This document shows, piece by piece, positions 1-64,000 of a DNA stretch of 64,000 nucleotides. Position 1 is the stretch's first letter; each line of letters begins with the position of its first letter. Both the position numbers and the translations under genes were made by a program. This stretch comes from Acetothermia bacterium UBA7521 (GTDB lineage: Bacteria; Bipolaricaulota; Bipolaricaulia; Bipolaricaulales; Bipolaricaulaceae): positions 141-64,140 of the forward strand of contig DLNB01000045.1 of the NCBI GenBank assembly GCA_002479455.1, given 5' to 3'. The notes under the pieces were generated by a model. The model made no database searches. It had not been told where the DNA came from and saw only the letters and a list, made by a program, of their open reading frames with translations.

Positions 1-743
1 AGCGCTGCAGCACTGAGAGGTCCCCACTGCACGACCCCCCCAGACCCGACGAAGCGCGCCAAGTACACGGGAAGCGTGTAGTTCACATTGCTGCGCATGA
101 CGACAAGCGCGAAGAAAAACTCGTTCCAAGACAGAAGAAGCGAGAAGGTCGCCACCGCCAGGAGCCCGGGGACGGAAAGAGGGAAGACGACCCTCACGAG
201 CGATCCCAGACGACTGCACCCGTCGATACGCGCAGCCTCCTCAAGTTCCACGGGGATTTTGTCGAAGTACCCTTTCAGCAGCCAGATCGAAAACGGCATG
301 CTGAAACTCGTGTGCATCATGATCAACCCAGGCAGGCGATCCACCAACCCGTACACCGTGAGCACGGTGAACAGACCGAGCACCATGATGATGCCCGGGA
401 AAGATTGGGTGGCCAGCAACCACATGGAAAACAGCGTGCGCCCCCGAAACCTGAACCGGGACATCGCATACCCGGCAGGAGCAGTCACCACCACCGCCAA
501 CAACACCGTACTGACGGCAACGATGAAGCTGTTGCGCATGTTGACGGAGAACGTCGTCCCAAGCATCACGGAGCGGAAGTTCGCCAGCGTGGGTGCTTTG
601 GGAATCCCCAACGGCGCATCGAAGATCTCCACCTCAGACTTCAGGGAGTTGAAACCCAGCAGGATCAACGGGAATGTGAGCACCCCGATCATCACCACAA
701 CGCAGACATGGAGCAGCGCTACACGCCACGGACGGAGGCTCAT
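1..743 (-). CDS. carbohydrate ABC transporter permease (MalG/UgpE-like); C-terminus runs off the window
   Basis: My own minus-strand translation from ATG 743 (ATGA overlap with the upstream permease stop) reads MSLRPWRVALLHVCVVVMIGVLTFPL...TQSFPGIIMVLGLF...LEEAARIDGCSRLGSLVRVVFPL. It is multi-TM with the EAA-loop motif. It is absent from the ORF track because no stop lies inside the window. Confidence 0.85.
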   Translation of the reverse strand, partial: MSLRPWRVALLHVCVVVMIGVLTFPLILLGFNSLKSEVEIFDAPLGIPKAPTLANFRSVMLGTTFSVNMRNSFIVAVSTVLLAVVVTAPAGYAMSRFRFRGRTLFSMWLLATQSFPGIIMVLGLFTVLTVYGLVDRLPGLIMMHTSFSMPFSIWLLKGYFDKIPVELEEAARIDGCSRLGSLVRVVFPLSVPGLLAVATFSLLLSWNEFFFALVVMRSNVNYTLPVYLARFVGSGGVVQWGPLSAAA

Positions 744-1639
744 CGCAGTACCTCCCGGATGTAGAAGACCACAGCCAGGAGCAACACGGACAGAATCACC
801 ACGCCGATAGCCGCGCCATAGCCGGCTTGGTAGTACATGAAGGCGTTCTGGTACGCATACAAGGGGAGCGTCATGGATGCGCTGCCCGGCCCTCCTTTGG
901 TGAGCACGAACACGATGTCGAAGGAGTTGAACGTCCAGATCGTCTCAAGCGTGAGCACAATGAGAATCATCTTGCGCATGCTCGGCATGATGACGTGCGC
1001 CTGCGACTGAATGTAACTGGCCCCGTCGATAGCAGCCGCCTCCAGAAGCTCCGGCTCCAGCGACTGCAGCCCGGCCAGCAACATGACCGTGACAAACGGC
1101 GTCCCCATCCAAACGGTGGCAATCACGCAGGTCCACAGGGCAAGGCTGGGGTTCGTCAACCACTCCGGACCCCTGAGCCCGAGCGAACCCAGCACCGCGT
1201 TGAGGGGGCCGTTGGGGAGGAAGATGTACCTCCAGATGAGCGAGATGACGACTCCCGGAAGCGCCCATGGGACGAGCGAGGCGGTTCGGAAGAACCTGCG
1301 GAACCGCAGGTGCTTCGAGTTGAGCATGGTGGCGAGCGCGTACCCCAAGAGGAACATTCCCGCCACGCTGGTCGCTGTCCAGACAATGCTGTTCAGAAAA
1401 GCGGCGCTGAACGTGGGGTCAGAAAGCAGCAGCGTGAAGTTCTCCCACCCACTGAACACATCCTGACGCGCGAGGGCGCGATACGAGTAGAACACCCTCG
1501 AGACGCCCTGGACCAAGGGGTACAGGCTGACCATGCACAGCACAACGAGCGCCGGCAACAGGAAAGGAAGCGCACGACGCCCCTCGCCCCCCGGCCAACG
1601 TGAGATCGTTGAACTACTCCGCATCGGTGAACCCGACAA
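740..1639 (-). CDS. carbohydrate ABC transporter permease (MalF/UgpA-like)
   Basis: 299-aa ORF with multiple hydrophobic segments and the EAA-loop motif LLEAAAIDGASYIQSQAHVIMPSMR. It is translationally coupled to the downstream permease. Confidence 0.9.
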   Translation of the reverse strand: MSGSPMRSSSTISRWPGGEGRRALPFLLPALVVLCMVSLYPLVQGVSRVFYSYRALARQDVFSGWENFTLLLSDPTFSAAFLNSIVWTATSVAGMFLLGYALATMLNSKHLRFRRFFRTASLVPWALPGVVISLIWRYIFLPNGPLNAVLGSLGLRGPEWLTNPSLALWTCVIATVWMGTPFVTVMLLAGLQSLEPELLEAAAIDGASYIQSQAHVIMPSMRKMILIVLTLETIWTFNSFDIVFVLTKGGPGSASMTLPLYAYQNAFMYYQAGYGAAIGVVILSVLLLAVVFYIREVLR

Positions 1640-2654
1640 CGATCTTCATTTCGTCGCCTCGCTCTGCCGCGGCGAACGCATCGCCAACGCACGAGAACGA
1701 CGTGACTGCAGTGATGAGCTGTTTCAGCTCGCCGGCGTGCTCAGCTGCCCACGCTGCGGCGCTCCGGAAGTGGGCGAGCCGGTATCCGAAACTCCCCACC
1801 ACCGAGACCTCGCGGTAATGAATGTCGTAGGGATCCACAGACATGACCTCCCCCTTGGGAAGGCCGCCGAACAGGAGCACGCTCCCGCCAGGGGCGGTCA
1901 GGCCCACCGCTGTCTCGGCAACGTGGCGATGGCCCACTGCGACCAACACCTTCTCGGCGTTGGGAGCCCCGAAAGCCGTCTCCAACGCCTCTGAGAGCGG
2001 GACATTCGTAGGGTCGATCGCAGCCAGGCCCAGCTGCTCCAGACGCCGCCTCCGGATTCCGTTGATCTCGCTCACCAGAACCCGGTTTTCACGCGCGCGG
2101 GCCAGCAAGGCCAACAGGGCCCCCATCGGCCCTCCACCGATCACCAGCACCGTTCCGCCACGCGTCACACGCGCCCGCTCGATCCCGTTCATCGCGCATG
2201 CGAGCGGTTCGAAGAGCGTGGCGGTCGCGTCATCAAGAGCAGCCGGTACGGGGACGATCGCTCTGCCCACCATGTTCCCTGGCACCCGGACGTACTCCTG
2301 CAGCGCTCCTGAGATGAAGTCCTTGTTGTTGCAGAGCTCGCCAAGGCCCCGCCGACAGATCGCACAGACACCACACTCGGCGTACGGCGCACAGGCCAGT
2401 CGCATGCCCGGTGCCATCCCCACCACCTGGGAAGCCACGGACACGACCACCCCTACCACCTCATGTCCGAGGACGCACGGGGGCTGAAAGAACGGATGCC
2501 CACGGCGATAAGCCTTGATATCTGTGCCGCAGAGCCCGACGGCCAGCGTCTTGAGGAGGACGTCGCCAGCTTCGACGTCGGGGACGGGCACCTCGCGAAT
2601 CGCGATCCGTCCCAGAGCTGCAAGCTCCGCTGCTTTCATTCGCTCGGGCTTCAT
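1614..2654 (-). CDS. Zn-dependent alcohol/polyol dehydrogenase (MDR family, sorbitol/threonine dehydrogenase-like)
   Basis: 346-aa ORF with GLCGTDIKAYRRGHP...GHEVVG (catalytic Zn signature), a Cys cluster CGVCAICRRG (structural Zn) and VLVIGGGPMG (Rossmann fold). Confidence 0.85.
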   Translation of the reverse strand: MKPERMKAAELAALGRIAIREVPVPDVEAGDVLLKTLAVGLCGTDIKAYRRGHPFFQPPCVLGHEVVGVVVSVASQVVGMAPGMRLACAPYAECGVCAICRRGLGELCNNKDFISGALQEYVRVPGNMVGRAIVPVPAALDDATATLFEPLACAMNGIERARVTRGGTVLVIGGGPMGALLALLARARENRVLVSEINGIRRRRLEQLGLAAIDPTNVPLSEALETAFGAPNAEKVLVAVGHRHVAETAVGLTAPGGSVLLFGGLPKGEVMSVDPYDIHYREVSVVGSFGYRLAHFRSAAAWAAEHAGELKQLITAVTSFSCVGDAFAAAERGDEMKIVVGFTDAE

Positions 2655-2748
2655 GTCCGTGAGCGCCCCTTTAAGTCGACCGTTGGAGGTCGTGCAATGC
2701 CGTTGGCGAGGGGGGAACGGAGGTTCCCCCCTCGCCTATAGGCAGAGT

Positions 2749-3252
2749 TCAGTACTCGATCCGGATCTCAACTACGAACCACGACCACATCTCAGGCGCG
2801 TAGAGATCCTCCACGCCCTCGATCTGGTACGGGAATACAAGCTTGAGCGGTCCGCCACGGCTGGCACGGATCCTCTCCCCGCCGGAGGAGTACGCAATCA
2901 GGATCGGGTAGTAGAGCGCGTCCTTGATCTCTACCGGGAACTCCTTCGCATCCGAAGCGACAATGACGGCTCGCTTCGCCGCTGCGGGAATGCCCACGTA
3001 GTGCAGAAGAGAGCTGAGATCTACCCCCCCATACACCTGCGTGCCCAGCCAGGGGTCTTCCACTTCATACGCGACGAAGGGCAACGCCTTCAGCATGTCC
3101 AGATCGAACTGGAATACCTCATCGGCATTGCGCAACGCGATTGAGCCCGACAGGGTCAGCACAACATCGCCAGCCGGCGTCGGAACTTGCCCCATCGCGA
3201 ACACCCCGGCCACCAGTGCCGCCACCACTCCCATGCTCAGAACTCGCTTCAC
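2749..3252 (-). CDS. small secreted protein with a molybdopterin-oxidoreductase-like (Oxidored_molyb-type) domain
   Basis: 167-aa ORF with signal peptide MKRVLSMGVVAALVAGVFA. The pattern LSGS...DLDMLKALP...GGVDLSSLL...ASDAKEFPV...YPILIAY..GGERI...RGGPLKLVFP...W.VVEIRIEY resembles the substrate-binding domain of Moco oxidoreductases. The assignment is by motif memory only. Confidence 0.5.
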   Translation of the reverse strand: MKRVLSMGVVAALVAGVFAMGQVPTPAGDVVLTLSGSIALRNADEVFQFDLDMLKALPFVAYEVEDPWLGTQVYGGVDLSSLLHYVGIPAAAKRAVIVASDAKEFPVEIKDALYYPILIAYSSGGERIRASRGGPLKLVFPYQIEGVEDLYAPEMWSWFVVEIRIEY

Positions 3253-3336
3253 AGCCTACCTCCTTGTTCGTTCATCAGGTACGTGTCCGTTGTCCGATCC
3301 CCACCAACGTGTGCCCCCTCCGATCACCTCCCTCCC

Positions 3337-4611
3337 TCATTGCAGCCCCATCCTTCTGAGGAACTGGTTGCCCTGAACCGTCGCTGCCTGCAGCGCGCTC
3401 TCAAGGGTCTGTCTCCCCAAGATGACCAGCTCTATCTGCGGGATGAACGACTGCCATTCCCAGGCCAGAATGCCGAACATCTGTGGCTTCACGTCTTCGG
3501 CGTACGGTAGCCACTGGTACGCCACATCCCATTGGAACTCCGCGCTGCGAAACTCCGGACGCTCCAGGGCTGAGGAACGTGTCGGGAACAGCCAATCCGC
3601 TTTGGCAAGTCGTACCTGGTTTTCCGTGTTGGTGAAGAACCTCAAGAACTGGGCCGCCTCGTCCTTATGCTTTGATCCCGCGTAGATGCCCACCGCTTGA
3701 GGATTCGCCTCGGTCACATTGCGCACCGGCCCCTTCACCCAAAGCATTCCCCAATCCAGCTGCTTGCGCCCCACCATCTCCAGCCACTGCCGTACCCAAC
3801 ACCCGAAGCTGAACATCGCGTACCGGCCATCACGGAACCCGGCAAGCAAGCTCATGAAGTCGTAGCTCAAGATCTCGCGCGACATCACCTGGTCGACAAT
3901 GACGAGATCGATGTAGAAACGGATTGCTTCCTTGGCTGCATCGTCGATGTCCACAAACCACCGTCCGTCATCGCCCTCGCGGAGCACCCGCCCGCCGTTC
4001 TGCGCAACAAGACACCACCACAGCCGTTGTTCCAATGGCGCCATGAGACCCCAGGTCGTCACATTGCCGCGCGCGTCCCGTCGGGTAAGGGTCTGCGCAT
4101 ACTCCCGTAGCTGTTGCCATGTGAGCATCCCGTCTTCGGGGACTTCCAGCCCCGCTTCGCGGAACATGGCGCGGTTGTAGAAGATCACCTGCGTCTCCTG
4201 GAGGAAGGGGGTCCCGTAGATCAAGCCTTGGGGATCGGCTACCTCTTCCCAGCTGCGTTCTGTGATGTCATCCCACGTTGCCGCGTCGATGTACGCGTTC
4301 AGCGGCTCCGCATACCCCAGCAGCCCGTACTCGTAGCACATGACAGCGTCCTGGTGGAACAGATCAGGCGCTTGCCCTGCCTGGAAGCTGGTCAACAGAT
4401 AGTCGTTGATGTTCTCCCACGGTACCCACACCAGCTCGATGTGGATTCCTGGGTTCGCGGCATTCCACTCCGCAACGACGTCCTCGATCTCGTCCACCAT
4501 CTCCGGTTGCCATGCCGGCGTCACGAACTTCAGCGAGACCCGGGCTGCCGCAGTTCCCGCCAGCAGCAAGACACAGAACAACGCAGCCAGCCACGTACAC
4601 CTACCTCTCAT
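3337..4611 (-). CDS. ABC transporter extracellular solute-binding protein (family 1, sugar-type)
   Basis: The ORF frame is open to 4638, but GGAGGG lies 4 nt upstream of ATG 4611 (MRGRCTWLAALFCVLLLAGTAAA, a signal peptide). Trp/Tyr-rich periplasmic-binding-protein-like sequence that sits next to two permeases. Confidence 0.85.
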   Translation of the reverse strand: MRGRCTWLAALFCVLLLAGTAAARVSLKFVTPAWQPEMVDEIEDVVAEWNAANPGIHIELVWVPWENINDYLLTSFQAGQAPDLFHQDAVMCYEYGLLGYAEPLNAYIDAATWDDITERSWEEVADPQGLIYGTPFLQETQVIFYNRAMFREAGLEVPEDGMLTWQQLREYAQTLTRRDARGNVTTWGLMAPLEQRLWWCLVAQNGGRVLREGDDGRWFVDIDDAAKEAIRFYIDLVIVDQVMSREILSYDFMSLLAGFRDGRYAMFSFGCWVRQWLEMVGRKQLDWGMLWVKGPVRNVTEANPQAVGIYAGSKHKDEAAQFLRFFTNTENQVRLAKADWLFPTRSSALERPEFRSAEFQWDVAYQWLPYAEDVKPQMFGILAWEWQSFIPQIELVILGRQTLESALQAATVQGNQFLRRMGLQ

Positions 4612-4634
4612 CAGCCCTCCTTTGAAGAACGGGA

Positions 4635-6284
4635 TCACTTGCCCTCATCCTTGGTGTAGAAGTACGGGACGAACACCTTGAACGGCGTCGTGCTGGTTGG
4701 ATGATAGAAGCCAAGGACTCCGATCCTATCCCCACGCTTGAGCGCGAAGGGAACCTTGTTGATGATCATCGTCCTCGTACCATCTGTTGCTGAGATATCG
4801 GACCCCATCACAGCCCGAACCTGAAGGTTCGGCGCAGCCACGAAACGTCCCTGGAACGTCTCCGGATGGGTGAAGATATCCTCCAGCGTCAACTCTGGGC
4901 TCAGCACATAGAATGAACGTATCCCGGCAGCTGTACTGCCGTCCTCCAGAGAGAACCGCACATTGAGGGTCCGGTAGCCGGGTTCGAGGACGGACACGTT
5001 GAGGAACCCCGACGCTGTGCTCCACAACCCGTTGCTGTGAACCTCAAGACGGATCTCCGGCCCGTCATCCCACCAGTGAACGGCTCCCACAGCTCGTCCC
5101 CACACTTGGGCGATCGCCCGGTCGGCCCACGCCAGGATAGCCGATGCAGGAGATGGGATTTGAACTTGCTCACCGGCACCGATCTCCCGCCAGATCGAAT
5201 CCAGTCGCCCCCGTTGGAGGCGATGGACGCGATAGCCGAACGACGATCCATCTGGCCCAGGCCCTTCCCACCAAGCGCCGGACACAGCCCCCGAAGTCCA
5301 TTCGGGGAACGGGGCCTCCCGCAGCATGGCGTTGGTGTGCCAATGTCCTGTCAGAAGAGCGGTGATCTCCATCTCGGCCAGCAAATCGAACAGCGCCGCG
5401 TTCTCGGGCGTGGCAGCCCAATCCCACGACGGTTGATGTGCGAAGACCAGGACAGGGATATGCTCAGGAACCTGTGCCAAGTCGGCGCGCACCCACGCCA
5501 GCTGCGCCGCGTCGATGCCGTAGACGAGTCTTCCCCCCGAAAGGTAGTTCGTATTCAGGACAACGCAGTGCACTCCCTTCATGCCAAACGAGTAATACGT
5601 CGGACCAAACACCTGTTCGTACGGTCGGGTCCCGATCGCCTCATCTCTAACGACATCGTGATTCCCGACGGTGGCATAGAAGGGGACGCCAAGGCGGGCC
5701 GGCAACAGGTCGCCCACAATGGTCATCCATTCCGCCACGCGATCCGGACTGGGCCGTTGTGCATCAGCCACCAAGTCGCCGACGAGGATCACAAAATCCG
5801 GGCACAGGTCGTTCAGCTCACGGGTCAGTTCATCGAGAACCCCGTCGGGGTGTACAACCATCCGTCGATCGATGAGAGCGTCCTTGAACTGCTCTGGATC
5901 AGGTGCGTAGTGGACGTCCGCCAACAGGGCGAACACCAACGGCCCGCTGTCGTCCACTTCCACAAGGGTGAAGTCATACACCTCGTCCCCAGAACGGGAT
6001 CGATACCAGCCGTTCTCGGGGCGAAACCCGCTGGGTACGGAGATCCAGACGAACCGTGCCCCATCAGCAAGATCCAGTGCGAACCGGCCATCGGCATCTG
6101 TCAGCGTTATCGTGTGTCCGTCGCTCACCACAACACCGGCAAGACCCATTGCACCTGCCTGTGTCCCAGTGCCGTTCAGGACTTGCACAGTCCCCTCGAT
6201 GGGCTGCGCCTGCGCTGCCCAGCACGCCAGCAAGCAGGAGACCACCGCCAGACCTGGTCCCGTCCACCGCTTAACGGTCCACAT
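4635..6284 (-). CDS. secreted calcineurin-like metallophosphoesterase with an N-terminal CarboxypepD_reg-like beta-sandwich
   Basis: 549 aa. Signal peptide ...SCLLACWAAQAQP, then VVVSDGHTITLTDADGRFAL. Phosphoesterase motifs are LLADVHY, VGDLV, GNHD and GHWH. Confidence 0.8.
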   Translation of the reverse strand: MWTVKRWTGPGLAVVSCLLACWAAQAQPIEGTVQVLNGTGTQAGAMGLAGVVVSDGHTITLTDADGRFALDLADGARFVWISVPSGFRPENGWYRSRSGDEVYDFTLVEVDDSGPLVFALLADVHYAPDPEQFKDALIDRRMVVHPDGVLDELTRELNDLCPDFVILVGDLVADAQRPSPDRVAEWMTIVGDLLPARLGVPFYATVGNHDVVRDEAIGTRPYEQVFGPTYYSFGMKGVHCVVLNTNYLSGGRLVYGIDAAQLAWVRADLAQVPEHIPVLVFAHQPSWDWAATPENAALFDLLAEMEITALLTGHWHTNAMLREAPFPEWTSGAVSGAWWEGPGPDGSSFGYRVHRLQRGRLDSIWREIGAGEQVQIPSPASAILAWADRAIAQVWGRAVGAVHWWDDGPEIRLEVHSNGLWSTASGFLNVSVLEPGYRTLNVRFSLEDGSTAAGIRSFYVLSPELTLEDIFTHPETFQGRFVAAPNLQVRAVMGSDISATDGTRTMIINKVPFALKRGDRIGVLGFYHPTSTTPFKVFVPYFYTKDEGK

Positions 6285-7035
6285 GCGCTCCTCCTTTCAC
6301 ACCGTGCACAACTTCGACCAACCTCCGCACAACGGTTCCCGGATCGTGCGATCCGAATACCGATCGTCCGAAGGCCACGCCCGCCGCTCCTGAGGCGATC
6401 ACCTTCCGGGCGAGCGCGATGGGATCGTCACCGCCCGGTCCACCTGCAGCCAGTACTGGCACAGGGCACTCCCGTACTAAGTTGTCGAACCCCTCTTCGC
6501 TCGCTCCGTAGACCTTGACCACATCGGCTCCCAGCTCGTACGCAACCCGGGTCGCAGGTTCGATCCACTCCAGGTCATGAAACCGCTCCGGTACCGACAT
6601 GAGCATCTCCGCGATGAGCGGCATCCCCCAGCGTCGGCAGGCTGAAGCCACACGGGCCAGCTGTGCCAAGGATGGCGCTTCACCCTTGCCTCCCACAAAG
6701 GCCATGGCAATCACCGCGTCCGCTCCGGCGGCGACAGCATCCTCCACAGGCAGAATCAGCCTGTGGTAATCGAAGCAAGGATCTCGATCGGTGCTCGCAC
6801 CTGTGACTCTCAGGATCAGCGAGACGTTGCGATCGCAGACTTCCCCCCCCATACGCATGGCCCCAGGGTTCAGGATGAGACCCTCCGCTCCCGCCTCAAC
6901 GACCTGACGGATCGTCTCCCGAAACGGCGAAAGCCCGGGCAGGTTCCCCTTGTGCTGCCCATGATCGAGGGCGACAACCACAGCGCGCCCGTCAGCAGCA
7001 AACAACCGCCTCATCCGAATATGCCATCCGCTCAT
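6271..7035 (-). CDS. class I aldolase, DhnA/LsrF family
   Basis: The start is taken at internal ATG 7035 (ATGA overlap with the LacI stop). The sequence MSGWHIRMRRLFAADGRAVVVALDHG...ADVVKVY...PVLAAGGPG is typical of DhnA-type fructose-bisphosphate aldolase / LsrF-like enzymes. The upstream part of the 307-aa ORF is Arg/Gly-rich and overlaps the LacI gene. Confidence 0.75.
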   Translation of the reverse strand: MSGWHIRMRRLFAADGRAVVVALDHGQHKGNLPGLSPFRETIRQVVEAGAEGLILNPGAMRMGGEVCDRNVSLILRVTGASTDRDPCFDYHRLILPVEDAVAAGADAVIAMAFVGGKGEAPSLAQLARVASACRRWGMPLIAEMLMSVPERFHDLEWIEPATRVAYELGADVVKVYGASEEGFDNLVRECPVPVLAAGGPGGDDPIALARKVIASGAAGVAFGRSVFGSHDPGTVVRRLVEVVHGVKGGAHVDR

Positions 7036-8024
7036 CGCATGCTCCTTCGGGAACAGGTTTCCCCTGGGATGATCCGCACCGGGAGCAGCAGCGATTCGAC
7101 GCTCCCTTCCAGAAGCATCCGCGCCGCCTCTGTGCCCATGTGTCGGGCGGGCACTTCCACTGTGGTCAACCGAGGACGGACGAACGCTGCCCACGGCACA
7201 TGGTCAAATCCCGCGACACCAAGATCGTCAGGCACAGCCCTTCCCAGTTCCTCGGCGGCGCGCATGACCCCGACAGCCATCAAGTCGTTCGCGGCAACGA
7301 TGGCGTCGAGGACACTGCGCGCCAGGATCGCCTTGGCGGTAGCGTAGGCAGACTCATACGTATACGGACTGTGCCTCACACAGACGGGGGACATGTTCCT
7401 GGCCCTCAGAGCATCGAGAAACCCCGCAAGGCGATCATTCGCCGTGCTCACATCCGAGGGCCCCGCGATGTAGGCGATCTGACGGTAGCCAAGCTCCAAC
7501 AGGTGCTCTGTGAGCATCCGACTGCCCGCCCTGTTGTCCGCGCTGATCGTGGGCAGCCCACGAACCTCTCGGTCCGCGACCACCACACGCACACCACAAC
7601 GGGCCAATCGGTCGATCGCATCCCGATCCGGTTGTGCAACAGGGACAAGCACGACGCCCTGAACCCTTTCTGCGAGGAGGAGCGAGAGATAGCGCGTTTC
7701 CTTAGGGACCAGATTGTCGCTATCGCAGATCAGTGTTGAGCATCCTGCATCGAAGGCCACGGCCTCCACTCCGCGAGCGAGCAGAGCAAAGAACGGGTTG
7801 GAGATGTCGGGGAGGAGGATAGCGAGCACCTGGGAGCGTTGGCGACGCAAGGATCGCGCTGCCCGTTGAGGCGTATAGTCCAGTTCGTGAATCGCTTCCA
7901 GCACCCGATCTCGCGTCGCCGGTCTCATATGCTGCCCATCGTTCCCGTTGAGCACCCGTGAGACGGTGCTGGGGGAGACACCTGCCAGCGCTGCGACTTG
8001 CCGTATAGTCGGCTGCCGGATCAT
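7032..8024 (-). CDS. LacI-family transcriptional regulator
   Basis: 330 aa with N-terminal HTH TIRQVAALAGVSPSTVSRVLNG followed by a periplasmic-binding-protein-like sugar-binding core. It is the first gene of the minus-strand sugar operon. Confidence 0.9.
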   Translation of the reverse strand: MIRQPTIRQVAALAGVSPSTVSRVLNGNDGQHMRPATRDRVLEAIHELDYTPQRAARSLRRQRSQVLAILLPDISNPFFALLARGVEAVAFDAGCSTLICDSDNLVPKETRYLSLLLAERVQGVVLVPVAQPDRDAIDRLARCGVRVVVADREVRGLPTISADNRAGSRMLTEHLLELGYRQIAYIAGPSDVSTANDRLAGFLDALRARNMSPVCVRHSPYTYESAYATAKAILARSVLDAIVAANDLMAVGVMRAAEELGRAVPDDLGVAGFDHVPWAAFVRPRLTTVEVPARHMGTEAARMLLEGSVESLLLPVRIIPGETCSRRSMR

Positions 8025-8051
8025 AGGAAATCGGTCTCCGAAATCGTTGCC

Positions 8052-8079
8052 ATGATAGCGAATGAGGGAGGACAGTCAA
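8052..8079 (-). promoter_or_regulatory. candidate sigma-70 promoter of the LacI/sugar operon
   Basis: The minus strand reads TTGACT-16 nt-TATCAT. It is followed by a leader with the direct repeat CGATTTC x2 and GGAGA ahead of ATG 8024. Confidence 0.45.
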
Positions 8080-8659
8080 GGAAGGAGTTCGAGAACGGCG
8101 GAAAATGTTGTCTAGGTCAACCCTAGAGTGGTGGGGATGCCTTGAAGCGGGGGCCCTCGAACAAGACGGAGTGGAGATCGAGAGGACCGGCTGTTGAACC
8201 GGGAGGACTCACCCCGACCACAGAAGCGGGACCTCCCGACCCGCGCGCAAGCGAAGTCAAGCTTCTGAACACAACTCGGGCACCCCAGGCTCCCACGCCC
8301 CCGTCTGCCGAGTGGCCGTCCGCCGGCTACAAACAGTGAATCACGCGAACGAGGCACGAGGCGATGCTGGCGCCACAGGAAGTGCCCACCCTGATTCAAC
8401 GGTTTCGAAAGAACCGCGCCCCGCGGTGAAGGTCCGAGACGGCGCGGCGGTCGCAGATCACGGGCCGTCCACAGAAGACGTTGAGACGTTTTTGGAACTC
8501 CTTTAGCGCGCTCCTGAACTGCATGCGCACCAAGACGCCTCTGAGGCGGCGAGATCCCCCAGGACGCCAGTCGGGAACTGCGGACTGACCGACGATACCA
8601 TAGAACCCATCTACAACAAAGCCTTTGACCTGATAGCCGAAGGGCGTCGTCTGATCCCA

Positions 8660-8733
8660 TGGCTGGGAGAGAGGGATTCGAACCCCCACTAACGGGTCCA
8701 GAGCCCGTCGGCCTACCGTTAGCCGATCTCCCA
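8660..8733 (-). tRNA. tRNA-Gln (anticodon CTG)
   Basis: The reverse complement TGGGAGATCGGCTAACGGTAGGCCGACGGGCTCTGGACCCGTTAGTGGGGGTTCGAATCCCTCTCTCCCAGCCA folds by hand. It has a 7-bp acceptor stem, D arm, anticodon loop CTCTGGA, T-loop TTCGAAT and an encoded CCA. Confidence 0.95.
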
Positions 8734-8775
8734 GGACGTGAGCATTCTAGCCTTCGCCCGCGTGAGGAGCAAGCG

Positions 8776-8805
8776 TTGCGGTCCGGATTCCATCCTCGGT
8801 ACAAT
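8776..8805 (+). promoter_or_regulatory. candidate promoter giving a leaderless transcript for the Memo-like gene
   Basis: TTGCGG-18 nt-TACAAT, with the ATG at 8812 only 6 nt after the -10 box and no Shine-Dalgarno. Confidence 0.4.
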
Positions 8806-8811
8806 GAGCCG

Positions 8812-9657
8812 ATGGGCAGACGTTGGCCGTGCGCAGCAGGTACGTTCTACCCCGCCGATTCGCAGAGGCTTCATGACGAGGTCAAGGCGGCCTTGGGCGG
8901 GGACCATCGGGACCTCGTCCCCGCTCGGGATCTCACAGGCCCAGTGGGAGCCCTGCTCCCCCACGCTGGGTACCGCTACTCAGGCAGGGTAGCGGGAGCG
9001 GGATATCGGGCGCTCGCCACACTGGGACGGCCCGAGGCCGTGATCGTCCTCGGCACCAACCACACCGGCCTCGGCGGGCCGATCACGGTGGGGGAGCCTG
9101 GAACCTGGGACACGCCGCTCGGCGAGTTCTCGGTCCCTGCCGACCTCAGCGGTCGCGTCGCCGAAGCCCTATCCGCCGACCTGTCGGACCTCCCGTTTGC
9201 TGACGAGCACTCGGTCGAGGTTCAGCTGCCGTTCCTGCGCCACCTGTTCGGACCGGTGCCCGTTGTCCCGGTCGTGGTCCAGCACCTGGGCCCTGAGCAC
9301 GCCGCGGTCGTCGGCACCGCGCTCGGAAAGCTCGTCGCCGGCCGTCCGGTGGCGCTCCTCGCGTCGAGCGACCTCACCCATTACGAACCGGACGAGACGG
9401 CACGCGAGAAGGACCGCCGCGCTCTCGCCGCGATCTTGAACCTGGATGTGGACGGGTTCTACGCGACTGTGATCCGATACCAGATCTCGATCTGCGGTGT
9501 GGGAGCGATCGCGCTTCTCCTCGCTGCGGCACGGGAGGCGGGGCTGTTTGGGGCCGAGCTGCTCGACTACCGCACCTCGGGTGAGGTAGCGGGGCACCTC
9601 GAGCAGGTGGTGGGGTATGCCGCGGTCCTGTTCAGGCAGGTGGACGACGTTGCGTAG
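8812..9657 (+). CDS. MEMO1-family protein (AmmeMemoRadiSam system protein B-like)
   Basis: The start is taken at ATG 8812 because the upstream part of the 332-aa ORF is antisense to tRNA-Gln. The sequence MGRRWPCAAGTFYPADSQRLHDEV...LLPHAGYRYSG...GTNHTG...ADEHSVEVQLPFL...SSDLTHY is the Memo-type pattern. Confidence 0.85.
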   Translation: MGRRWPCAAGTFYPADSQRLHDEVKAALGGDHRDLVPARDLTGPVGALLPHAGYRYSGRVAGAGYRALATLGRPEAVIVLGTNHTGLGGPITVGEPGTWDTPLGEFSVPADLSGRVAEALSADLSDLPFADEHSVEVQLPFLRHLFGPVPVVPVVVQHLGPEHAAVVGTALGKLVAGRPVALLASSDLTHYEPDETAREKDRRALAAILNLDVDGFYATVIRYQISICGVGAIALLLAAAREAGLFGAELLDYRTSGEVAGHLEQVVGYAAVLFRQVDDVA

Positions 9658-9658
9658 C

Positions 9659-10501
9659 ATGACGGGGTTCGGCCGAGCACGGGCTGCGATTGGACAGCAC
9701 GCTGTCCAGGTGGACCTGCGCAGCCTCAACCACCGCTTTCTTGAAGCCCGGGTGCGGGGGCTTGCCGAGTTTCCCCTCCTTGCCCAGCGCTGCGAGGAGC
9801 GGTTGCGAGAGGCATTCGTGCGTGGCTCCCTTGACCTCTACGTACGTTGGGAAGCCGGCAACCGGCCCAAGCGGCTCGGGCTCGACTCCGCCCAGCAGTA
9901 CCTCCGCGATCTGACCCAGCTTCAGAGGGAACTGGGCCTTCCCGACCCGCCGTCGCTGGCCCACCTTCTCACCCTCGGCGTGTTCGCTGAGGCAGCCCCA
10001 GAAGAGGAGGATGTGGGGCCGATCCTAGAACAGGCTCTCACCGAGGCGATGGGGGCCGTGGTCGCTGCACGGGAGAAGGAGGGGGCATCGCTGCGGGCGG
10101 CCCTGGCCCGTGAGGCCGATCAGCTCCGCGCGGCGGTCGCGGAGGCCGAGCGGCTGGCCCCGCACGCCCTCGACGACGCACGGGCCCGAATTGCTTCACG
10201 GATTGAAGAGCTGAAGGTCGAGGCTGATCCGGTACGGATCGCGACCGAACTCGTCCTGTGGGCGGAGCGGAGTGATGTCCAGGAGGAGTTGGACAGGCTG
10301 ACGAGCCACCTCGGCCGGTTCACGGAACTCCTCGGCGCTGTGGTTCCAGTGGGGCGAGAGCTGGATTTCCTCGCCCAGGAGATGGGGCGCGAGGCGGGAA
10401 CGCTGTCTGCCAAGGCCCGATCGGCGGACCTGGCTCAGGTGGCGGGGATGATCCGACTTACGGTGGATCGGATCCGGGAACAGGCCCGGAACGTCGAATG
10501 A
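9659..10501 (+). CDS. yicC: YicC-family stress-induced protein
   Basis: MTGFGRA...SLNHRFLE... N-terminus and ...EELDRL.SH...GREL.FL.QEM.RE..T...K C-terminus are typical of YicC. The classic yicC-gmk adjacency is present. Confidence 0.85.
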   Translation: MTGFGRARAAIGQHAVQVDLRSLNHRFLEARVRGLAEFPLLAQRCEERLREAFVRGSLDLYVRWEAGNRPKRLGLDSAQQYLRDLTQLQRELGLPDPPSLAHLLTLGVFAEAAPEEEDVGPILEQALTEAMGAVVAAREKEGASLRAALAREADQLRAAVAEAERLAPHALDDARARIASRIEELKVEADPVRIATELVLWAERSDVQEELDRLTSHLGRFTELLGAVVPVGRELDFLAQEMGREAGTLSAKARSADLAQVAGMIRLTVDRIREQARNVE

Positions 10502-11121
10502 AGGACTTCCTTCCGGAAGGCTGGACGGTGCAGGAAGGGCACGGAATCGCTCTCGTGATCGCGGGCCCGTCCGGCGCCGGGAAGTCGTCGGTTATCGCGG
10601 AGATCCTTCGTCGGGATCCCGGCCTCGCGTTCTCCGTGTCCGCCACCACCCGCCCCCGCCGCCCCGACGAGGTGGATGGCCGCGACTACCACTTCGTATC
10701 CGATGCAGAGTTCAGCCGGATGATCGAGGCCGCGGCTCTCCTCGAGTGGGCCGCGTACGGCGGGCACCGGTACGGCACGCCCCGCAGGGAGGTCACAGCG
10801 CGCCTTATCGCAGGTCGGGACGTGGTCATCAACGTCGAGGTTCAGGGCGCGCTCGCCCTCCGTCGCGCTGATCTCCCTCACCCGGTGGTCCTCGTGTTCC
10901 TCGTCCCCCCGAGCCGCGACGAACTGGTGCGCCGCATCCGCGGCCGCGGCACGGAAACGGGCGCGACGCTCGCCGCCCGGTTGGCAATCGCTGACGAGGA
11001 GGTACGCCACATCCCGGAGTTCGACTACCTCGTGGTGAACGACGTGCTCGATCGAGCGGTAGCGAGGGTGGAGGCGATCCTCGCCGCAGAGAGATCTCGC
11101 CTCCGGCGATGCTCGCTCTAG
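10498..11121 (+). CDS. gmk: guanylate kinase
   Basis: P-loop AGPSGAGKSS, then SVSATTRPRRPDEVDGRDYHFVS. ATGA overlap with yicC. Confidence 0.9.
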   Translation: MKDFLPEGWTVQEGHGIALVIAGPSGAGKSSVIAEILRRDPGLAFSVSATTRPRRPDEVDGRDYHFVSDAEFSRMIEAAALLEWAAYGGHRYGTPRREVTARLIAGRDVVINVEVQGALALRRADLPHPVVLVFLVPPSRDELVRRIRGRGTETGATLAARLAIADEEVRHIPEFDYLVVNDVLDRAVARVEAILAAERSRLRRCSL

Positions 11122-11483
11122 GCGTGGACCTCGTCGAGGTCGCCCGCATCTCCGCCCTCGTCGAGCGCAAAGGTATGGAGCGATTGCGGCGTCTGTTCAC
11201 CGAGGCCGAGCTCGCCTACGCACGCTCCTCTCCTCCGCTCGCCGCCCAACGGCTGGCGGCCCGGTTCGCGGCGAAAGAGGCGTTCTGCAAAGCGATCGGC
11301 CGCGCTGTTCCGTTCCGCGAGATCGAGCTCGTCACGAAAGGGAAACGGCCCTGCCTCGCCTGGCATGGCCGTTTCTACCCCGTATCTCTGACCCACACCG
11401 CGTGCTACGCGGCAGCGGTCGTGGCGCTCGAATCTACTCCGTCTCCTCTTCGGTCAGACCCTTCAGCCGCTCCCGCAACGTGA
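11109..11483 (+). CDS. acpS: holo-[acyl-carrier-protein] synthase
   Basis: MLALGVDLVEVARI...FAAKEAFCKA...SLTHT matches the AcpS pattern. The last ~17 codons overlap the 3' end of convergent rpsA. Confidence 0.8.
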   Translation: MLALGVDLVEVARISALVERKGMERLRRLFTEAELAYARSSPPLAAQRLAARFAAKEAFCKAIGRAVPFREIELVTKGKRPCLAWHGRFYPVSLTHTACYAAAVVALESTPSPLRSDPSAAPAT

Positions 11484-13110
11484 ACGTCTCGCGCCCGGCC
11501 TGAGGGGTGAGGAACCGATCCTTCTCCACGTCCTCGACATCCTCGGAGATCTTCTTGATCGAGAGGCGCACCTGGCGCTTGGACTCGTTGATTCCGATGA
11601 TCTTCGCCGATACCTCTTCCCCCAACCGGAGCGCTTCGGAGGGGCTGGCGATACGGTCGGGCGAGATCTCCGACACGTGGATTAGTCCCTCCACCGCCGG
11701 GGTGATGCGGACGAACGCCCCGAAGTCCTTGATCTGGGTAATGGGACCCGACACGACCGAACCCACGGAGTACTGCTCGAGAAACTCCTCCCACGGATCC
11801 TGCTGCAGCGCGCGCAACGAGAGACTGATCCGTCGTTCCTCTTCATCCACCTTGAGCACGATCGCCCGAACGCTCTGCCCGGGTTCGAGGACCTCCTTGG
11901 GGTGTCCCACCCGTTGCCAGGAGATCTCCGAAATATGGATGAGGCCCTCCACGCCCTGCTCGAGCTCCACGAACGCCCCGAAGTCGGTGATGTTCGTGAC
12001 CTTACCCTCCACGAGCGCGCCCCGCGGGTAGCGGTGCCCGACGTCGTCCCACGGATCGGGCAGAGCCCGGCGCAGGGACAGGCTGATCCGCTTCCGATCC
12101 GCGTCCACGGTGAGGATCACCACTTCCACCTCGTCGCCCTCGCTCACCACGTCCTTGGGATGTTTCGGGGTGGTCCAGGAGAGCTCCGAGATGTGGATGA
12201 GCCCCTCCACGTCCTCTTCGAGCTCGACAAACGCGCCGAAATCAGTCACAGAGACGACCTTGCCCTTGATCCGCGCTTTCGAGGGATAGCGCTCGACGAT
12301 CCCCTGCCACGGATCGGGGCGCAACCGCTTCATGGACAGGGAGATCCGCCCCTCCTCTCGATCCGCCTCGAGCACCATCACCTGGACCTTCTGACCGGGT
12401 TCGAACTTCTCAGGAGGCGGTACGGGGACGTCTTTCCAACAGATCTCGGTACGATGGACAAGGCCGTCGTGCCCTCCCACGTCCACGAATACCCCGAAGT
12501 CCACCACGCTTTTCACCATCCCCTCGACCACGGTTCCCGGAGTGAGGGTGGCGAACAACGCGTCACGCTCCTTCTCCTCCAACTCCTTCAGGAACTCGCG
12601 GCGGGAGACGACGATGTTCCGGTTGCGACGGGAGAACTCGATGATCCGGAACTCGAGGTCCTTGCCCTTCAATCGATCGATCTTGGTGGAGATGCCCTTC
12701 CCGAGATGAGAGGCAGGAAGGAAGGCGCGAATGCCGCCCAGGCTGACGTTGTACCCCGCCTCCCCGACCTCGTCGAGGATCACACCCGGGACGGAGGCGC
12801 CCATCTTGTAGGCCCGTTCCAGTTCGCCGTAGCGCTTCGCGAAGTAGGCCTGCCGCTCGGAGATGAACACTGTACCGTTCTCCTCATCGATGTAGGTGAT
12901 GAGAACGTCGATCTCTTCTCCCGGCTGAGCCACTTCACGATGGGGGGCAAGCTCGCGTTTGGGGAGGACGGCCTCGGACTTGTACCCGATGTCCACAAGG
13001 ATGTCCTGACCTGCTTCTTGAACCACACGGCCTCGCACCGTGTCCCCGCGGCTGAACAGCCGCACGTCGCTCTCATCGAGCGCCTCTTCCATCTCGATCC
13101 ACTCCACCAT
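11434..13110 (-). CDS. rpsA: 30S ribosomal protein S1
   Basis: Repeated S1 domains (G.VV.G.V....DFGAFV.L..GVEGLIHISE) occur at least four times. The start is taken at ATG 13110 with AGAGGTGG upstream. Confidence 0.9.
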   Translation of the reverse strand: MVEWIEMEEALDESDVRLFSRGDTVRGRVVQEAGQDILVDIGYKSEAVLPKRELAPHREVAQPGEEIDVLITYIDEENGTVFISERQAYFAKRYGELERAYKMGASVPGVILDEVGEAGYNVSLGGIRAFLPASHLGKGISTKIDRLKGKDLEFRIIEFSRRNRNIVVSRREFLKELEEKERDALFATLTPGTVVEGMVKSVVDFGVFVDVGGHDGLVHRTEICWKDVPVPPPEKFEPGQKVQVMVLEADREEGRISLSMKRLRPDPWQGIVERYPSKARIKGKVVSVTDFGAFVELEEDVEGLIHISELSWTTPKHPKDVVSEGDEVEVVILTVDADRKRISLSLRRALPDPWDDVGHRYPRGALVEGKVTNITDFGAFVELEQGVEGLIHISEISWQRVGHPKEVLEPGQSVRAIVLKVDEEERRISLSLRALQQDPWEEFLEQYSVGSVVSGPITQIKDFGAFVRITPAVEGLIHVSEISPDRIASPSEALRLGEEVSAKIIGINESKRQVRLSIKKISEDVEDVEKDRFLTPQAGRETFTLRERLKGLTEEETE

Positions 13111-13226
13111 ACCGAAACCACCTCTGTTGGTTTCCCCGTTTTCGGGCCCGCGACAATGCGAGTCACACGGCGAACCCCGCGTGGGCAAACACGAGGATCT
13201 TATCCCCGCCCTAGGGGAGGCTCAAA

Positions 13227-13865
13227 TCACGCCGCGTGGATGAGGCCCATCAGCCGCTCGGTGAGAACGCGGTGACGATCGGAACGGGGCAGATCGGCGG
13301 AGAGCCCGCGGCCTAGTTCCGCCACCGTGATGGGAGAACCGATCCGAACCTCGATCCGGGGGAACCGCACCGGGATCCGCAGGAAGCGCTGCGGCGGGTA
13401 CGGGCCGCGGGCGACGATGTTCACCGGAATGAGGGGGCGATCCAGCCGATCGGCGAACCTGACGGCTCCCGGTTTCGGCTCCGCGCCAGGCCGGGTTGTT
13501 CCCTCGGGGAAGATGCCCAGGAAGCGTGCTCGTTTGGCTACCGCGAGGGCCCGGCGGAAGTCGGCGATCCCGAACGCCTCACGGTCAATGGGCACAGCAA
13601 ACAGCCGCACGAGTGGCCCCAAGACCGGGTTCCGGAGGAGCCCGTGCCGAGCTAGGAAGGTGATCCGTCGGAACGGACCACAGGCAGCACCGAGAAGGGC
13701 CGTGTCCCAGTACGAACGATGAGCGGCAACGAGCACTCCGCCTCCACGTAGGTGATGACGTCCGCTCACCGACAGCCGGAACAGGACCACGACAATCGGC
13801 CAGCAGAAGCCTACGAAACACCCGTACGCGACGTCGCGAAAGCGATCAGCGAGAAGAGTGCGCAC
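13227..13865 (-). CDS. plsC: 1-acyl-sn-glycerol-3-phosphate acyltransferase
   Basis: HX4D motif AAHRSYWD and FPEGTTR motif. cmk-plsC-rpsA neighbourhood. Confidence 0.8.
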   Translation of the reverse strand: MRTLLADRFRDVAYGCFVGFCWPIVVVLFRLSVSGRHHLRGGGVLVAAHRSYWDTALLGAACGPFRRITFLARHGLLRNPVLGPLVRLFAVPIDREAFGIADFRRALAVAKRARFLGIFPEGTTRPGAEPKPGAVRFADRLDRPLIPVNIVARGPYPPQRFLRIPVRFPRIEVRIGSPITVAELGRGLSADLPRSDRHRVLTERLMGLIHAA

Positions 13866-14463
13866 GGCGCTCCGCCACGAGGTTCAGCACAGACATGAGA
13901 ACTTCGGCAGGATCCTTCCCGGTCGTGTCCACGACCACCGCGTCCGAAGCCTCACGCAAGGGCGAGTCAGGCCGGGTAGAGTCGCGCTCATCCCGCCGTC
14001 GAATGCCAGCCAGGATCTCCCGCAATTCCCCACGCTGCTCCTCGTGCCGCCGTCGGGCCCGCTCCTCTTCCGTCGCCCAGAGGTAGATCTTCAGCTCAGC
14101 GTCGGGGAGGACCACCGTGCCGATGTCCCGCCCCTCCATCACCACGCTCCCGTTCGCGGCGATGCGCCGTTGGATCTCCACCAGGCGCCGTCGAACGCGG
14201 CTGTCCACAGCCACCCGCGACGACAGCTCATCGAGGTCAGGACGGGACAGCACATCCGTCACGTCCTCTCCGCAGAGAGAGACCCGCCCCCCCCCTTCCA
14301 CGGAGATCTCCATCGATTCCAATGGGATCTGGCGCTGGCGGGCAAGGGCCGCCGCACGGTACATCGCCCCGGTGGGGACGAACAGGTACCCGAGGGCCTC
14401 GGCGAGGGAACGGGCAAGGGTCGTCTTTCCTGCCGCCGCCGGCCCGTCGATGGCGATCCTCAT
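13846..14463 (-). CDS. cmk: cytidylate kinase
   Basis: MRIAIDGPAAAGKTT P-loop, then GAMYRA...GRDIGTVV. Confidence 0.9.
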   Translation of the reverse strand: MRIAIDGPAAAGKTTLARSLAEALGYLFVPTGAMYRAAALARQRQIPLESMEISVEGGGRVSLCGEDVTDVLSRPDLDELSSRVAVDSRVRRRLVEIQRRIAANGSVVMEGRDIGTVVLPDAELKIYLWATEEERARRRHEEQRGELREILAGIRRRDERDSTRPDSPLREASDAVVVDTTGKDPAEVLMSVLNLVAERRAHSSR

Positions 14464-15305
14464 CGCTGGATACGGTATCCCCAGGCACTTGGCGATGCAA
14501 CGAAGATCTCTCCCGTGAATCGGGAGCGAAGCCGGTCGGCTGCGTCCTCGGCCTCAACGCGGGAGGGGAACGGAGCGAATAGGGCTGATCCAGAACCAGT
14601 CATCGCCACCACCCCCGGGGCCACATTGGAGAGGAGGTCGCGGACTCGGCGGAGCTCGGGGTAGAGGTGGACTGCCGCCGACCACAAGTCGTTCGTGAAG
14701 GTCATGTTTTCCCGAGCAGACCCACCGAGCCAAGGAGGGGAGAGCGGAAGACGTAGACCGTCGAACGCTCGGTACACCTCCGGCGTTGGGCAACGGAAGC
14801 GCGGGACGAGGACGAGGAACGCGGCGGGGAGCGCGACGTCAACCGGGGTGATCTTCTCCCCAATCCCTTCGATCCACGCCGGGCTGGGTCCCAAGAAGAA
14901 CGGAACGTCGGCCCCGAGGCCCGCCCCAATCCCCTGGAGCTCGCTGAGCGACTTGCCCAAAGAGAAAAGCTCGTTCAGTCCGGCAAGCACCGCCGCAGCG
15001 TCGGAGCTCCCCCCTCCGAGGCCGGCTCCGGCAGGGATCTCCTTCTCCAGTTCGATCCTCACCCCCGGTCGATCCCCAAGCAGGAGGGCCCGCGCGGCGC
15101 GGAGGGCGAGGTTGCGCTCCGGAGGCCCGAGGCCGGCCGGGGCGACGAGTGCGATCCCCTGTTCTGCTGGGGTGAGCGTGATCCGGTCCGCGAGGTCCAC
15201 CGCCGTGACGAGGGACTGGAGTTCGTGGTAGCCATCGGCCCGTCGGCCGACCATCCGCAAGGTCAGGTTGAGCTTGGCGTAGGCGTAGACCCGTAGGTTG
15301 TCCAT
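14460..15305 (-). CDS. ispE: 4-(cytidine 5'-diphospho)-2-C-methyl-D-erythritol kinase
   Basis: AKLNLTLRMVGRRADGYHEL... and the GHMP-kinase motif IPAGAGLGGGSSDAAA. Confidence 0.9.
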   Translation of the reverse strand: MDNLRVYAYAKLNLTLRMVGRRADGYHELQSLVTAVDLADRITLTPAEQGIALVAPAGLGPPERNLALRAARALLLGDRPGVRIELEKEIPAGAGLGGGSSDAAAVLAGLNELFSLGKSLSELQGIGAGLGADVPFFLGPSPAWIEGIGEKITPVDVALPAAFLVLVPRFRCPTPEVYRAFDGLRLPLSPPWLGGSARENMTFTNDLWSAAVHLYPELRRVRDLLSNVAPGVVAMTGSGSALFAPFPSRVEAEDAADRLRSRFTGEIFVASPSAWGYRIQR

Positions 15306-16562
15306 CTACCCAGAGCGATCGTTCTTCCCCTCTCCTCCCCGTGGGAGAGAGAACGGGTGAGGGGGGAGGACAACTCCTCCCCGCACCACCGCCCAGGCGA
15401 GATTCCCCCCGATCCAGTACGGAATCTCCTCGTAGGTGCGAGCGTCCCACGCCACGAGGTCGGCCCGTTTCCCGGGTTCCAGGGACCCGACCTCGTCTTC
15501 CAGTCCCACTGCCGCGGCGGCGTTGAGGGTTGTCCCGATGAGAACCTCCGCAGGGCTCATCCCCAGCTTGAGGATGGCAAGCGACATCGCCAGCGGCAGC
15601 GACGCGACCGGCGACGAGCCGGGGTTGAAGTCCGTCCCCAGGGCCACGGGCACCCCGGCCGAGATGAGATCGCGCAGCGGGGGGAACAGCTCGCCGAGGA
15701 CGAACGCCGTCCCCGGGAGGAGCACCGCCACCGTGCCCCCCTGGGCCAAGGCGCGGATCCCCGCCTCCGAGACGTGGAGGAGGTGCTCGGCGGACGTGGC
15801 GGAGAGATCGCCGGCGAGCTCGGCTCCACCCACATGGACAAGCTCGTCGGCGTGGACCTTCAGCCCGAGCCCGGCACCCCCTGCCGCGGTGAGGATCGCC
15901 CGCGCTTCATCCGCGGTGTAGAAGCCCCGGTCGCAGAACACGTCGCAGAACCGGGCCAGGCCGTCCCGCGCCACGGCAGGGATCATCTCCTCGACGAGGA
16001 GGCGCACGTACGCGTCCCGGGGGACCTCGGGGGGGAAGGCGTGAGCGCCCATGAACGTCGGGACGAGCGTCAGCGGGAGTTCGTCATCGAGCCGTCGCAC
16101 CACGCGGAGCATCTTGGCCTCGTCGGCAAGGGTCAGCCCGTACCCGGATTTGACCTCCACCGTGGTGACCCCCTGGGCGAGCATGCGGAGGAGCCTGGGG
16201 CGGGCAAGTTGCACCAGCTCGTCCTCGTCCGCCTCGCGCGTGGCGCGGACGGTGGTGAGGATCCCGCCGCCTGTGTACCTTTCCCCCCGCGCCCGGGCGA
16301 GGAACTCCTGGACCCGGGAGCCCGCGAACACGGCGTGGGTGTGGGGATCCACAAGCCCGGGAGTCACACACCGGCCCTCCACATCTAGGGCTGGGCCAAG
16401 GAACCGAGGCCTGCGCCCCTCTCCCACATCGGTGATCCGCCCATCTCTGACGACCACATACGCGTCCCGAAGCACGGTCAGCTCGCCCTGGGCCGCGCCC
16501 CGCCGCGGCTCCTGGCCGAGCGGGGTGGCGAGCTGGCCGATCCCGTACACGAGGAGGTTCAT
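15306..16562 (-). CDS. hutI: imidazolonepropionase
   Basis: Amidohydrolase-fold motifs PGLVDPHTH, KVHADE and GTDFNPGS. It is divergent from hutH. Confidence 0.9.
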   Translation of the reverse strand: MNLLVYGIGQLATPLGQEPRRGAAQGELTVLRDAYVVVRDGRITDVGEGRRPRFLGPALDVEGRCVTPGLVDPHTHAVFAGSRVQEFLARARGERYTGGGILTTVRATREADEDELVQLARPRLLRMLAQGVTTVEVKSGYGLTLADEAKMLRVVRRLDDELPLTLVPTFMGAHAFPPEVPRDAYVRLLVEEMIPAVARDGLARFCDVFCDRGFYTADEARAILTAAGGAGLGLKVHADELVHVGGAELAGDLSATSAEHLLHVSEAGIRALAQGGTVAVLLPGTAFVLGELFPPLRDLISAGVPVALGTDFNPGSSPVASLPLAMSLAILKLGMSPAEVLIGTTLNAAAAVGLEDEVGSLEPGKRADLVAWDARTYEEIPYWIGGNLAWAVVRGGVVLPPHPFSLPRGGEGKNDRSG

Positions 16563-16625
16563 GGAACGAGTATACCCACCGGGTCCGCTACCCTGCGCGA
16601 AACCCCGCGGCTATACTGGGCTGCC

Positions 16626-18125
16626 GTGATCGAGCTCGATGGGCATCTCACGCCGACGGACGCAGAGGCGATCATCCTCGGGGGAACCCCCGTCGCCCTC
16701 GCCGCGTCCGCCCGGGCCAAGGTCGAAGCCTCGCACAAGGCGCTCCAGGCGATCCTCGCCCGTAGCGAACCCGTATACGGCGTGAACACCGGGTTCGGGG
16801 CCCTGTCTACGGTGCGCATTCCCGAGACGGACCTGGTCCAACTCCAGAGGAACATTGTCCTCTCCCACGCCACCGGGGTCGGCGCTCCCCTTCCCGACGC
16901 GATCGTGGGGGGGATGCTCCTGTTTCGCTTGAACTCGTTCCTGCAAGGCGCAAGCGGAGTCCGACCGGAAGTCGTAGACCACCTGGTGGGGATGCTCAAC
17001 GCCGGGGTGTGTCCGCTGATCCCCGAGCAAGGTTCGGTGGGCTCGTCGGGCGACCTCGTGCCGCTGGCGCACCTCGCCCTTCCGCTGCTGGGGGAAGGCC
17101 GGGCCCGGTTCGGGGGCGAGGAGCTTCCCGGCGGAGAGGCCCTGCGCCGGGCGGGACTGACACCGCTGGCCGACTTGGCGCCGAAGGAAGGGCTCGCCCT
17201 CCTCAACGGAACCGCGTACATGCTCGCCTGCCTCTTTCTCGCCTGGCTCTGGGGATGGAGATCGCTCCAGACGGCGCTGGGGTTCGCCGCTCTCTCCTTT
17301 CAGGCCCTCCGTGGGCGGATGGAAGCCCTGGACGCACGCATCCACGCCCTACGCCCTCATCCTGGACAGGTCCAGGTCGCGGCGTGGCTGCGGGAGCTCC
17401 TCTCCGGCAGCGCGCTCACCGACTCGCACCAGGCCGATGTCCAGGATCCGTACTCGCTGCGCTGCCTCCCCCAGCTCCTCGGTCCGGTGGTCGAGACTCT
17501 GTGGGCGGTCGAGGGACGACTGCGGGTAGAGATGAACGCCGCCACGGACAACCCGCTCATCCTTCCCGAGGGGCGCGGAACCGCGCTCGCCGGGGGGAAT
17601 TTCCACGGGGAGATCCTCGCCTTCGCCGCGGAGTGGCTGGGGATCGCGCTCGCCGAGCTAGGGGCGTCCTGCGAGCGAAGGCTGAGCGTCCTCCTCACCG
17701 CGGAGGGGCGGGGCCTCCCGCCGTTCCTCTCCCCGGAACCCGGAACGGGCTCCGGCCTGATGCTCCTCCAGTACACGGCGGCCGCGCTCGCCGCGGAGAA
17801 CAAGGTCCTCGCCCACCCAGCAGCGGTGGACTCGATCCCCACTTCGGGAGGCAAGGAGGACCACAACGCGATGGGCGGCACATCGGCCTGGAAGACGCTC
17901 CGCATCGCGGAGAACGCTCTGTCTCAGGTTGCGTTGGAGGGCGTGGCGGCGCGGTGGGCGGTGGCCCTGGCCGGCGAAGAGGACCTGTCCCCGGCGAGTC
18001 GCCCCCTGTACAAGGCCCTGTGTGGGCTCGTACCGCCGCCGGGCGAGGACCGGTACCTCGGCGAGGAGATCGAGCGGGTCCGTCAGGCGATCCGGCAAGG
18101 AGGGCTGAACCACCATGAGCTATAG
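16626..18125 (+). CDS. hutH: histidine ammonia-lyase
   Basis: 499 aa with a GTG start. YGVNTGFG...GSVGSSGDLVPLAHL marks the MIO-forming region, here SSG instead of the usual ASG. Also ...NFHG.... Confidence 0.85.
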   Translation: MIELDGHLTPTDAEAIILGGTPVALAASARAKVEASHKALQAILARSEPVYGVNTGFGALSTVRIPETDLVQLQRNIVLSHATGVGAPLPDAIVGGMLLFRLNSFLQGASGVRPEVVDHLVGMLNAGVCPLIPEQGSVGSSGDLVPLAHLALPLLGEGRARFGGEELPGGEALRRAGLTPLADLAPKEGLALLNGTAYMLACLFLAWLWGWRSLQTALGFAALSFQALRGRMEALDARIHALRPHPGQVQVAAWLRELLSGSALTDSHQADVQDPYSLRCLPQLLGPVVETLWAVEGRLRVEMNAATDNPLILPEGRGTALAGGNFHGEILAFAAEWLGIALAELGASCERRLSVLLTAEGRGLPPFLSPEPGTGSGLMLLQYTAAALAAENKVLAHPAAVDSIPTSGGKEDHNAMGGTSAWKTLRIAENALSQVALEGVAARWAVALAGEEDLSPASRPLYKALCGLVPPPGEDRYLGEEIERVRQAIRQGGLNHHEL

Positions 18126-19002
18126 AACGGGCACCGTCGCAGTGGTCGGCCGGACGAACGTCGGCAAGTCCACGTTCATCAACGCCGTCGTCGGCCGGAA
18201 GGTGGTCATCGTCTCCTCGCGGCCCCAGACGACGCGGAACCGCATCCGCTGCATCCTCACCACCCCCGACGCCCAGGTCGTGTTCGTGGACACGCCCGGT
18301 CTCCACCAGCCGGTGAACAAGCTGTCCGCTCGGCTCCAGCGGGAAGCGCTGCGCTCCCTCGCCGGGCTGGATGCGGTCGCGTACATGGTCGAGCCGAGCG
18401 GGCAGGTGGACTCCTACGACGCCCTGATGCTGTCCCGCATTCAGACGCTGCCCTGCCCGAAGATCCTTCTCGTGAACAAGAGCGATCAGGCCCGGGGGAA
18501 CGCCCTCCCCGAGACCCTCCTCGCCTACGACCGGCTGGAGATGTTCTCGGACATCGTGCCCATCTCCTCGACCAAGGGCACCAACCTCGATCGGGCCCTC
18601 GCCGTGATCATCGGCCACCTTCCGGAGGGCACGCCCGCCTACGAAGAGGGAGTGTCCACCGACCGCCCGCTCGCGTTCGTCGCCGCGGAAACCGTGCGCG
18701 AGAAGGTGTACGCGGAGACCTACCAGGAGCTCCCGTACGCGACCGCGGTCACCATCGAGGAGATCGAGGAGCGAGCCGATCCGCCGCTCACGTCAATCTA
18801 CGCCACGGTGGTCGTGGCCAAGGAGTCGCAGAAGGCGATCGTCATCGGGAGCCGCGGCGCGAAGCTGAAGGAGATCGGGACCCAAGCCCGGGTGGACTTG
18901 GAGAACCTCCTCGGCCACAAGGTGTTCCTCTCCCTTCACGTGAAGGTGAAGCCTAAGTGGACGGAGGACGAGGCCGAGGTCGCCCGCCTCACCGGCGACT
19001 GA
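18115..19002 (+). CDS. era: GTPase Era
   Basis: G1 motif GRTNVGKST, DTPG, NKSD and a C-terminal KH domain. Confidence 0.9.
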   Translation: MSYRTGTVAVVGRTNVGKSTFINAVVGRKVVIVSSRPQTTRNRIRCILTTPDAQVVFVDTPGLHQPVNKLSARLQREALRSLAGLDAVAYMVEPSGQVDSYDALMLSRIQTLPCPKILLVNKSDQARGNALPETLLAYDRLEMFSDIVPISSTKGTNLDRALAVIIGHLPEGTPAYEEGVSTDRPLAFVAAETVREKVYAETYQELPYATAVTIEEIEERADPPLTSIYATVVVAKESQKAIVIGSRGAKLKEIGTQARVDLENLLGHKVFLSLHVKVKPKWTEDEAEVARLTGD

Positions 19003-19040
19003 AGCGCAGGCAACGCGTCCGCGGAACCTTCGGCCGAGGA

Positions 19041-19146
19041 CTCGTTGCCCGTCGTCCGTTACCCGTGGTCCGTAATCCTGTTGCCCCGTCGAACCGGGCC
19101 GATACGGTCCGCGGATCACGGACAACGGATCACAGATCTCTGTGCC
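19041..19146. repeat. ~107-nt palindromic CCGT-rich dispersed repeat, copy A
   Basis: About 85% identical by hand alignment to the reverse complement of 25810-25916. Internally self-complementary: TCCGTTACCCGTGGTCCG pairs with CGGATCACGGACAACGGA at 16 of 18 positions. Intergenic between era and glnS. Confidence 0.8.
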
Positions 19147-19201
19147 GTAGGTCCGCGGACACCGGGTTCTCCCAGGGGTCGACTGGGGTAAGATCGCCTC
19201 C

Positions 19202-20905
19202 ATGCCCAGCGACGTGACCGAGCCGGTGGACTTCATCCGCGAGATCATCCGCGACGACCTCCAGACGGGGAGGTTCGACCGGGTGCACACCCGGTTCCCC
19301 CCCGAGCCGAACGCCTACCTCCACATCGGCCACGCCCAGGCGATCCTCCTCAGCTACGGGATCGCCCAGGAGTTCGGGGGCAAGTTCAACCTCCGCTTCG
19401 ATGACACGAACCCGGAGAAGGAAAGCCTCGAGTATGTGGAGGCGATCAAGCACGACGCGCGCTGGCTGGGGGCGGACTGGGAGGATCGCGAGTTCTACGC
19501 CTCGGACTACTTCGAGCAGCTCTACCGGTGGGCCGAGGAGCTCATCCGCAAGGGTGTGGCCTACGTATGCGACCTGTCCCCGGAGGAGCTGAGCCAGACC
19601 CGCGGCCAGCCGATCCGCGACGGAGACCGCGTTATCACCCCACCAGGGGTGGAGAGTCCGTACCGAAACCGGTCTGTGGAGAAAAACCTCGACCTGTTCC
19701 GTCGGATGCGGGCCGGCGAGTTCCCCACCGGGGCCAAGACCCTGCGCGCCAAGATCGACATGGCCCACCCCAACCTCAACATGCGCGACCCGGTCATGTA
19801 CCGGATCCTCCACGCCTGCCACCACCGCACCGGTGATGCGTGGTGCATCTACCCGAGCTACGACTGGGCGCACGGGCAGTCGGACTCGATCGAGGGGATC
19901 ACCCACTCCATCTGCACCCTGGAGTTCGAGAACCACCGCCCGCTGTACGACTGGTTCCTCGACCAGCTCGGCGTGCACCATCCCCGGCAGATCGAGTTCG
20001 CGCGGCTCAACCTGACCTACACCATGACGAGCAAGCGGCGCCTGCTCCGCCTTGTCCAGGAGGGGCACGCCCGAGGACTCGACGACCCCCGGGTGCCGAC
20101 GATCGCTGGGATCCGCCGCCGCGGGTACACGCCGGAAGCGATCGCCGACTTCGTCCGCCGGATCGGCGTTTCCAAGTCCGAGAGCGTCCGCGAAATCGAG
20201 CTTCTCGAACACTGCCTGCGGGATGACCTGAACAGGCGCGCCCCGCGGCGGATGGCGGTTCTGGAGCCCCTGAAGCTCGTGATCACGAACTACCCGGAGG
20301 GAAAGGTCGACCAGTTCGACGCGGTGAACAACCCCGAGGACCCCGCGTACGGAACGCGGAGGGTCCCGTTTTCCCGGGAGATTTGGATCGAGCGGGAGGA
20401 CTTCATGGAGAGCCCCGTGTCCGGGTTCTTTCGCCTCGCCCCGGGGCGGGAGGTGCGCCTTCGCTACGCGTACCTCGTGAAGTGCGTGGACGTCGTGAAG
20501 GATGGGTCGGGGAGGGTGGTCGAGGTCCGCTGCACCTACGACCCGGTGACGCGGGGGGGCGATGCCCCCGACGGGCGGAAGGTGAAGGCGACCCTGCACT
20601 GGGTGTCCGCCCGTCATGCCGTGGACGGCGAGGTCCGGCTCTACGACCGGCTGTTCACCGTCTCCGATCCCCTCGACGTGCCGGAGGGAGAGGACTGGAT
20701 CGCCAACGTGAACCCGAGCTCCCTCGTCGTGCTCACGGGCTGCAAGCTCGAACCGAGCCTGGCCGAGGTCGAGCCGGGGGAGCGGTTCCAGTTCGAGCGC
20801 AAAGGGTACTTCTGCGTGGACCCCGACAGCCGGCCCGGGGTGCCCGTGTTCAACCGCACCACCACCCTCCGCGACACCTGGGCCAAGGTTCAAGGACGGG
20901 CGTAG
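19202..20905 (+). CDS. glnS: glutamine--tRNA ligase
   Basis: Class I HIGH motif (LHIGHA) within [43 protein letters not shown], which is typical of GlnRS. MTSKR is the KMSKS-like motif. Confidence 0.9.
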
Positions 20906-20939
20906 CACAGCGCCCCGCCCAACGGGGGATCAACAGGAC

Positions 20940-20968
20940 TTGACCATCACCCCAAGTGTTGCTACTAT
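20940..20968 (+). promoter_or_regulatory. candidate sigma-70 promoter of the regulator/ABC/peptide/radical-SAM operon
   Basis: TTGACC-17 nt-TACTAT, located 32 nt upstream of ATG 21000. Confidence 0.5.
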
Positions 20969-20979
20969 CCTACGTATAT

Positions 20980-20991
20980 CCGTAACTACGG
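20980..20991. promoter_or_regulatory. perfect palindrome CCGTAACTACGG (operator candidate) abutting the RBS
   Basis: CCGTA-AC-TACGG lies between the -10 box and GGAGGA (20990-20995). The half-site resembles the CCGTA/TACGG motifs of the dispersed repeat. Confidence 0.35.
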
Positions 20992-20999
20992 AGGACAAC

Positions 21000-21593
21000 A
21001 TGGCGTTGAAGTGGGACCTGGGGCACCTGGAGGCCGAACTCCGCCAGCTGGCCGATGCCCTTGCTGGCCTCCAGCGAGGGACCTTTGCACCTGATGAGCA
21101 GGCCACGGCCGCTCTGGTGGCGGCCACCCCGCCCTCGGGAATCGGCGGGGTGGTGGCCGAAGCCTTGCGGTCGTTGCAGGTGAGACTTGGGGAGAGGGAG
21201 GGCGTTCAGGTCCTCATCGTCGGAATCCGCCGCGGGCCGGAAGGTCGGGCCACCACCTGGTGCGAGCATTTCTCCGACGAGGCTGTCCCCAAGGTCTTAC
21301 GGGACCCAGGACTCCTCCGTACCCTCGAGCTCGTCGCCCACGGGGAGAGGCTGCGCCTCCTGTGGGCACTGGCCTCGGGGGCCACGGGGTCGGCGGAGGC
21401 CATGGACCGGAGCGGTCTCTCCCAAGGCCAGTTCTACCACCACCTCAGGGCCCTCGAGGCGGCGGGCATGGTGCGCAAGGTCACCCGCGACCTGTACGAA
21501 CCCACGATCCACGGGACCTCCGCCCTCTTCACCATCCTCGCTGCCTTGGCCTACATCGGGCACGGAGAGCCAGCGGAGGGGGAGGAGGAATGA
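21000..21593 (+). CDS. ArsR-like winged-helix transcriptional regulator with an uncharacterised N-terminal domain
   Basis: The start is taken at ATG 21000 (GGAGGA 5 nt upstream). The C-terminal segment LLRTLELVAHGERLRLLWALASG..SAEAMDRSGLSQGQFYHHLRALEAAGMVRK is an ArsR/SmtB-type wHTH. Confidence 0.7.
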   Translation: MALKWDLGHLEAELRQLADALAGLQRGTFAPDEQATAALVAATPPSGIGGVVAEALRSLQVRLGEREGVQVLIVGIRRGPEGRATTWCEHFSDEAVPKVLRDPGLLRTLELVAHGERLRLLWALASGATGSAEAMDRSGLSQGQFYHHLRALEAAGMVRKVTRDLYEPTIHGTSALFTILAALAYIGHGEPAEGEEE

Positions 21594-23320
21594 AGGGCTC
21601 GCTGGCGCGATTCTTCGCGCGGTTCATCCTCCCCCGGTGGGGGCAGGGCCTGACCCTCCTCGGCCTCATGGTCGCCTCCACCGCCGTCACGTTTCCCATC
21701 CCGCTTGTGGTGAGACTGATCATCGACCGGGTCATCCCCCAGGGCCGGGTCGACCTCCTAGCGGGGTGGGGGGCAGGGCTGGTGTTCCTCGTGGCCCTCC
21801 AGGCCGGGCTGGCCTACGCCACCCAGTACCGGACGGTGGTCATGCAGGAACGGCTGCTCTTGGACGTCCAGGTGGCGCTCTTGGACCATGTACTGCAGTT
21901 GCCCCACGCGTTCTTCCAGGAGCGGCAGGTGGGGTACCTCATGGCCCGGATCCGCAGTGACCCCGCGGTGGCCAAGGACTTCCTCTTCGGAGGCCTGAAC
22001 CTGGCCAGCGACGCCCTGTTCGTTGCCGTGGGCGCGGGGCTCCTCCTCTACCTCGATTGGCGGATGGCGCTCCTGGCGCTGGCAATCCTGCCCGCGTTGG
22101 CGCTTGCTTCCAAACGGCTGAACACGCGGATGGGGGAGTTCTGTCGGGATATCCAAGAAGGAGACGCGCGGGTATCCCAGGAACTGGGAGAGGGACTGAA
22201 CGCTGCCCTCACCGCCCGCCTATTCGGCCTGCGCTCGTGGATTGCCGACCGGGTATCGGGGGCGTTCACGTTCCTTCAGGAGGCCAACGTGCGCACGAAC
22301 ACTTTCGCAGCTGCGGCCGGAGGGGTGCTCACGTTCATCACCGGTGTCGGGCCGATGCTCCTCGTCGCCATCGGTGGGTATGGTGTGATCCGGGGCCAGC
22401 TCACCCTGGGTACAGTGATCGCCTTCATGACCCTCCTCAGTTATCTCTATAGGCCTACACAGAGCATGATTACCACCCGACTGAACCTTGAGCGGGCCAA
22501 GGTCGCCGCGGAGCGGGTGCTGGAGCTTCTCGACAAGGAGCCCGAGGACAACAGAGGTATCTCCCTGCCCGCGCCGACAGGACGTATCGAGGTTAGGGAC
22601 CTCTCCTTCGCCTACCCCAACGGGAAGGCGGCCCTGCGGCATGTCGCCCTCCGTGTCGAGCCAGCAGAATGGGTAGCCCTGGTGGGGCACACCGGCTCCG
22701 GGAAGTCCACCTTGCTTTCCCTCCTCCTGCGGCTGTTTCCCATTCCGGAAGGGACGATCTGGGTCGACGGCCAGGACGTCGCACAGCTTTCCTTGTCTTC
22801 CCTCCGCCGCGAGGTCCTTCTGGTCAGCCAGGATGTATTCCTGTTCTCTGGGACGGTGCTAGAGAACGTCCGTCTCGCCCGCGCGAGGGTCACCGACGAG
22901 GAGGCGATCGCGGTGGCCCAGGCGCTGGGAGCGGACGGGTTCATCCGCGGGCTGCCCGATGGGTACAGGACGCTGGTGGGGGAGCGGGGAGCGAAGCTCT
23001 CCGGCGGGCAGCGCCAGCTGATCGCCCTGGCCCGCGCCGTACTCCGGCGGCCGAAGGTCCTGCTCCTCGACGAGGGCACTTCCGCCTTGGACTCCGAGTC
23101 CGAAGCGAGAGTACTCCAGGCCATCCGAACCCTCTTGCCGACGACCACAGTGACCCTGGCGGCGCACCGATTGTCCACGGTGTGGGCCGCAGACCGGATC
23201 GTGGTCCTCAAGGATGGGCGCGTAGTGCAGGAAGGCCGACACGATGAGCTCTTTGCTGCGCCGGGCGAGTACCGGGAGGTGTTCGCCGAGCAGCTGGTGG
23301 GGGCGAAGGAGGAACAGTGA
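21590..23320 (+). CDS. ABC exporter, fused 6-TM permease plus ATPase (MsbA/bacteriocin-exporter type, no peptidase domain)
   Basis: The start is taken at ATG 21590 (ATGA overlap with the regulator stop). Walker A GHTGSGKST, signature LSGGQRQ, Walker B LLLDEGTSALD. The N-terminal half is hydrophobic. Confidence 0.85.
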   Translation: MKGSLARFFARFILPRWGQGLTLLGLMVASTAVTFPIPLVVRLIIDRVIPQGRVDLLAGWGAGLVFLVALQAGLAYATQYRTVVMQERLLLDVQVALLDHVLQLPHAFFQERQVGYLMARIRSDPAVAKDFLFGGLNLASDALFVAVGAGLLLYLDWRMALLALAILPALALASKRLNTRMGEFCRDIQEGDARVSQELGEGLNAALTARLFGLRSWIADRVSGAFTFLQEANVRTNTFAAAAGGVLTFITGVGPMLLVAIGGYGVIRGQLTLGTVIAFMTLLSYLYRPTQSMITTRLNLERAKVAAERVLELLDKEPEDNRGISLPAPTGRIEVRDLSFAYPNGKAALRHVALRVEPAEWVALVGHTGSGKSTLLSLLLRLFPIPEGTIWVDGQDVAQLSLSSLRREVLLVSQDVFLFSGTVLENVRLARARVTDEEAIAVAQALGADGFIRGLPDGYRTLVGERGAKLSGGQRQLIALARAVLRRPKVLLLDEGTSALDSESEARVLQAIRTLLPTTTVTLAAHRLSTVWAADRIVVLKDGRVVQEGRHDELFAAPGEYREVFAEQLVGAKEEQ

Positions 23321-23520
23321 GCTTCAAGATCGTGCTGGAAGTCGGCGGGGCTGACGTCTTCCGCCTCTGCCCATGCAGTTGTGAGCCCGGGGCAGGGAGG
23401 GGAGCAGGCGAAGGAAGGTCCGCCAGAAGATACCAGAAATCCGGGATGTGGGGCAATACCCGGCGCCCCTGTTCTTTGGGAGAGAAGACTCGCTCGAAGA
23501 AGCCTACCGAAAGGAGGTGA
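23317..23520 (+). CDS. possible second (paralogous or decayed) Cys-rich precursor-like ORF
   Basis: GTG overlaps the ABC stop (GTGA). MSFKIVLEVGGADVFRLCPCSCEPGAGRGAGEG... parallels the downstream peptide (FRIV..., CKCGCGC, AGGAGGGEG). The long Arg-rich tail after GEG looks non-functional. Confidence 0.3.
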   Translation: MSFKIVLEVGGADVFRLCPCSCEPGAGRGAGEGRSARRYQKSGMWGNTRRPCSLGEKTRSKKPTERR

Positions 23521-23525
23521 AGACC

Positions 23526-23654
23526 ATGGAGAAATTCAGGATTGTGCATGCAGCAAGCCCGATTCCTGGGCCACAGCCCATGGGCTGCAAGTGCGGCTGC
23601 GGGTGCGCTGGCGGCGCAGGGGGAGGAGAGGGCTCGGGAGACCTCCCGTTCTAG
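23526..23654 (+). CDS. Cys-rich RiPP precursor peptide candidate (42 aa; 68 aa if GTG 23448 is used)
   Basis: AAAGGAGGTG lies 6 nt upstream of the ATG. The peptide is MEKFRIVHAASPIPGPQPMGCKCGCGCAGGAGGGEGSGDLPF and sits immediately upstream of an RRE-rSAM-SPASM gene. Confidence 0.7.
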   Translation: MEKFRIVHAASPIPGPQPMGCKCGCGCAGGAGGGEGSGDLPF

Positions 23655-23750
23655 CCTAGGCGGATCTCCCTACAAGGACGAGTAACAGCAGATGGGGGCG
23701 CCGGGTGTTTCTCAAAGGAGGGAGACCTGAACTACAAGCTGCGCTCGACC

Positions 23751-25085
23751 GTGATCCATCAGGTGCGGCGAGGCTGGCATTTGTTCTGGGATCAGGAAAC
23801 CGTCGCGTGGACCCTCACGGACGACACGGGAGCATCTGCGCTCGAGTCCCTGCGACGTCCCCAGACCGTGCACCAAGTTGCTGTCAAGCTCGCAATGCAG
23901 ACCGGCTACAGCGTCTCTGACGTTCGCCCAGAGGTCGCCCGCCTCATTGATTCGGCGGTGAGGTGCGGGGTGGTCGAGGCGGATCGTGAACCCCGTCGAG
24001 CCCCTGAACCCACCGCGACCGACTGTGCTCCCCACCCTGCGTTTCTCTATCTCCACCTCACCTCAAGGTGCAATCTCCGGTGTTCTTACTGCTATGCGTC
24101 CCCTGGGCCCAACAAGGAGCGCGAAGGACGTGACATTCCCTTTGAGGTGGCCCGCGAGGTCCTTCATCAAGCCCAGGGCCTCGGTGTGGAGAACGTGGTC
24201 ATCACGGGCGGGGAACCGCTCCTTCACCCCCGGGCCGTGGAGCTTATTGAGGAGGCCAAGCGGTTGGGGTACCGGGTGAACCTTCTGACCAATGGCCTAC
24301 GGATCGAGCGTCCGGTCGCGTGGCGGTCGGCAATAGCCTGTGAGCAAGTCACCATCAGTCTGGATTCGGCGGACCCGACGCTCCACGACCTCCACCGTGG
24401 GCACGGCAGCCATAGGCGCGCATCCAGGGCGATCGCCGTCCTCCGCAAGGTCGGGTTCTGCCACGTGGTGGCCGCAGGGGTGCTTACGCGTCACAACCAA
24501 CACGAACGCCACGAGGACTTCGAGACCTACGCAAGGAGCCTGGGTGCGGAAAGGGTATCCCGGGCGCCGTACATCCTACAAGGGGATGCCCGTGATGCAT
24601 GGCTGCGTCCCCACTTTGCCTCCTTCTTGGCCCGTCTGCGGCAGGAACTCGACGTCGCGATCGAACGGGCCCGGCCTCGGGAGGAAAGGCCTGGCTTGGT
24701 CTGGCGGGACCGGTGTGGTGCGGCGTTCGGGGTGGTGGCCATCGGCGCCGACGGAGTGGTCTACCCGTGTCAAGGCCTGATGCGCCCGGAGTTCGCCGCC
24801 GGCAGCCTCCGAGAGGAGCCGCTGGAGAGGATCTACACGCAGGCACCGGTCCTCACCGAGTTCCGGGCGATCACGGTCGCGGACATCCCCGGATGCAGCC
24901 GTTGTGCGTACCGTTTCCTCTGCGGCGGAGGGTGTCGGGCGCTGGCCTATAACGTCACCCGCGACATCACCGCTCCGATCCCGGGGGAGTACTGCGCCCT
25001 CGCCCAACTCCTCGCCCAGTGGCGGCTGTGGGGGACAGCACTCGGCCAGATGCCCCTCTCGGCTCCTGCTGAGGTGCCGCTCTAG
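23751..25085 (+). CDS. radical SAM/SPASM peptide maturase with an N-terminal PqqD-like (RRE) domain
   Basis: CNLRCSYC (CX3CX2C) and GGEP. The SPASM motif is C...GADGVVYPC...CSRCAYRFLCGGGC (CX2CX5CX3C). The first ~90 aa (W.L....G..ALESL....TVHQVAVKLA...GYSVSDVRPEVARLIDSAVRCGVV) look like a PqqD/RRE domain. The start is uncertain: GTG 23751, or CTG 23727 at ideal spacing from GGAGGGAG. Confidence 0.85.
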   Translation: MIHQVRRGWHLFWDQETVAWTLTDDTGASALESLRRPQTVHQVAVKLAMQTGYSVSDVRPEVARLIDSAVRCGVVEADREPRRAPEPTATDCAPHPAFLYLHLTSRCNLRCSYCYASPGPNKEREGRDIPFEVAREVLHQAQGLGVENVVITGGEPLLHPRAVELIEEAKRLGYRVNLLTNGLRIERPVAWRSAIACEQVTISLDSADPTLHDLHRGHGSHRRASRAIAVLRKVGFCHVVAAGVLTRHNQHERHEDFETYARSLGAERVSRAPYILQGDARDAWLRPHFASFLARLRQELDVAIERARPREERPGLVWRDRCGAAFGVVAIGADGVVYPCQGLMRPEFAAGSLREEPLERIYTQAPVLTEFRAITVADIPGCSRCAYRFLCGGGCRALAYNVTRDITAPIPGEYCALAQLLAQWRLWGTALGQMPLSAPAEVPL

Positions 25086-25103
25086 CCAGCCCCTCGCAGC
25101 TCC

Positions 25104-25119
25104 GCCCGTTGTCACGGGC
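25104..25119 (+). terminator. GC hairpin after the maturase gene (weak terminator candidate, no T-tract)
   Basis: GCCCGT-TGTC-ACGGGC, 19 nt after the stop codon. Confidence 0.3.
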
Positions 25120-25160
25120 CCGCTCGGACGGGGACAGTGGCACGCTATGCTTCCCCCCGC

Positions 25161-25265
25161 ATGGAACTGCGCGAGGATTCGGTGATCGAGCCGGTCCGGG
25201 AAGGCGCGAGCTACCAGACCTACGAGTGGCCCTGTTCAAGGCGAACGGAAGTCACAGCAGCTTGA
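25161..25265 (+). pseudogene. orphan 5' fragment homologous to the start of the GNAT gene at 25953
   Basis: 25144-25230 aligns to 25936-26022 at roughly 85% identity, covering the RBS region plus MELREDSVIEPVREGASY versus MELRDDLVIEPVRDGAGY. The frame then diverges and ends inside the hicA 3' end. Confidence 0.65.
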
Positions 25266-25497
25266 GCCGTTTCAGATCCGCCTCGGTCCAGCTGAGGTCG
25301 TCCAGGATTGCCTGCAGGGTTCGGAGAGGGAACGTATCGCCAGGACGCCGGTACACGATCACCGCGCGTCGTCCATCTCGCGGGTTATGGTAGACCCGAT
25401 GGCTCCCTCGTTGCCGGTCGAGCAAGAACCCATCCCGCTCCAACGCAGCACAGAGTTCCCGGACGGTGATCATTCGCAGTTCGGGAGGGACCCTCAT
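25252..25497 (-). CDS. hicA: HicA-family mRNA interferase toxin
   Basis: ITVRELCAALERDGFLLDRQRGSHRVYHNP...RAVIVYRRPGDTFPLRTLQAILDDL matches the HicA (YcfA) pattern. ATGA overlap with the hicB stop. Confidence 0.85.
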   Translation of the reverse strand: MRVPPELRMITVRELCAALERDGFLLDRQRGSHRVYHNPRDGRRAVIVYRRPGDTFPLRTLQAILDDLSWTEADLKRLKLL

Positions 25498-25739
25498 ACC
25501 GTGACGGTGAGGGCCTCCTCTTGGGTCGAGGGAAGGTGCTCAGGGCCCTCCACGGGAATCGGGTCGCCGTGCGCGAGCATGGACTCGATATAAGCGGCAG
25601 CGGCTTCTCGGATGTTGACGAGCGCCTCATCCCGGGTGGCTCCCCAGGAATGACAGCCACGAAGCGCCGGGCAGTAGGCGTGGAACCCGCCTTCATCCGG
25701 TTCCAAAACGACACGAACGCGAAACGTCACCTGTGCCAT
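25494..25739 (-). CDS. hicB: HicB-family antitoxin (UPF0150 domain only)
   Basis: The start is taken at internal ATG 25739. MAQVTFRVRVVLEPDEGGFHAYCPALRGCHSWGATRDEALVNIREAAAAYIE is the classic HicB N-terminal fold. Confidence 0.8.
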   Translation of the reverse strand: MAQVTFRVRVVLEPDEGGFHAYCPALRGCHSWGATRDEALVNIREAAAAYIESMLAHGDPIPVEGPEHLPSTQEEALTVTV

Positions 25740-25809
25740 CCCCTCCAGACGAAGTATAGCAGGCCGCTGCTCGGAGGGAGGCAAGAGAAGACTTGGCTCG
25801 GCAGCGCGA

Positions 25810-25916
25810 GGCACAGAGATCCGTGATCCCGTTGTCCGTAATCCGCGGTCCGTATGAGCCCCGTCCGACCGAGCAGGAGAATTGCGGACCACGGGCTACG
25901 GACGACGGGCAACGAG
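25810..25916. repeat. ~107-nt palindromic CCGT-rich dispersed repeat, copy B (inverted relative to copy A)
   Basis: The reverse complement CTCGTTGCCCGTCGTCCGTAGCCCGTGGTCCGCAAT...ACGGACCGCGGATTACGGACAACGGGATCACGGATCTCTGTGCC aligns with 19041-19146. Confidence 0.8.
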
Positions 25917-25952
25917 CGAAGCCGGGGAAGGGGCGGCTATACTTCCCCCCGC

Positions 25953-26819
25953 ATGGAACTGCGCGATGATCTGGTGATCGAGCCGGTCCGCGACGGCGCG
26001 GGGTACCGCGCCTGCGAACGGCTCCAGCAACAGGTGTGGGGGTTCGCGGACCTCGCGGTGGTCCCGGACCACCTCATCCACATGGTGGTCAACGCCGGTG
26101 GCCTCCTCCTCGGCGCATTCGACGGGATCGGACCGGGGCGGGAGATGATCGGGTTCACCCTGTCCGTGGTCGGCCTTCTCGACGGCGGGGTGCTCCGCCA
26201 CTACTCCTTGATGGCCGCGGTGCGGCCGGACTGGCAGGATCGGGGGGTGGGGTACAAGCTCAAGCTCGCCCAGCGGGATCGCGTGTTGGCCCAAGGTGTC
26301 GGGATCATCACCTGGACGTTCGACCCGTTGGAGTCGCGCAACGCCTACTTCAATCTGAACAAGCTGGGCGGGGTCGTCGGCCAGTACCTGCCGAACTACT
26401 TCGGCGAGCTCCGCGACGCGCGCAACCGGGGGATCGACACGGACCGGTTCCTCTGTCAGTGGCACCTCGATGCTCCACGCGTGAGGAGCTACCTCGGCGG
26501 CGGCAGGCCGCCCGCCCTCGCCCTCGGCGACGTGGAGACGATCAACCGCACCCAGCGCACGGCAACGGGGCTCCGCGCGCCGGCGGGGTTCCGACCGGAT
26601 CTGCGTGCTCACAACCTCTTGTTCGAGATCCCGTCGGACCTCCAGACGATGCGCAAGGACGACCTCGACCTCGCCCGGACGTGGCGGCTCGAGGCGCGGC
26701 GGGCGCTGGGGACGTACCTCGACGAGGGCTACGTCGTGACATCCCTCTTCCGCCAGGGCGACCGGAGCTTCCTCGTCCTGGAGAAGTCCCCCCTTCCCAA
26801 GGTTCTGGAGCGGCCGTGA
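25953..26819 (+). CDS. GNAT-like acyltransferase of the type paired with N-succinylamino-acid racemases
   Basis: The start is taken at ATG 25953. MELRDDLVIEPV...RPDWQDRGVGYKLKLAQR..A...G...ITWTFDPLESRNAYFNL.KLG. Its stop overlaps the start of the enolase-superfamily gene (GTGATG). Confidence 0.65.
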   Translation: MELRDDLVIEPVRDGAGYRACERLQQQVWGFADLAVVPDHLIHMVVNAGGLLLGAFDGIGPGREMIGFTLSVVGLLDGGVLRHYSLMAAVRPDWQDRGVGYKLKLAQRDRVLAQGVGIITWTFDPLESRNAYFNLNKLGGVVGQYLPNYFGELRDARNRGIDTDRFLCQWHLDAPRVRSYLGGGRPPALALGDVETINRTQRTATGLRAPAGFRPDLRAHNLLFEIPSDLQTMRKDDLDLARTWRLEARRALGTYLDEGYVVTSLFRQGDRSFLVLEKSPLPKVLERP

Positions 26820-27925
26820 TGCGGATCGAGCGCGCCGCCCTCTACCTTGTGGAGATACCCCTCGTCGCCCCGTTCGTGACGAGCTTCGGGGAGGAACGGG
26901 TCCGCAGGGCGCTGCTCGTCTCGCTCACCTCCGACGGGCGCACCGGGTGGGGGGAGTGCGTGGCCAGCATGGGCCCGTGGTACTCGGCGGAGACGAGCGA
27001 GACGGCCCGCCACGTGATCCTCGACTTCGCCCTCCCCCTTCTCTCCGGGAAGCGCATCGCCCGGCCCACGGATGTCCCCCAGGTTCTCTCCCCGATCCGC
27101 GGGCACGCGATGGCAAAGGCGGCAGTGGAGGCCGCCTTGTGGGACCTCCACGCCCAGGCGGAGGGGAAGCCGCTCGCCGCGCTCCTCGGCGGAACCCGGG
27201 ACCGGGTCCCGGCCGGGGTGAGCGTGGGGATCCAGCCCGACGTGGCGACCCTCGTCTCCCGCGTCGCGGCGTACGTGGCGGAGGGGTACAGGCGGGTGAA
27301 GCTCAAGGTCAAGCCGGGGTGGGACCTCGAACCCCTGCGGGCGGTGCGGGAGCGGTTCCCCGACTTCCCCTTGTCGGTGGACGCCAACGCCGCGTACGCG
27401 CTCGCCAACACGGCGCACCTGCGGGAGTTCGACCGGTTCGGGCTCCTCATGGTCGAGCAGCCCCTTGCCCACGACGACCTCGTCGGCCACGCCCGGCTCG
27501 CCCAGGACCTGGAAACGCCGCTCTGCCTCGACGAGTCCATCACGTCACCCCATCGGGCGTGGGAGGCGCTCGAACTCGGGGCGTGTCGGATCCTCAACGT
27601 GAAGCAAGGCCGGCTGGGCGGTTTGTCCGCAGTCCTCGAGGTGCATAAGCTGGCTTGCGAGCGGGATGTGCCCCTATGGTGCGGGGGGATGCTCGAGACG
27701 GGCGTGGGCCGGGCCGTGAACGCCGCCCTCGCCTCGCTCCCGGGGTTCACGCTTCCCCACGACATCTCGGCGACGGACCGCTACTACCGGGAGGACATCG
27801 CGCTCCCCCCGTTCCGGCTGGAGGATGGGCACATCCGCGTCCCGACGCAGCCCGGCCTCGGGGTGGAGGTGCACCTGGAGCGGCTGCACCGGTTCGCGGT
27901 GGGGATGTGGGCGTGGTGCCAGTGA
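26819..27925 (+). CDS. enolase-superfamily o-succinylbenzoate synthase / N-succinylamino-acid racemase (OSBS/NSAR)
   Basis: The start is taken at ATG 26819. The sequence contains KLKVKPGWD...SVDANAAY...MVEQPL..DD...LDESI...NVKQGRLGG...WCGGMLETGVGR. These carry the KxK, DxN, E, D and K catalytic and metal ligands of the OSBS/NSAR subgroup. The upstream 260 codons of the 629-aa ORF are an out-of-frame shadow of the GNAT gene. Confidence 0.8.
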   Translation: MRIERAALYLVEIPLVAPFVTSFGEERVRRALLVSLTSDGRTGWGECVASMGPWYSAETSETARHVILDFALPLLSGKRIARPTDVPQVLSPIRGHAMAKAAVEAALWDLHAQAEGKPLAALLGGTRDRVPAGVSVGIQPDVATLVSRVAAYVAEGYRRVKLKVKPGWDLEPLRAVRERFPDFPLSVDANAAYALANTAHLREFDRFGLLMVEQPLAHDDLVGHARLAQDLETPLCLDESITSPHRAWEALELGACRILNVKQGRLGGLSAVLEVHKLACERDVPLWCGGMLETGVGRAVNAALASLPGFTLPHDISATDRYYREDIALPPFRLEDGHIRVPTQPGLGVEVHLERLHRFAVGMWAWCQ

Positions 27926-27935
27926 GGAGGAACCG

Positions 27936-28598
27936 ATGACGAAGGCGGAACTGGCGAAGACCATCGACCACACCGTGCTCGGGCCGGAGACGAGCCGGGC
28001 CGCGGTAGAGAAGGTGTGCGAAGAAGCGATCGAGCACGGGTTCGTCGCAGTGTGCATCCCGCCCGGGCACGTGGCGTGGGCGAAGGACTTGCTTCGGAAC
28101 ACAGGCGTCCTCCTGTGCACGGTGGTCGGATTCCCCCACGGCCAGCACAAGCCGGAGGTCAAGGCGTTCGAGGCGCAGCAGGCCGTGGCCGACGGCGCGG
28201 TCGAGGTGGACATGGTGGTGGACGTCGCCGCCCTGGAGGAGGGGGACCGGGCGCGCGTCCTCGCCGACCTCCGCGCGGTGCGCGAAGCGGTACCCCGGCC
28301 GATCGTGCTTAAGGTGATCCTGGAGTGCTGCCTCCTTTCCGACGACCAGAAGGTCTTGGGGGCCCAGCTTGCCCAGGAGGCCGGAGCGGACTTCGTGAAG
28401 ACCTCGACCGGGTTCAGCACCGGCGGGGCCACGGTCGCGGACATCGCCCTCCTTCGCCGGACCGTGGGAACAGGGATGGGGGTCAAGGCGTCGGGCGGGA
28501 TCCGCGACTATGCGACGGCACTGGCGATGGTCCAGGCTGGCGCGAACCGCATCGGCGCCTCGAAGAGCGTTCAGATCGTCGCCGGAGCTCCCGGTTGA
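27936..28598 (+). CDS. deoC: deoxyribose-phosphate aldolase
   Basis: IDHTVL.PE...GF.AVCI.P...VVGFP.G......K..E...A...GA.E.DMV...LKVILE...L...FVKTSTGF...GAT..D...GVKASGGIR is the DeoC class I aldolase pattern. Confidence 0.9.
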   Translation: MTKAELAKTIDHTVLGPETSRAAVEKVCEEAIEHGFVAVCIPPGHVAWAKDLLRNTGVLLCTVVGFPHGQHKPEVKAFEAQQAVADGAVEVDMVVDVAALEEGDRARVLADLRAVREAVPRPIVLKVILECCLLSDDQKVLGAQLAQEAGADFVKTSTGFSTGGATVADIALLRRTVGTGMGVKASGGIRDYATALAMVQAGANRIGASKSVQIVAGAPG

Positions 28599-28722
28599 CC
28601 CGAGGGGACACAACTCGACACTCCGTCAACCCCGCGCTCTGGTTTCACCGCCGAGATCGCAGAGACCGCCGAGAGTGGGCTTGTGACTGGTGACCGGTTG
28701 AAGACTGCGCGGACTCCGGAGC

Positions 28723-28777
28723 ACGGCCCACGGATTACGAACTACGGGTCTTCTCTGCGCTCTCTGCGTCTCCGCGG
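28723..28777. repeat. degenerate partial copy (C) of the CCGT-rich repeat
   Basis: ACGGCCCACGGATTACGAACTACGG matches ACGGTCCGCGGATCACGGACAACGG of copy A at about 20 of 25 positions. Both segments end in TCCGCGG. Intergenic between deoC and recO. Confidence 0.5.
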
Positions 28778-28804
28778 TGGCCCCGCCGATGGGGCCAAGG
28801 GCGG

Positions 28805-29503
28805 GTGAGCAGGGTGGCTGAACTCGCCCGGGATCGCGGGATCGTCCTCCGCACCCAGGACTACGCGGAGACGGACCGGATCGCGGTCCTCCTGACCTCC
28901 CGCGGCCGATTGGACGTCCTGGCGAAGGGCGCCCGCCGCCTGGAGCGCTCCACCGGGGCAGCGCTCGATCCGCTGCATGTGGTGGACGTCATCCACTACC
29001 GTCGCCGTGGGCTGCACCTCCTCAAGGAGGCGAGCTTCGTCCGAACGTTCCCGGCGGTGCGGGGCGATCTCGAACGGGCCACCGCAGCCCTGAAGGCGCT
29101 CCGCTGGGTGGTGGACCTCGTGCCGACCGGCGCGCCCGATGACCGTCCGTACACCCTGACGCTGGAGTTTCTCGCCGCCCTCGACGGAGGCCTGCACCCC
29201 CCGGTGTTCACCGCCGCCTACGCACTGCGGCTCCTCTCTGTGGCCGGGCTCGAACCTCACCTGGCCGGTTGTGTCCGCTGCGCGAGGACGGAGGACTTGA
29301 CGTGGAGCCCGGAGCATGGGGGACTCCTCTGCGCGCGCTGCGGCGGGCGGGGGACTCCCGTGTCCGCCCGCCTGTGGCGGTCGCTCGACGCCCTGGCCCG
29401 GCTTCCCTTCCCCGCCCTCGCCCGGCTGAAGCTCTCCGACGAAGACCTCGCGATCGGGGTCGCTCTTCTTCACCAGTTCCGCGCCGCTCAGCTCGGCCGG
29501 TAG
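28805..29503 (+). CDS. recO: DNA repair protein RecO
   Basis: GTG start. The OB-fold N-terminus is GIVLRTQDYAETDRIAVLLTSRGRLDVLAKGARR. The zinc motif is CVRCA...LLCARCGG. Confidence 0.85.
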   Translation: MSRVAELARDRGIVLRTQDYAETDRIAVLLTSRGRLDVLAKGARRLERSTGAALDPLHVVDVIHYRRRGLHLLKEASFVRTFPAVRGDLERATAALKALRWVVDLVPTGAPDDRPYTLTLEFLAALDGGLHPPVFTAAYALRLLSVAGLEPHLAGCVRCARTEDLTWSPEHGGLLCARCGGRGTPVSARLWRSLDALARLPFPALARLKLSDEDLAIGVALLHQFRAAQLGR

Positions 29504-29537
29504 AAGGGCGGCTCTCCCAGCGCTATAGTCCCTCGCC

Positions 29538-29789
29538 ATGGAATGCCAGATCGTCGCCTGTGAGCAGGTGGTGTTCGCCGGCGCTTCCACGGGGGTCTAC
29601 GCCCGGAGCCACGACGGGTGGTTCGGGGTTCTCCCCGGCCACGCGCCCGCGGTGTTCGCGTTGAGGGATGCCGAGCTGCGGGTGAACACGGAGGAGGGTA
29701 CACGGGTGTTCCGCGTCCGCGGGGGAACCCTCTACGCGGCTCCGGACAAGGTCACGGTACTCACCGAACAGGCGTTCCCGGTCGCGTAG
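29538..29789 (+). CDS. F-type ATP synthase epsilon-like protein, N-terminal beta-sandwich only
   Basis: The 83-aa sequence MECQIVACEQVVFAGASTGVYARSHDGWFGVLPGHAPAVFALRDAELRV......RVRGGTLYAAPDKVTVLTEQA matches the epsilon/delta N-domain pattern (GE.GILPGHAP...L..G). There is no C-terminal helical hairpin and no atp genes are nearby. Confidence 0.6.
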   Translation: MECQIVACEQVVFAGASTGVYARSHDGWFGVLPGHAPAVFALRDAELRVNTEEGTRVFRVRGGTLYAAPDKVTVLTEQAFPVA

Positions 29790-29816
29790 CGCAGTTCATC
29801 TCGCCCAAAAGAGGAA

Positions 29817-29838
29817 GGGCCCTGGTTTCCCAGGGCCC
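29817..29838. terminator. bidirectional hairpin between convergent epsilon-like and csp genes
   Basis: GGGCCCTGG-TTTC-CCAGGGCCC, a perfect 9-bp stem. Confidence 0.55.
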
Positions 29839-29861
29839 CTCTAGTTGGCACAGAGCGGCTA

Positions 29862-30062
29862 CTACCGCGGCGTAACGTTCTTGGCCTGCGGGCCCTTCGG
29901 GCCTGCCTCTACGTCGAACTCTACAACCTGTCCCTCGCGCAGGCTCTTGAACCCGGGCATCGTGATCGCAGAGAAATGCACGAACACGTCCGGGCCCCCA
30001 TCCTGCTCGATGAAGCCGTACCCCTTCGAGTCATCGAACCACTTCACTTTACCAGTGGCCAT
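29862..30062 (-). CDS. csp: cold-shock protein (CspA family)
   Basis: The start is taken at internal ATG 30062. [33 protein letters not shown] contains the RNP1 and RNP2 motifs. 66 aa. Confidence 0.95.
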
Positions 30063-30178
30063 CCGGTTGTTCCCCCCTTTTTCCTTGTGTCTCGACCGTT
30101 CTACATGAGCCCCTGCGCTGCGAGGGAAAACCCCGAGCAGCCACCCCGGTGCTGCATTTCGTACGGTCCTGCAGAGGC

Positions 30179-30206
30179 TAGTATAGCCGCGCAAGGACGG
30201 AAGGCA
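30179..30206 (-). promoter_or_regulatory. candidate csp promoter implying a ~110-nt 5' UTR
   Basis: The minus strand reads TTGCCT-16 nt-TATACT. A long leader is typical of cspA-type genes. Confidence 0.45.
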
Positions 30207-30258
30207 AGTCCCTTGGATCGCCGTTGGGGTCGAAGTACACTCCACTCAGGACGGTACG

Positions 30259-31149
30259 ATGGACCCCCAAGAGCAGGAGACCACGTTTGTCGAAGAGGGA
30301 CAGCACCCCACCGAGGTGGATGCGCTCACTCTCTACCTCGCTGAGGTCGCCCGCATCCCCTTCCTCACGGAGGACGAGGAGCGGGACCTCGCACTCCGCA
30401 TGCGCAGCGGGGATGGCGGGGCCCGCGAACACCTCATCGTGTCCCACCTCCGCCTCGTGGTCTCGATGGCCCGCGAGTACGGCGACGTGGGTCTGGACCT
30501 TTTGGATCTCGTTCAGGAAGGAAATCTCGGTCTCATCGAGGCCGTGGATCGATTCGACATCGAGCGCGGTGTCCGCCTTTCCGCCTACGCCCGGTGGTGG
30601 ATCCGGCAGACGATGGGCGCCGCGATCGAACGCCACGCTCAGCTGATCCGGATCCCCGCTCACTTGTTCCGGGCGATCGTCCGGTTCCACCGCTTGCAGG
30701 CAACGTTCGGAGCAGAAGAAGGAGAAGAGCGGGCTGACCTGTTCCTCGCTCCGGGGATGACCCTCGACCGCGTGCAACAGGTGGAACGGACCGTGGCCGA
30801 CGTGATCTCGCTCGATAGCCCGATCGCCGATGAAGAGGGTACGGAGACCCTCGATGAGATCATCGCCGACGAGACCATCCCCGGCCCGGAGAAGGCCGCG
30901 CTCGAAGCCCTGTTCCACGATGAACTCACGGCAATCGTGGACCGCCTGCCGGCGCGCGATGCCCAAATCCTCCGCTGGAGGTACGGCCTGGAAGGAGCGG
31001 TCCCCCAGACCCTAGCCGAGGTCGGAAAGGCCCTTGGGGTATCGCGCGAGCGAGCGCGGCAGCTCGAGGAGCGAGCCTTGAAACGCCTCAAAGAAGCGTG
31101 GGGGGAGCAAGCCCTCCAATTCTACCGCCGCCTCATCGCTGACCTGTAG
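30259..31149 (+). CDS. RNA polymerase sigma factor, sigma-70 family (RpoD-like, no region 1.1)
   Basis: Region 2 is HLRLVVSMAREY...DLVQEGNLGLIEAVDRFD...SAYARWWIRQ. Region 3 is present. Region 4 is LPARDAQILRWRYGL...TLAEVGKALGVSRERARQLE. Confidence 0.85.
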   Translation: MDPQEQETTFVEEGQHPTEVDALTLYLAEVARIPFLTEDEERDLALRMRSGDGGAREHLIVSHLRLVVSMAREYGDVGLDLLDLVQEGNLGLIEAVDRFDIERGVRLSAYARWWIRQTMGAAIERHAQLIRIPAHLFRAIVRFHRLQATFGAEEGEERADLFLAPGMTLDRVQQVERTVADVISLDSPIADEEGTETLDEIIADETIPGPEKAALEALFHDELTAIVDRLPARDAQILRWRYGLEGAVPQTLAEVGKALGVSRERARQLEERALKRLKEAWGEQALQFYRRLIADL

Positions 31150-31211
31150 CGATCGATGTCAGGAGCCGCCGTGGAGCCTGCAGCCACGTAAGGCAGAGGG
31201 GCTGTAACAAA

Positions 31212-32387
31212 CTATGAGGATGTCAAGGGTACGTAGGGCCGGTTATCCCTCCAGATGGCGAAAAGGACGTGGACGAAGTGGTTCATCACTGCTCCGAGGG
31301 CGCGGCGGTGGGGCTTGCTGCGGGCGAGGTGACGTTCGTAGAGGGCCTTGAACTGGGCATCGGTGCGCACCGCCTTCTGGCAGGCGAGGTAGATGGCACG
31401 GCGCAGGTGGCGGGAGCCCCGCTTGGACATCCGGACCTGGCCCTGGAGGGAGCCGGACTGGCGGAGCTTGGGGTCGATGCCGGCGAAGGCGACCATCTGC
31501 TGGGGACGAGCGAAGCGGCGTGCAGAGCCGAGTTCGGCGGCGAGGATGGCGGCAAGGAGAACCCCGACCCCGGGGAGGGTGTGGAGAGGCAGGTCCAGGT
31601 GGGAGTAGGCGTGGGCGATGTGCTTGTCGAGGGAGTCGATCTGCTCGTTGAGGAGGCGGACCTGAGCGAGGAGCAGGGCGAGGGCGATCTCGGCAGCGGG
31701 GGAAGGAACACCGACCGAGGAGGCAGCGGCGTCGAGGATCCGTCGCGCCCGGGCCTGCCCGAGCTTCCCCCGACTGGCGCGGCGGAGGAGAGCGGTGAGG
31801 GCGTTGGGTCCCAGGGCGAGGATCTTCGCGGGAGAAGGGGCAGCTTCGAGCAGGGCGAGCGTGGTAGGGGAGGAGCGTTTCTTGGGCAGGAGCGGCGGGA
31901 GCTCAGGGAACAAGGAGGACAAGAGGCTGTCGATGCGCAGGGTGGCGCGGGTGCGGTCCTTGACGAAGGAGGTGTGGAGGCGGGTGAGCTGGCGGAGTTC
32001 GAGCGCGCTGGGGTGGAGGCGCTCACGAGGGGCTTGGTCCTCCCACCGCAGGGCCTGAGCGATGAGCACGGCGTCGATGCGGTCGGTCTTAGCGCCGCGG
32101 ATGCCGTAGTTGCGAAGCGAAGAGGTCTTGATGGGGTTGTCCACGACGCAGGGCCAGCCTTGGAGGGAGAGCCACCGGGCCACCGGTTGCCAGTAGGGAC
32201 CGGTGGCTTCGATGCCGACGCGCAGCTGTTCCTTGGGGGGCAGGTGGCGCTGGACGAACGCGCGGAGGGTGAGCAAGCCCTCTGCAGTAGCCGGGAACTG
32301 GGGGAGCAGAGCGACCGTGGCGCCGCGGGGGTCGACAAGAGCGGCGGCGTGGTGGTACCTGCCGACGTCGATGCCGAGGTAGAACAT
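31212..32387 (-). CDS. IS110-family transposase/recombinase
   Basis: 391 aa. The N-terminal RuvC-like DEDD domain is MFYLGIDVGRYHH...VGIEATGPYW...KTDRIDA. The C-terminal Tnp domain is LPGVGVLLAAILAAELG...AGIDPKLRQSG......SKRGSRHLRRAIY. Confidence 0.9.
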   Translation of the reverse strand: MFYLGIDVGRYHHAAALVDPRGATVALLPQFPATAEGLLTLRAFVQRHLPPKEQLRVGIEATGPYWQPVARWLSLQGWPCVVDNPIKTSSLRNYGIRGAKTDRIDAVLIAQALRWEDQAPRERLHPSALELRQLTRLHTSFVKDRTRATLRIDSLLSSLFPELPPLLPKKRSSPTTLALLEAAPSPAKILALGPNALTALLRRASRGKLGQARARRILDAAASSVGVPSPAAEIALALLLAQVRLLNEQIDSLDKHIAHAYSHLDLPLHTLPGVGVLLAAILAAELGSARRFARPQQMVAFAGIDPKLRQSGSLQGQVRMSKRGSRHLRRAIYLACQKAVRTDAQFKALYERHLARSKPHRRALGAVMNHFVHVLFAIWRDNRPYVPLTSS

Positions 32388-32640
32388 GCATGACCACCTC
32401 CGAACGTGCTAAGATGGAGGGCCCAGATCGGGTGGAGGGCAGGGCGGCCACAAGCTCGTGGGGAGATGCGTAGCGCCTCCAGGGAGGCCTACATCAAACC
32501 GATCCGTGGCCAGGCCCCGCGGGTTGCGTCTCGTTACAGGTCGTGGCGCCCGAAGGGCCCACAAGCGTCGGGACGGGCTCACCCCACTTGGGACCTCAAG
32601 CCAAGTGTACGGGACCGGTCACCGGCTACCCTGCCCTCGC
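32388..32640 (-). ncRNA. candidate IS110 bridge (guide) RNA in the upstream non-coding end
   Basis: A perfect 10-bp long-range pairing, GAGGGCAGGG (32435-32444) with CCCTGCCCTC (32629-32638), encloses ~185 nt. That segment contains internal hairpins, for example CACTTGG-9 nt-CCAAGTG at 32585-32607. The position matches where IS110-group elements encode their bridge RNA. Confidence 0.3.
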
Positions 32641-33041
32641 TTCCCTCACTACCAACATACGAGCGTCGGGCTTCATGCCCGACGGCCGGAAAGGCGGCTC
32701 GGCGGTTGATGGTCTGACGGTTGGCCTAGAAGGCACAAGAAAGCCGTCGCAGACAAGCTGCGACGCTACGAAAACCTCTCTGAGGAGACCAGGAAGGGAG
32801 GGAAACGGAGCTCGAGGTTGCGAACTGAACCGTCGTCCCGAGCTCTCCTCCTGTGTTCCTGGTTCCCTCAGCGGTTTGGGGTTCCTCTGCGATCTCGGCG
32901 TACCCGGCGGTGAGCAGCTCTGCCCATCGGGGTTGCGTTGCCCGCAGTGAAAGGCCGCGCGCCGACTTGCCTGCGCGCGGCGTGCAAGCAGGAAGCCCGC
33001 ACGCCGCAGGTCCGCGGGCCCGAGGCCCGCACCCAACCTAG

Positions 33042-34181
33042 AGTGTTCCGTTTCACAGTAGTGTTGACAGGTGGGGGTGTGGGGAGGGGGTAGCAGGAGC
33101 GAGGGTCACCGCGGCAAGCTCACCAGGGATCCGACAAGAAACCTGGGAGGAAGCCCGATGACCATCGAGGACAAGGTACACGGTTTCCGGCTCCATGCAC
33201 TCCGCCGAGCGGAGGAACTGGGCAACGTGAGCGCGGCGTGTCGAGAACTTGACATCTCGCGCACGGTGTTCTACCGGTGGAAGAAGCGCCTCCGGGCGTA
33301 CGGGGCGGATGCTCTTCATCCCCGACGAACGTCCGCTCGTCCCGGACGACCACCGCTGCTGGGTCCTGTGGAGGAACGGGCGATCGTAGCGACGGCGCTG
33401 GCGTGGCCAACGTGGGGACCCAACTGGATGTCGCTCCAGCTTGCGCGACAAGGGGGCCACGTCTCCCCAAGCACGGTGTGGCGGGCGCTGCGGCGGATGG
33501 GGCTGGGAAGACGTGAAACGCGGCTCTTGGCCGTGGAGGGCCAGGCCGCCAAGGCTGCGGGGCTCCTCACCGAGCGCACGCGAAGGAACCTCCGGCGGAC
33601 CCGGCACGTAGCTGTAGACGAACCCGGGGAGCTGGTGTGCCTGGACACGTTCTTCATCGGCAAGCTCAAGGGCGTAGGGCAGATGTGGCAGATCACGGCG
33701 TGCGATGCGGCGAGCTCCTACGCCTGGGCCAAGGTGATCCCCGCCCGCAACGCGAAGGAGGCAGCACGGTTCCTGACTGAGGTGCTCGTGCCCCAGTTCA
33801 CCCGGGCAGGGTGGAAGCTCCAGCGTGTGCTCACGGATCGGGGGAGTGAGTTCAAGGGCGAGTTCGACCAAGCGTGTCGGGACCTTGGGATCACCCACTC
33901 GCGGACGAAGCCGCGGCACGCGTGGACGAACGGGTTCGTGGAGCGGCTGCAGAGGACCATCCTCCACGAGCACTGGCGGGTGGCGTTCCGACAGAGGTAC
34001 TTCACCCGTGCTCACCAACTCCAAAGATCCCTTGCAGGGTTCTTGCGGTTCTACAACGAGGCGCGACCGCACCAAGGGTACCGGACTCAGGGACGCCCCC
34101 CGGCGGAGGTGTTCTGGGGAGCGGCGGCTCAGGCGTCAGACAAGGAGGCCTAACGTGTCAACAGTATTACGGTACTGGACA
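33042..34181 (+). mobile_element. IS481-family insertion sequence
   Basis: Imperfect terminal inverted repeats: (AG)TGTTCCG...TAGTGTTGACA on the left and TGTCAACAGTA...CTGGACA on the right. It is flanked by ACCTAG (33036-33041) and CCCTAG (34182-34187), the NCTAGN-type duplication characteristic of IS481. Confidence 0.75.
33158..34153 (+). CDS. IS481-family DDE transposase
   Basis: The start is taken at ATG 33158 (GGGAGGAAGCCCG ATG). The N-terminal HTH is NVSAACRELDISRTVFYRWKKR. The rve core is VDEPGELVCLDTF...LTDRGSEF...TKPRHAWTNGFVERLQRT...YN..RPHQG. Confidence 0.9.
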   Translation: MTIEDKVHGFRLHALRRAEELGNVSAACRELDISRTVFYRWKKRLRAYGADALHPRRTSARPGRPPLLGPVEERAIVATALAWPTWGPNWMSLQLARQGGHVSPSTVWRALRRMGLGRRETRLLAVEGQAAKAAGLLTERTRRNLRRTRHVAVDEPGELVCLDTFFIGKLKGVGQMWQITACDAASSYAWAKVIPARNAKEAARFLTEVLVPQFTRAGWKLQRVLTDRGSEFKGEFDQACRDLGITHSRTKPRHAWTNGFVERLQRTILHEHWRVAFRQRYFTRAHQLQRSLAGFLRFYNEARPHQGYRTQGRPPAEVFWGAAAQASDKEA

Positions 34182-34183
34182 CC

Positions 34184-37136
<2,953 letters not shown>

Positions 37137-37143
37137 ATCGTGG

Positions 37144-38427
37144 CTACCGAACTCGATTTCCGTCGTCTTCCGTGCTATCGGTCCTCACCCCCACAACGTG
37201 TTCGGACGCCGCCTCCACAAGGCGCACCGGAACAATTGTACCGCGCGGCGTCCCCTCTCCTCCCCGCACCTCTACCCACAGGTAGTTCTCGCTCCGGCCC
37301 CATGCCCTGCCGTCACCCTCATCCTCCACCGCCACCTCGACCGTCTCCCCTACGAACCTCCGCCGGACAGATCTGACCCACCCGTCAGCGAGTTCAGCGA
37401 GTTCGGCCGCCCGCCGGGCGGAGTCCTCGGGGGAGACCCGAGGAGAGAGCCGCGTCGCCCTCGTCTCAGGTCGAGGCGAATACCGAAAGACGTGCACGTT
37501 GAGGGGCGTGAGCGAGTTGAGGGTCTCCACCGTGCGCGCGAACGCCGCTTCATCCTCCCCCGGGAACCCCACCATCGCGTCAGCGCCCAAAGTGGCGTGC
37601 GGGACGGACGTGAGGAACGCCTGGGCTCGATCGACATACTCGCCCCGCGTGTAGGGACGTCCCATGCTGTTCAAGACGGCATCGTCACCGGACTGGAGGG
37701 GAAGGTGAAGGTACGGGCACAGGCGCCGCTCTTGGGCGAAGAGGGCGACCAGATCATCGGTTACCCCGTTCGGGTTGAGGGATGAGAGCCGGATCCGAAC
37801 GCGGGGCACCTTCAGGACCTCGACGAGCAGATCGAGAAACCTCGGCTGGGAAGGGAGATCCTGTCCGTACTGAGCGAGGTTGATCCCCACGAGGACGATC
37901 TCGCGGTGGCCGGCTTGAGCCAGGGCCTCCGCCTCGGCCCGTGCTGTTGGTGGTGTCTTGCTCCGCAACGGACCCCGCACCTGCCACGTCCGGCAGAACG
38001 AACAGCCTACCGTGCAACCGTCCTGGACCTTGAGGACAGCACGTACGCGGGGTTCGGCGCCGGAGAGGAACTCCTTGTCCAGGGCTTCCCACTCCCCTTC
38101 CCACGAACTCCCGTTGAGGAAGAGGCGGATCACCTCGGCGGCCCGTCGCTTGTCCCGGTTTCCCACAATCAGGTCCGCCCCCGCGTTCCGAAGACTCCCT
38201 CCCGCCCCGTCCGCACCGCAGCCTACGGCCACAACGAGGGCTTGCGGGTGTTCCCGTCGCACGCGGGCGACGAGCTGGCGAGACTTCCGATCCGCAAGCC
38301 CGGTCACGGTACACGTGTTCACAATGTGAACGTCCCGCGGCCCACTGAGGCCCGCCAGATGCTCGGTGAGAACCTGCGACTCGTACTGGTTGACCCGGCA
38401 CCCCAATGTGTGGACGACGACGCTCAT
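37144..38427 (-). CDS. mtaB: radical SAM methylthiotransferase, MiaB/MtaB family (MtaB-like)
   Basis: The start is taken at ATG 38427 (ATGA overlap with the AMMECR1 stop). The UPF0004 N-domain is [11 protein letters not shown]...VNTCTVT. The rSAM motif is [13 protein letters not shown]-like C-terminus is present. Confidence 0.75.
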
Positions 38428-38978
38428 TCCGTGTGTCGCTCCACCGTGAACCGCCACATCTGGCATGGTTCGTCGGGGGAGATCCCGGCCTTCAGCCGGG
38501 CGATCCGAAGCTGATCCTCGACCGTGTCCACGCCCGAGAGGTCGGGAAGGAGGAGACCCCGCCGCCACCCAGATTGGACGATCACCCCGTACCGTCGCGG
38601 ATCGAGATCGGCCATCTCGCACGGCTCGGGCGAGGAGAGCACATCCACCGACACCGAAATCTCCGGAAGCTCGTAAGGGGCAACGGGAGGGAACCGGGGG
38701 TCTTCGGTTGCGGCGCGGATTGCGTTGGAGATGATCTCTCCGGCGAGAGTGTCCTCGCTCGGCTCGTAGGTGCCGATGCACCCCCGGAGCACACCCCTCT
38801 TCTTGAGGGACACGAACGCCCCCGCGCGGCGAGCGGACAGCTCCGACGGCAGGTTTGGGGGCGGAGAGAATCGCCTCCCGCTGCGCACGTGCTCCTCAAG
38901 GGTCAACCGAGCCAAAGCCACGTACGGATCGTGACTCCTCACGGATAGGGAGCGTACCGCACTTGCGGCTTCTGTCAA
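38424..38978 (-). CDS. AMMECR1-domain protein (AmmeMemoRadiSam system protein A-like)
   Basis: [19 protein letters not shown]......L..EI..NAI.AAT.DPRFPPV...EL.EI.VSVDVLS.PE...[16 protein letters not shown] is the AMMECR1 signature. Confidence 0.85.
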
Positions 38979-39025
38979 CCACTCATTTGACGGGCCACCC
39001 GCTGCGGGGCTACCCTCTATCCGTT

Positions 39026-40180
39026 ATGCGACGGGTGGCGATCGGTGTCGGGTTGGTGCTCACCGCGGTAGCGGTGACCTTGTTCATCTTGTTCTCGCAG
39101 ACCGAGGTCGCCCGCACGTTCCGCCAGGGGGCGCCGGTGTGCGTGCTGGTGGTGGGGGTGGACGAGGGAGTTCCCGATGCGGGGGCAGACACGGTGTCGG
39201 TGGCCATCCTTCAACCGGGCGGCAGAGCCACGTGGATCAGCATTCCTCCTGACCTTGTCTGGCCCACTGCAACGGGATGGACGTCGCTTCACATGCTGTA
39301 CGCGCACGAGGGAATCGCCGGGATCTCCCGCCGGTTGAGTCTTCTCCTCGAGATCACCCTCCCCTACTGGGTCGTGGTGGACTTCGCCGCGCTACGCACA
39401 GTGGTCGACGCAGTCGGAGGGGTGGAACTCACGGTGGAGGAGCGGCTTGTCTACCAGGATCGTTCCCGGAACCTGTTCATCGACGTCCCTCCCGGGAGAC
39501 AGGTGCTCGACGGAACCGCCGCGGCCGACTTTGTGCGCTACCACGATGGAGATGAGTCCGGGCGGCTCGCCCGCCACCACCAGTTCCTGGGGGCGCTTCT
39601 GGAGAAGGCCCGGGCCGTTCCCGCTAACCGGTGGCGAGCCACGGCTGAGACTGTTCGGAACGCAGTCCAGACGAACCTCTCCCTGTGGGAAACCCTGGAT
39701 CTGGTGCGGGCGCTCAGCGGCGCTACACCGGATCGGGTCATGTTCGTCATCGCACCAACTGCGCCACGCGCTGGGGCCACCCGCAATCTAGTCCCCGACC
39801 TGGTCCGCCTGCGCCAACTCACCCAATCCTCGGTGCGTGGATCGTCGTTCCTCACCCGAGACGAGATCCGGGTGCTGGTTCTCAACGGGACAGGACAGAA
39901 GCTCCTCGCCACGCGGACCGGAGCCTGGTTGGCCGACCTCGGGTTCACGGTGACGGGGACCGCGGATGCCGATCGTTCGAACTACCCCCGGACCTACATC
40001 GTCGCCCGGGAGGATGCCCGGGCTAAAGGCCAAGCGGTGTTCGAGGTCATCCCCACGGGCGTTCAATCTTCCGTTCAGGTACAGACCGACCGCGAGTTCG
40101 ACCTGGCGCGGATCGGCGGATGGCCGCAACATACCGACGTGATCCTCATCTTGGGAGCAGCGTTCGATGTCCGGCCCTGA
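39026..40180 (+). CDS. LytR-CpsA-Psr (LCP) family protein with a LytR_C domain
   Basis: The start is taken at ATG 39026. TM anchor VAIGVGLVLTAVAVTLFILF, then VLVVGVDEG...ADTVSVAIL....ISIPPD, and C-terminal IRVLVLNGTGQKLLA......LGFTV. Confidence 0.75.
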   Translation: MRRVAIGVGLVLTAVAVTLFILFSQTEVARTFRQGAPVCVLVVGVDEGVPDAGADTVSVAILQPGGRATWISIPPDLVWPTATGWTSLHMLYAHEGIAGISRRLSLLLEITLPYWVVVDFAALRTVVDAVGGVELTVEERLVYQDRSRNLFIDVPPGRQVLDGTAAADFVRYHDGDESGRLARHHQFLGALLEKARAVPANRWRATAETVRNAVQTNLSLWETLDLVRALSGATPDRVMFVIAPTAPRAGATRNLVPDLVRLRQLTQSSVRGSSFLTRDEIRVLVLNGTGQKLLATRTGAWLADLGFTVTGTADADRSNYPRTYIVAREDARAKGQAVFEVIPTGVQSSVQVQTDREFDLARIGGWPQHTDVILILGAAFDVRP

Positions 40181-40532
40181 GCGCGACCTTCTTGACCGAG
40201 CGGCCCAGATCATCGAGGCAAAGAAGGCCGCCCGTCTGACCGTGATCGATGTTGGGGGATCCTCGATTCCGACTGGCTATTTTCTCGTCGCCAGCGGCGA
40301 GAACCCCGTCCATGTAAGGGCGCTGGGGAACGAACTCCTCGCGAAGATGCCCCTCGCTCCCCGGCACGTGGAGGGACTACGGGAGGGCCGGTGGGCCCTT
40401 CTCGACTACGGAGATTTCATCGTTCACCTCTTCCATGACGAGGTGAGGGCGTTCTACGACATCGAGGGCCTGTGGCCGGGACACCAGGTGGTCCCCTGGC
40501 CGGGCTTGCGCTCCCCCCGTCCCTCGCTATAA
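40167..40532 (+). CDS. rsfS: ribosome silencing factor
   Basis: A..I.E.KKA..L.VIDV...S...DYF.VASG......RAL...L.........EG.....W.L.DYGD.IVH.F....R..YD.E.LW is the RsfS/iojap pattern. Confidence 0.85.
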   Translation: MSGPERDLLDRAAQIIEAKKAARLTVIDVGGSSIPTGYFLVASGENPVHVRALGNELLAKMPLAPRHVEGLREGRWALLDYGDFIVHLFHDEVRAFYDIEGLWPGHQVVPWPGLRSPRPSL

Positions 40533-40624
40533 TGCCCCCTCGGTTACAGCCCCTGCCGTGGGGCAGGGGCCGCTGTGCACTTGGACGACAATCCGGTCCT
40601 TGACAAGTGAATAGAGCGTCTGCT

Positions 40625-43648
<3,024 letters not shown>

Positions 43649-43686
43649 CGGACGCTCTATTCACTTCTCAAGGCCGATGTGGAGAT

Positions 43687-43805
<119 letters not shown>

Positions 43806-43846
43806 TCCTTTTTTTCTTCCCCTCCATCCGCTATTCTCCCCTGTCC

Positions 43847-45331
43847 ATGACCGACCCTACCGATCGCCTCTCTCTGTACCGCCGGTTCCGCCCGCAGCGA
43901 TTTGGGGAGATCGTTGGGCAGGACCTCCTCGTCGCCACGCTTCGCCGCGCCGTGGCTGGCGGGAAGCTCACCCACGCCTACCTCCTCTCCGGCCAGCGCG
44001 GGGTCGGGAAGACGTCGGTGGCGCGGATCCTCGCTCGGGCCGTGAACTGCCTCGCACTGGAAGACGGAGAGCCCTGTAACCGCTGCGAGTCCTGTCACCG
44101 CATCCTCGCCGGTCAGTCCCTCGACGTGGTGGAGATCGACGGAGCATCCAACCGTGGGGTCGATCAGATCCGGCGGCTGCGGGAAGAGGTGGCGTACGTT
44201 CCCGCGGGGAGCCGGCGCAAGGTGTACATCATCGACGAGGTGCACATGCTCACCGGCGAGGCGTTCAACGCCCTCCTCAAGACGCTCGAGGAACCCCCGC
44301 CCCACATCCTGTTCGTCTTCGCCACCACCGAACCGCACAAGGTCCCCGCGACGGTGATCTCGCGCTGCCAGGCGTTCGAGTTCCAGCCCATCGGCGAGAG
44401 TGCGATCGCCCGCGTCTTGCACACGATCGCCCAAGCGGAAGGGATCGCCCTCGCTCCTACAGCAGCCGACCTCATCGCCCGACGCAGCCGCGGCGCGCTG
44501 CGGGACGCCCTGGTCGTCCTCGATCAGCTGGGGCACACGGGTGAGGTCACGGAAGAGGCCGTGGTGGAACTCCTCGGTCTTCCCCCCCTCTCCATGTTGG
44601 ACGGATTCCTCGACGCCCTCGTCGGACGCAACGCTGACGAGGCACTTTCCATGGTTGCCGATCTTTCCGCGCGGGGTCGAGACCTCGCCTTGTTTCTCGA
44701 AGAGGCGGCCAGCCGAGCGAGAGATCGGATCATCACTGGCGAGCCGCCCCTCATCCCCATCGCCCAACGGCTGATCGAGCTCCGGGGCGAGATGGGTCGG
44801 GCGTTCTCGCGTCGCCTCCACGTGGAGATGGCGATCGTCGCCCTGTGCGGTCCGCCGCAGAACAGGAAGCCGCCCGCCTCCTCCGTTCAGAGCGAGGTCG
44901 ACGTACTTCCCCTGGCTACCCCGCACGGCGCAGCCCGCGGAACCAACAAGCAGCGGATCGAGAAAGCCGCACCGGCATCCGAGGAGAGACAGACTCAAGA
45001 GGGAGCGGCGTGGCCGGCGATGCTCGCGGCCGTGTTCGCGGAACGGGTCTCGGTAGCGGCGTTCCTCTACCCGGCCGAGGCGACGTGGGCGGATGGCCTC
45101 CTCACGATCCGCCTTCCAGCCGACTGCGGGTACCACTTCGAGTCCCTTCGTGATCCCGCCGTACATGGGTACGTGGAGACGGTGGCCCACAGGTTCTTCG
45201 ACCCTCTGCTCACCGTGCATCTGTCGTGGGCCGGTGAGACTCAGAAGCTAACGTTGGAAGAAGGAGCGAGAATCCTCGCCGAGGCATTGGAAGGAACGAT
45301 CCTACGGGAGGGAGACAATGGGAACAGGTGA
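43847..45331 (+). CDS. dnaX: DNA polymerase III subunit gamma/tau
   Basis: YRRFRPQRFGEIVGQD...HAYLLSGQRGVGKTS...C..C..C, IIDEVHML and LKTLEEPP. Confidence 0.9.
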   Translation: MTDPTDRLSLYRRFRPQRFGEIVGQDLLVATLRRAVAGGKLTHAYLLSGQRGVGKTSVARILARAVNCLALEDGEPCNRCESCHRILAGQSLDVVEIDGASNRGVDQIRRLREEVAYVPAGSRRKVYIIDEVHMLTGEAFNALLKTLEEPPPHILFVFATTEPHKVPATVISRCQAFEFQPIGESAIARVLHTIAQAEGIALAPTAADLIARRSRGALRDALVVLDQLGHTGEVTEEAVVELLGLPPLSMLDGFLDALVGRNADEALSMVADLSARGRDLALFLEEAASRARDRIITGEPPLIPIAQRLIELRGEMGRAFSRRLHVEMAIVALCGPPQNRKPPASSVQSEVDVLPLATPHGAARGTNKQRIEKAAPASEERQTQEGAAWPAMLAAVFAERVSVAAFLYPAEATWADGLLTIRLPADCGYHFESLRDPAVHGYVETVAHRFFDPLLTVHLSWAGETQKLTLEEGARILAEALEGTILREGDNGNR

Positions 45332-45635
45332 TCTGCGGAACCTGATGAAGGAGGCGCAACGCCTCCAGACGCAGATGGCGGAGAACCAGCGCAAGTTGGC
45401 CGAGACCGAAGTGGAAGCCACCTCAGGCGGTGGCGTGGTCAAGGCCGCGGTGAACGGTCACGGGGAGATCCTGAAGGTCGAGATCTCCCCTGATGTGGCG
45501 CGGTCTGAAGACGTCGAACTGTTGGCTGATCTCGTCGTCGCAGCGGTCCGCGAGGCCCAGGCAAAAGCCAAGGAACTCGTCCAAAAGACGATGGCCCCCC
45601 TGACGCGGCTCCTCCCTCCGGGATTTGGCGGATGA
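45318..45635 (+). CDS. ybaB: YbaB/EbfC nucleoid-associated protein
   Basis: NLMKEAQRLQ..M...Q..L...EVEATSGGGVVKA.VNG.GEI..V.I.P. Canonical dnaX-ybaB-recR order. Confidence 0.9.
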   Translation: MGTGDLRNLMKEAQRLQTQMAENQRKLAETEVEATSGGGVVKAAVNGHGEILKVEISPDVARSEDVELLADLVVAAVREAQAKAKELVQKTMAPLTRLLPPGFGG

Positions 45636-46216
45636 TCGCTCCCCTCGAAGATCTCCTCGCCACCTTGTCCCGCCTGCCGGGGATCGGACGACGATCGGCA
45701 GAGCGGATCGCGTTCTTCCTCCTCGCCAAGCCGGAGGAAGGAAGAAGGCTCACGGCGACCCTGGCCGGACTCGACCGCATCACCCGCTGCCCGCGGTGCG
45801 GGAACTTCGCCACCGATGGCCCGTGCGCGATCTGCCGCGACCCCAAGCGCGATGGAACAATGCTCTGCGTCGTCGCCCGGCCGTGGGAGATCCCCCACAT
45901 CGAGAAGACGGGGGAGTACCGAGGCCGCTACCACGTGTTGGGAGGGCTCATCTCTCCAAGCCAGGACATCGGTCCCGACGACCTCGCCGTGGCCAGCCTC
46001 GTGGAACGGGTAAAGGTCGAGGGCGTTCGGGAAGTGATCCTTGCCCTCGAGCCCAAGCTCGACGGCGACCTCACCGCGATGCACCTGCTACGGGTTCTCA
46101 AGCCGTTGGGCATAGCAGTCTCGCAGCTTGCCCACGGGATCCCCGTGGGGCGGGACCTCGAATCCGCCGACGAACTCACGCTCGGCCGCGCCCTCAAAGG
46201 GCGTACTCAGCTCTAG
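45632..46216 (+). CDS. recR: recombination protein RecR
   Basis: L...L..LPGIG.RSAERIAF.LL, the Zn finger C..CGN......C.IC and the Toprim segment VV....D....E..GEYRG.YHVLGG. Confidence 0.9.
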   Translation: MIAPLEDLLATLSRLPGIGRRSAERIAFFLLAKPEEGRRLTATLAGLDRITRCPRCGNFATDGPCAICRDPKRDGTMLCVVARPWEIPHIEKTGEYRGRYHVLGGLISPSQDIGPDDLAVASLVERVKVEGVREVILALEPKLDGDLTAMHLLRVLKPLGIAVSQLAHGIPVGRDLESADELTLGRALKGRTQL

Positions 46217-46418
46217 GTCGTTGACCTGGTCTGAGAAACAGAGGGAGTACCGCGGGCGTGTCTCGATGGGAGTAGAGGCAGTATCCTAAGGCGGTCTTGG
46301 ATCCACGACGAGAGCGCCGGGCAGACAAGCCTTTGAACCACAACGGGTGTGCAGATCGCGTGATGCACCCCGCGGCAGGGATTCGGCTTGGCATGGGTGG
46401 CTGCACGGAGAGAATCGC

Positions 46419-47097
46419 ATGACGCCTGACACCCGCCAGCTTCTGCTCGACTCGCTGCCGATCCAGACCGGAGAGGCGCGAGTGCGATGGTGGCAGCAGT
46501 CGGATCTGGATTGCCTGGTCGCGTGGCCCGACTACCCGTTCCCGTACCAGGAAGTTCGCGTTCAGTTTCCGCGCTGAGCCATTTGAGAGGCGGCAAGACC
46601 TCTTTCAGAGACGGAAGAGCGATCGCAGTCGCATCACCCTGGTCGCGGACTCCGAAAGCCGCGGGCTGGTCGCTTATGTCGCGCTCCTGGGCATTGACTG
46701 GAACCTCCTAGAGGTTGGTTCCCTCTCGGTCCGCGTGCACCCCCACCAGTGCGACCAAGGGATCGGGACCGAGGTGCTGGGCAAGGTGGTTGGGTGGACG
46801 TTTGCAGGTGGGGTGCGCAGCATTGCCCTCGACGTGGCAGCCTCCAACGGGCGCGCGATCCGATGCTACGAGAAGGTTGGCTTTTCCGATGTCGGCGCGA
46901 TCTGGCGGCCTTTCTCCTTCCCAACTGGCACCGGCAGGGTTCCACAGACGGCGCAGGCCGTTGCCGAAAATCCAGACCTCGCGTTTCTTCTTCCGCACAT
47001 TCGGAAGCGTCATAGCGGGTGGGAACTTCGCTTCAGACGCATGGAGATCCGGAACGCGACCCCAAAAGCAACGCACTTCGAAAGCTCGCGCCGCTAA
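46419..47097 (+). pseudogene. GNAT-family acetyltransferase interrupted by a frameshift
   Basis: The N-terminal part (MTPDTRQLLLDSLPIQTGEARVRWWQQSDLDCLVAWPDYPFPY...) stops at 46577. The rest (...AEPFERRQDLFQRRKSDRSRITLVADSESRGLVAYVALLGIDWNLLEVGSLSVRVHPHQCDQGIGTEVLG...LDVAASNGRAIRCYEKVGF) continues in the +1 frame, which has no plausible start of its own before GTG 46735. Confidence 0.6.
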
Positions 47098-47665
47098 CCT
47101 CCTTCAGCTGACAACCCGCCTCTCGAGGTGAGGTCGGGCTTGGAAGACAGGCTCGAGGACGAAGCAGGGATGCCAAGGAAGGGACAAGCCCCTGAAGAGA
47201 TCGTCACCGAGCCGTGCCGCACGCGAGGAGATACGATCAGCGACTCAGGACAGCGCGCCTCTGTCAGAGATCCGCAAAAAACACCGATACGTAGGGCATC
47301 ACAGGATCTGGTGCGCCCGAGCGGACGCGTCTGGAGTCTCACCCGACCAAGAGCGGCGGAGGTCCGGCTACCGCTCGTCGCTGCCCGAATCCGCGGGTCG
47401 GGGCGAAGCGGCGCGAACACACAAGAAAACGCGACCTCATCCCCGTCTGAGAAACCGAACGCCCGCGCACTCCATCGCGAGACGGCTTGGTTTCGGCGCC
47501 GCAGCGTAAGGCCGACAGACCAAGGTCTGGATCCGATATCGTTGCACCCGGTGGGAGTGCCCACGTCGTCCCAGTTTCCAGCGTTCGAACTGGGCCTCTC
47601 TCTGGGGGGGCAGGTCCAACCTCATCTTCCTGGCAATAACCGCCTGGCGCACCAAGAAAGGAGGC

Positions 47666-47695
47666 TTGACAGGGCAGGGCGCCAGCTGTTATGGT
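47666..47695 (+). promoter_or_regulatory. candidate sigma-70 promoter (extended -10) for the island's first gene
   Basis: TTGACA-18 nt (ending in TGT)-TATGGT. The ~80-nt leader contains the hairpin GGAGC...GCTCC and ends in GGAGGAGGAG before ATG 47779. Confidence 0.5.
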
Positions 47696-47778
47696 AGATA
47701 GCTGAGGTTGGAGCCGTAACGGGTTCCCGTGGTTGCTCCAGCCAAGTCACACACCTGTTGCAGGCGAGGAGGAGGAGT

Positions 47779-49116
47779 ATGGCAAAGAAGCTCGGAGTAG
47801 GCGTCGTTCTTCTGTTGATGTCCCTCATGGTTCTCGGCCTGACTGCGGTTGGCTCCACCCGGTTCCAAGCGATCGCTGGCGACTACCAGATCGACATCAC
47901 TCGGATGGGAATGCCATTGGTGTTCTACTTGCGGATCTGGGCCGATGGCACGTTCATGCTCTCGCCCAACACCAGGTTCGATCCCAGCGAGATCCGTGGC
48001 GAGGGGCGTATCGCCGAGAGCCAGGGTGTGCACATGATGATCTACAAGGAGCACACTCCCGACAATCCCAAGACCGCTACCTTTGTGCTCGACGGTCCAA
48101 ACCTCGTGTTCCAGTCTCGTCTGCCCTACGGCCAAAGCAACATTCTGAATGAGGCCGAAGATCCAGATGATCCGGAGATCGTGTACACCCTAACAGCGGA
48201 CACCCTGGCCTTGTCCGAGTACTACGGTACCTATGTCGGCTCCCATTCCACCCAAGCGATGGGCGCAACGGTTGACTACGTGTACACCCTTCAACTCAAA
48301 GCAGGTCTGCGCTACGTCTTCACCAGCGAGTTCACGATGGGGGGGACGGCCTACACCTATCGTGAAACTGGAAGTTGGAATGTGTCCGGAGAGCAGTTCA
48401 CCCTCGATCCCGCTGACGAGCCATCGGTGCAGGGGACGATCACCGCCGATGGCCGCATCACGATTGGCATCCGCCCCTCGGCCATGGCTGCAGCCAGGAC
48501 GGACAGGCTTCTCCGCATCGCGACCCACGCCCACGTAGCTGGCACGTACTTCGCCGAGAAATCCACCGCCATGTACACCGCCAAAGCGACCCTGGTTCTG
48601 GACATGTTTGGCAGCTATCGCTACACCGTGGACGTTGGGCAGCCTCAGCCCTATGAGGAGTCGGGATCGTACGACGTCATCGGCACGACGATCACGTTCG
48701 AGCCAGAAGGCGGGACTGCGTATAGCGCAACACTGGAGAACCTGGTGTTGACCGGAAACTTCCGGGTGATTGGTGCCATGCCGGCGACGCAGATGATCAT
48801 GTACGGTCGGGCTGTCCAGGGGACCTTTGCCGGCACGGCAACGCACGAGGGAGTTGAGTACAAGGCTCTTCTGACTCTCAACCCGAACGGGACGTACAAA
48901 TTGCTGGTCTCCGATGCTGCTGGACAAACGGTCATCGACAGCACGGGAACCTTCCAGATGCGGCGAGCGATGACCCTCAACGTGGTGTTGGTGGGGATCG
49001 ATCCGGCTCCGATATGCTCCGTCAGCGAGTCCGGGCTGAACTTCAGCATCATTCTCCCGGGCATGACTGCCACCACAGGTATGGGCGGTCTGGGCTTCAG
49101 TCTGAGAAGACAGTGA
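47779..49116 (+). CDS. secreted protein with four tandem lipocalin-like (NlpE-N/META-like) repeats
   Basis: The start is taken at ATG 47779 with GGAGGAGGAG upstream. Signal/anchor MAKKLGVGVVLLLMSLMVLGLTAVG. The recurring module is G(D/T)Y.....(Y/F).L.L...G(T/S)Y.....G....E(S/T)G.(W/Y).V.G...T..P, seen four times by eye. Confidence 0.7.
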   Translation: MAKKLGVGVVLLLMSLMVLGLTAVGSTRFQAIAGDYQIDITRMGMPLVFYLRIWADGTFMLSPNTRFDPSEIRGEGRIAESQGVHMMIYKEHTPDNPKTATFVLDGPNLVFQSRLPYGQSNILNEAEDPDDPEIVYTLTADTLALSEYYGTYVGSHSTQAMGATVDYVYTLQLKAGLRYVFTSEFTMGGTAYTYRETGSWNVSGEQFTLDPADEPSVQGTITADGRITIGIRPSAMAAARTDRLLRIATHAHVAGTYFAEKSTAMYTAKATLVLDMFGSYRYTVDVGQPQPYEESGSYDVIGTTITFEPEGGTAYSATLENLVLTGNFRVIGAMPATQMIMYGRAVQGTFAGTATHEGVEYKALLTLNPNGTYKLLVSDAAGQTVIDSTGTFQMRRAMTLNVVLVGIDPAPICSVSESGLNFSIILPGMTATTGMGGLGFSLRRQ

Positions 49117-49146
49117 GGCCGTGAGCTGCCAGGATAGCCAACTTGA

Positions 49147-49182
49147 CCCCGCCAGGCTTGGCATGGTCTGAGCCTGGCGGGG
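49147..49182 (+). terminator. strong GC hairpin after the repeat-protein gene (no T-tract)
   Basis: CCCCGCCAGGCT-12 nt-AGCCTGGCGGGG, a perfect 12-bp stem. Confidence 0.4.
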
Positions 49183-49235
49183 CCTTCCTGCTGCGGACAG
49201 GGCAGATGCTCATCATCATTCATAGGGAGGAGGGG

Positions 49236-51194
49236 ATGCTGAGAAGGCAGGGATTCCTGTTCGCCTGCTTCGCGCTGATTGCCATTGCAGTTCTACTTCT
49301 GACTGGCTGCCAGAAGAGCGAGTATCCCCGCCGGACCGACCCCACCAACACGCTGTATGTGGGCGTCGTTGAATCGTCCTTCCCTGCCGCCTTCATGCCC
49401 TGGCTTTCCCGGGAAGGCATCGCTCCCACCATCGCCAGCATGCTCTACAGCACCCTGTTCTCCTACGACGACGATACCGGCGGGTTCTTGCCGAACCTCG
49501 CCCGGCAGTGGTACTACGTGGATATCCAGGGCCGGCCCATCGTGACGGATTCGGGAAACGTTGACTACGAGCGCCTGGAAAGCCACGGCTTGAAGACCCT
49601 CCGTAACCCACAGACCGGTCAGACCGAGCGGTATCTCACTGTCAGGGTCGAGCTCGACCCGCGCGCCCGCTGGAGCGATGGGCAGCCGGTGACTGCCGAC
49701 GACGTGTACTACACCTTGGACATCGCCAGGAACAACTACCTGTCGAACCACGCTGGCGCTCTGGCCTGGACCGCCGACCTGCTGCATCTGTATTCCAACT
49801 CAGGCCAGCTTCAACTGCAGGGTATCTTCACCTACAACCATGGGGCTGCTGAACAGGGGTATCCCATTGACGACACGGATCGTGACCAGGTGATCTACCT
49901 CCACGTCCGCAGCGTTCTGGGCGCGGTAACTAGCCTGTTCACGACGGTCCTGATCCTGCCCAGACATCTCTGGGAGCCGGTCGTCAGCCGGGAGAATCAG
50001 CTGAACAGCCGGAACCCCGATGCGCACATGCAGTACCTCTACCAGAATCCCGTGGGCAGTGGTCCGTATGTGCTCGACCCCACGGCGTCGGGATCGTCCC
50101 AACTCGTCCTGCGACGCAACGACCTCTACCACCTGACCCGGGACGATGGCAGCTCCCTCTATGCCGTGGAGACGATCCGCATGATTCTTTACCAGGAACT
50201 CAACGTAGCTATCTACGCGGTCATGCAGGGCCATATCGACATGCTCAGCGCTGCCTTGAGCCCCAACTACGTGCGCTTGTTCGAAGGCCGAGATGACCTG
50301 TTCTTGTCGGTTGCCGAGGGCACATACACCCAGACTTTGGTGTTCAACGTAAATCCGGTCGCTAGCGAGCGTACTCCCATGCGCAGCCTGCTGGCTAATC
50401 CAGAACTGCGCCAGGCCATTGCGCTCGCCATTGACAGCGAGATGCTCATTCGCCTGGTGGCCAACGACGCGGCCACGAGGATGAGCGCTGGGCTGATCCG
50501 GGAGAGCTTGAGCGACTTCTACAATCTCAACGCCGACATTCTGACGGGGGACTACGCAGCGCGCCTGGAGCGAGCCAACCAGCTGCTGGACCAGATCCTG
50601 CCGGAAAGGGACCGCCACGGCTATCGTCTGCACAACGGCGAGCGTGTTTCCTTCGGTGTTCTAGGCCATCCTGGCGAGATCGAACTGATCTCGTTTCTGG
50701 AGGTTCAGCTCCAGAGGATCGGCATCGGAATCCGCTATCAAGCCAAGGGTAGCTCCCCAGAGACCACCCATCTCTGGACGAGCCGCTTTGACATGACCAT
50801 TCACGGGGTGATCTTCTCGTTGGCCAATGTGGACATCATGTTCAACGCCCATTTTGTGGCCCTGGGACGCACCTCTAACTACGGACGGTTGGTTCACCCG
50901 GATCTAGCGAAGGGCATTGAGGAGATGCGGTCCACTCTGAACCTACACCGCAAGTACCAGCTTCTGTACGAGCTACAGCCTGTGATCGCGGAGCTGTTCT
51001 ACAAGGTACCTCTCTACAGCCCCCAGGTTATCTCGATTGCCCGTACGGACCGGTACACCGGCTATCAGGTGGTTCCCGGAGCTACGGTCTTCAACTCCAC
51101 CAATCTGCAGCAGATCCAGCGGATCGACTCCAGAGACGGCATAGCATCATCCGACCCGGCTGTGGAGATGGTTGCCGCAGCCCATCGGGGGTGA
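49236..51194 (+). CDS. ABC transporter substrate-binding lipoprotein (family 5, peptide/nickel type)
   Basis: The start is taken at ATG 49236 (GGGAGGAGGGG upstream). Lipobox LLLTGC. The ~650-aa family-5 SBP-like sequence is followed by cognate permeases and ATPases. Confidence 0.8.
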   Translation: MLRRQGFLFACFALIAIAVLLLTGCQKSEYPRRTDPTNTLYVGVVESSFPAAFMPWLSREGIAPTIASMLYSTLFSYDDDTGGFLPNLARQWYYVDIQGRPIVTDSGNVDYERLESHGLKTLRNPQTGQTERYLTVRVELDPRARWSDGQPVTADDVYYTLDIARNNYLSNHAGALAWTADLLHLYSNSGQLQLQGIFTYNHGAAEQGYPIDDTDRDQVIYLHVRSVLGAVTSLFTTVLILPRHLWEPVVSRENQLNSRNPDAHMQYLYQNPVGSGPYVLDPTASGSSQLVLRRNDLYHLTRDDGSSLYAVETIRMILYQELNVAIYAVMQGHIDMLSAALSPNYVRLFEGRDDLFLSVAEGTYTQTLVFNVNPVASERTPMRSLLANPELRQAIALAIDSEMLIRLVANDAATRMSAGLIRESLSDFYNLNADILTGDYAARLERANQLLDQILPERDRHGYRLHNGERVSFGVLGHPGEIELISFLEVQLQRIGIGIRYQAKGSSPETTHLWTSRFDMTIHGVIFSLANVDIMFNAHFVALGRTSNYGRLVHPDLAKGIEEMRSTLNLHRKYQLLYELQPVIAELFYKVPLYSPQVISIARTDRYTGYQVVPGATVFNSTNLQQIQRIDSRDGIASSDPAVEMVAAAHRG

Positions 51195-51200
51195 GGCGAT

Positions 51201-52199
51201 GTGAAGAGAAGCTATGTCATTAAGAGAATCGTGTACGCGGTGTTCATCTTCTTTGTCGTGCTGACGCTCAACTTCTTCATCCCCCGCATCGGCGTCCAGG
51301 ATCCCGCTGAGCGGTACTACCCTCCGCAGGGGGGAATGTCTACCATCGAGTACGAGATCATCAAACAGTTCACGCGCGAGCAGTACGGTTTCGATGTATC
51401 GACCTTCCAGCAGTACGTCCGCTACCTGCAGGGGCTGCTGCGCTTGGACTTGGGCACCTCGCTTCGCTCCGGATCCCCCAAAGTGACCACGTTGATCGCC
51501 CAACGCTTGCCATGGACCTTGGTGCTGTCGGTGAGCACGCTCGTCATCAGCCTGGTCATCGGCCTGCTATGTGGCACCTTGGCTGCCTGGAAGCGCGGAC
51601 GGTGGCAGGATACGCTGTTGCTGAACGCGTCCACCATCAGCGTTGCCTTGCCTAGCTTCTTCATCGCCTTGATGTTGTCTTTCTACCTCGGATTCAGGCT
51701 AGAGCTGTTCCCAGCGTACACCAACCCCAACATGGTCGCCCAGTTCGACTGGGGCTGGGGCGCCATCCGGATGGTGTTCACCAACGCCGCCCTGCCGATC
51801 ATGAGCATGTCGCTGGGCGGTATCATCGGCTATTCGCAGATCACCCGGAACAGCGTGATCGCTGTAACCAACGAGGACTACGTCATCACTGCCCGAGCCA
51901 AAGGACTGCCTCAGGCCACGGTCTTGTACAAGCATGTCTTGCGGAACGCTCTGCTTCCACTGGCAACCTCGATCGGCATGAATATCGGCGGCTTGATCGG
52001 CGGGGCCATCATCATCGAGCAAGTGTTCAACTGGCAGGGCATGGGCACCCTCTTTTTGGAAGCGAACAGCACCAAGGACTACCCGTTGATGATGGGTATC
52101 ATGTTGTTCCTTTCGGCGTTTGCGATTCTGGCCAACCTGGTGACCGAGCTGCTCTACGTGATTCTGGATCCGCGCGTGACCGTTGGAGACAAACGATGA
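51201..52199 (+). CDS. peptide ABC transporter permease (DppB/OppB-like)
   Basis: GTG start. MKRSYVIKRIVYAVFIFFVVLTLNFFIPRI is a typical N-terminus. The EAA-like loop is ...DYVITARAKGLPQATVLYKHVLRNALLP. Confidence 0.9.
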   Translation: MKRSYVIKRIVYAVFIFFVVLTLNFFIPRIGVQDPAERYYPPQGGMSTIEYEIIKQFTREQYGFDVSTFQQYVRYLQGLLRLDLGTSLRSGSPKVTTLIAQRLPWTLVLSVSTLVISLVIGLLCGTLAAWKRGRWQDTLLLNASTISVALPSFFIALMLSFYLGFRLELFPAYTNPNMVAQFDWGWGAIRMVFTNAALPIMSMSLGGIIGYSQITRNSVIAVTNEDYVITARAKGLPQATVLYKHVLRNALLPLATSIGMNIGGLIGGAIIIEQVFNWQGMGTLFLEANSTKDYPLMMGIMLFLSAFAILANLVTELLYVILDPRVTVGDKR

Positions 52200-53227
52200 G
52201 CAGGCCCAACGTGCTCCTCCAAGTTGCGCAAAGAGGCGGTTCGCTCGTGAGCTTCGTTAGGAAACTGTGGCAGCATCCCCAAGGTAGGTTGGGGCTGATC
52301 CTGGCCGGCTGGCTGGTGCTCGTGGCGATCCTCGCCCCGATTCTGGCTCCGTACGATCCCTACGATGTCACCCAGCGGGCTGCCAAGGGACTGCGGCCAA
52401 GTTGGCAGCATCCCCTGGGGACCACCACCACCACCGGGCAGGACATATTCAGCATGCTCATCTACGGTTCTCGGGTGTCCTTGATGATCGGCATTGGCAC
52501 CGGGGTGGCCCTCGCCTTTCTGGGCGCCCTGATGGGCGTCATGGCCGGGTACCTGGGTGGCTTCGTCGACAACCTCATCATGCGGGTTGTCGACGTCATG
52601 CTGGTCATACCGACGCTGCCGCTCATCATCGTCCTAACCAGCCTGTTGGGCAGGAGTTACTTCGTGATCGTTCTGGTGTTCGTGATCTTCGGGTGGACCG
52701 GACTGGCGAGGGTCATACGCTCCCTGGTGTTGGTGCTCAAGAACAGCAACTACGTGAAGGCCGCTGAACTGGCCGGCGCCAGCAGGTGGTACATCATGAC
52801 CAAGCACATCCTCCCGGGAACCTCTCATCTCATCATCATGAACACCGCCTTGACCAGCGCCGGCATCATGGTTGCGGAGGCGGGGTTGAGCTTCTTGGGC
52901 TTGGGCGATCCCACGGCAATCAGCTGGGGAAAGATGTTGGCCGAAGCCCAAGGCGGCGGAGCACTGCTGTTCGGGGCGTGGTGGTGGATCATCGCCCCCG
53001 GAATCGGCATCTTCCTCTCCGTGTTCTCGTTCATGCGGATCGGCATCGTCATTGAAGAGGTGTTCAACCCCAGGATGAAGGCATCGAGCAGCATCTACAA
53101 GCTCTTCAAGCACCTGAACAATACCTACCTGGACGAAGTATTCCGATCCATGGAAGAGGAGGAGACCCTCGTCCGGGAGCCGCCCGATCGGTCCAACGCC
53201 CCCACTCCGGAAGGGTGCCATGGCTGA
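52196..53227 (+). CDS. peptide ABC transporter permease (DppC/OppC-like)
   Basis: ATGA-coupled. ...HPLGTTTTGQDIFS...YVKAAELAGASRWYIMTKHILP. Confidence 0.9.
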   Translation: MSRPNVLLQVAQRGGSLVSFVRKLWQHPQGRLGLILAGWLVLVAILAPILAPYDPYDVTQRAAKGLRPSWQHPLGTTTTTGQDIFSMLIYGSRVSLMIGIGTGVALAFLGALMGVMAGYLGGFVDNLIMRVVDVMLVIPTLPLIIVLTSLLGRSYFVIVLVFVIFGWTGLARVIRSLVLVLKNSNYVKAAELAGASRWYIMTKHILPGTSHLIIMNTALTSAGIMVAEAGLSFLGLGDPTAISWGKMLAEAQGGGALLFGAWWWIIAPGIGIFLSVFSFMRIGIVIEEVFNPRMKASSSIYKLFKHLNNTYLDEVFRSMEEEETLVREPPDRSNAPTPEGCHG

Positions 53228-54212
53228 TACGGTGCTTGAAGTCAGGAATTTGAAGGTGGCCTTCCCGTGCTCGGGTGGGGTCATCCGGGCGGTGGAGGGC
53301 ATCGACCTGGACATCCACCGGGGCGAGTGCGCCGCTCTGGTGGGGGAGTCCGGCTGCGGCAAGAGCGTCAGTGCCTTGGCGATCATGAAGCTGCTCAACA
53401 CCCCCCCCGCGGTCTGCCGAGCAGACAAGCTTCAGCTCGATGATCTGGACCTGACCCATCTGCCAGACAGACAGATGGAACGGATCCGCGGGAAGCACAT
53501 GGCCATGATCTTCCAGGACGCCATGACCGCGCTGAACCCCGTGATGACCGTTGGCAAGCAGATTGACGAGATCTATCTACGTCACAGCCGACTGTCCCGA
53601 AGAGAAGCCCGGCAGCGCACCATCAAGGCGCTTGAGCTGGTGGGGGTTCCCGAAGCCCGGTCCCGGGCTAACAGCTATCCCCATCAGCTATCGGGAGGAA
53701 TGCGCCAGCGGGTGCTCATTGCCTTGGCGTTCGCCTGCGTGCCCAAACTGATCATCGCCGATGAGCCGACCACCGCCCTCGACGTCACCATCCAGGCCCA
53801 GGTGTTGGATGTGCTGAAGAACATGCAGCAGGTCCATGGTGTGTCGGCTCTGTTGATCGCCCACGATCTGAGTGTGGTGGCCAACATGGCGGACACGGTG
53901 TACGTCATGTACTCCGGCAAGATCGTGGAGCGGGCCGCGATGCAGGAGCTGTTCGTGGAACCGCTGCACCCGTACACCCATGGCCTGTTGGCTTCCGTCC
54001 CCCGGATCTCCGACGACAGACAGCCGTTTGTCCAGATCCCGGACGCCGTTCCCCATCCGATGCGCAAACCGACGGGCTGCTACTTTCATCCCCGCTGTCC
54101 CCGTTCGAGCGACCAGTGCCAGCAACGCATGCCCCGACTGGAAAGTCTGGACCATGAGCGGGAAGTCCGCTGTTGGCATCCTTTGCGCCAACCGCATGAG
54201 GTGCGATCATGA
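53220..54212 (+). CDS. peptide ABC transporter ATP-binding protein (DppD/OppD-like)
   Basis: Walker A GESGCGKS, signature LSGGMRQR, Walker B IADEPTTALD and the C-terminal oligopeptide-type extension (HPYT..L...P). Confidence 0.9.
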   Translation: MADTVLEVRNLKVAFPCSGGVIRAVEGIDLDIHRGECAALVGESGCGKSVSALAIMKLLNTPPAVCRADKLQLDDLDLTHLPDRQMERIRGKHMAMIFQDAMTALNPVMTVGKQIDEIYLRHSRLSRREARQRTIKALELVGVPEARSRANSYPHQLSGGMRQRVLIALAFACVPKLIIADEPTTALDVTIQAQVLDVLKNMQQVHGVSALLIAHDLSVVANMADTVYVMYSGKIVERAAMQELFVEPLHPYTHGLLASVPRISDDRQPFVQIPDAVPHPMRKPTGCYFHPRCPRSSDQCQQRMPRLESLDHEREVRCWHPLRQPHEVRS

Positions 54213-55258
54213 TCCGGAACAGCCCAGATACTGGACCCTTGCTGGAGATGGAGAACGTTTCGGTCAATTTCCCGGTCAAAGGCCCCTATCCGTTCAGCAA
54301 GAAGCGCTGGATCCAGGCGGTCACCAATGTCAGCCTTCAGGTGTCGGAGGGCGAGACCTTCGGCATCGTCGGTGAGTCGGGCTGCGGGAAGACCACCCTC
54401 GCCAACGCCATGATCGGCATGGTGCGACCGACCGCAGGAACCGTGCGCTTCCAGGGCGTGGATCTCTACTCGTTGAAGCCCCAGGTGTTCAGAGAGGCCC
54501 GGCGCGAGATGCAGATGATCTTCCAGGATCCCTTCTCTTCACTGAATCCAAGGTTCTCCGTCTACGAGATCATCAGAGAACCCCTGTATATCAGAGGACA
54601 GGCCAGCGAGACCGCCATGAAGGCGAAGGTCCTGGAGCTTCTGAAGCTGGTGGGGTTGGACGAGGATGATATGTACCGGTATCCTTCGGATTTCTCAGGC
54701 GGGCAGCGACAGCGCATCGGGATTGCCCGAGCCATCATCCTCAACCCGAGGTTCCTCGTGTGTGATGAGCCTGTCAGTGCGTTGGATGTGTCGGTGCATG
54801 CCCAGATTCTGAACCTGTTGATGGACATCCAGAAGAGCCGGCACCTCACCTACGTCTTCGTCTCGCACAACCTGGCGGTGGTCAAGAACATCTGCCAGAA
54901 CATGGTGGTGATGTACCTGGGGACGATCATGGAGTCGGGTTCATCGGATGCCATCTTCGCCAATCCTCTCCATCCCTATACGAAGGCTCTGCTGTCGGCG
55001 GTCCTGGACATCGATGTGACGAAGCCACGCGATCGGATCCTGCTCAAGGGCGACACCCCCAGCCCGATCGACCCGCCCCCGGGGTGCAGGTTCTGGCAGC
55101 GGTGTCCCTCGGCGATGAAGGGGTGTGCGACCATTCCCGCGAAGCTGGCGGAAGTGGAGCCTGGCCATCCGGTGGCATGCCATCTCATTTCCGGCTTCTC
55201 CCCTCAGCAAGTAGCAGACGGCCTTCACGAGCCTGTATCCCCGAAGTCCGGCGGGTGA
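54209..55258 (+). CDS. peptide ABC transporter ATP-binding protein (DppF/OppF-like)
   Basis: Walker A GESGCGKTT, signature FSGGQRQR, Walker B VCDEPVSALD, then HPYTKALLSA...GCRFWQRCP. Confidence 0.9.
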   Translation: MIRNSPDTGPLLEMENVSVNFPVKGPYPFSKKRWIQAVTNVSLQVSEGETFGIVGESGCGKTTLANAMIGMVRPTAGTVRFQGVDLYSLKPQVFREARREMQMIFQDPFSSLNPRFSVYEIIREPLYIRGQASETAMKAKVLELLKLVGLDEDDMYRYPSDFSGGQRQRIGIARAIILNPRFLVCDEPVSALDVSVHAQILNLLMDIQKSRHLTYVFVSHNLAVVKNICQNMVVMYLGTIMESGSSDAIFANPLHPYTKALLSAVLDIDVTKPRDRILLKGDTPSPIDPPPGCRFWQRCPSAMKGCATIPAKLAEVEPGHPVACHLISGFSPQQVADGLHEPVSPKSGG

Positions 55259-55268
55259 GAGATCGCGC

Positions 55269-55652
55269 ATGACCCGGAAGGCGAGCGCTCTGGCCTTCGG
55301 CGCAGCGCAGCTCCTGATGTTCGGTTCCATCAGTCTCCTGCAGATCGCACCAGGACGGTTCTTGGGTCCGCTTCTTCTGGCGATGCACGCAGGTATCCTG
55401 CTGTTCGCGAAGCTGAAGAAGGGCCTGTCCGATGGTCGGCCGGAACTCGCCCGGATCACGCGCGGCACGTATGTCCTGATGACGATGTACCTGCCGATCC
55501 TCATCTACAAGCTATTGGACAGGCTGGGCGTGCTCCAGGTGCATTATCCCGTTCTCTACAGCACGACTCTCGCGCTGGCCGTCCTCGCGGTGCTACTGAT
55601 CGTCCACAGCCTCCGTGTGGTCGGCTGTGCTTCAGCAGATGGGTACGGGTAG
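55269..55652 (+). CDS. small integral membrane protein, unknown function
   Basis: 127 aa with about four hydrophobic segments. It is the last co-directional gene after the ABC ATPases. No family recognised. Confidence 0.5.
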   Translation: MTRKASALAFGAAQLLMFGSISLLQIAPGRFLGPLLLAMHAGILLFAKLKKGLSDGRPELARITRGTYVLMTMYLPILIYKLLDRLGVLQVHYPVLYSTTLALAVLAVLLIVHSLRVVGCASADGYG

Positions 55653-55800
55653 GTGCCTGATCGGATCTCCAGGGAAGAACTCCGACTGCCTTGCCGCTGT
55701 GGGGAGTGCGGGTACAGACCGCCTTGTACCGCAGACCTGAACACCCACAGCGGCCCGCCCGAGGGAGCACGGTAAGCCCGGTCGCGTTGAGGACTACACC

Positions 55801-56454
55801 TCAGAAGGGGTACTGCATCTGCGTTCCAAATCCCTCTTTGGACGCGCAGTTGTCCCAGATCTCCCTGATGGTGAACACGTAGGCGGGGTACTTGAGCCAG
55901 CGACTGGTGTCGGGCCGGTGGTACACATCGTGCTGGGCGTTGATGAACTGCTGGTAGAGCTCACGCTTGCCCGACGTTGCCTCGTCGTAGATCTCGATGG
56001 TTCCGCGAAGTTCGTAGGAGATCACCGGCGGCTGGTAGTAGATGAGGGTTGCTTCTGGATTCACGCGGTAGTTGTCCCAGCTGTGCTTCTTGGCCATCTC
56101 CAGGCTGCCCAGTCGAGTGAAGTCGATGCGGTCGTACACGTCGGGGCTGTACAGGTGTCTGACCAGCAGGGCCAGACCACGCTTGCTGTATGCCTCATCA
56201 TCCCCATCGTAGCTCTTGATGTGCTGCATGTAGGCTACCAGCGTCTGCTCCAAGTACTCGGGCTTGGGGAGGAACCCGACCCCCTTGATGCTGCCGTTGA
56301 GTCCGCCTGGGCCGTCAGAGATGAAGGCCGGGTTGTGGGAGCAGAAACTGAGGAAGACCTTCTCCTTCGCCATCGCCTCTCCCTCATGGAGCTTGATCAC
56401 GGTCTGCGCCCTGGATCGGAATGCCCAGTTGAAGAACGCTTCGGCTGACTTCAT
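55801..56454 (-). CDS. hypothetical protein (family not recognised)
   Basis: Balanced, non-repetitive composition (…FCSHNPAFISDGPGG…YYQPPVISYELRGTIEIYDE…). Two candidate starts each follow GAGGGAG: ATG 56454 and ATG 56373. The longer 56544 start lacks an RBS. Confidence 0.55.
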   Translation of the reverse strand: MKSAEAFFNWAFRSRAQTVIKLHEGEAMAKEKVFLSFCSHNPAFISDGPGGLNGSIKGVGFLPKPEYLEQTLVAYMQHIKSYDGDDEAYSKRGLALLVRHLYSPDVYDRIDFTRLGSLEMAKKHSWDNYRVNPEATLIYYQPPVISYELRGTIEIYDEATSGKRELYQQFINAQHDVYHRPDTSRWLKYPAYVFTIREIWDNCASKEGFGTQMQYPF

Positions 56455-56687
56455 CGACAACTCCCTCGATGCGGCGTTTGTAGCGATCATAGCTCGCCCG
56501 CACGGGCTGTTCAACGACATGCGGTGCCTCTCTGGGATCGCCAAAGGCGCAGCGGATGCGGTGTTTCAGTCGGACATCCAGTCGACCGGAGTGGCAAGAG
56601 ACGAGTTCGTGACTGACGTAACCCCATCGAGACCGCGAGGGAAGGATGTCCTGGACGAATCGCAGCAGCACCAGGTACGCGGAAGTC

Positions 56688-56763
56688 TGGTACGCCCGGC
56701 AGGATTTGAACCTGCGTCCTCTGCCTCCGCAGGGCAGCGCTCTATCCCCTGAGCTACGGGCGC
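56688..56763 (-). tRNA. tRNA-Arg (anticodon GCG)
   Basis: The reverse complement GCGCCCGTAGCTCAGGGGATAGAGCGCTGCCCTGCGGAGGCAGAGGACGCAGGTTCAAATCCTGCCGGGCGTACCA forms a hand-folded cloverleaf with anticodon loop CTGCGGA. Confidence 0.9.
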
Positions 56764-56852
56764 GTAACTTCGGTTGCCAGCTCGCAGTTCACCAGTTCTC
56801 GGTCAGAACCAACCGTTCAAACTGGCAACTGACTAACCGACAACCGCCGTTC

Positions 56853-56939
56853 TGGCGGAGGGACGGGGATTCGAACCCCGAAGGCCTTTCAGCCGTACCG
56901 GTTTTCGAGACCGGCTCCTTGCCGTTCGGACATCCCTCC
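56853..56939 (-). tRNA. tRNA-Ser (anticodon CGA)
   Basis: The reverse complement GGAGGGATGTCCGAACGGCAAGGAGCCGGTCTCGAAAACCGGTACGGCTGAAAGGCCTTCGGGGTTCGAATCCCCGTCCCTCCGCCA has a long variable arm and anticodon loop CTCGAAA. Confidence 0.9.
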
Positions 56940-56985
56940 GCTCCAAGTATCGTTCGCGCGGGGTGACGCGTCAACGGAACGCCGA

Positions 56986-57819
56986 TCAGGAGCGTTGGGA
57001 GAGGATCCCAGCCATCACCAGCACCCCACCTGCCATCTGTACGGGGAAGAGCACCTCGCCGAGGAGCCACCACCCGAAGAGCGCGGCGAACACGGGCTCG
57101 GTGGCGAGCACGATCGCCATCCGCGCTGCCGACGCTCGACGCCCCGCCCAGAGGACGAGGGCGAATGCGCCGGTTGTGGCCAGGGCTGCGGTCACCCCCA
57201 CCGCGACCCACACGTGGGCCGAGAACGCAAAGCTGACCTCCCTCTGCCACCCCGACCCAGCAAGGGAGAGCAAGGCAACGAGACCGACCTGCGGTGCGAG
57301 GAGAACGCGGGGATCGCCGGCCTTGGCATAGCGGTCGAGGAGCACGAGGTGCACGGCGAACGCGATGGCGCAGAACGCGGTGAGGAGGTCGCCGAACCAC
57401 GCCCCCCCGCCGAGGGAGTCCCCACCCAGAGCAAGAAGGAACACCCCTCCGCCAGACAAGGCGACCCCGATCCATGCGCGCACACTTGGCCGGCGGCCGA
57501 ACACCCACGCCACCACCGGTACGAGGACCACGGATAACCCTGTGATCAACCCCGACTTCTGAGCGGTGGTGTACACGAGCCCCCACGTCTGGAGGAAGTA
57601 CCCTCCGAAGAGGGCCAGGCCGAGGATCGCTCCCCAACGCCAATTGCGAGCTAAGCGAGCCTCCCGTCGCCCGAGGAGGAAGGGCAGGGCAAGGAGGGTC
57701 GCCAGGCTGAACCGCAGAGCGAGAAACCAGAACGGGCCGACCTCCCGCAGTGCGTCCTTCACCAGGGCGAACGTCCACCCCCACACCGCGCTGGCGAGGA
57801 GAAGGGCGCCGGTGGCCAT
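56986..57819 (-). CDS. EamA/DMT-family transporter
   Basis: 277 aa with about ten hydrophobic helices and two EamA-like halves (ASAVWGWTFALVK...). Confidence 0.8.
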   Translation of the reverse strand: MATGALLLASAVWGWTFALVKDALREVGPFWFLALRFSLATLLALPFLLGRREARLARNWRWGAILGLALFGGYFLQTWGLVYTTAQKSGLITGLSVVLVPVVAWVFGRRPSVRAWIGVALSGGGVFLLALGGDSLGGGAWFGDLLTAFCAIAFAVHLVLLDRYAKAGDPRVLLAPQVGLVALLSLAGSGWQREVSFAFSAHVWVAVGVTAALATTGAFALVLWAGRRASAARMAIVLATEPVFAALFGWWLLGEVLFPVQMAGGVLVMAGILSQRS

Positions 57820-58910
57820 CAGGCGGAAATGAAGTGGATGACGTCGCCGTCCTGAACCGTGTAGTCACGGCCGGCACGGTGGATCTTGCCCGTCTCTCGC
57901 AGCGCCCGCTCGGAGCCGGCAGCGAGTAGATCGGGGAGATGCATGACCTCGGCGAGGACGAACCGGTCACGGAAATCGGTGTGGATCGCCGCTCCCGCGT
58001 CGGGGGCTCTCGTCCCGGCGGGGGCCGTCCACGCCCGGACCTCAGGCCCTTCCACCGTGTAGAAGGTGATCACGGAGAGGAGGCGGTACGCCTCGGTCAC
58101 CAGACGCACGAGGGCCGACTCGGCGAGGCCGTACTCCCGGAGGAACGCCTGGCGCTCTCCTTCGTCTGAACACGCTTCCCCGAGCTCCGCCTCGAGCTTC
58201 CCGCGGACGACGATCCACCCCGCCGCCCCGCTCTCCTGGGCGACGGCAGCCAGGGCCCGCGATAGGGCGTTCTCCCCTTCGTCACCGACGTTGGCCACGA
58301 ACAGAACGGGTTTCGAGGTAAGGGGGGCGAGCTCGCGAAGGAGAGGCAGCTCATGGGCAGAGAAGTGCAGCGTGCGGATCGGTTCCTCCGCGTTCACGGC
58401 GGCGAGAAGGCGGTCGAGGAAGGCGACCTCCTCTTGCGCCGCCATGTCGCCGGTGCGGGCGGCCTTGGCGGCCCGCTCCCGCCGGCGCTCCAGGGTCTCC
58501 CGGTCCTTGGCGAGGAGCTCCCCCTCCACCACCGCGACGTCCCGCCGCACGTCGGGCTCGCCCATGGGATGAGCGATGTCCGGGTCCCCAAAGCACCGGA
58601 CGACGTGGAGGATCGCCTCCACGCCGCGGATCTCGGCGAGGAACTGGTTCCCCAGCCCTTCGCCCTGACACGCCCCCTCCACCAGCCCGGCGATGTCCAC
58701 CACCTCGATCGTCGTCGGGACCTTCTTCTTCTCAGGGAACAGGGCGTGGAGATGATCCAAGCGTTCATCGGGGACCGCAGCCACTCCATGATGAGGCGCT
58801 ATCGTGCAGAACGGATAGGCTTCTACCTTCGCTCCAGCCAGGGTGAGGGCGTTGAAGACGGTCGACTTCCCCGCGTTGGGGAGCCCGACCAGGCCGAAGC
58901 TTCGGCTCAC
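57819..58910 (-). CDS. ychF: redox-regulated ATPase YchF (Obg-like)
   Basis: GTG start (GTGA overlap with the sucD stop). [34 protein letters not shown] and the C-terminal TGS-like GDVIHF. Confidence 0.9.
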
Positions 58911-59776
58911 CGCAGCGCCTCCTTGACGAGAACGGCGACCTCGCCGGGGGTGCGGGCGACGGGGATCCCCGCCTTCCCCAGCCGCTCCGCCTTCGCCTGG
59001 GCTGTCCCCTCGCTGCCGGTTACGATCGCCCCGGCGTGTCCCATCCGTTTGCCTGGCGGAGCCGAGAACCCGGCGATGTACGCCACGACCGGCTTGGCCC
59101 CCTTCTCGGCGAGGTAGGCGGCGGCCTCCTCCTCGGCGCTTCCCCCGATCTCCCCGACGAGGACGACGACCTTCGTCTCCGGATCGGACTCAAACAAGGG
59201 GAGGAGGTCGGTGAAGGTGCTCCCGATGATCGGGTCCCCCCCGATCCCGATCACCGTGGACTGCCCGATCCCCGCTTGCGACAGGTGGTGAGCGATCTCA
59301 TAGGTGAGCGTACCGGAGCGGGACACGATCCCCACCGGCCCCGGGGTGAACGCCGCGGGGGGGATGACCCCGACCTTGGCCTTGCCGGGAGAGATCAGGC
59401 CTGGGCAGTTGGGGCCGATGAGGCGGACCGGGTACGCCTTGAGGAGGGGGTAGGTGCGGAGCATGGCGTGAAGGGCGATCCCTTCCGTGATGCATACGAG
59501 AAGAGGAATCCCGGCGGCCGCGGCCTCGAGGAGGGCGTCCGGCGCAAACGCCGCGGGGACGAACAGGACCGCGGCGTCCAGTCGGTGCTGTTCTGCTGCC
59601 TCGGCGACCGAGTCGTAGACCGGGATCCCATCGAGGGCCGTACCGCCCTTGCCCGGGGTGACCCCGGCCACGACCTTCGTCCCGTACGCCACCATCTGCC
59701 GGGTGTGGAACGCCCCCTCGCCCCCGGTGATGCCCTGGACCAGCACCTGCGTCTGTTCGTTGACAAGGATTGCCAC
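58907..59776 (-). CDS. sucD: succinate--CoA ligase subunit alpha
   Basis: The start is taken at GTG 59776 (GGAGGGAG upstream). [11 protein letters not shown]...[23 protein letters not shown] and the catalytic His in GHAGAI. No sucC gene is adjacent. Confidence 0.9.
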
Positions 59777-59874
59777 GTGTCTCCCTCCCTCTGCAAGGAT
59801 AGCACGCCGAGGATACGGGGGATGTCGCCAATAGAACAACTCACTGCAATCCCCCTCTCGCCAGGACAGAGTCG

Positions 59875-59903
59875 TTGACAGGCATCGAGAGGGTGAGTAT
59901 AAC
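59875..59903 (+). promoter_or_regulatory. candidate promoter giving a nearly leaderless transcript for the second peptide ABC operon
   Basis: TTGACA-17 nt-TATAAC. ATG 59915 lies 11 nt after the -10 box and there is no Shine-Dalgarno. Confidence 0.45.
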
Positions 59904-59914
59904 TCGCAGTTCGC

Positions 59915-60892
59915 ATGATTCAGTATCTGGTGCGGCGGCTGCTGTGGGCGATCCCCGTGTTGCTGGCCATCATGGTGGTCACGTTCTTCCTGGCCCGTGC
60001 CATCCCCGGGGGGCCGTTTGACTTTCGCGGAGACAAGCAGATACCGGAGACGATTCGCAAGAACCTGGAGCGAAAGTACGGGTTGGACCTCCCTCTGCAC
60101 CAACAGCTCGGACGCTGGATCTGGGACGCGATCCGGTTTGACTTCGGCCCGTCCTATGCATCACGGTCTCAGACCGTAACCGACATCCTCAAGCGCACGT
60201 TCCCTATCTCGTTCCAGCTGGGGGTGCTCGCTCTCCTGTTCGCCTTATGCATCGGAATCCCCATGGGGACCATCGCTGCAGTCAAGCAGAACACGATCGT
60301 TGACTACGGAGCTACGTTCGCAGCGATTCTGGGTGTATCTATGCCCACCATGGTCACGGGCCCTCTCCTGATGTGGGTGTTCGCTCTCATTCTCGGGTGG
60401 CTCCCCGCAGCACGGTGGGGCACGGACTACACCCAGCTCTACCTTGGATTCTTCCCCAACCTCCTCTCGGGCAAGTTCTGGCTCCACGCGATTCTGCCCT
60501 CCCTAACCCTGGGCCTGGCGTATTCGGCGTCCATCGCGCGACTGACCCGGGCAAGCCTTCTTCAGGTTATCCGCGAGGACTACATCCGAACCGCATACGC
60601 CAAGGGACTGCCGGGGCGAAGGACGGTCATCCTGCATGGGCTGCGAAACAGCCTCATCCCGGTAGCGACAGTCCTCGGCCCGATGTTCGCCGGAATTGTG
60701 ACCGGCAGCATGATTGTCGAGCAGATCTTCGGTATCGCGGGCATGGGAAAGTACTTCGTGACCTCCGTAACCAACCGGGACTACCCGATGATCATGGGGG
60801 CCGTGTTGCTGTACTCCGTACTGCTGGTAGGGGCGAACCTGCTGGTGGATGTAAGCTACGCATGGCTTGACCCAAGGATTCGGTACGACTGA
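59915..60892 (+). CDS. peptide ABC transporter permease (OppB/DppB-like)
   Basis: [26 protein letters not shown] and ...[28 protein letters not shown]. Confidence 0.9.
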
Positions 60893-61890
60893 TGGCCCTT
60901 CAGAAGCGCACGATGGGGGCAAACGGAGAAATGCGAGGGCGGAGCCCGACTCAGGACGCGTTCCGGCGCCTGTTCAGACACCGAGCAGCCACTGTCGGCG
61001 CCATCTACGTCCTCCTGTTGGTGATCGTGGCGCTGTTCGTGGACACAACGATCCCGGCAGCGATCTTCGGGGGAGAGGCGCGACCTTTGATCGCCCCCAA
61101 GCACTTCGCCGAGGTGAGCTTCTTCGAGCGGGACCTGCCTCCGGGGACGCCGGGCTTCCCTCTCGGCACCGACTACCTCGGCCGGGATATCCTCAGCCGT
61201 ACGCTCTACGGTACCCGTGTGTCGCTCGCGGTGGCGATTGTGGCAGCAACGGTTGCCCTCATTGTGGGGTTGACCTACGGCGTGATCTCCGGGTTCGCCC
61301 CATCGGGTGTTGACAACGCGATGATGCGGTTCGTGGACTTCCTGTATGGGTTCCCTCTTCTTATCTTCATCATCCTCATGCAGGCCTTGTTCAAGGCGGT
61401 GAGCCGCCGCGGCGCAACGGGGTTCGTGGGGATGATGGTGGGGATTGATAAGGCGTTGGGGGGGATGTTCTTCTTGTTCGTTGCGCTAGGGATCCTGAAC
61501 TGGATTGGGATGGCTCGACTCGCCCGTGGGCAGACCCTGTCTGTTAAGCAGAAGGAGTACATCGAATCGGCGCGTGCCCTGGGAGCGAGCAACCTGCGCA
61601 TCGTATTCCGCCACGTTCTTCCCAACATCATTGGACCGTGTATTGTGTCTGAAACGCTGGCGATTCCAGGGTACATCCTGACCGAGGCGTTTCTCAGCTT
61701 CATCGGGCTGGGGGTGACCCCTCCGACCCCGAGCTGGGGACTCATGATCTCGGAAACCTACCAGGGGTTGCGGACATATCCCTGGGAGACGCTCATCCCC
61801 GGCGCGGCCCTCGCCACCACGACGCTCGCGTTCAACTTCCTGGGGGATGGGCTTCGCGACGCGTTTGACCCGCGGTTGAGAGGGACATAG
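60892..61890 (+). CDS. peptide ABC transporter permease (OppC/DppC-like)
   Basis: TGATG junction. ...PLGTDYLGRDILSR...EYIESARALGASNLRIVFRHVLPN. Confidence 0.9.
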   Translation: MALQKRTMGANGEMRGRSPTQDAFRRLFRHRAATVGAIYVLLLVIVALFVDTTIPAAIFGGEARPLIAPKHFAEVSFFERDLPPGTPGFPLGTDYLGRDILSRTLYGTRVSLAVAIVAATVALIVGLTYGVISGFAPSGVDNAMMRFVDFLYGFPLLIFIILMQALFKAVSRRGATGFVGMMVGIDKALGGMFFLFVALGILNWIGMARLARGQTLSVKQKEYIESARALGASNLRIVFRHVLPNIIGPCIVSETLAIPGYILTEAFLSFIGLGVTPPTPSWGLMISETYQGLRTYPWETLIPGAALATTTLAFNFLGDGLRDAFDPRLRGT

Positions 61891-62014
61891 ACTATTAGAT
61901 TTGCGCCAGGCGTCTCGCTTGGCTCAAGGAGGTGGTCGTCGGAGGGGATTGGGATGGGTAGCAGGCGATAGGTCTTTTGTTCTTGTTGCAGATAGGAAGC
62001 AAAGGAGGCATGCG

Positions 62015-63736
62015 ATGAGGCTGAGCAAACTAGCAGTACTGGCGGTTGTCGGGTTGATGATTTGGCCTGCGTTCGCGGCACCGGTGATCCTGAACCGGAA
62101 CCTGGGCACGGAACCCCCCACGGCGGACCCGGCCCTCGGTGAGGACACGACGTCGATCGAGATCATCGAGCAGATGTTCCTCGGACTCGTTGATATGGAC
62201 GAGATCACGATGGCCCCGATCCCCGAGTTGGCCGCGCGCTGGGAGGTTTCGGCGGACGGGCTGACCTGGACCTTCTTCATGCGCAGCGATGTGTTTTGGG
62301 TGAAGTACGATGCCAAAGCGGGCCAGGTCGTCTATGACCTCGACGAAAAGGGTCAGAAGCGACCCGTTACAGCACATGACGTTGTGTACGGCGTGAAGAG
62401 GACGCTGGATCCGGATACGGGATCGAACTACGCCTACGTGCTGTACATCATCGAGGGTGCCCTTGAGGCAAACGAGGGCACCGGCTCACTGGACGCTGTC
62501 GGGGTCAAGGCCCTCGATGCGTACACCGTGCGTTTCACGCTCATTGCCCCGGCGGGATACTTCGGCCAGATCGCCTCGATGTGGGTCGCCCGGCCGCAGC
62601 CGCAGTGGGCGATTGCGAAGCACGGCGATGCGTGGATCGAGCCCGAGAACATCGTTACCAACGGCTCTTACGTCATGAAGACGTGGGTGCACAACGACAA
62701 CCTCGTGTTCGTGCGCAACCCGTACATCCCCGCGGCCCTGTGGGGCGGAGGGAACATCGACGAGGTGCATTGCGTCACGATTGTCGAGGACTCCACCGAG
62801 TTCGCGATGTACCTCAACAACGAGCTCGACACGCTCGACGGCCCGCCGCTGCCGGAGATGGACCGCATCAAGGCCGACCCTGTCCTCTCCAAGCAGCTCA
62901 ACATCCGGCCGCAACCCTGCACCTACTACTACGGGTTCGTCACCACCAAGCCCCCGATGGACAACCCGGATGTGCGCAAGGCGCTCTCCATGACCATCGA
63001 TCGGAAGACGATCGTCGAGCAGGTGACGAAGGGCGGTCAGATCCCAGCGAACACGTTCGCAGGCGGAACCATCTTTGGCAATGCTGCTCTCAGCCCGGAG
63101 ATCGCTCCGTGGGCCATCGACGCGGCTGGGTGGGACTACGACAAGGCCGTTACCGAGGCGCAGAGGCTGCTCGCTGGAGCAGGGTACCCGGATGGGGCGG
63201 GCCTCGAGATCATCCTCATGCACAACGTGTCCGAGGGCCATGCCCGGATCGCCCAGGCCATCCAGGCGATGTGGACGAAGGCATTCCCCAAGGCAAGGTT
63301 CATCATCGAGACTCAAGAGTGGGGAACCTACCTGAAGACCATCACCAAGGAGACGCCGATCGAGAACGTGCCGCACGTGTACCGACTGGGCTGGTGTCAG
63401 GACTACCCGGACCAGAACAACTGGGTGCACGAGGTGCTCAACCCGACCCTCGGCGAGAACAAGCCGCGGCTGAGCGCCGACGACCCCTACGTGGGGGCGG
63501 CGATCGCGCGGTTCGACGAGCTCACCACGCAGGCGGGGCGGCTCTCCGACCCAGTCGAGCGCGCCAAGCTGTACTTCGAGGCTGAGAAACTGCTCATCGA
63601 CGAGATCGTTGCCATCGCCCCTATCTACTACTACAGCTACAACATCATGAACAAGCCGTGGATGACCCGGAAGTGGCACGACACGCCGCACTGGGACACC
63701 TGGTCCATCGACATGGAACTCAAGGCGAAGGGCTAA
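62015..63736 (+). CDS. ABC transporter substrate-binding protein (family 5, peptide type)
   Basis: The start is taken at ATG 62015 (AAGGAGG upstream). Signal peptide MRLSKLAVLAVVGLMIWPAFA, followed by a family-5 SBP-like sequence. Confidence 0.85.
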   Translation: MRLSKLAVLAVVGLMIWPAFAAPVILNRNLGTEPPTADPALGEDTTSIEIIEQMFLGLVDMDEITMAPIPELAARWEVSADGLTWTFFMRSDVFWVKYDAKAGQVVYDLDEKGQKRPVTAHDVVYGVKRTLDPDTGSNYAYVLYIIEGALEANEGTGSLDAVGVKALDAYTVRFTLIAPAGYFGQIASMWVARPQPQWAIAKHGDAWIEPENIVTNGSYVMKTWVHNDNLVFVRNPYIPAALWGGGNIDEVHCVTIVEDSTEFAMYLNNELDTLDGPPLPEMDRIKADPVLSKQLNIRPQPCTYYYGFVTTKPPMDNPDVRKALSMTIDRKTIVEQVTKGGQIPANTFAGGTIFGNAALSPEIAPWAIDAAGWDYDKAVTEAQRLLAGAGYPDGAGLEIILMHNVSEGHARIAQAIQAMWTKAFPKARFIIETQEWGTYLKTITKETPIENVPHVYRLGWCQDYPDQNNWVHEVLNPTLGENKPRLSADDPYVGAAIARFDELTTQAGRLSDPVERAKLYFEAEKLLIDEIVAIAPIYYYSYNIMNKPWMTRKWHDTPHWDTWSIDMELKAKG

Positions 63737-63758
63737 GGTCGAAGCACGGTAGGAGCAC

Positions 63759-63790
63759 GGGGCCTCCCCTAGTGGGAGGCCCCTTTCTTC
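63759..63790 (+). terminator. intrinsic terminator
   Basis: GGGGCCTCCC-CTAGT-GGGAGGCCCC followed by TTTCTTC. Confidence 0.75.
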
Positions 63791-64000
63791 TGAGAAGGGT
63801 ACCCATCAACAGATGTCGCGCCAGGGTCTGCGTAGCACCCCGCCAGCGGGCTGTGTTGGCCGGTGTTTGCGAAGAGCCTCTTGCTGATATCGGCGTACAC
63901 CGTGTAGGGGCCTTCGCCAGAGGGCCGGGCGCTTGGGAACATCCAAATCAGGACGCAAGCCACACTTCCCCGCCCTTCAGGTCATCTTGCGCTTGACCGC

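Follow-up and report, generated by a model that had tools for sequence, protein, structure and literature searches.

A distant clade of the StsA sactipeptide type predicted from a five-gene cassette in Bipolaricaulota

Which product does a compact radical-SAM locus make in the candidate phylum Bipolaricaulota, and is its Cys-rich core peptide of a new kind? The preliminary description of the 64-kb DNA stretch analysed here (the window) had read the locus as a small radical-SAM RiPP cassette for thioether peptides (sactipeptide/ranthipeptide type) with an unfamiliar core peptide. The cassette type is supported by the present analysis. The core is not unfamiliar: it obeys the published StsA motif CxCxCx4GxGxG and extends it to four Cys and four Gly. 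The cassette is most likely a self-contained five-gene operon for the production of two hairpin sactipeptides. The motif and the nearest-family matches to StsA/StsB place it in a known sactipeptide type, and by sequence comparison it is a new, distant clade of the StsA type and not a new kind. A match of the peptide to an already named RiPP family, which had been raised as a possibility, was essentially found for the motif and the nearest family, not at the HMM cut-off.

Cassette layout, regulator and exporter

Five co-directional genes were found at positions 21000-25085, encoding an ArsR-like regulator, an ABC exporter, the small peptides PepA and PepB, and an RRE–radical-SAM–SPASM maturase (Table 1). 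All features listed in the preliminary description are present where it had placed them. The gene order HTH-ABC-pepA-pepB-rSAM recurs across homologous loci while the flanking genes are different in each. The comparison set consists of approximately 13 independent metagenomic loci, with maturase identity down to 42%. A profile search of genome contigs with the family alignment and generic patterns gave L001 as the only true family member, next to 79 distant radical-SAM loci; the distant loci were reused as motif background. No protease or immunity gene is found in the cassette, in keeping with the lack of a leader protease noted before. A literature search combining either phylum name (Bipolaricaulota, Acetothermia) with RiPP or sactipeptide found no match.

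Table 1. Positions of the cassette features in the window
Feature	Position	Strand	Description
Sigma-70-like promoter match	20940-20968	+	TTGACC-17-TACTAT, upstream of regulator; consensus match
ArsR-like wHTH regulator	21000-21593	+	197 aa; N-terminal ~100-aa domain of no assigned function
ABC half-transporter	21590-23320	+	576 aa; MsbA/bacteriocin-exporter type
pepA	23317-23520	+	67 aa; 17-aa leader MSFKIVLEVGGADVFRL; core CPCSC-EPGA-GRGAG(EG) at 23368-23415; basic tail
pepB Shine-Dalgarno	23510-23519		AAAGGAGGTG
pepB	23526-23654	+	42 aa; 20-aa leader; core CKCGCGC-AGGA-GGGEGSG at 23586-23639; tail DLPF
Maturase Shine-Dalgarno and CTG	23715-23729	+	AAGGAGGGAG at 23715-23724, CTG at 23727; candidate non-canonical start
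Sactisynthase-like maturase	23727-25085	+	452 aa from CTG, 444 aa from GTG 23751
Maturase fused RRE	~23751-23966	+
Maturase rSAM motif	24069-24092	+	CxxxCxxC
Maturase SPASM domain	24714-24995	+	7-Cys

The previously reported promoter is the sole sigma-70-like match in positions 20500-25600 (5.1 kb), where shuffled sequences lead one to expect 0.4. It counts as weak evidence only, as a match to a consensus in a phylum whose promoters are uncharacterised. The regulator scores above the Pfam cut-offs for HTH_20 (35.6 bits, cut-off 27) and HTH_5 (ArsR; 25.4 bits, cut-off 22), in agreement with the earlier ArsR-like wHTH assignment. Its homologues (196-201 aa) stand first in the cassettes of L081, L083, L085, and L086. 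The exporter, conserved in the same four of four loci, carries ABC_membrane and ABC_tran domains only; the domain search (Pfam) bears out the reported lack of a peptidase domain (C39). It meets no family cut-off in an NCBIfam search. The exporter ATG overlaps the regulator stop codon (ATGA).

One alternative is that the cassette exports a Cys-rich metal-binding peptide (metallothionein- or metallophore-like) under the control of an ArsR/SmtB metal sensor, with the radical-SAM enzyme carrying out some other modification. The regulator is of the ArsR type, CxCxCxC resembles metallothionein motifs, and metal-related genes are found nearby in some loci (HypA, CobW in L083; NikR in L085; ZnuA and a DtxR-like gene in L086). 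These neighbours, however, vary from locus to locus and lie outside the conserved cassette. A metal-sensor role for the regulator was rejected: on the ArsR/SmtB metalloregulator model NF033788 it reaches 29 where the cut-off is 55, and its single Cys is replaced by Tyr in four of four homologues, among which no Cys is conserved. The idea of a metal-binding product in the preliminary description thus gains no support from the regulator. This alternative also leaves the Gly ladder of fixed spacing unexplained, whereas sactionine pairing predicts it, and we regard it as very unlikely.

Two precursor peptides with alternating Cys and Gly

The pepA gene is a second precursor gene that was overlooked in the preliminary description; in L102 it is an annotated gene. 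The start codon, GTG, overlaps the exporter stop codon (GTGA), and the product starts with MSFKIVLEVGGADVFRLCPCSCEPGAGRGAGEG, followed by the basic tail. The 42-aa ORF described earlier behind a strong RBS was confirmed as pepB; the full peptide sequence is MEKFRIVHAASPIPGPQPMGCKCGCGCAGGAGGGEGSGDLPF, and its leader and Shine-Dalgarno sequence are kept across loci. PepA and PepB are paralogous precursors. Their leaders are short, 17-20 aa (17-22 aa across homologous loci), and share an alternating hydrophobic pattern, xFxIxLxVG.

Both peptides follow C(xC)n–4 residues–G(xG)n in the approximately 13 metagenomic loci. When the number of xG repeats is required to be at least n, the register C(xC)n-x4-G(xG) holds for 12 of 12 pepA variants and 11 of 13 pepB variants (23/25 homologous peptides), and the four-Cys pepB peptides have exactly GxGxGxG in all cases (10/10). 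The invariant positions are the Cys and the alternate Gly, while the intervening residues vary. The invariant positions use either Cys codon and any of the four Gly codons, and this synonymous variation indicates selection on the protein. In L096 (ILCPCTC...GRD) the outermost Cys and the outermost Gly of L091 (CLCPCTC...GRG) are lost together, which matches the prediction of nested pairing.

The "acidic tail" that had been listed as a core feature is not conserved. Glu and Asp positions vary or are missing in homologues (the pepB tails include GAGSGAGIA, GAGAGEGAAI, and GAGAGSGSSIT), while the alternate Gly are invariant. Of the two kinds of thioether acceptor proposed in the preliminary description, the alpha-carbon is therefore favoured, as a Cys-to-Gly-Cα sactionine, and a Cys-to-Asp/Glu ranthionine is disfavoured.

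Wherever the sequence of a homologous locus extends upstream of the maturase, pepA is present, and it is more constant than pepB, which has decayed in two lineages (L083 and L094). The decay suggests that these lineages can do without one of the two products at least.

The small ORFs might instead be chance ORFs of a GC-rich spacer, the enzyme acting elsewhere. A homology search of a 5.8-billion-protein set gave no match for pepB and only two, near-identical matches for pepA, and public gene callers choose a wrong-frame ORF in place of pepB. Since such small ORFs are uncalled or miscalled, homologues were sought in the DNA adjoining maturase homologues. This search answered the question of co-occurrence raised in the preliminary description: homologous peptides adjoin homologous maturases down to 42% maturase identity. 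Over this range both ORFs are kept in frame with their Shine-Dalgarno sequences and leaders, and the synonymous codon variation noted above also argues against a chance origin. A six-frame search of the window gave just two occurrences of the motif C.C.C....G.G.G, and among 80 loci of more distant radical-SAM relatives it was found only in the family member L001 and in one other, L011. This rarity indicates that the core peptides are more than chance, and the explanation by chance ORFs is already effectively refuted.

Maturase start, domains and nearest families

The N-terminal RRE, the motif CNLRCSYC and the complete SPASM motif previously noted in the 444-aa protein were all verified. In the HMM searches suggested earlier, the protein matched Pfam Radical_SAM (92.7 bits) and SPASM (30.8 bits, cut-off 21.5), while the PqqD match was faint only. 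The Cys residues of CNLRCSYC (C107, C111, and C114) are invariant in 24 sequences. The SPASM domain contains the complete 7-Cys motif (C322, C340, C382, C385, C391, C395, and C415) with the conserved pattern CX12GX4C...CX2CX5CX3C...C. The RRE is seen as a beta3-alpha3 fold at residues 2-71 of the AlphaFold model (pLDDT 86, pTM 0.83), and the maturase sequence profile picks up CteB and SkfB in their N-terminal regions, together with the lasso RRE TbiB1.

The odd maturase start remarked on before is real. The Shine-Dalgarno sequence directly precedes CTG 23727 and lies 27 nt from GTG 23751; no canonical in-frame start is present in the window between the upstream stop codon and CTG 23727. At the equivalent position L098 and L083 carry TTG, and L081, L085, L095, L096, and L001 carry ATG; the residues NY(K/R)L after the start are conserved. 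These comparative data point to CTG 23727 as the probable initiation codon.

StsB (NF045574) is the top NCBIfam match for the window maturase (136.1 bits, far short of the cut-off of 625) and is also matched by all 24 family members, likewise with scores far short of it. StsA (NF045558) is the only NCBIfam match for PepA (14.3 bits) and PepB (9.6 bits), both well under the cut-off of 42. The NCBIfam names StsA and StsB refer to Streptomyces sparsogenes proteins; the enzyme for streptosactin is another one, GggB (a type-2 non-hairpin sactisynthase). Three relatives have intermediate scores on the StsB model (P0030, 251 bits; P0028, 174 bits; P0029, 154 bits) and form a bridge from the cassette family to StsB. 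P0029 and P0030 adjoin CSCGC-GSTN-GAGKGAG and CACVCAC-GLLA-GQGSGSGSG peptides, and P0030 has a discrete PqqD protein, in parallel to StsC with StsB. The ACGX-repeat, SCIFF, mycofactocin, PQQ, GeoRSP, and SynChlorMet families were also considered and rejected, with scores below cut-offs or incompatible peptides.

The best PDB match of the maturase, in both structure and sequence, is CteB (5WGG/5WHY). The full-length TM-score to the AlphaFold model is 0.72, and the fused RRE, radical-SAM, and SPASM architecture aligns throughout. CteB differs in that it is a SCIFF ranthisynthase making a Cys-to-Thr gamma-carbon bridge, and the identity is 21%. By alignment to CteB, the proximity residues of the maturase are Y115, T152, L179, S203, Q341, and G342. 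Those of CteB (F, F, T, S, H, and Q) differ at positions 1-3, 5, and 6. The StsB profile is Y113, T147, I174, S199, K338, and L339 (PMC10288494); aligned via CteB, the first four positions match (Y, T, I/L, and S) and the last two do not (Q341-G342 vs K338-L339), giving 4/6.

The CteB match bears on a second alternative, a ranthipeptide or other non-alpha thioether in which Cys is joined to beta- or gamma-carbons of Asp, Glu, or other tail side chains. PapB and SCIFF-maturase models also match the maturase weakly (73.7 bits, cut-off 340, and 67.8 bits, cut-off 425), and the window PepB has E35 and D39. Both scores, however, miss their cut-offs and are below that of StsB, acidic residues are not conserved among the pepB tails, and Gly, which has no side chain, is the only invariant non-Cys core residue. 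We consider such bridges improbable.

The SPASM enzyme may also carry out other chemistry (MftC-like, ScmE-like, or undescribed), the likeness to the StsA motif being convergent. The StsB margin is small for the window maturase (136 bits vs 120 bits for the ScmE and MftC models), and full-length similarity is misleading in this group of enzymes (PMC10288494). On the other hand, the MftC score (120) misses its cut-off of 265 and the peptides end in DLPF or the basic tail, without the C-terminal Gly-Val-Tyr required by MftC. The peptide motif, peptide HMM, and enzyme HMM independently indicate StsA/StsB, and the relatives that bridge to StsB have the same motif. Other chemistry is therefore judged unlikely, and the StsA-type reading is preferred.

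Predicted products and comparison with known systems

On the model of StsA/StsB/StsC (PMC10288494) and of the CteB structure, the N-terminal RRE would bind the leader as a beta-strand. The 5'-deoxyadenosyl radical would take the C-alpha hydrogen from an acceptor Gly, and the Cys thiolate, probably held at auxiliary cluster I, would form the S-C-alpha thioether. Bridging would be repeated from the hairpin interior outwards. Four nested bridges are predicted for PepB (C27–G32, C25–G34, C23–G36, and C21–G38; -8 Da) and three for PepA (C22-G27, C20-G29, and C18-G31; -6 Da). The ABC half-transporter would export the products, and leader removal, if any, would be carried out by a protease encoded elsewhere. 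The products could be narrow-spectrum antimicrobials or signals. We think it doubtful, though conceivable, that they act as a two-component pair (a universal cationic-tailed peptide A and a dispensable B made by one fused-RRE enzyme, with four nested alternating Cys-Gly bridges) whose role in uncultured deep-biosphere Bipolaricaulota is perhaps not antibiosis but metal/redox chemistry under the ArsR-type regulator, or that the maturase chemistry departs from that of StsB.

If the preferred assignment as hairpin sactipeptides is correct, Cys-Gly hairpin sactipeptides of the StsA/BlaA type extend to the candidate phylum Bipolaricaulota. The motif itself takes the more general form C(xC)n-x4-G(xG)n, where n is 2-4. 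The cassette would offer one fused-RRE enzyme with a compact pair of substrates and predicted mass losses for both. It reveals no new class of chemistry. The wrong-frame call of pepB is an example of precursors escaping protein databases, and the maturase gene provides a CTG start codon case with comparative support. In public annotation such Bipolaricaulota maturases are called just 'radical SAM protein'.

Among sactipeptides, the hairpin of thurincin H carries four nested sactionines, and thuricin CD is a two-peptide sactibiotic. In both, the Cys donors are spaced CxxC and are bridged to Ser, Thr, Asn, and the like instead of Gly. The two peptides of thuricin CD have two maturases, whereas the cassette has one enzyme for both.

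BlaA/BlaB (He et al. 2022) is a further system, described in PMC10288494. BlaA, a relative of StsA, is a hairpin sactipeptide whose Cys-Gly sactionines stand in a CxC...GxG register (Cys13-Gly22 and Cys15-Gly20, shown by NMR); as described there, it has two bridges only and a Ser-Lys-Asn loop.

The closest system is StsA of Streptomyces sparsogenes, described in 2023 by Precord et al. (PMC10288494), with the core CxCxCx4GxGxG. StsB makes three nested Cys-S-to-Gly-Cα (sactionine) bridges in StsA, C2-G15, C4-G13, and C6-G11, as evidenced by MS, NiCl2/NaBD4 desulfurisation, and mutants (PMC10288494). The window PepA fits this core exactly (C2, C4, C6, G11, G13, and G15), and the maturase is likewise a radical-SAM/SPASM enzyme with predicted nested hairpin Cys-to-Gly-C-alpha bridges. 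The cassette differs from the StsA system in its fused RRE without a separate PqqD gene (StsC is a discrete RRE protein), in its ArsR-like regulator, MsbA-like exporter, and host phylum Bipolaricaulota, and in its pair of paralogous precursors, one of which ends in a long basic tail. Four Cys/Gly pairs, as in the window PepB, are found in most members of the family, whereas StsA has three.

Organization and conservation of the cassette

The radical-SAM cassette proposed in the preliminary description is real and well delimited. Five tightly packed genes run in one direction (see table), among them pepA, which was absent from that description. By Pfam search the ABC half-transporter has no peptidase domain, and no protease or immunity gene is found in the cassette. 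TTGACC-17-TACTAT is indeed present where a promoter had been claimed, and it is no more than a consensus match (one found vs. 0.4 expected). Just 3' of the maturase gene (region 25137-26022) lies a hicAB toxin-antitoxin (TA) pair, flanked on either side by a copy of an 87-nt direct repeat (84% identity between the copies). The repeat is a duplication of the start of the gene that follows (5' end, ...PRMELR(E/D)D.VIEPVR(E/D)GA.Y...), and the TA module looks like an insertion with target duplication.

Features of the cassette and its 3' flank in the window
Feature	Position	Strand	Remarks
Promoter-like sequence	20940-20968	+	
ArsR-like HTH regulator	21000-21593	+	Pfam HTH_20 and HTH_5 above cut-offs
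ABC half-transporter	21590-23320	+	ABC_membrane and ABC_tran domains only; start overlaps regulator stop codon (ATGA)
pepA, 67-aa ORF	23317-23520	+	GTG start overlaps ABC stop codon (GTGA)
pepB, 42-aa ORF	23526-23654	+	preceded by SD AAAGGAGGTG
Radical-SAM/SPASM maturase, 444/452 aa	end at 25085	+	
Direct repeat, copy 1	25144-25230		
hicA	25252-25497	-	
hicB	from 25494	-	
Direct repeat, copy 2	25936-26022		

At cluster level we found about 27 maturase homologs with 42 to 94% identity, below which the score falls sharply from 334 to 217 bits. The 90%-identity cluster includes proteins with no NCBI name beyond "radical SAM protein [Candidatus Bipolaricaulota bacterium]", and more distant homologs are named Bipolaricaulota or Bipolaricaulaceae; these names place the window in that candidate phylum. 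In total, some 13 independent versions of the cassette came from DNA around these homologs, from metagenome contigs matched by a family-specific DNA pattern and from one locus of a genome scan (L001). Both small ORFs are kept in frame across homologous loci, each with an SD-like sequence and a 17-22-aa leader. The gene order HTH, ABC, small ORF, small ORF, rSAM is constant. No two loci have the same flanks, an indication that the cassette may be mobile as one block. A metal-binding role for the peptides would fit the metal-related neighbor genes at some loci, but these neighbors are not conserved, the regulator does not pass the model for metalloregulators and its single Cys is Tyr in homologs; this role is disfavored. 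In locus L083 (1027-5052), IS110 and rve transposase genes lie directly 5' of the cassette. Locus L086 (5825-7492) carries a second ABC transporter 3' of the maturase.

Precursor peptides and core register

The pepA-type layout is xFxIxLxVG..., C(x)CPCxC, (E/Q/D)(A/P/Q)G(A/G/E), GxGxG... and a Lys/Arg-rich tail extending to the pepB SD. The pepB-type layout is (K/R)FxI..., PxPxP(L/M)x, CxCxCxC, (A/S)G(G/S)(A/E/G), GxGxGxG and two to five final residues. With the last Cys as alignment anchor, the register C(xC)n, four residues, G(xG)m (m at least n) is found in 12 of 12 pepA variants and 11 of 13 pepB variants, and GxGxGxG is exact in all ten four-Cys pepB. The invariant Cys (TGC, TGT) and Gly (all four codons) show synonymous variation with the amino acid unchanged, while the residues between them are free to vary (A, G, E, S, Q, R, N, T, H). 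Between the close relatives L091 and L096, a C-to-I change at the outermost donor is paired with a G-to-D change at the outermost acceptor position; this joint loss matches the prediction of nested pairing. The preliminary description had emphasized Glu and Asp, and these residues turned out not to be conserved across homologous peptides. Ranthionine bridges to acidic residues are disfavored for this reason, given that it is the Gly residues that are conserved.

The core motif does not occur in the six frames of the window beyond pepA and pepB. It is rare elsewhere: among about 80 loci of distant rSAM relatives, the only non-family occurrence is in L011, a locus of a Mobilitalea MAG. There, MKYEAPMMEVVELEAAMEDCACACGCMNGNGSGSC (~9040, + strand) is encoded at a distance of about 3 kb from the gene for an rSAM/SPASM protein with 31% identity to the window enzyme. 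This peptide may be a further motif variant, in Firmicutes.

pepA is intact at every locus, including the two in which pepB has decayed. L083 pepB (7751-7951) has lost its Gly tract and ends in ...GGCSCGCAGGKI before the stop codon; L094 pepB (frame 2, upstream of 2918) has lost its Cys residues and reads ...PMRFGRACGCSGGEGAGAGCG. pepA is thus the more constant substrate, and it appears from these loci to be the essential one of the pair. Its basic tail doubles as the SD region of pepB and may be under weak constraint. In L090 (~3733-3960), the pepA frame past the core differs from that in the window and continues across pepB, by frameshift or sequencing indel. No pepB entry was found in protein databases. 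In locus L102 (4959-5096; window 23548-23685), where the DNA matches the window exactly, public annotation has a wrong-frame 45-aa ORF (MQQARFLGH...) overlapping pepB, which accounts for the lack of pepB-type precursors in the databases.

Maturase start codon and predicted active site

The maturase start had been described as odd (23715-23751), and comparison of homologs bears this out. The SD AAGGAGGG is conserved and is followed by CTG in the window and five other loci (L087, L090, L086, L092 and L094), by TTG in L098 and L083, and by ATG in five other clades. The NY(K/R)L that comes next is conserved at the protein level, and in the window the stretch from the preceding stop codon to CTG 23727 holds no canonical start in this frame. 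Translation most plausibly begins at CTG 23727; the alternative start, GTG 23751, has no SD. Public gene calls in the 90% cluster give five lengths (434, 444, 452, 464 and 474 aa).

The AlphaFold model, made from a 24-sequence alignment, is confident (pLDDT 86, pTM 0.83), and it shows the RRE fold, three strands and then three helices, at residues 2-71. The best Foldseek match in the PDB is the thioether synthase CteB (full length, TM 0.72), followed by SkfB, anSME, SuiB and PqqE. A sequence profile gave the same ranking and also touched the lasso-peptide RRE TbiB1. PMC10288494 defines six positions of "catalytic-site proximity"; by a profile alignment to CteB, we assigned them in the window maturase to Y115, T152, L179, S203, Q341 and G342. 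The StsB residues are Y113, T147, I174, S199, K338 and L339 (PMC10288494), which agree with the window maturase at positions 1-4 and disagree at positions 5-6; CteB has F, F, T, S, H and Q, and SkfB has Q-L at positions 5-6. The first five residues are invariant in the family, and position 342 is mostly Gly with a few Ser or Ala. In the SPASM domain only C322 and C340 precede the CX2CX5CX3C block. As in CteB, this arrangement would allow an auxiliary cluster with an open site for a substrate thiolate.

Relation to the StsA/StsB sactipeptide system

The peptides fall above the cut-off of no Pfam or NCBIfam family, and the maturase of no specific one. The sole NCBIfam match for pepA and pepB is NF045558 ("StsA family sactipeptide RiPP"), with E-values of 0.028 to 1.8, well below cut-off. 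The best NCBIfam model for the maturase is NF045574 ("StsB family radical SAM/SPASM domain sactipeptide maturase"), with a score of 136 bits where the cut-off is 625, and this model matches 24 of 24 aligned family members at E <= 1e-30, the best E-value of any family. ScmE and MftC come next for the window maturase at 120 bits; since this margin is small, SPASM chemistry other than the StsB type may act on these peptides.

Three proteins just outside the family boundary (P0030, P0028 and P0029; 31-36% identity to the window enzyme) score 251, 174 and 154 bits with the StsB model, and for each of them the next family lies clearly behind. P0029 (L103, 346-2550) adjoins a small ORF ending ...CSCGC-GSTN-GAGKGAGA, and P0030 (L104, 3267-5334) one ending ...CACVCAC-GLLA-GQGSGSGSG-DKK. 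The four-Cys core form is not unique to the Bipolaricaulota family. The P0030 locus also encodes an ABC-2 transporter, an S24 peptidase and a discrete PqqD protein, the last resembling StsC. These scores and neighboring peptides make the Bipolaricaulota family a distant branch of a wider StsB-like group, mostly unannotated, with the C(xC)n-x4-G(xG)n substrate logic in common.

Sequence and comparison show the gene set of the cassette, its two substrates, their conserved register and the domain architecture. By analogy, the pepA or pepB leader would bind the maturase RRE, the enzyme would abstract a hydrogen from Gly C-alpha, an S-C-alpha bond would form, the innermost bridge of the hairpin would be made first and the outermost last, and the ABC protein would export the products. 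The predicted bridges are C27-G32, C25-G34, C23-G36 and C21-G38 in pepB and C22-G27, C20-G29 and C18-G31 in pepA.

The core called unfamiliar in the preliminary description belongs to a sactipeptide type characterized in 2023. Precord et al. described an MftC-related enzyme group with neighboring peptides that share a "conserved CxCxCx4GxGxG core region motif" (PMC10288494). In the StsA/StsB/StsC system of Streptomyces sparsogenes, the modified peptide had lost 6 Da and had no free thiols. NaBD4 desulfurization placed deuterium on Cys2, Cys4, Cys6, Gly11, Gly13 and Gly15, variants were consistent with nested sactionines Cys2-Gly15, Cys4-Gly13 and Cys6-Gly11, and the outermost bridge formed poorly without the inner ones (PMC10288494). 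BlaA/BlaB is cited there as a two-bridge relative with an NMR structure from other work. Judged by sequence, the cassette is a distant member of this known type. It is new in its phylum, in having the RRE fused to the maturase, in pairing two precursors, in cores with four Cys/Gly pairs and in its distance from the curated StsA/StsB models. In StsA-paper numbering, pepA (L1-C2-P3-C4-S5-C6-E7-P8-G9-A10-G11-R12-G13-A14-G15) is an exact fit to the published core motif; pepB has one extra Cys/Gly pair.
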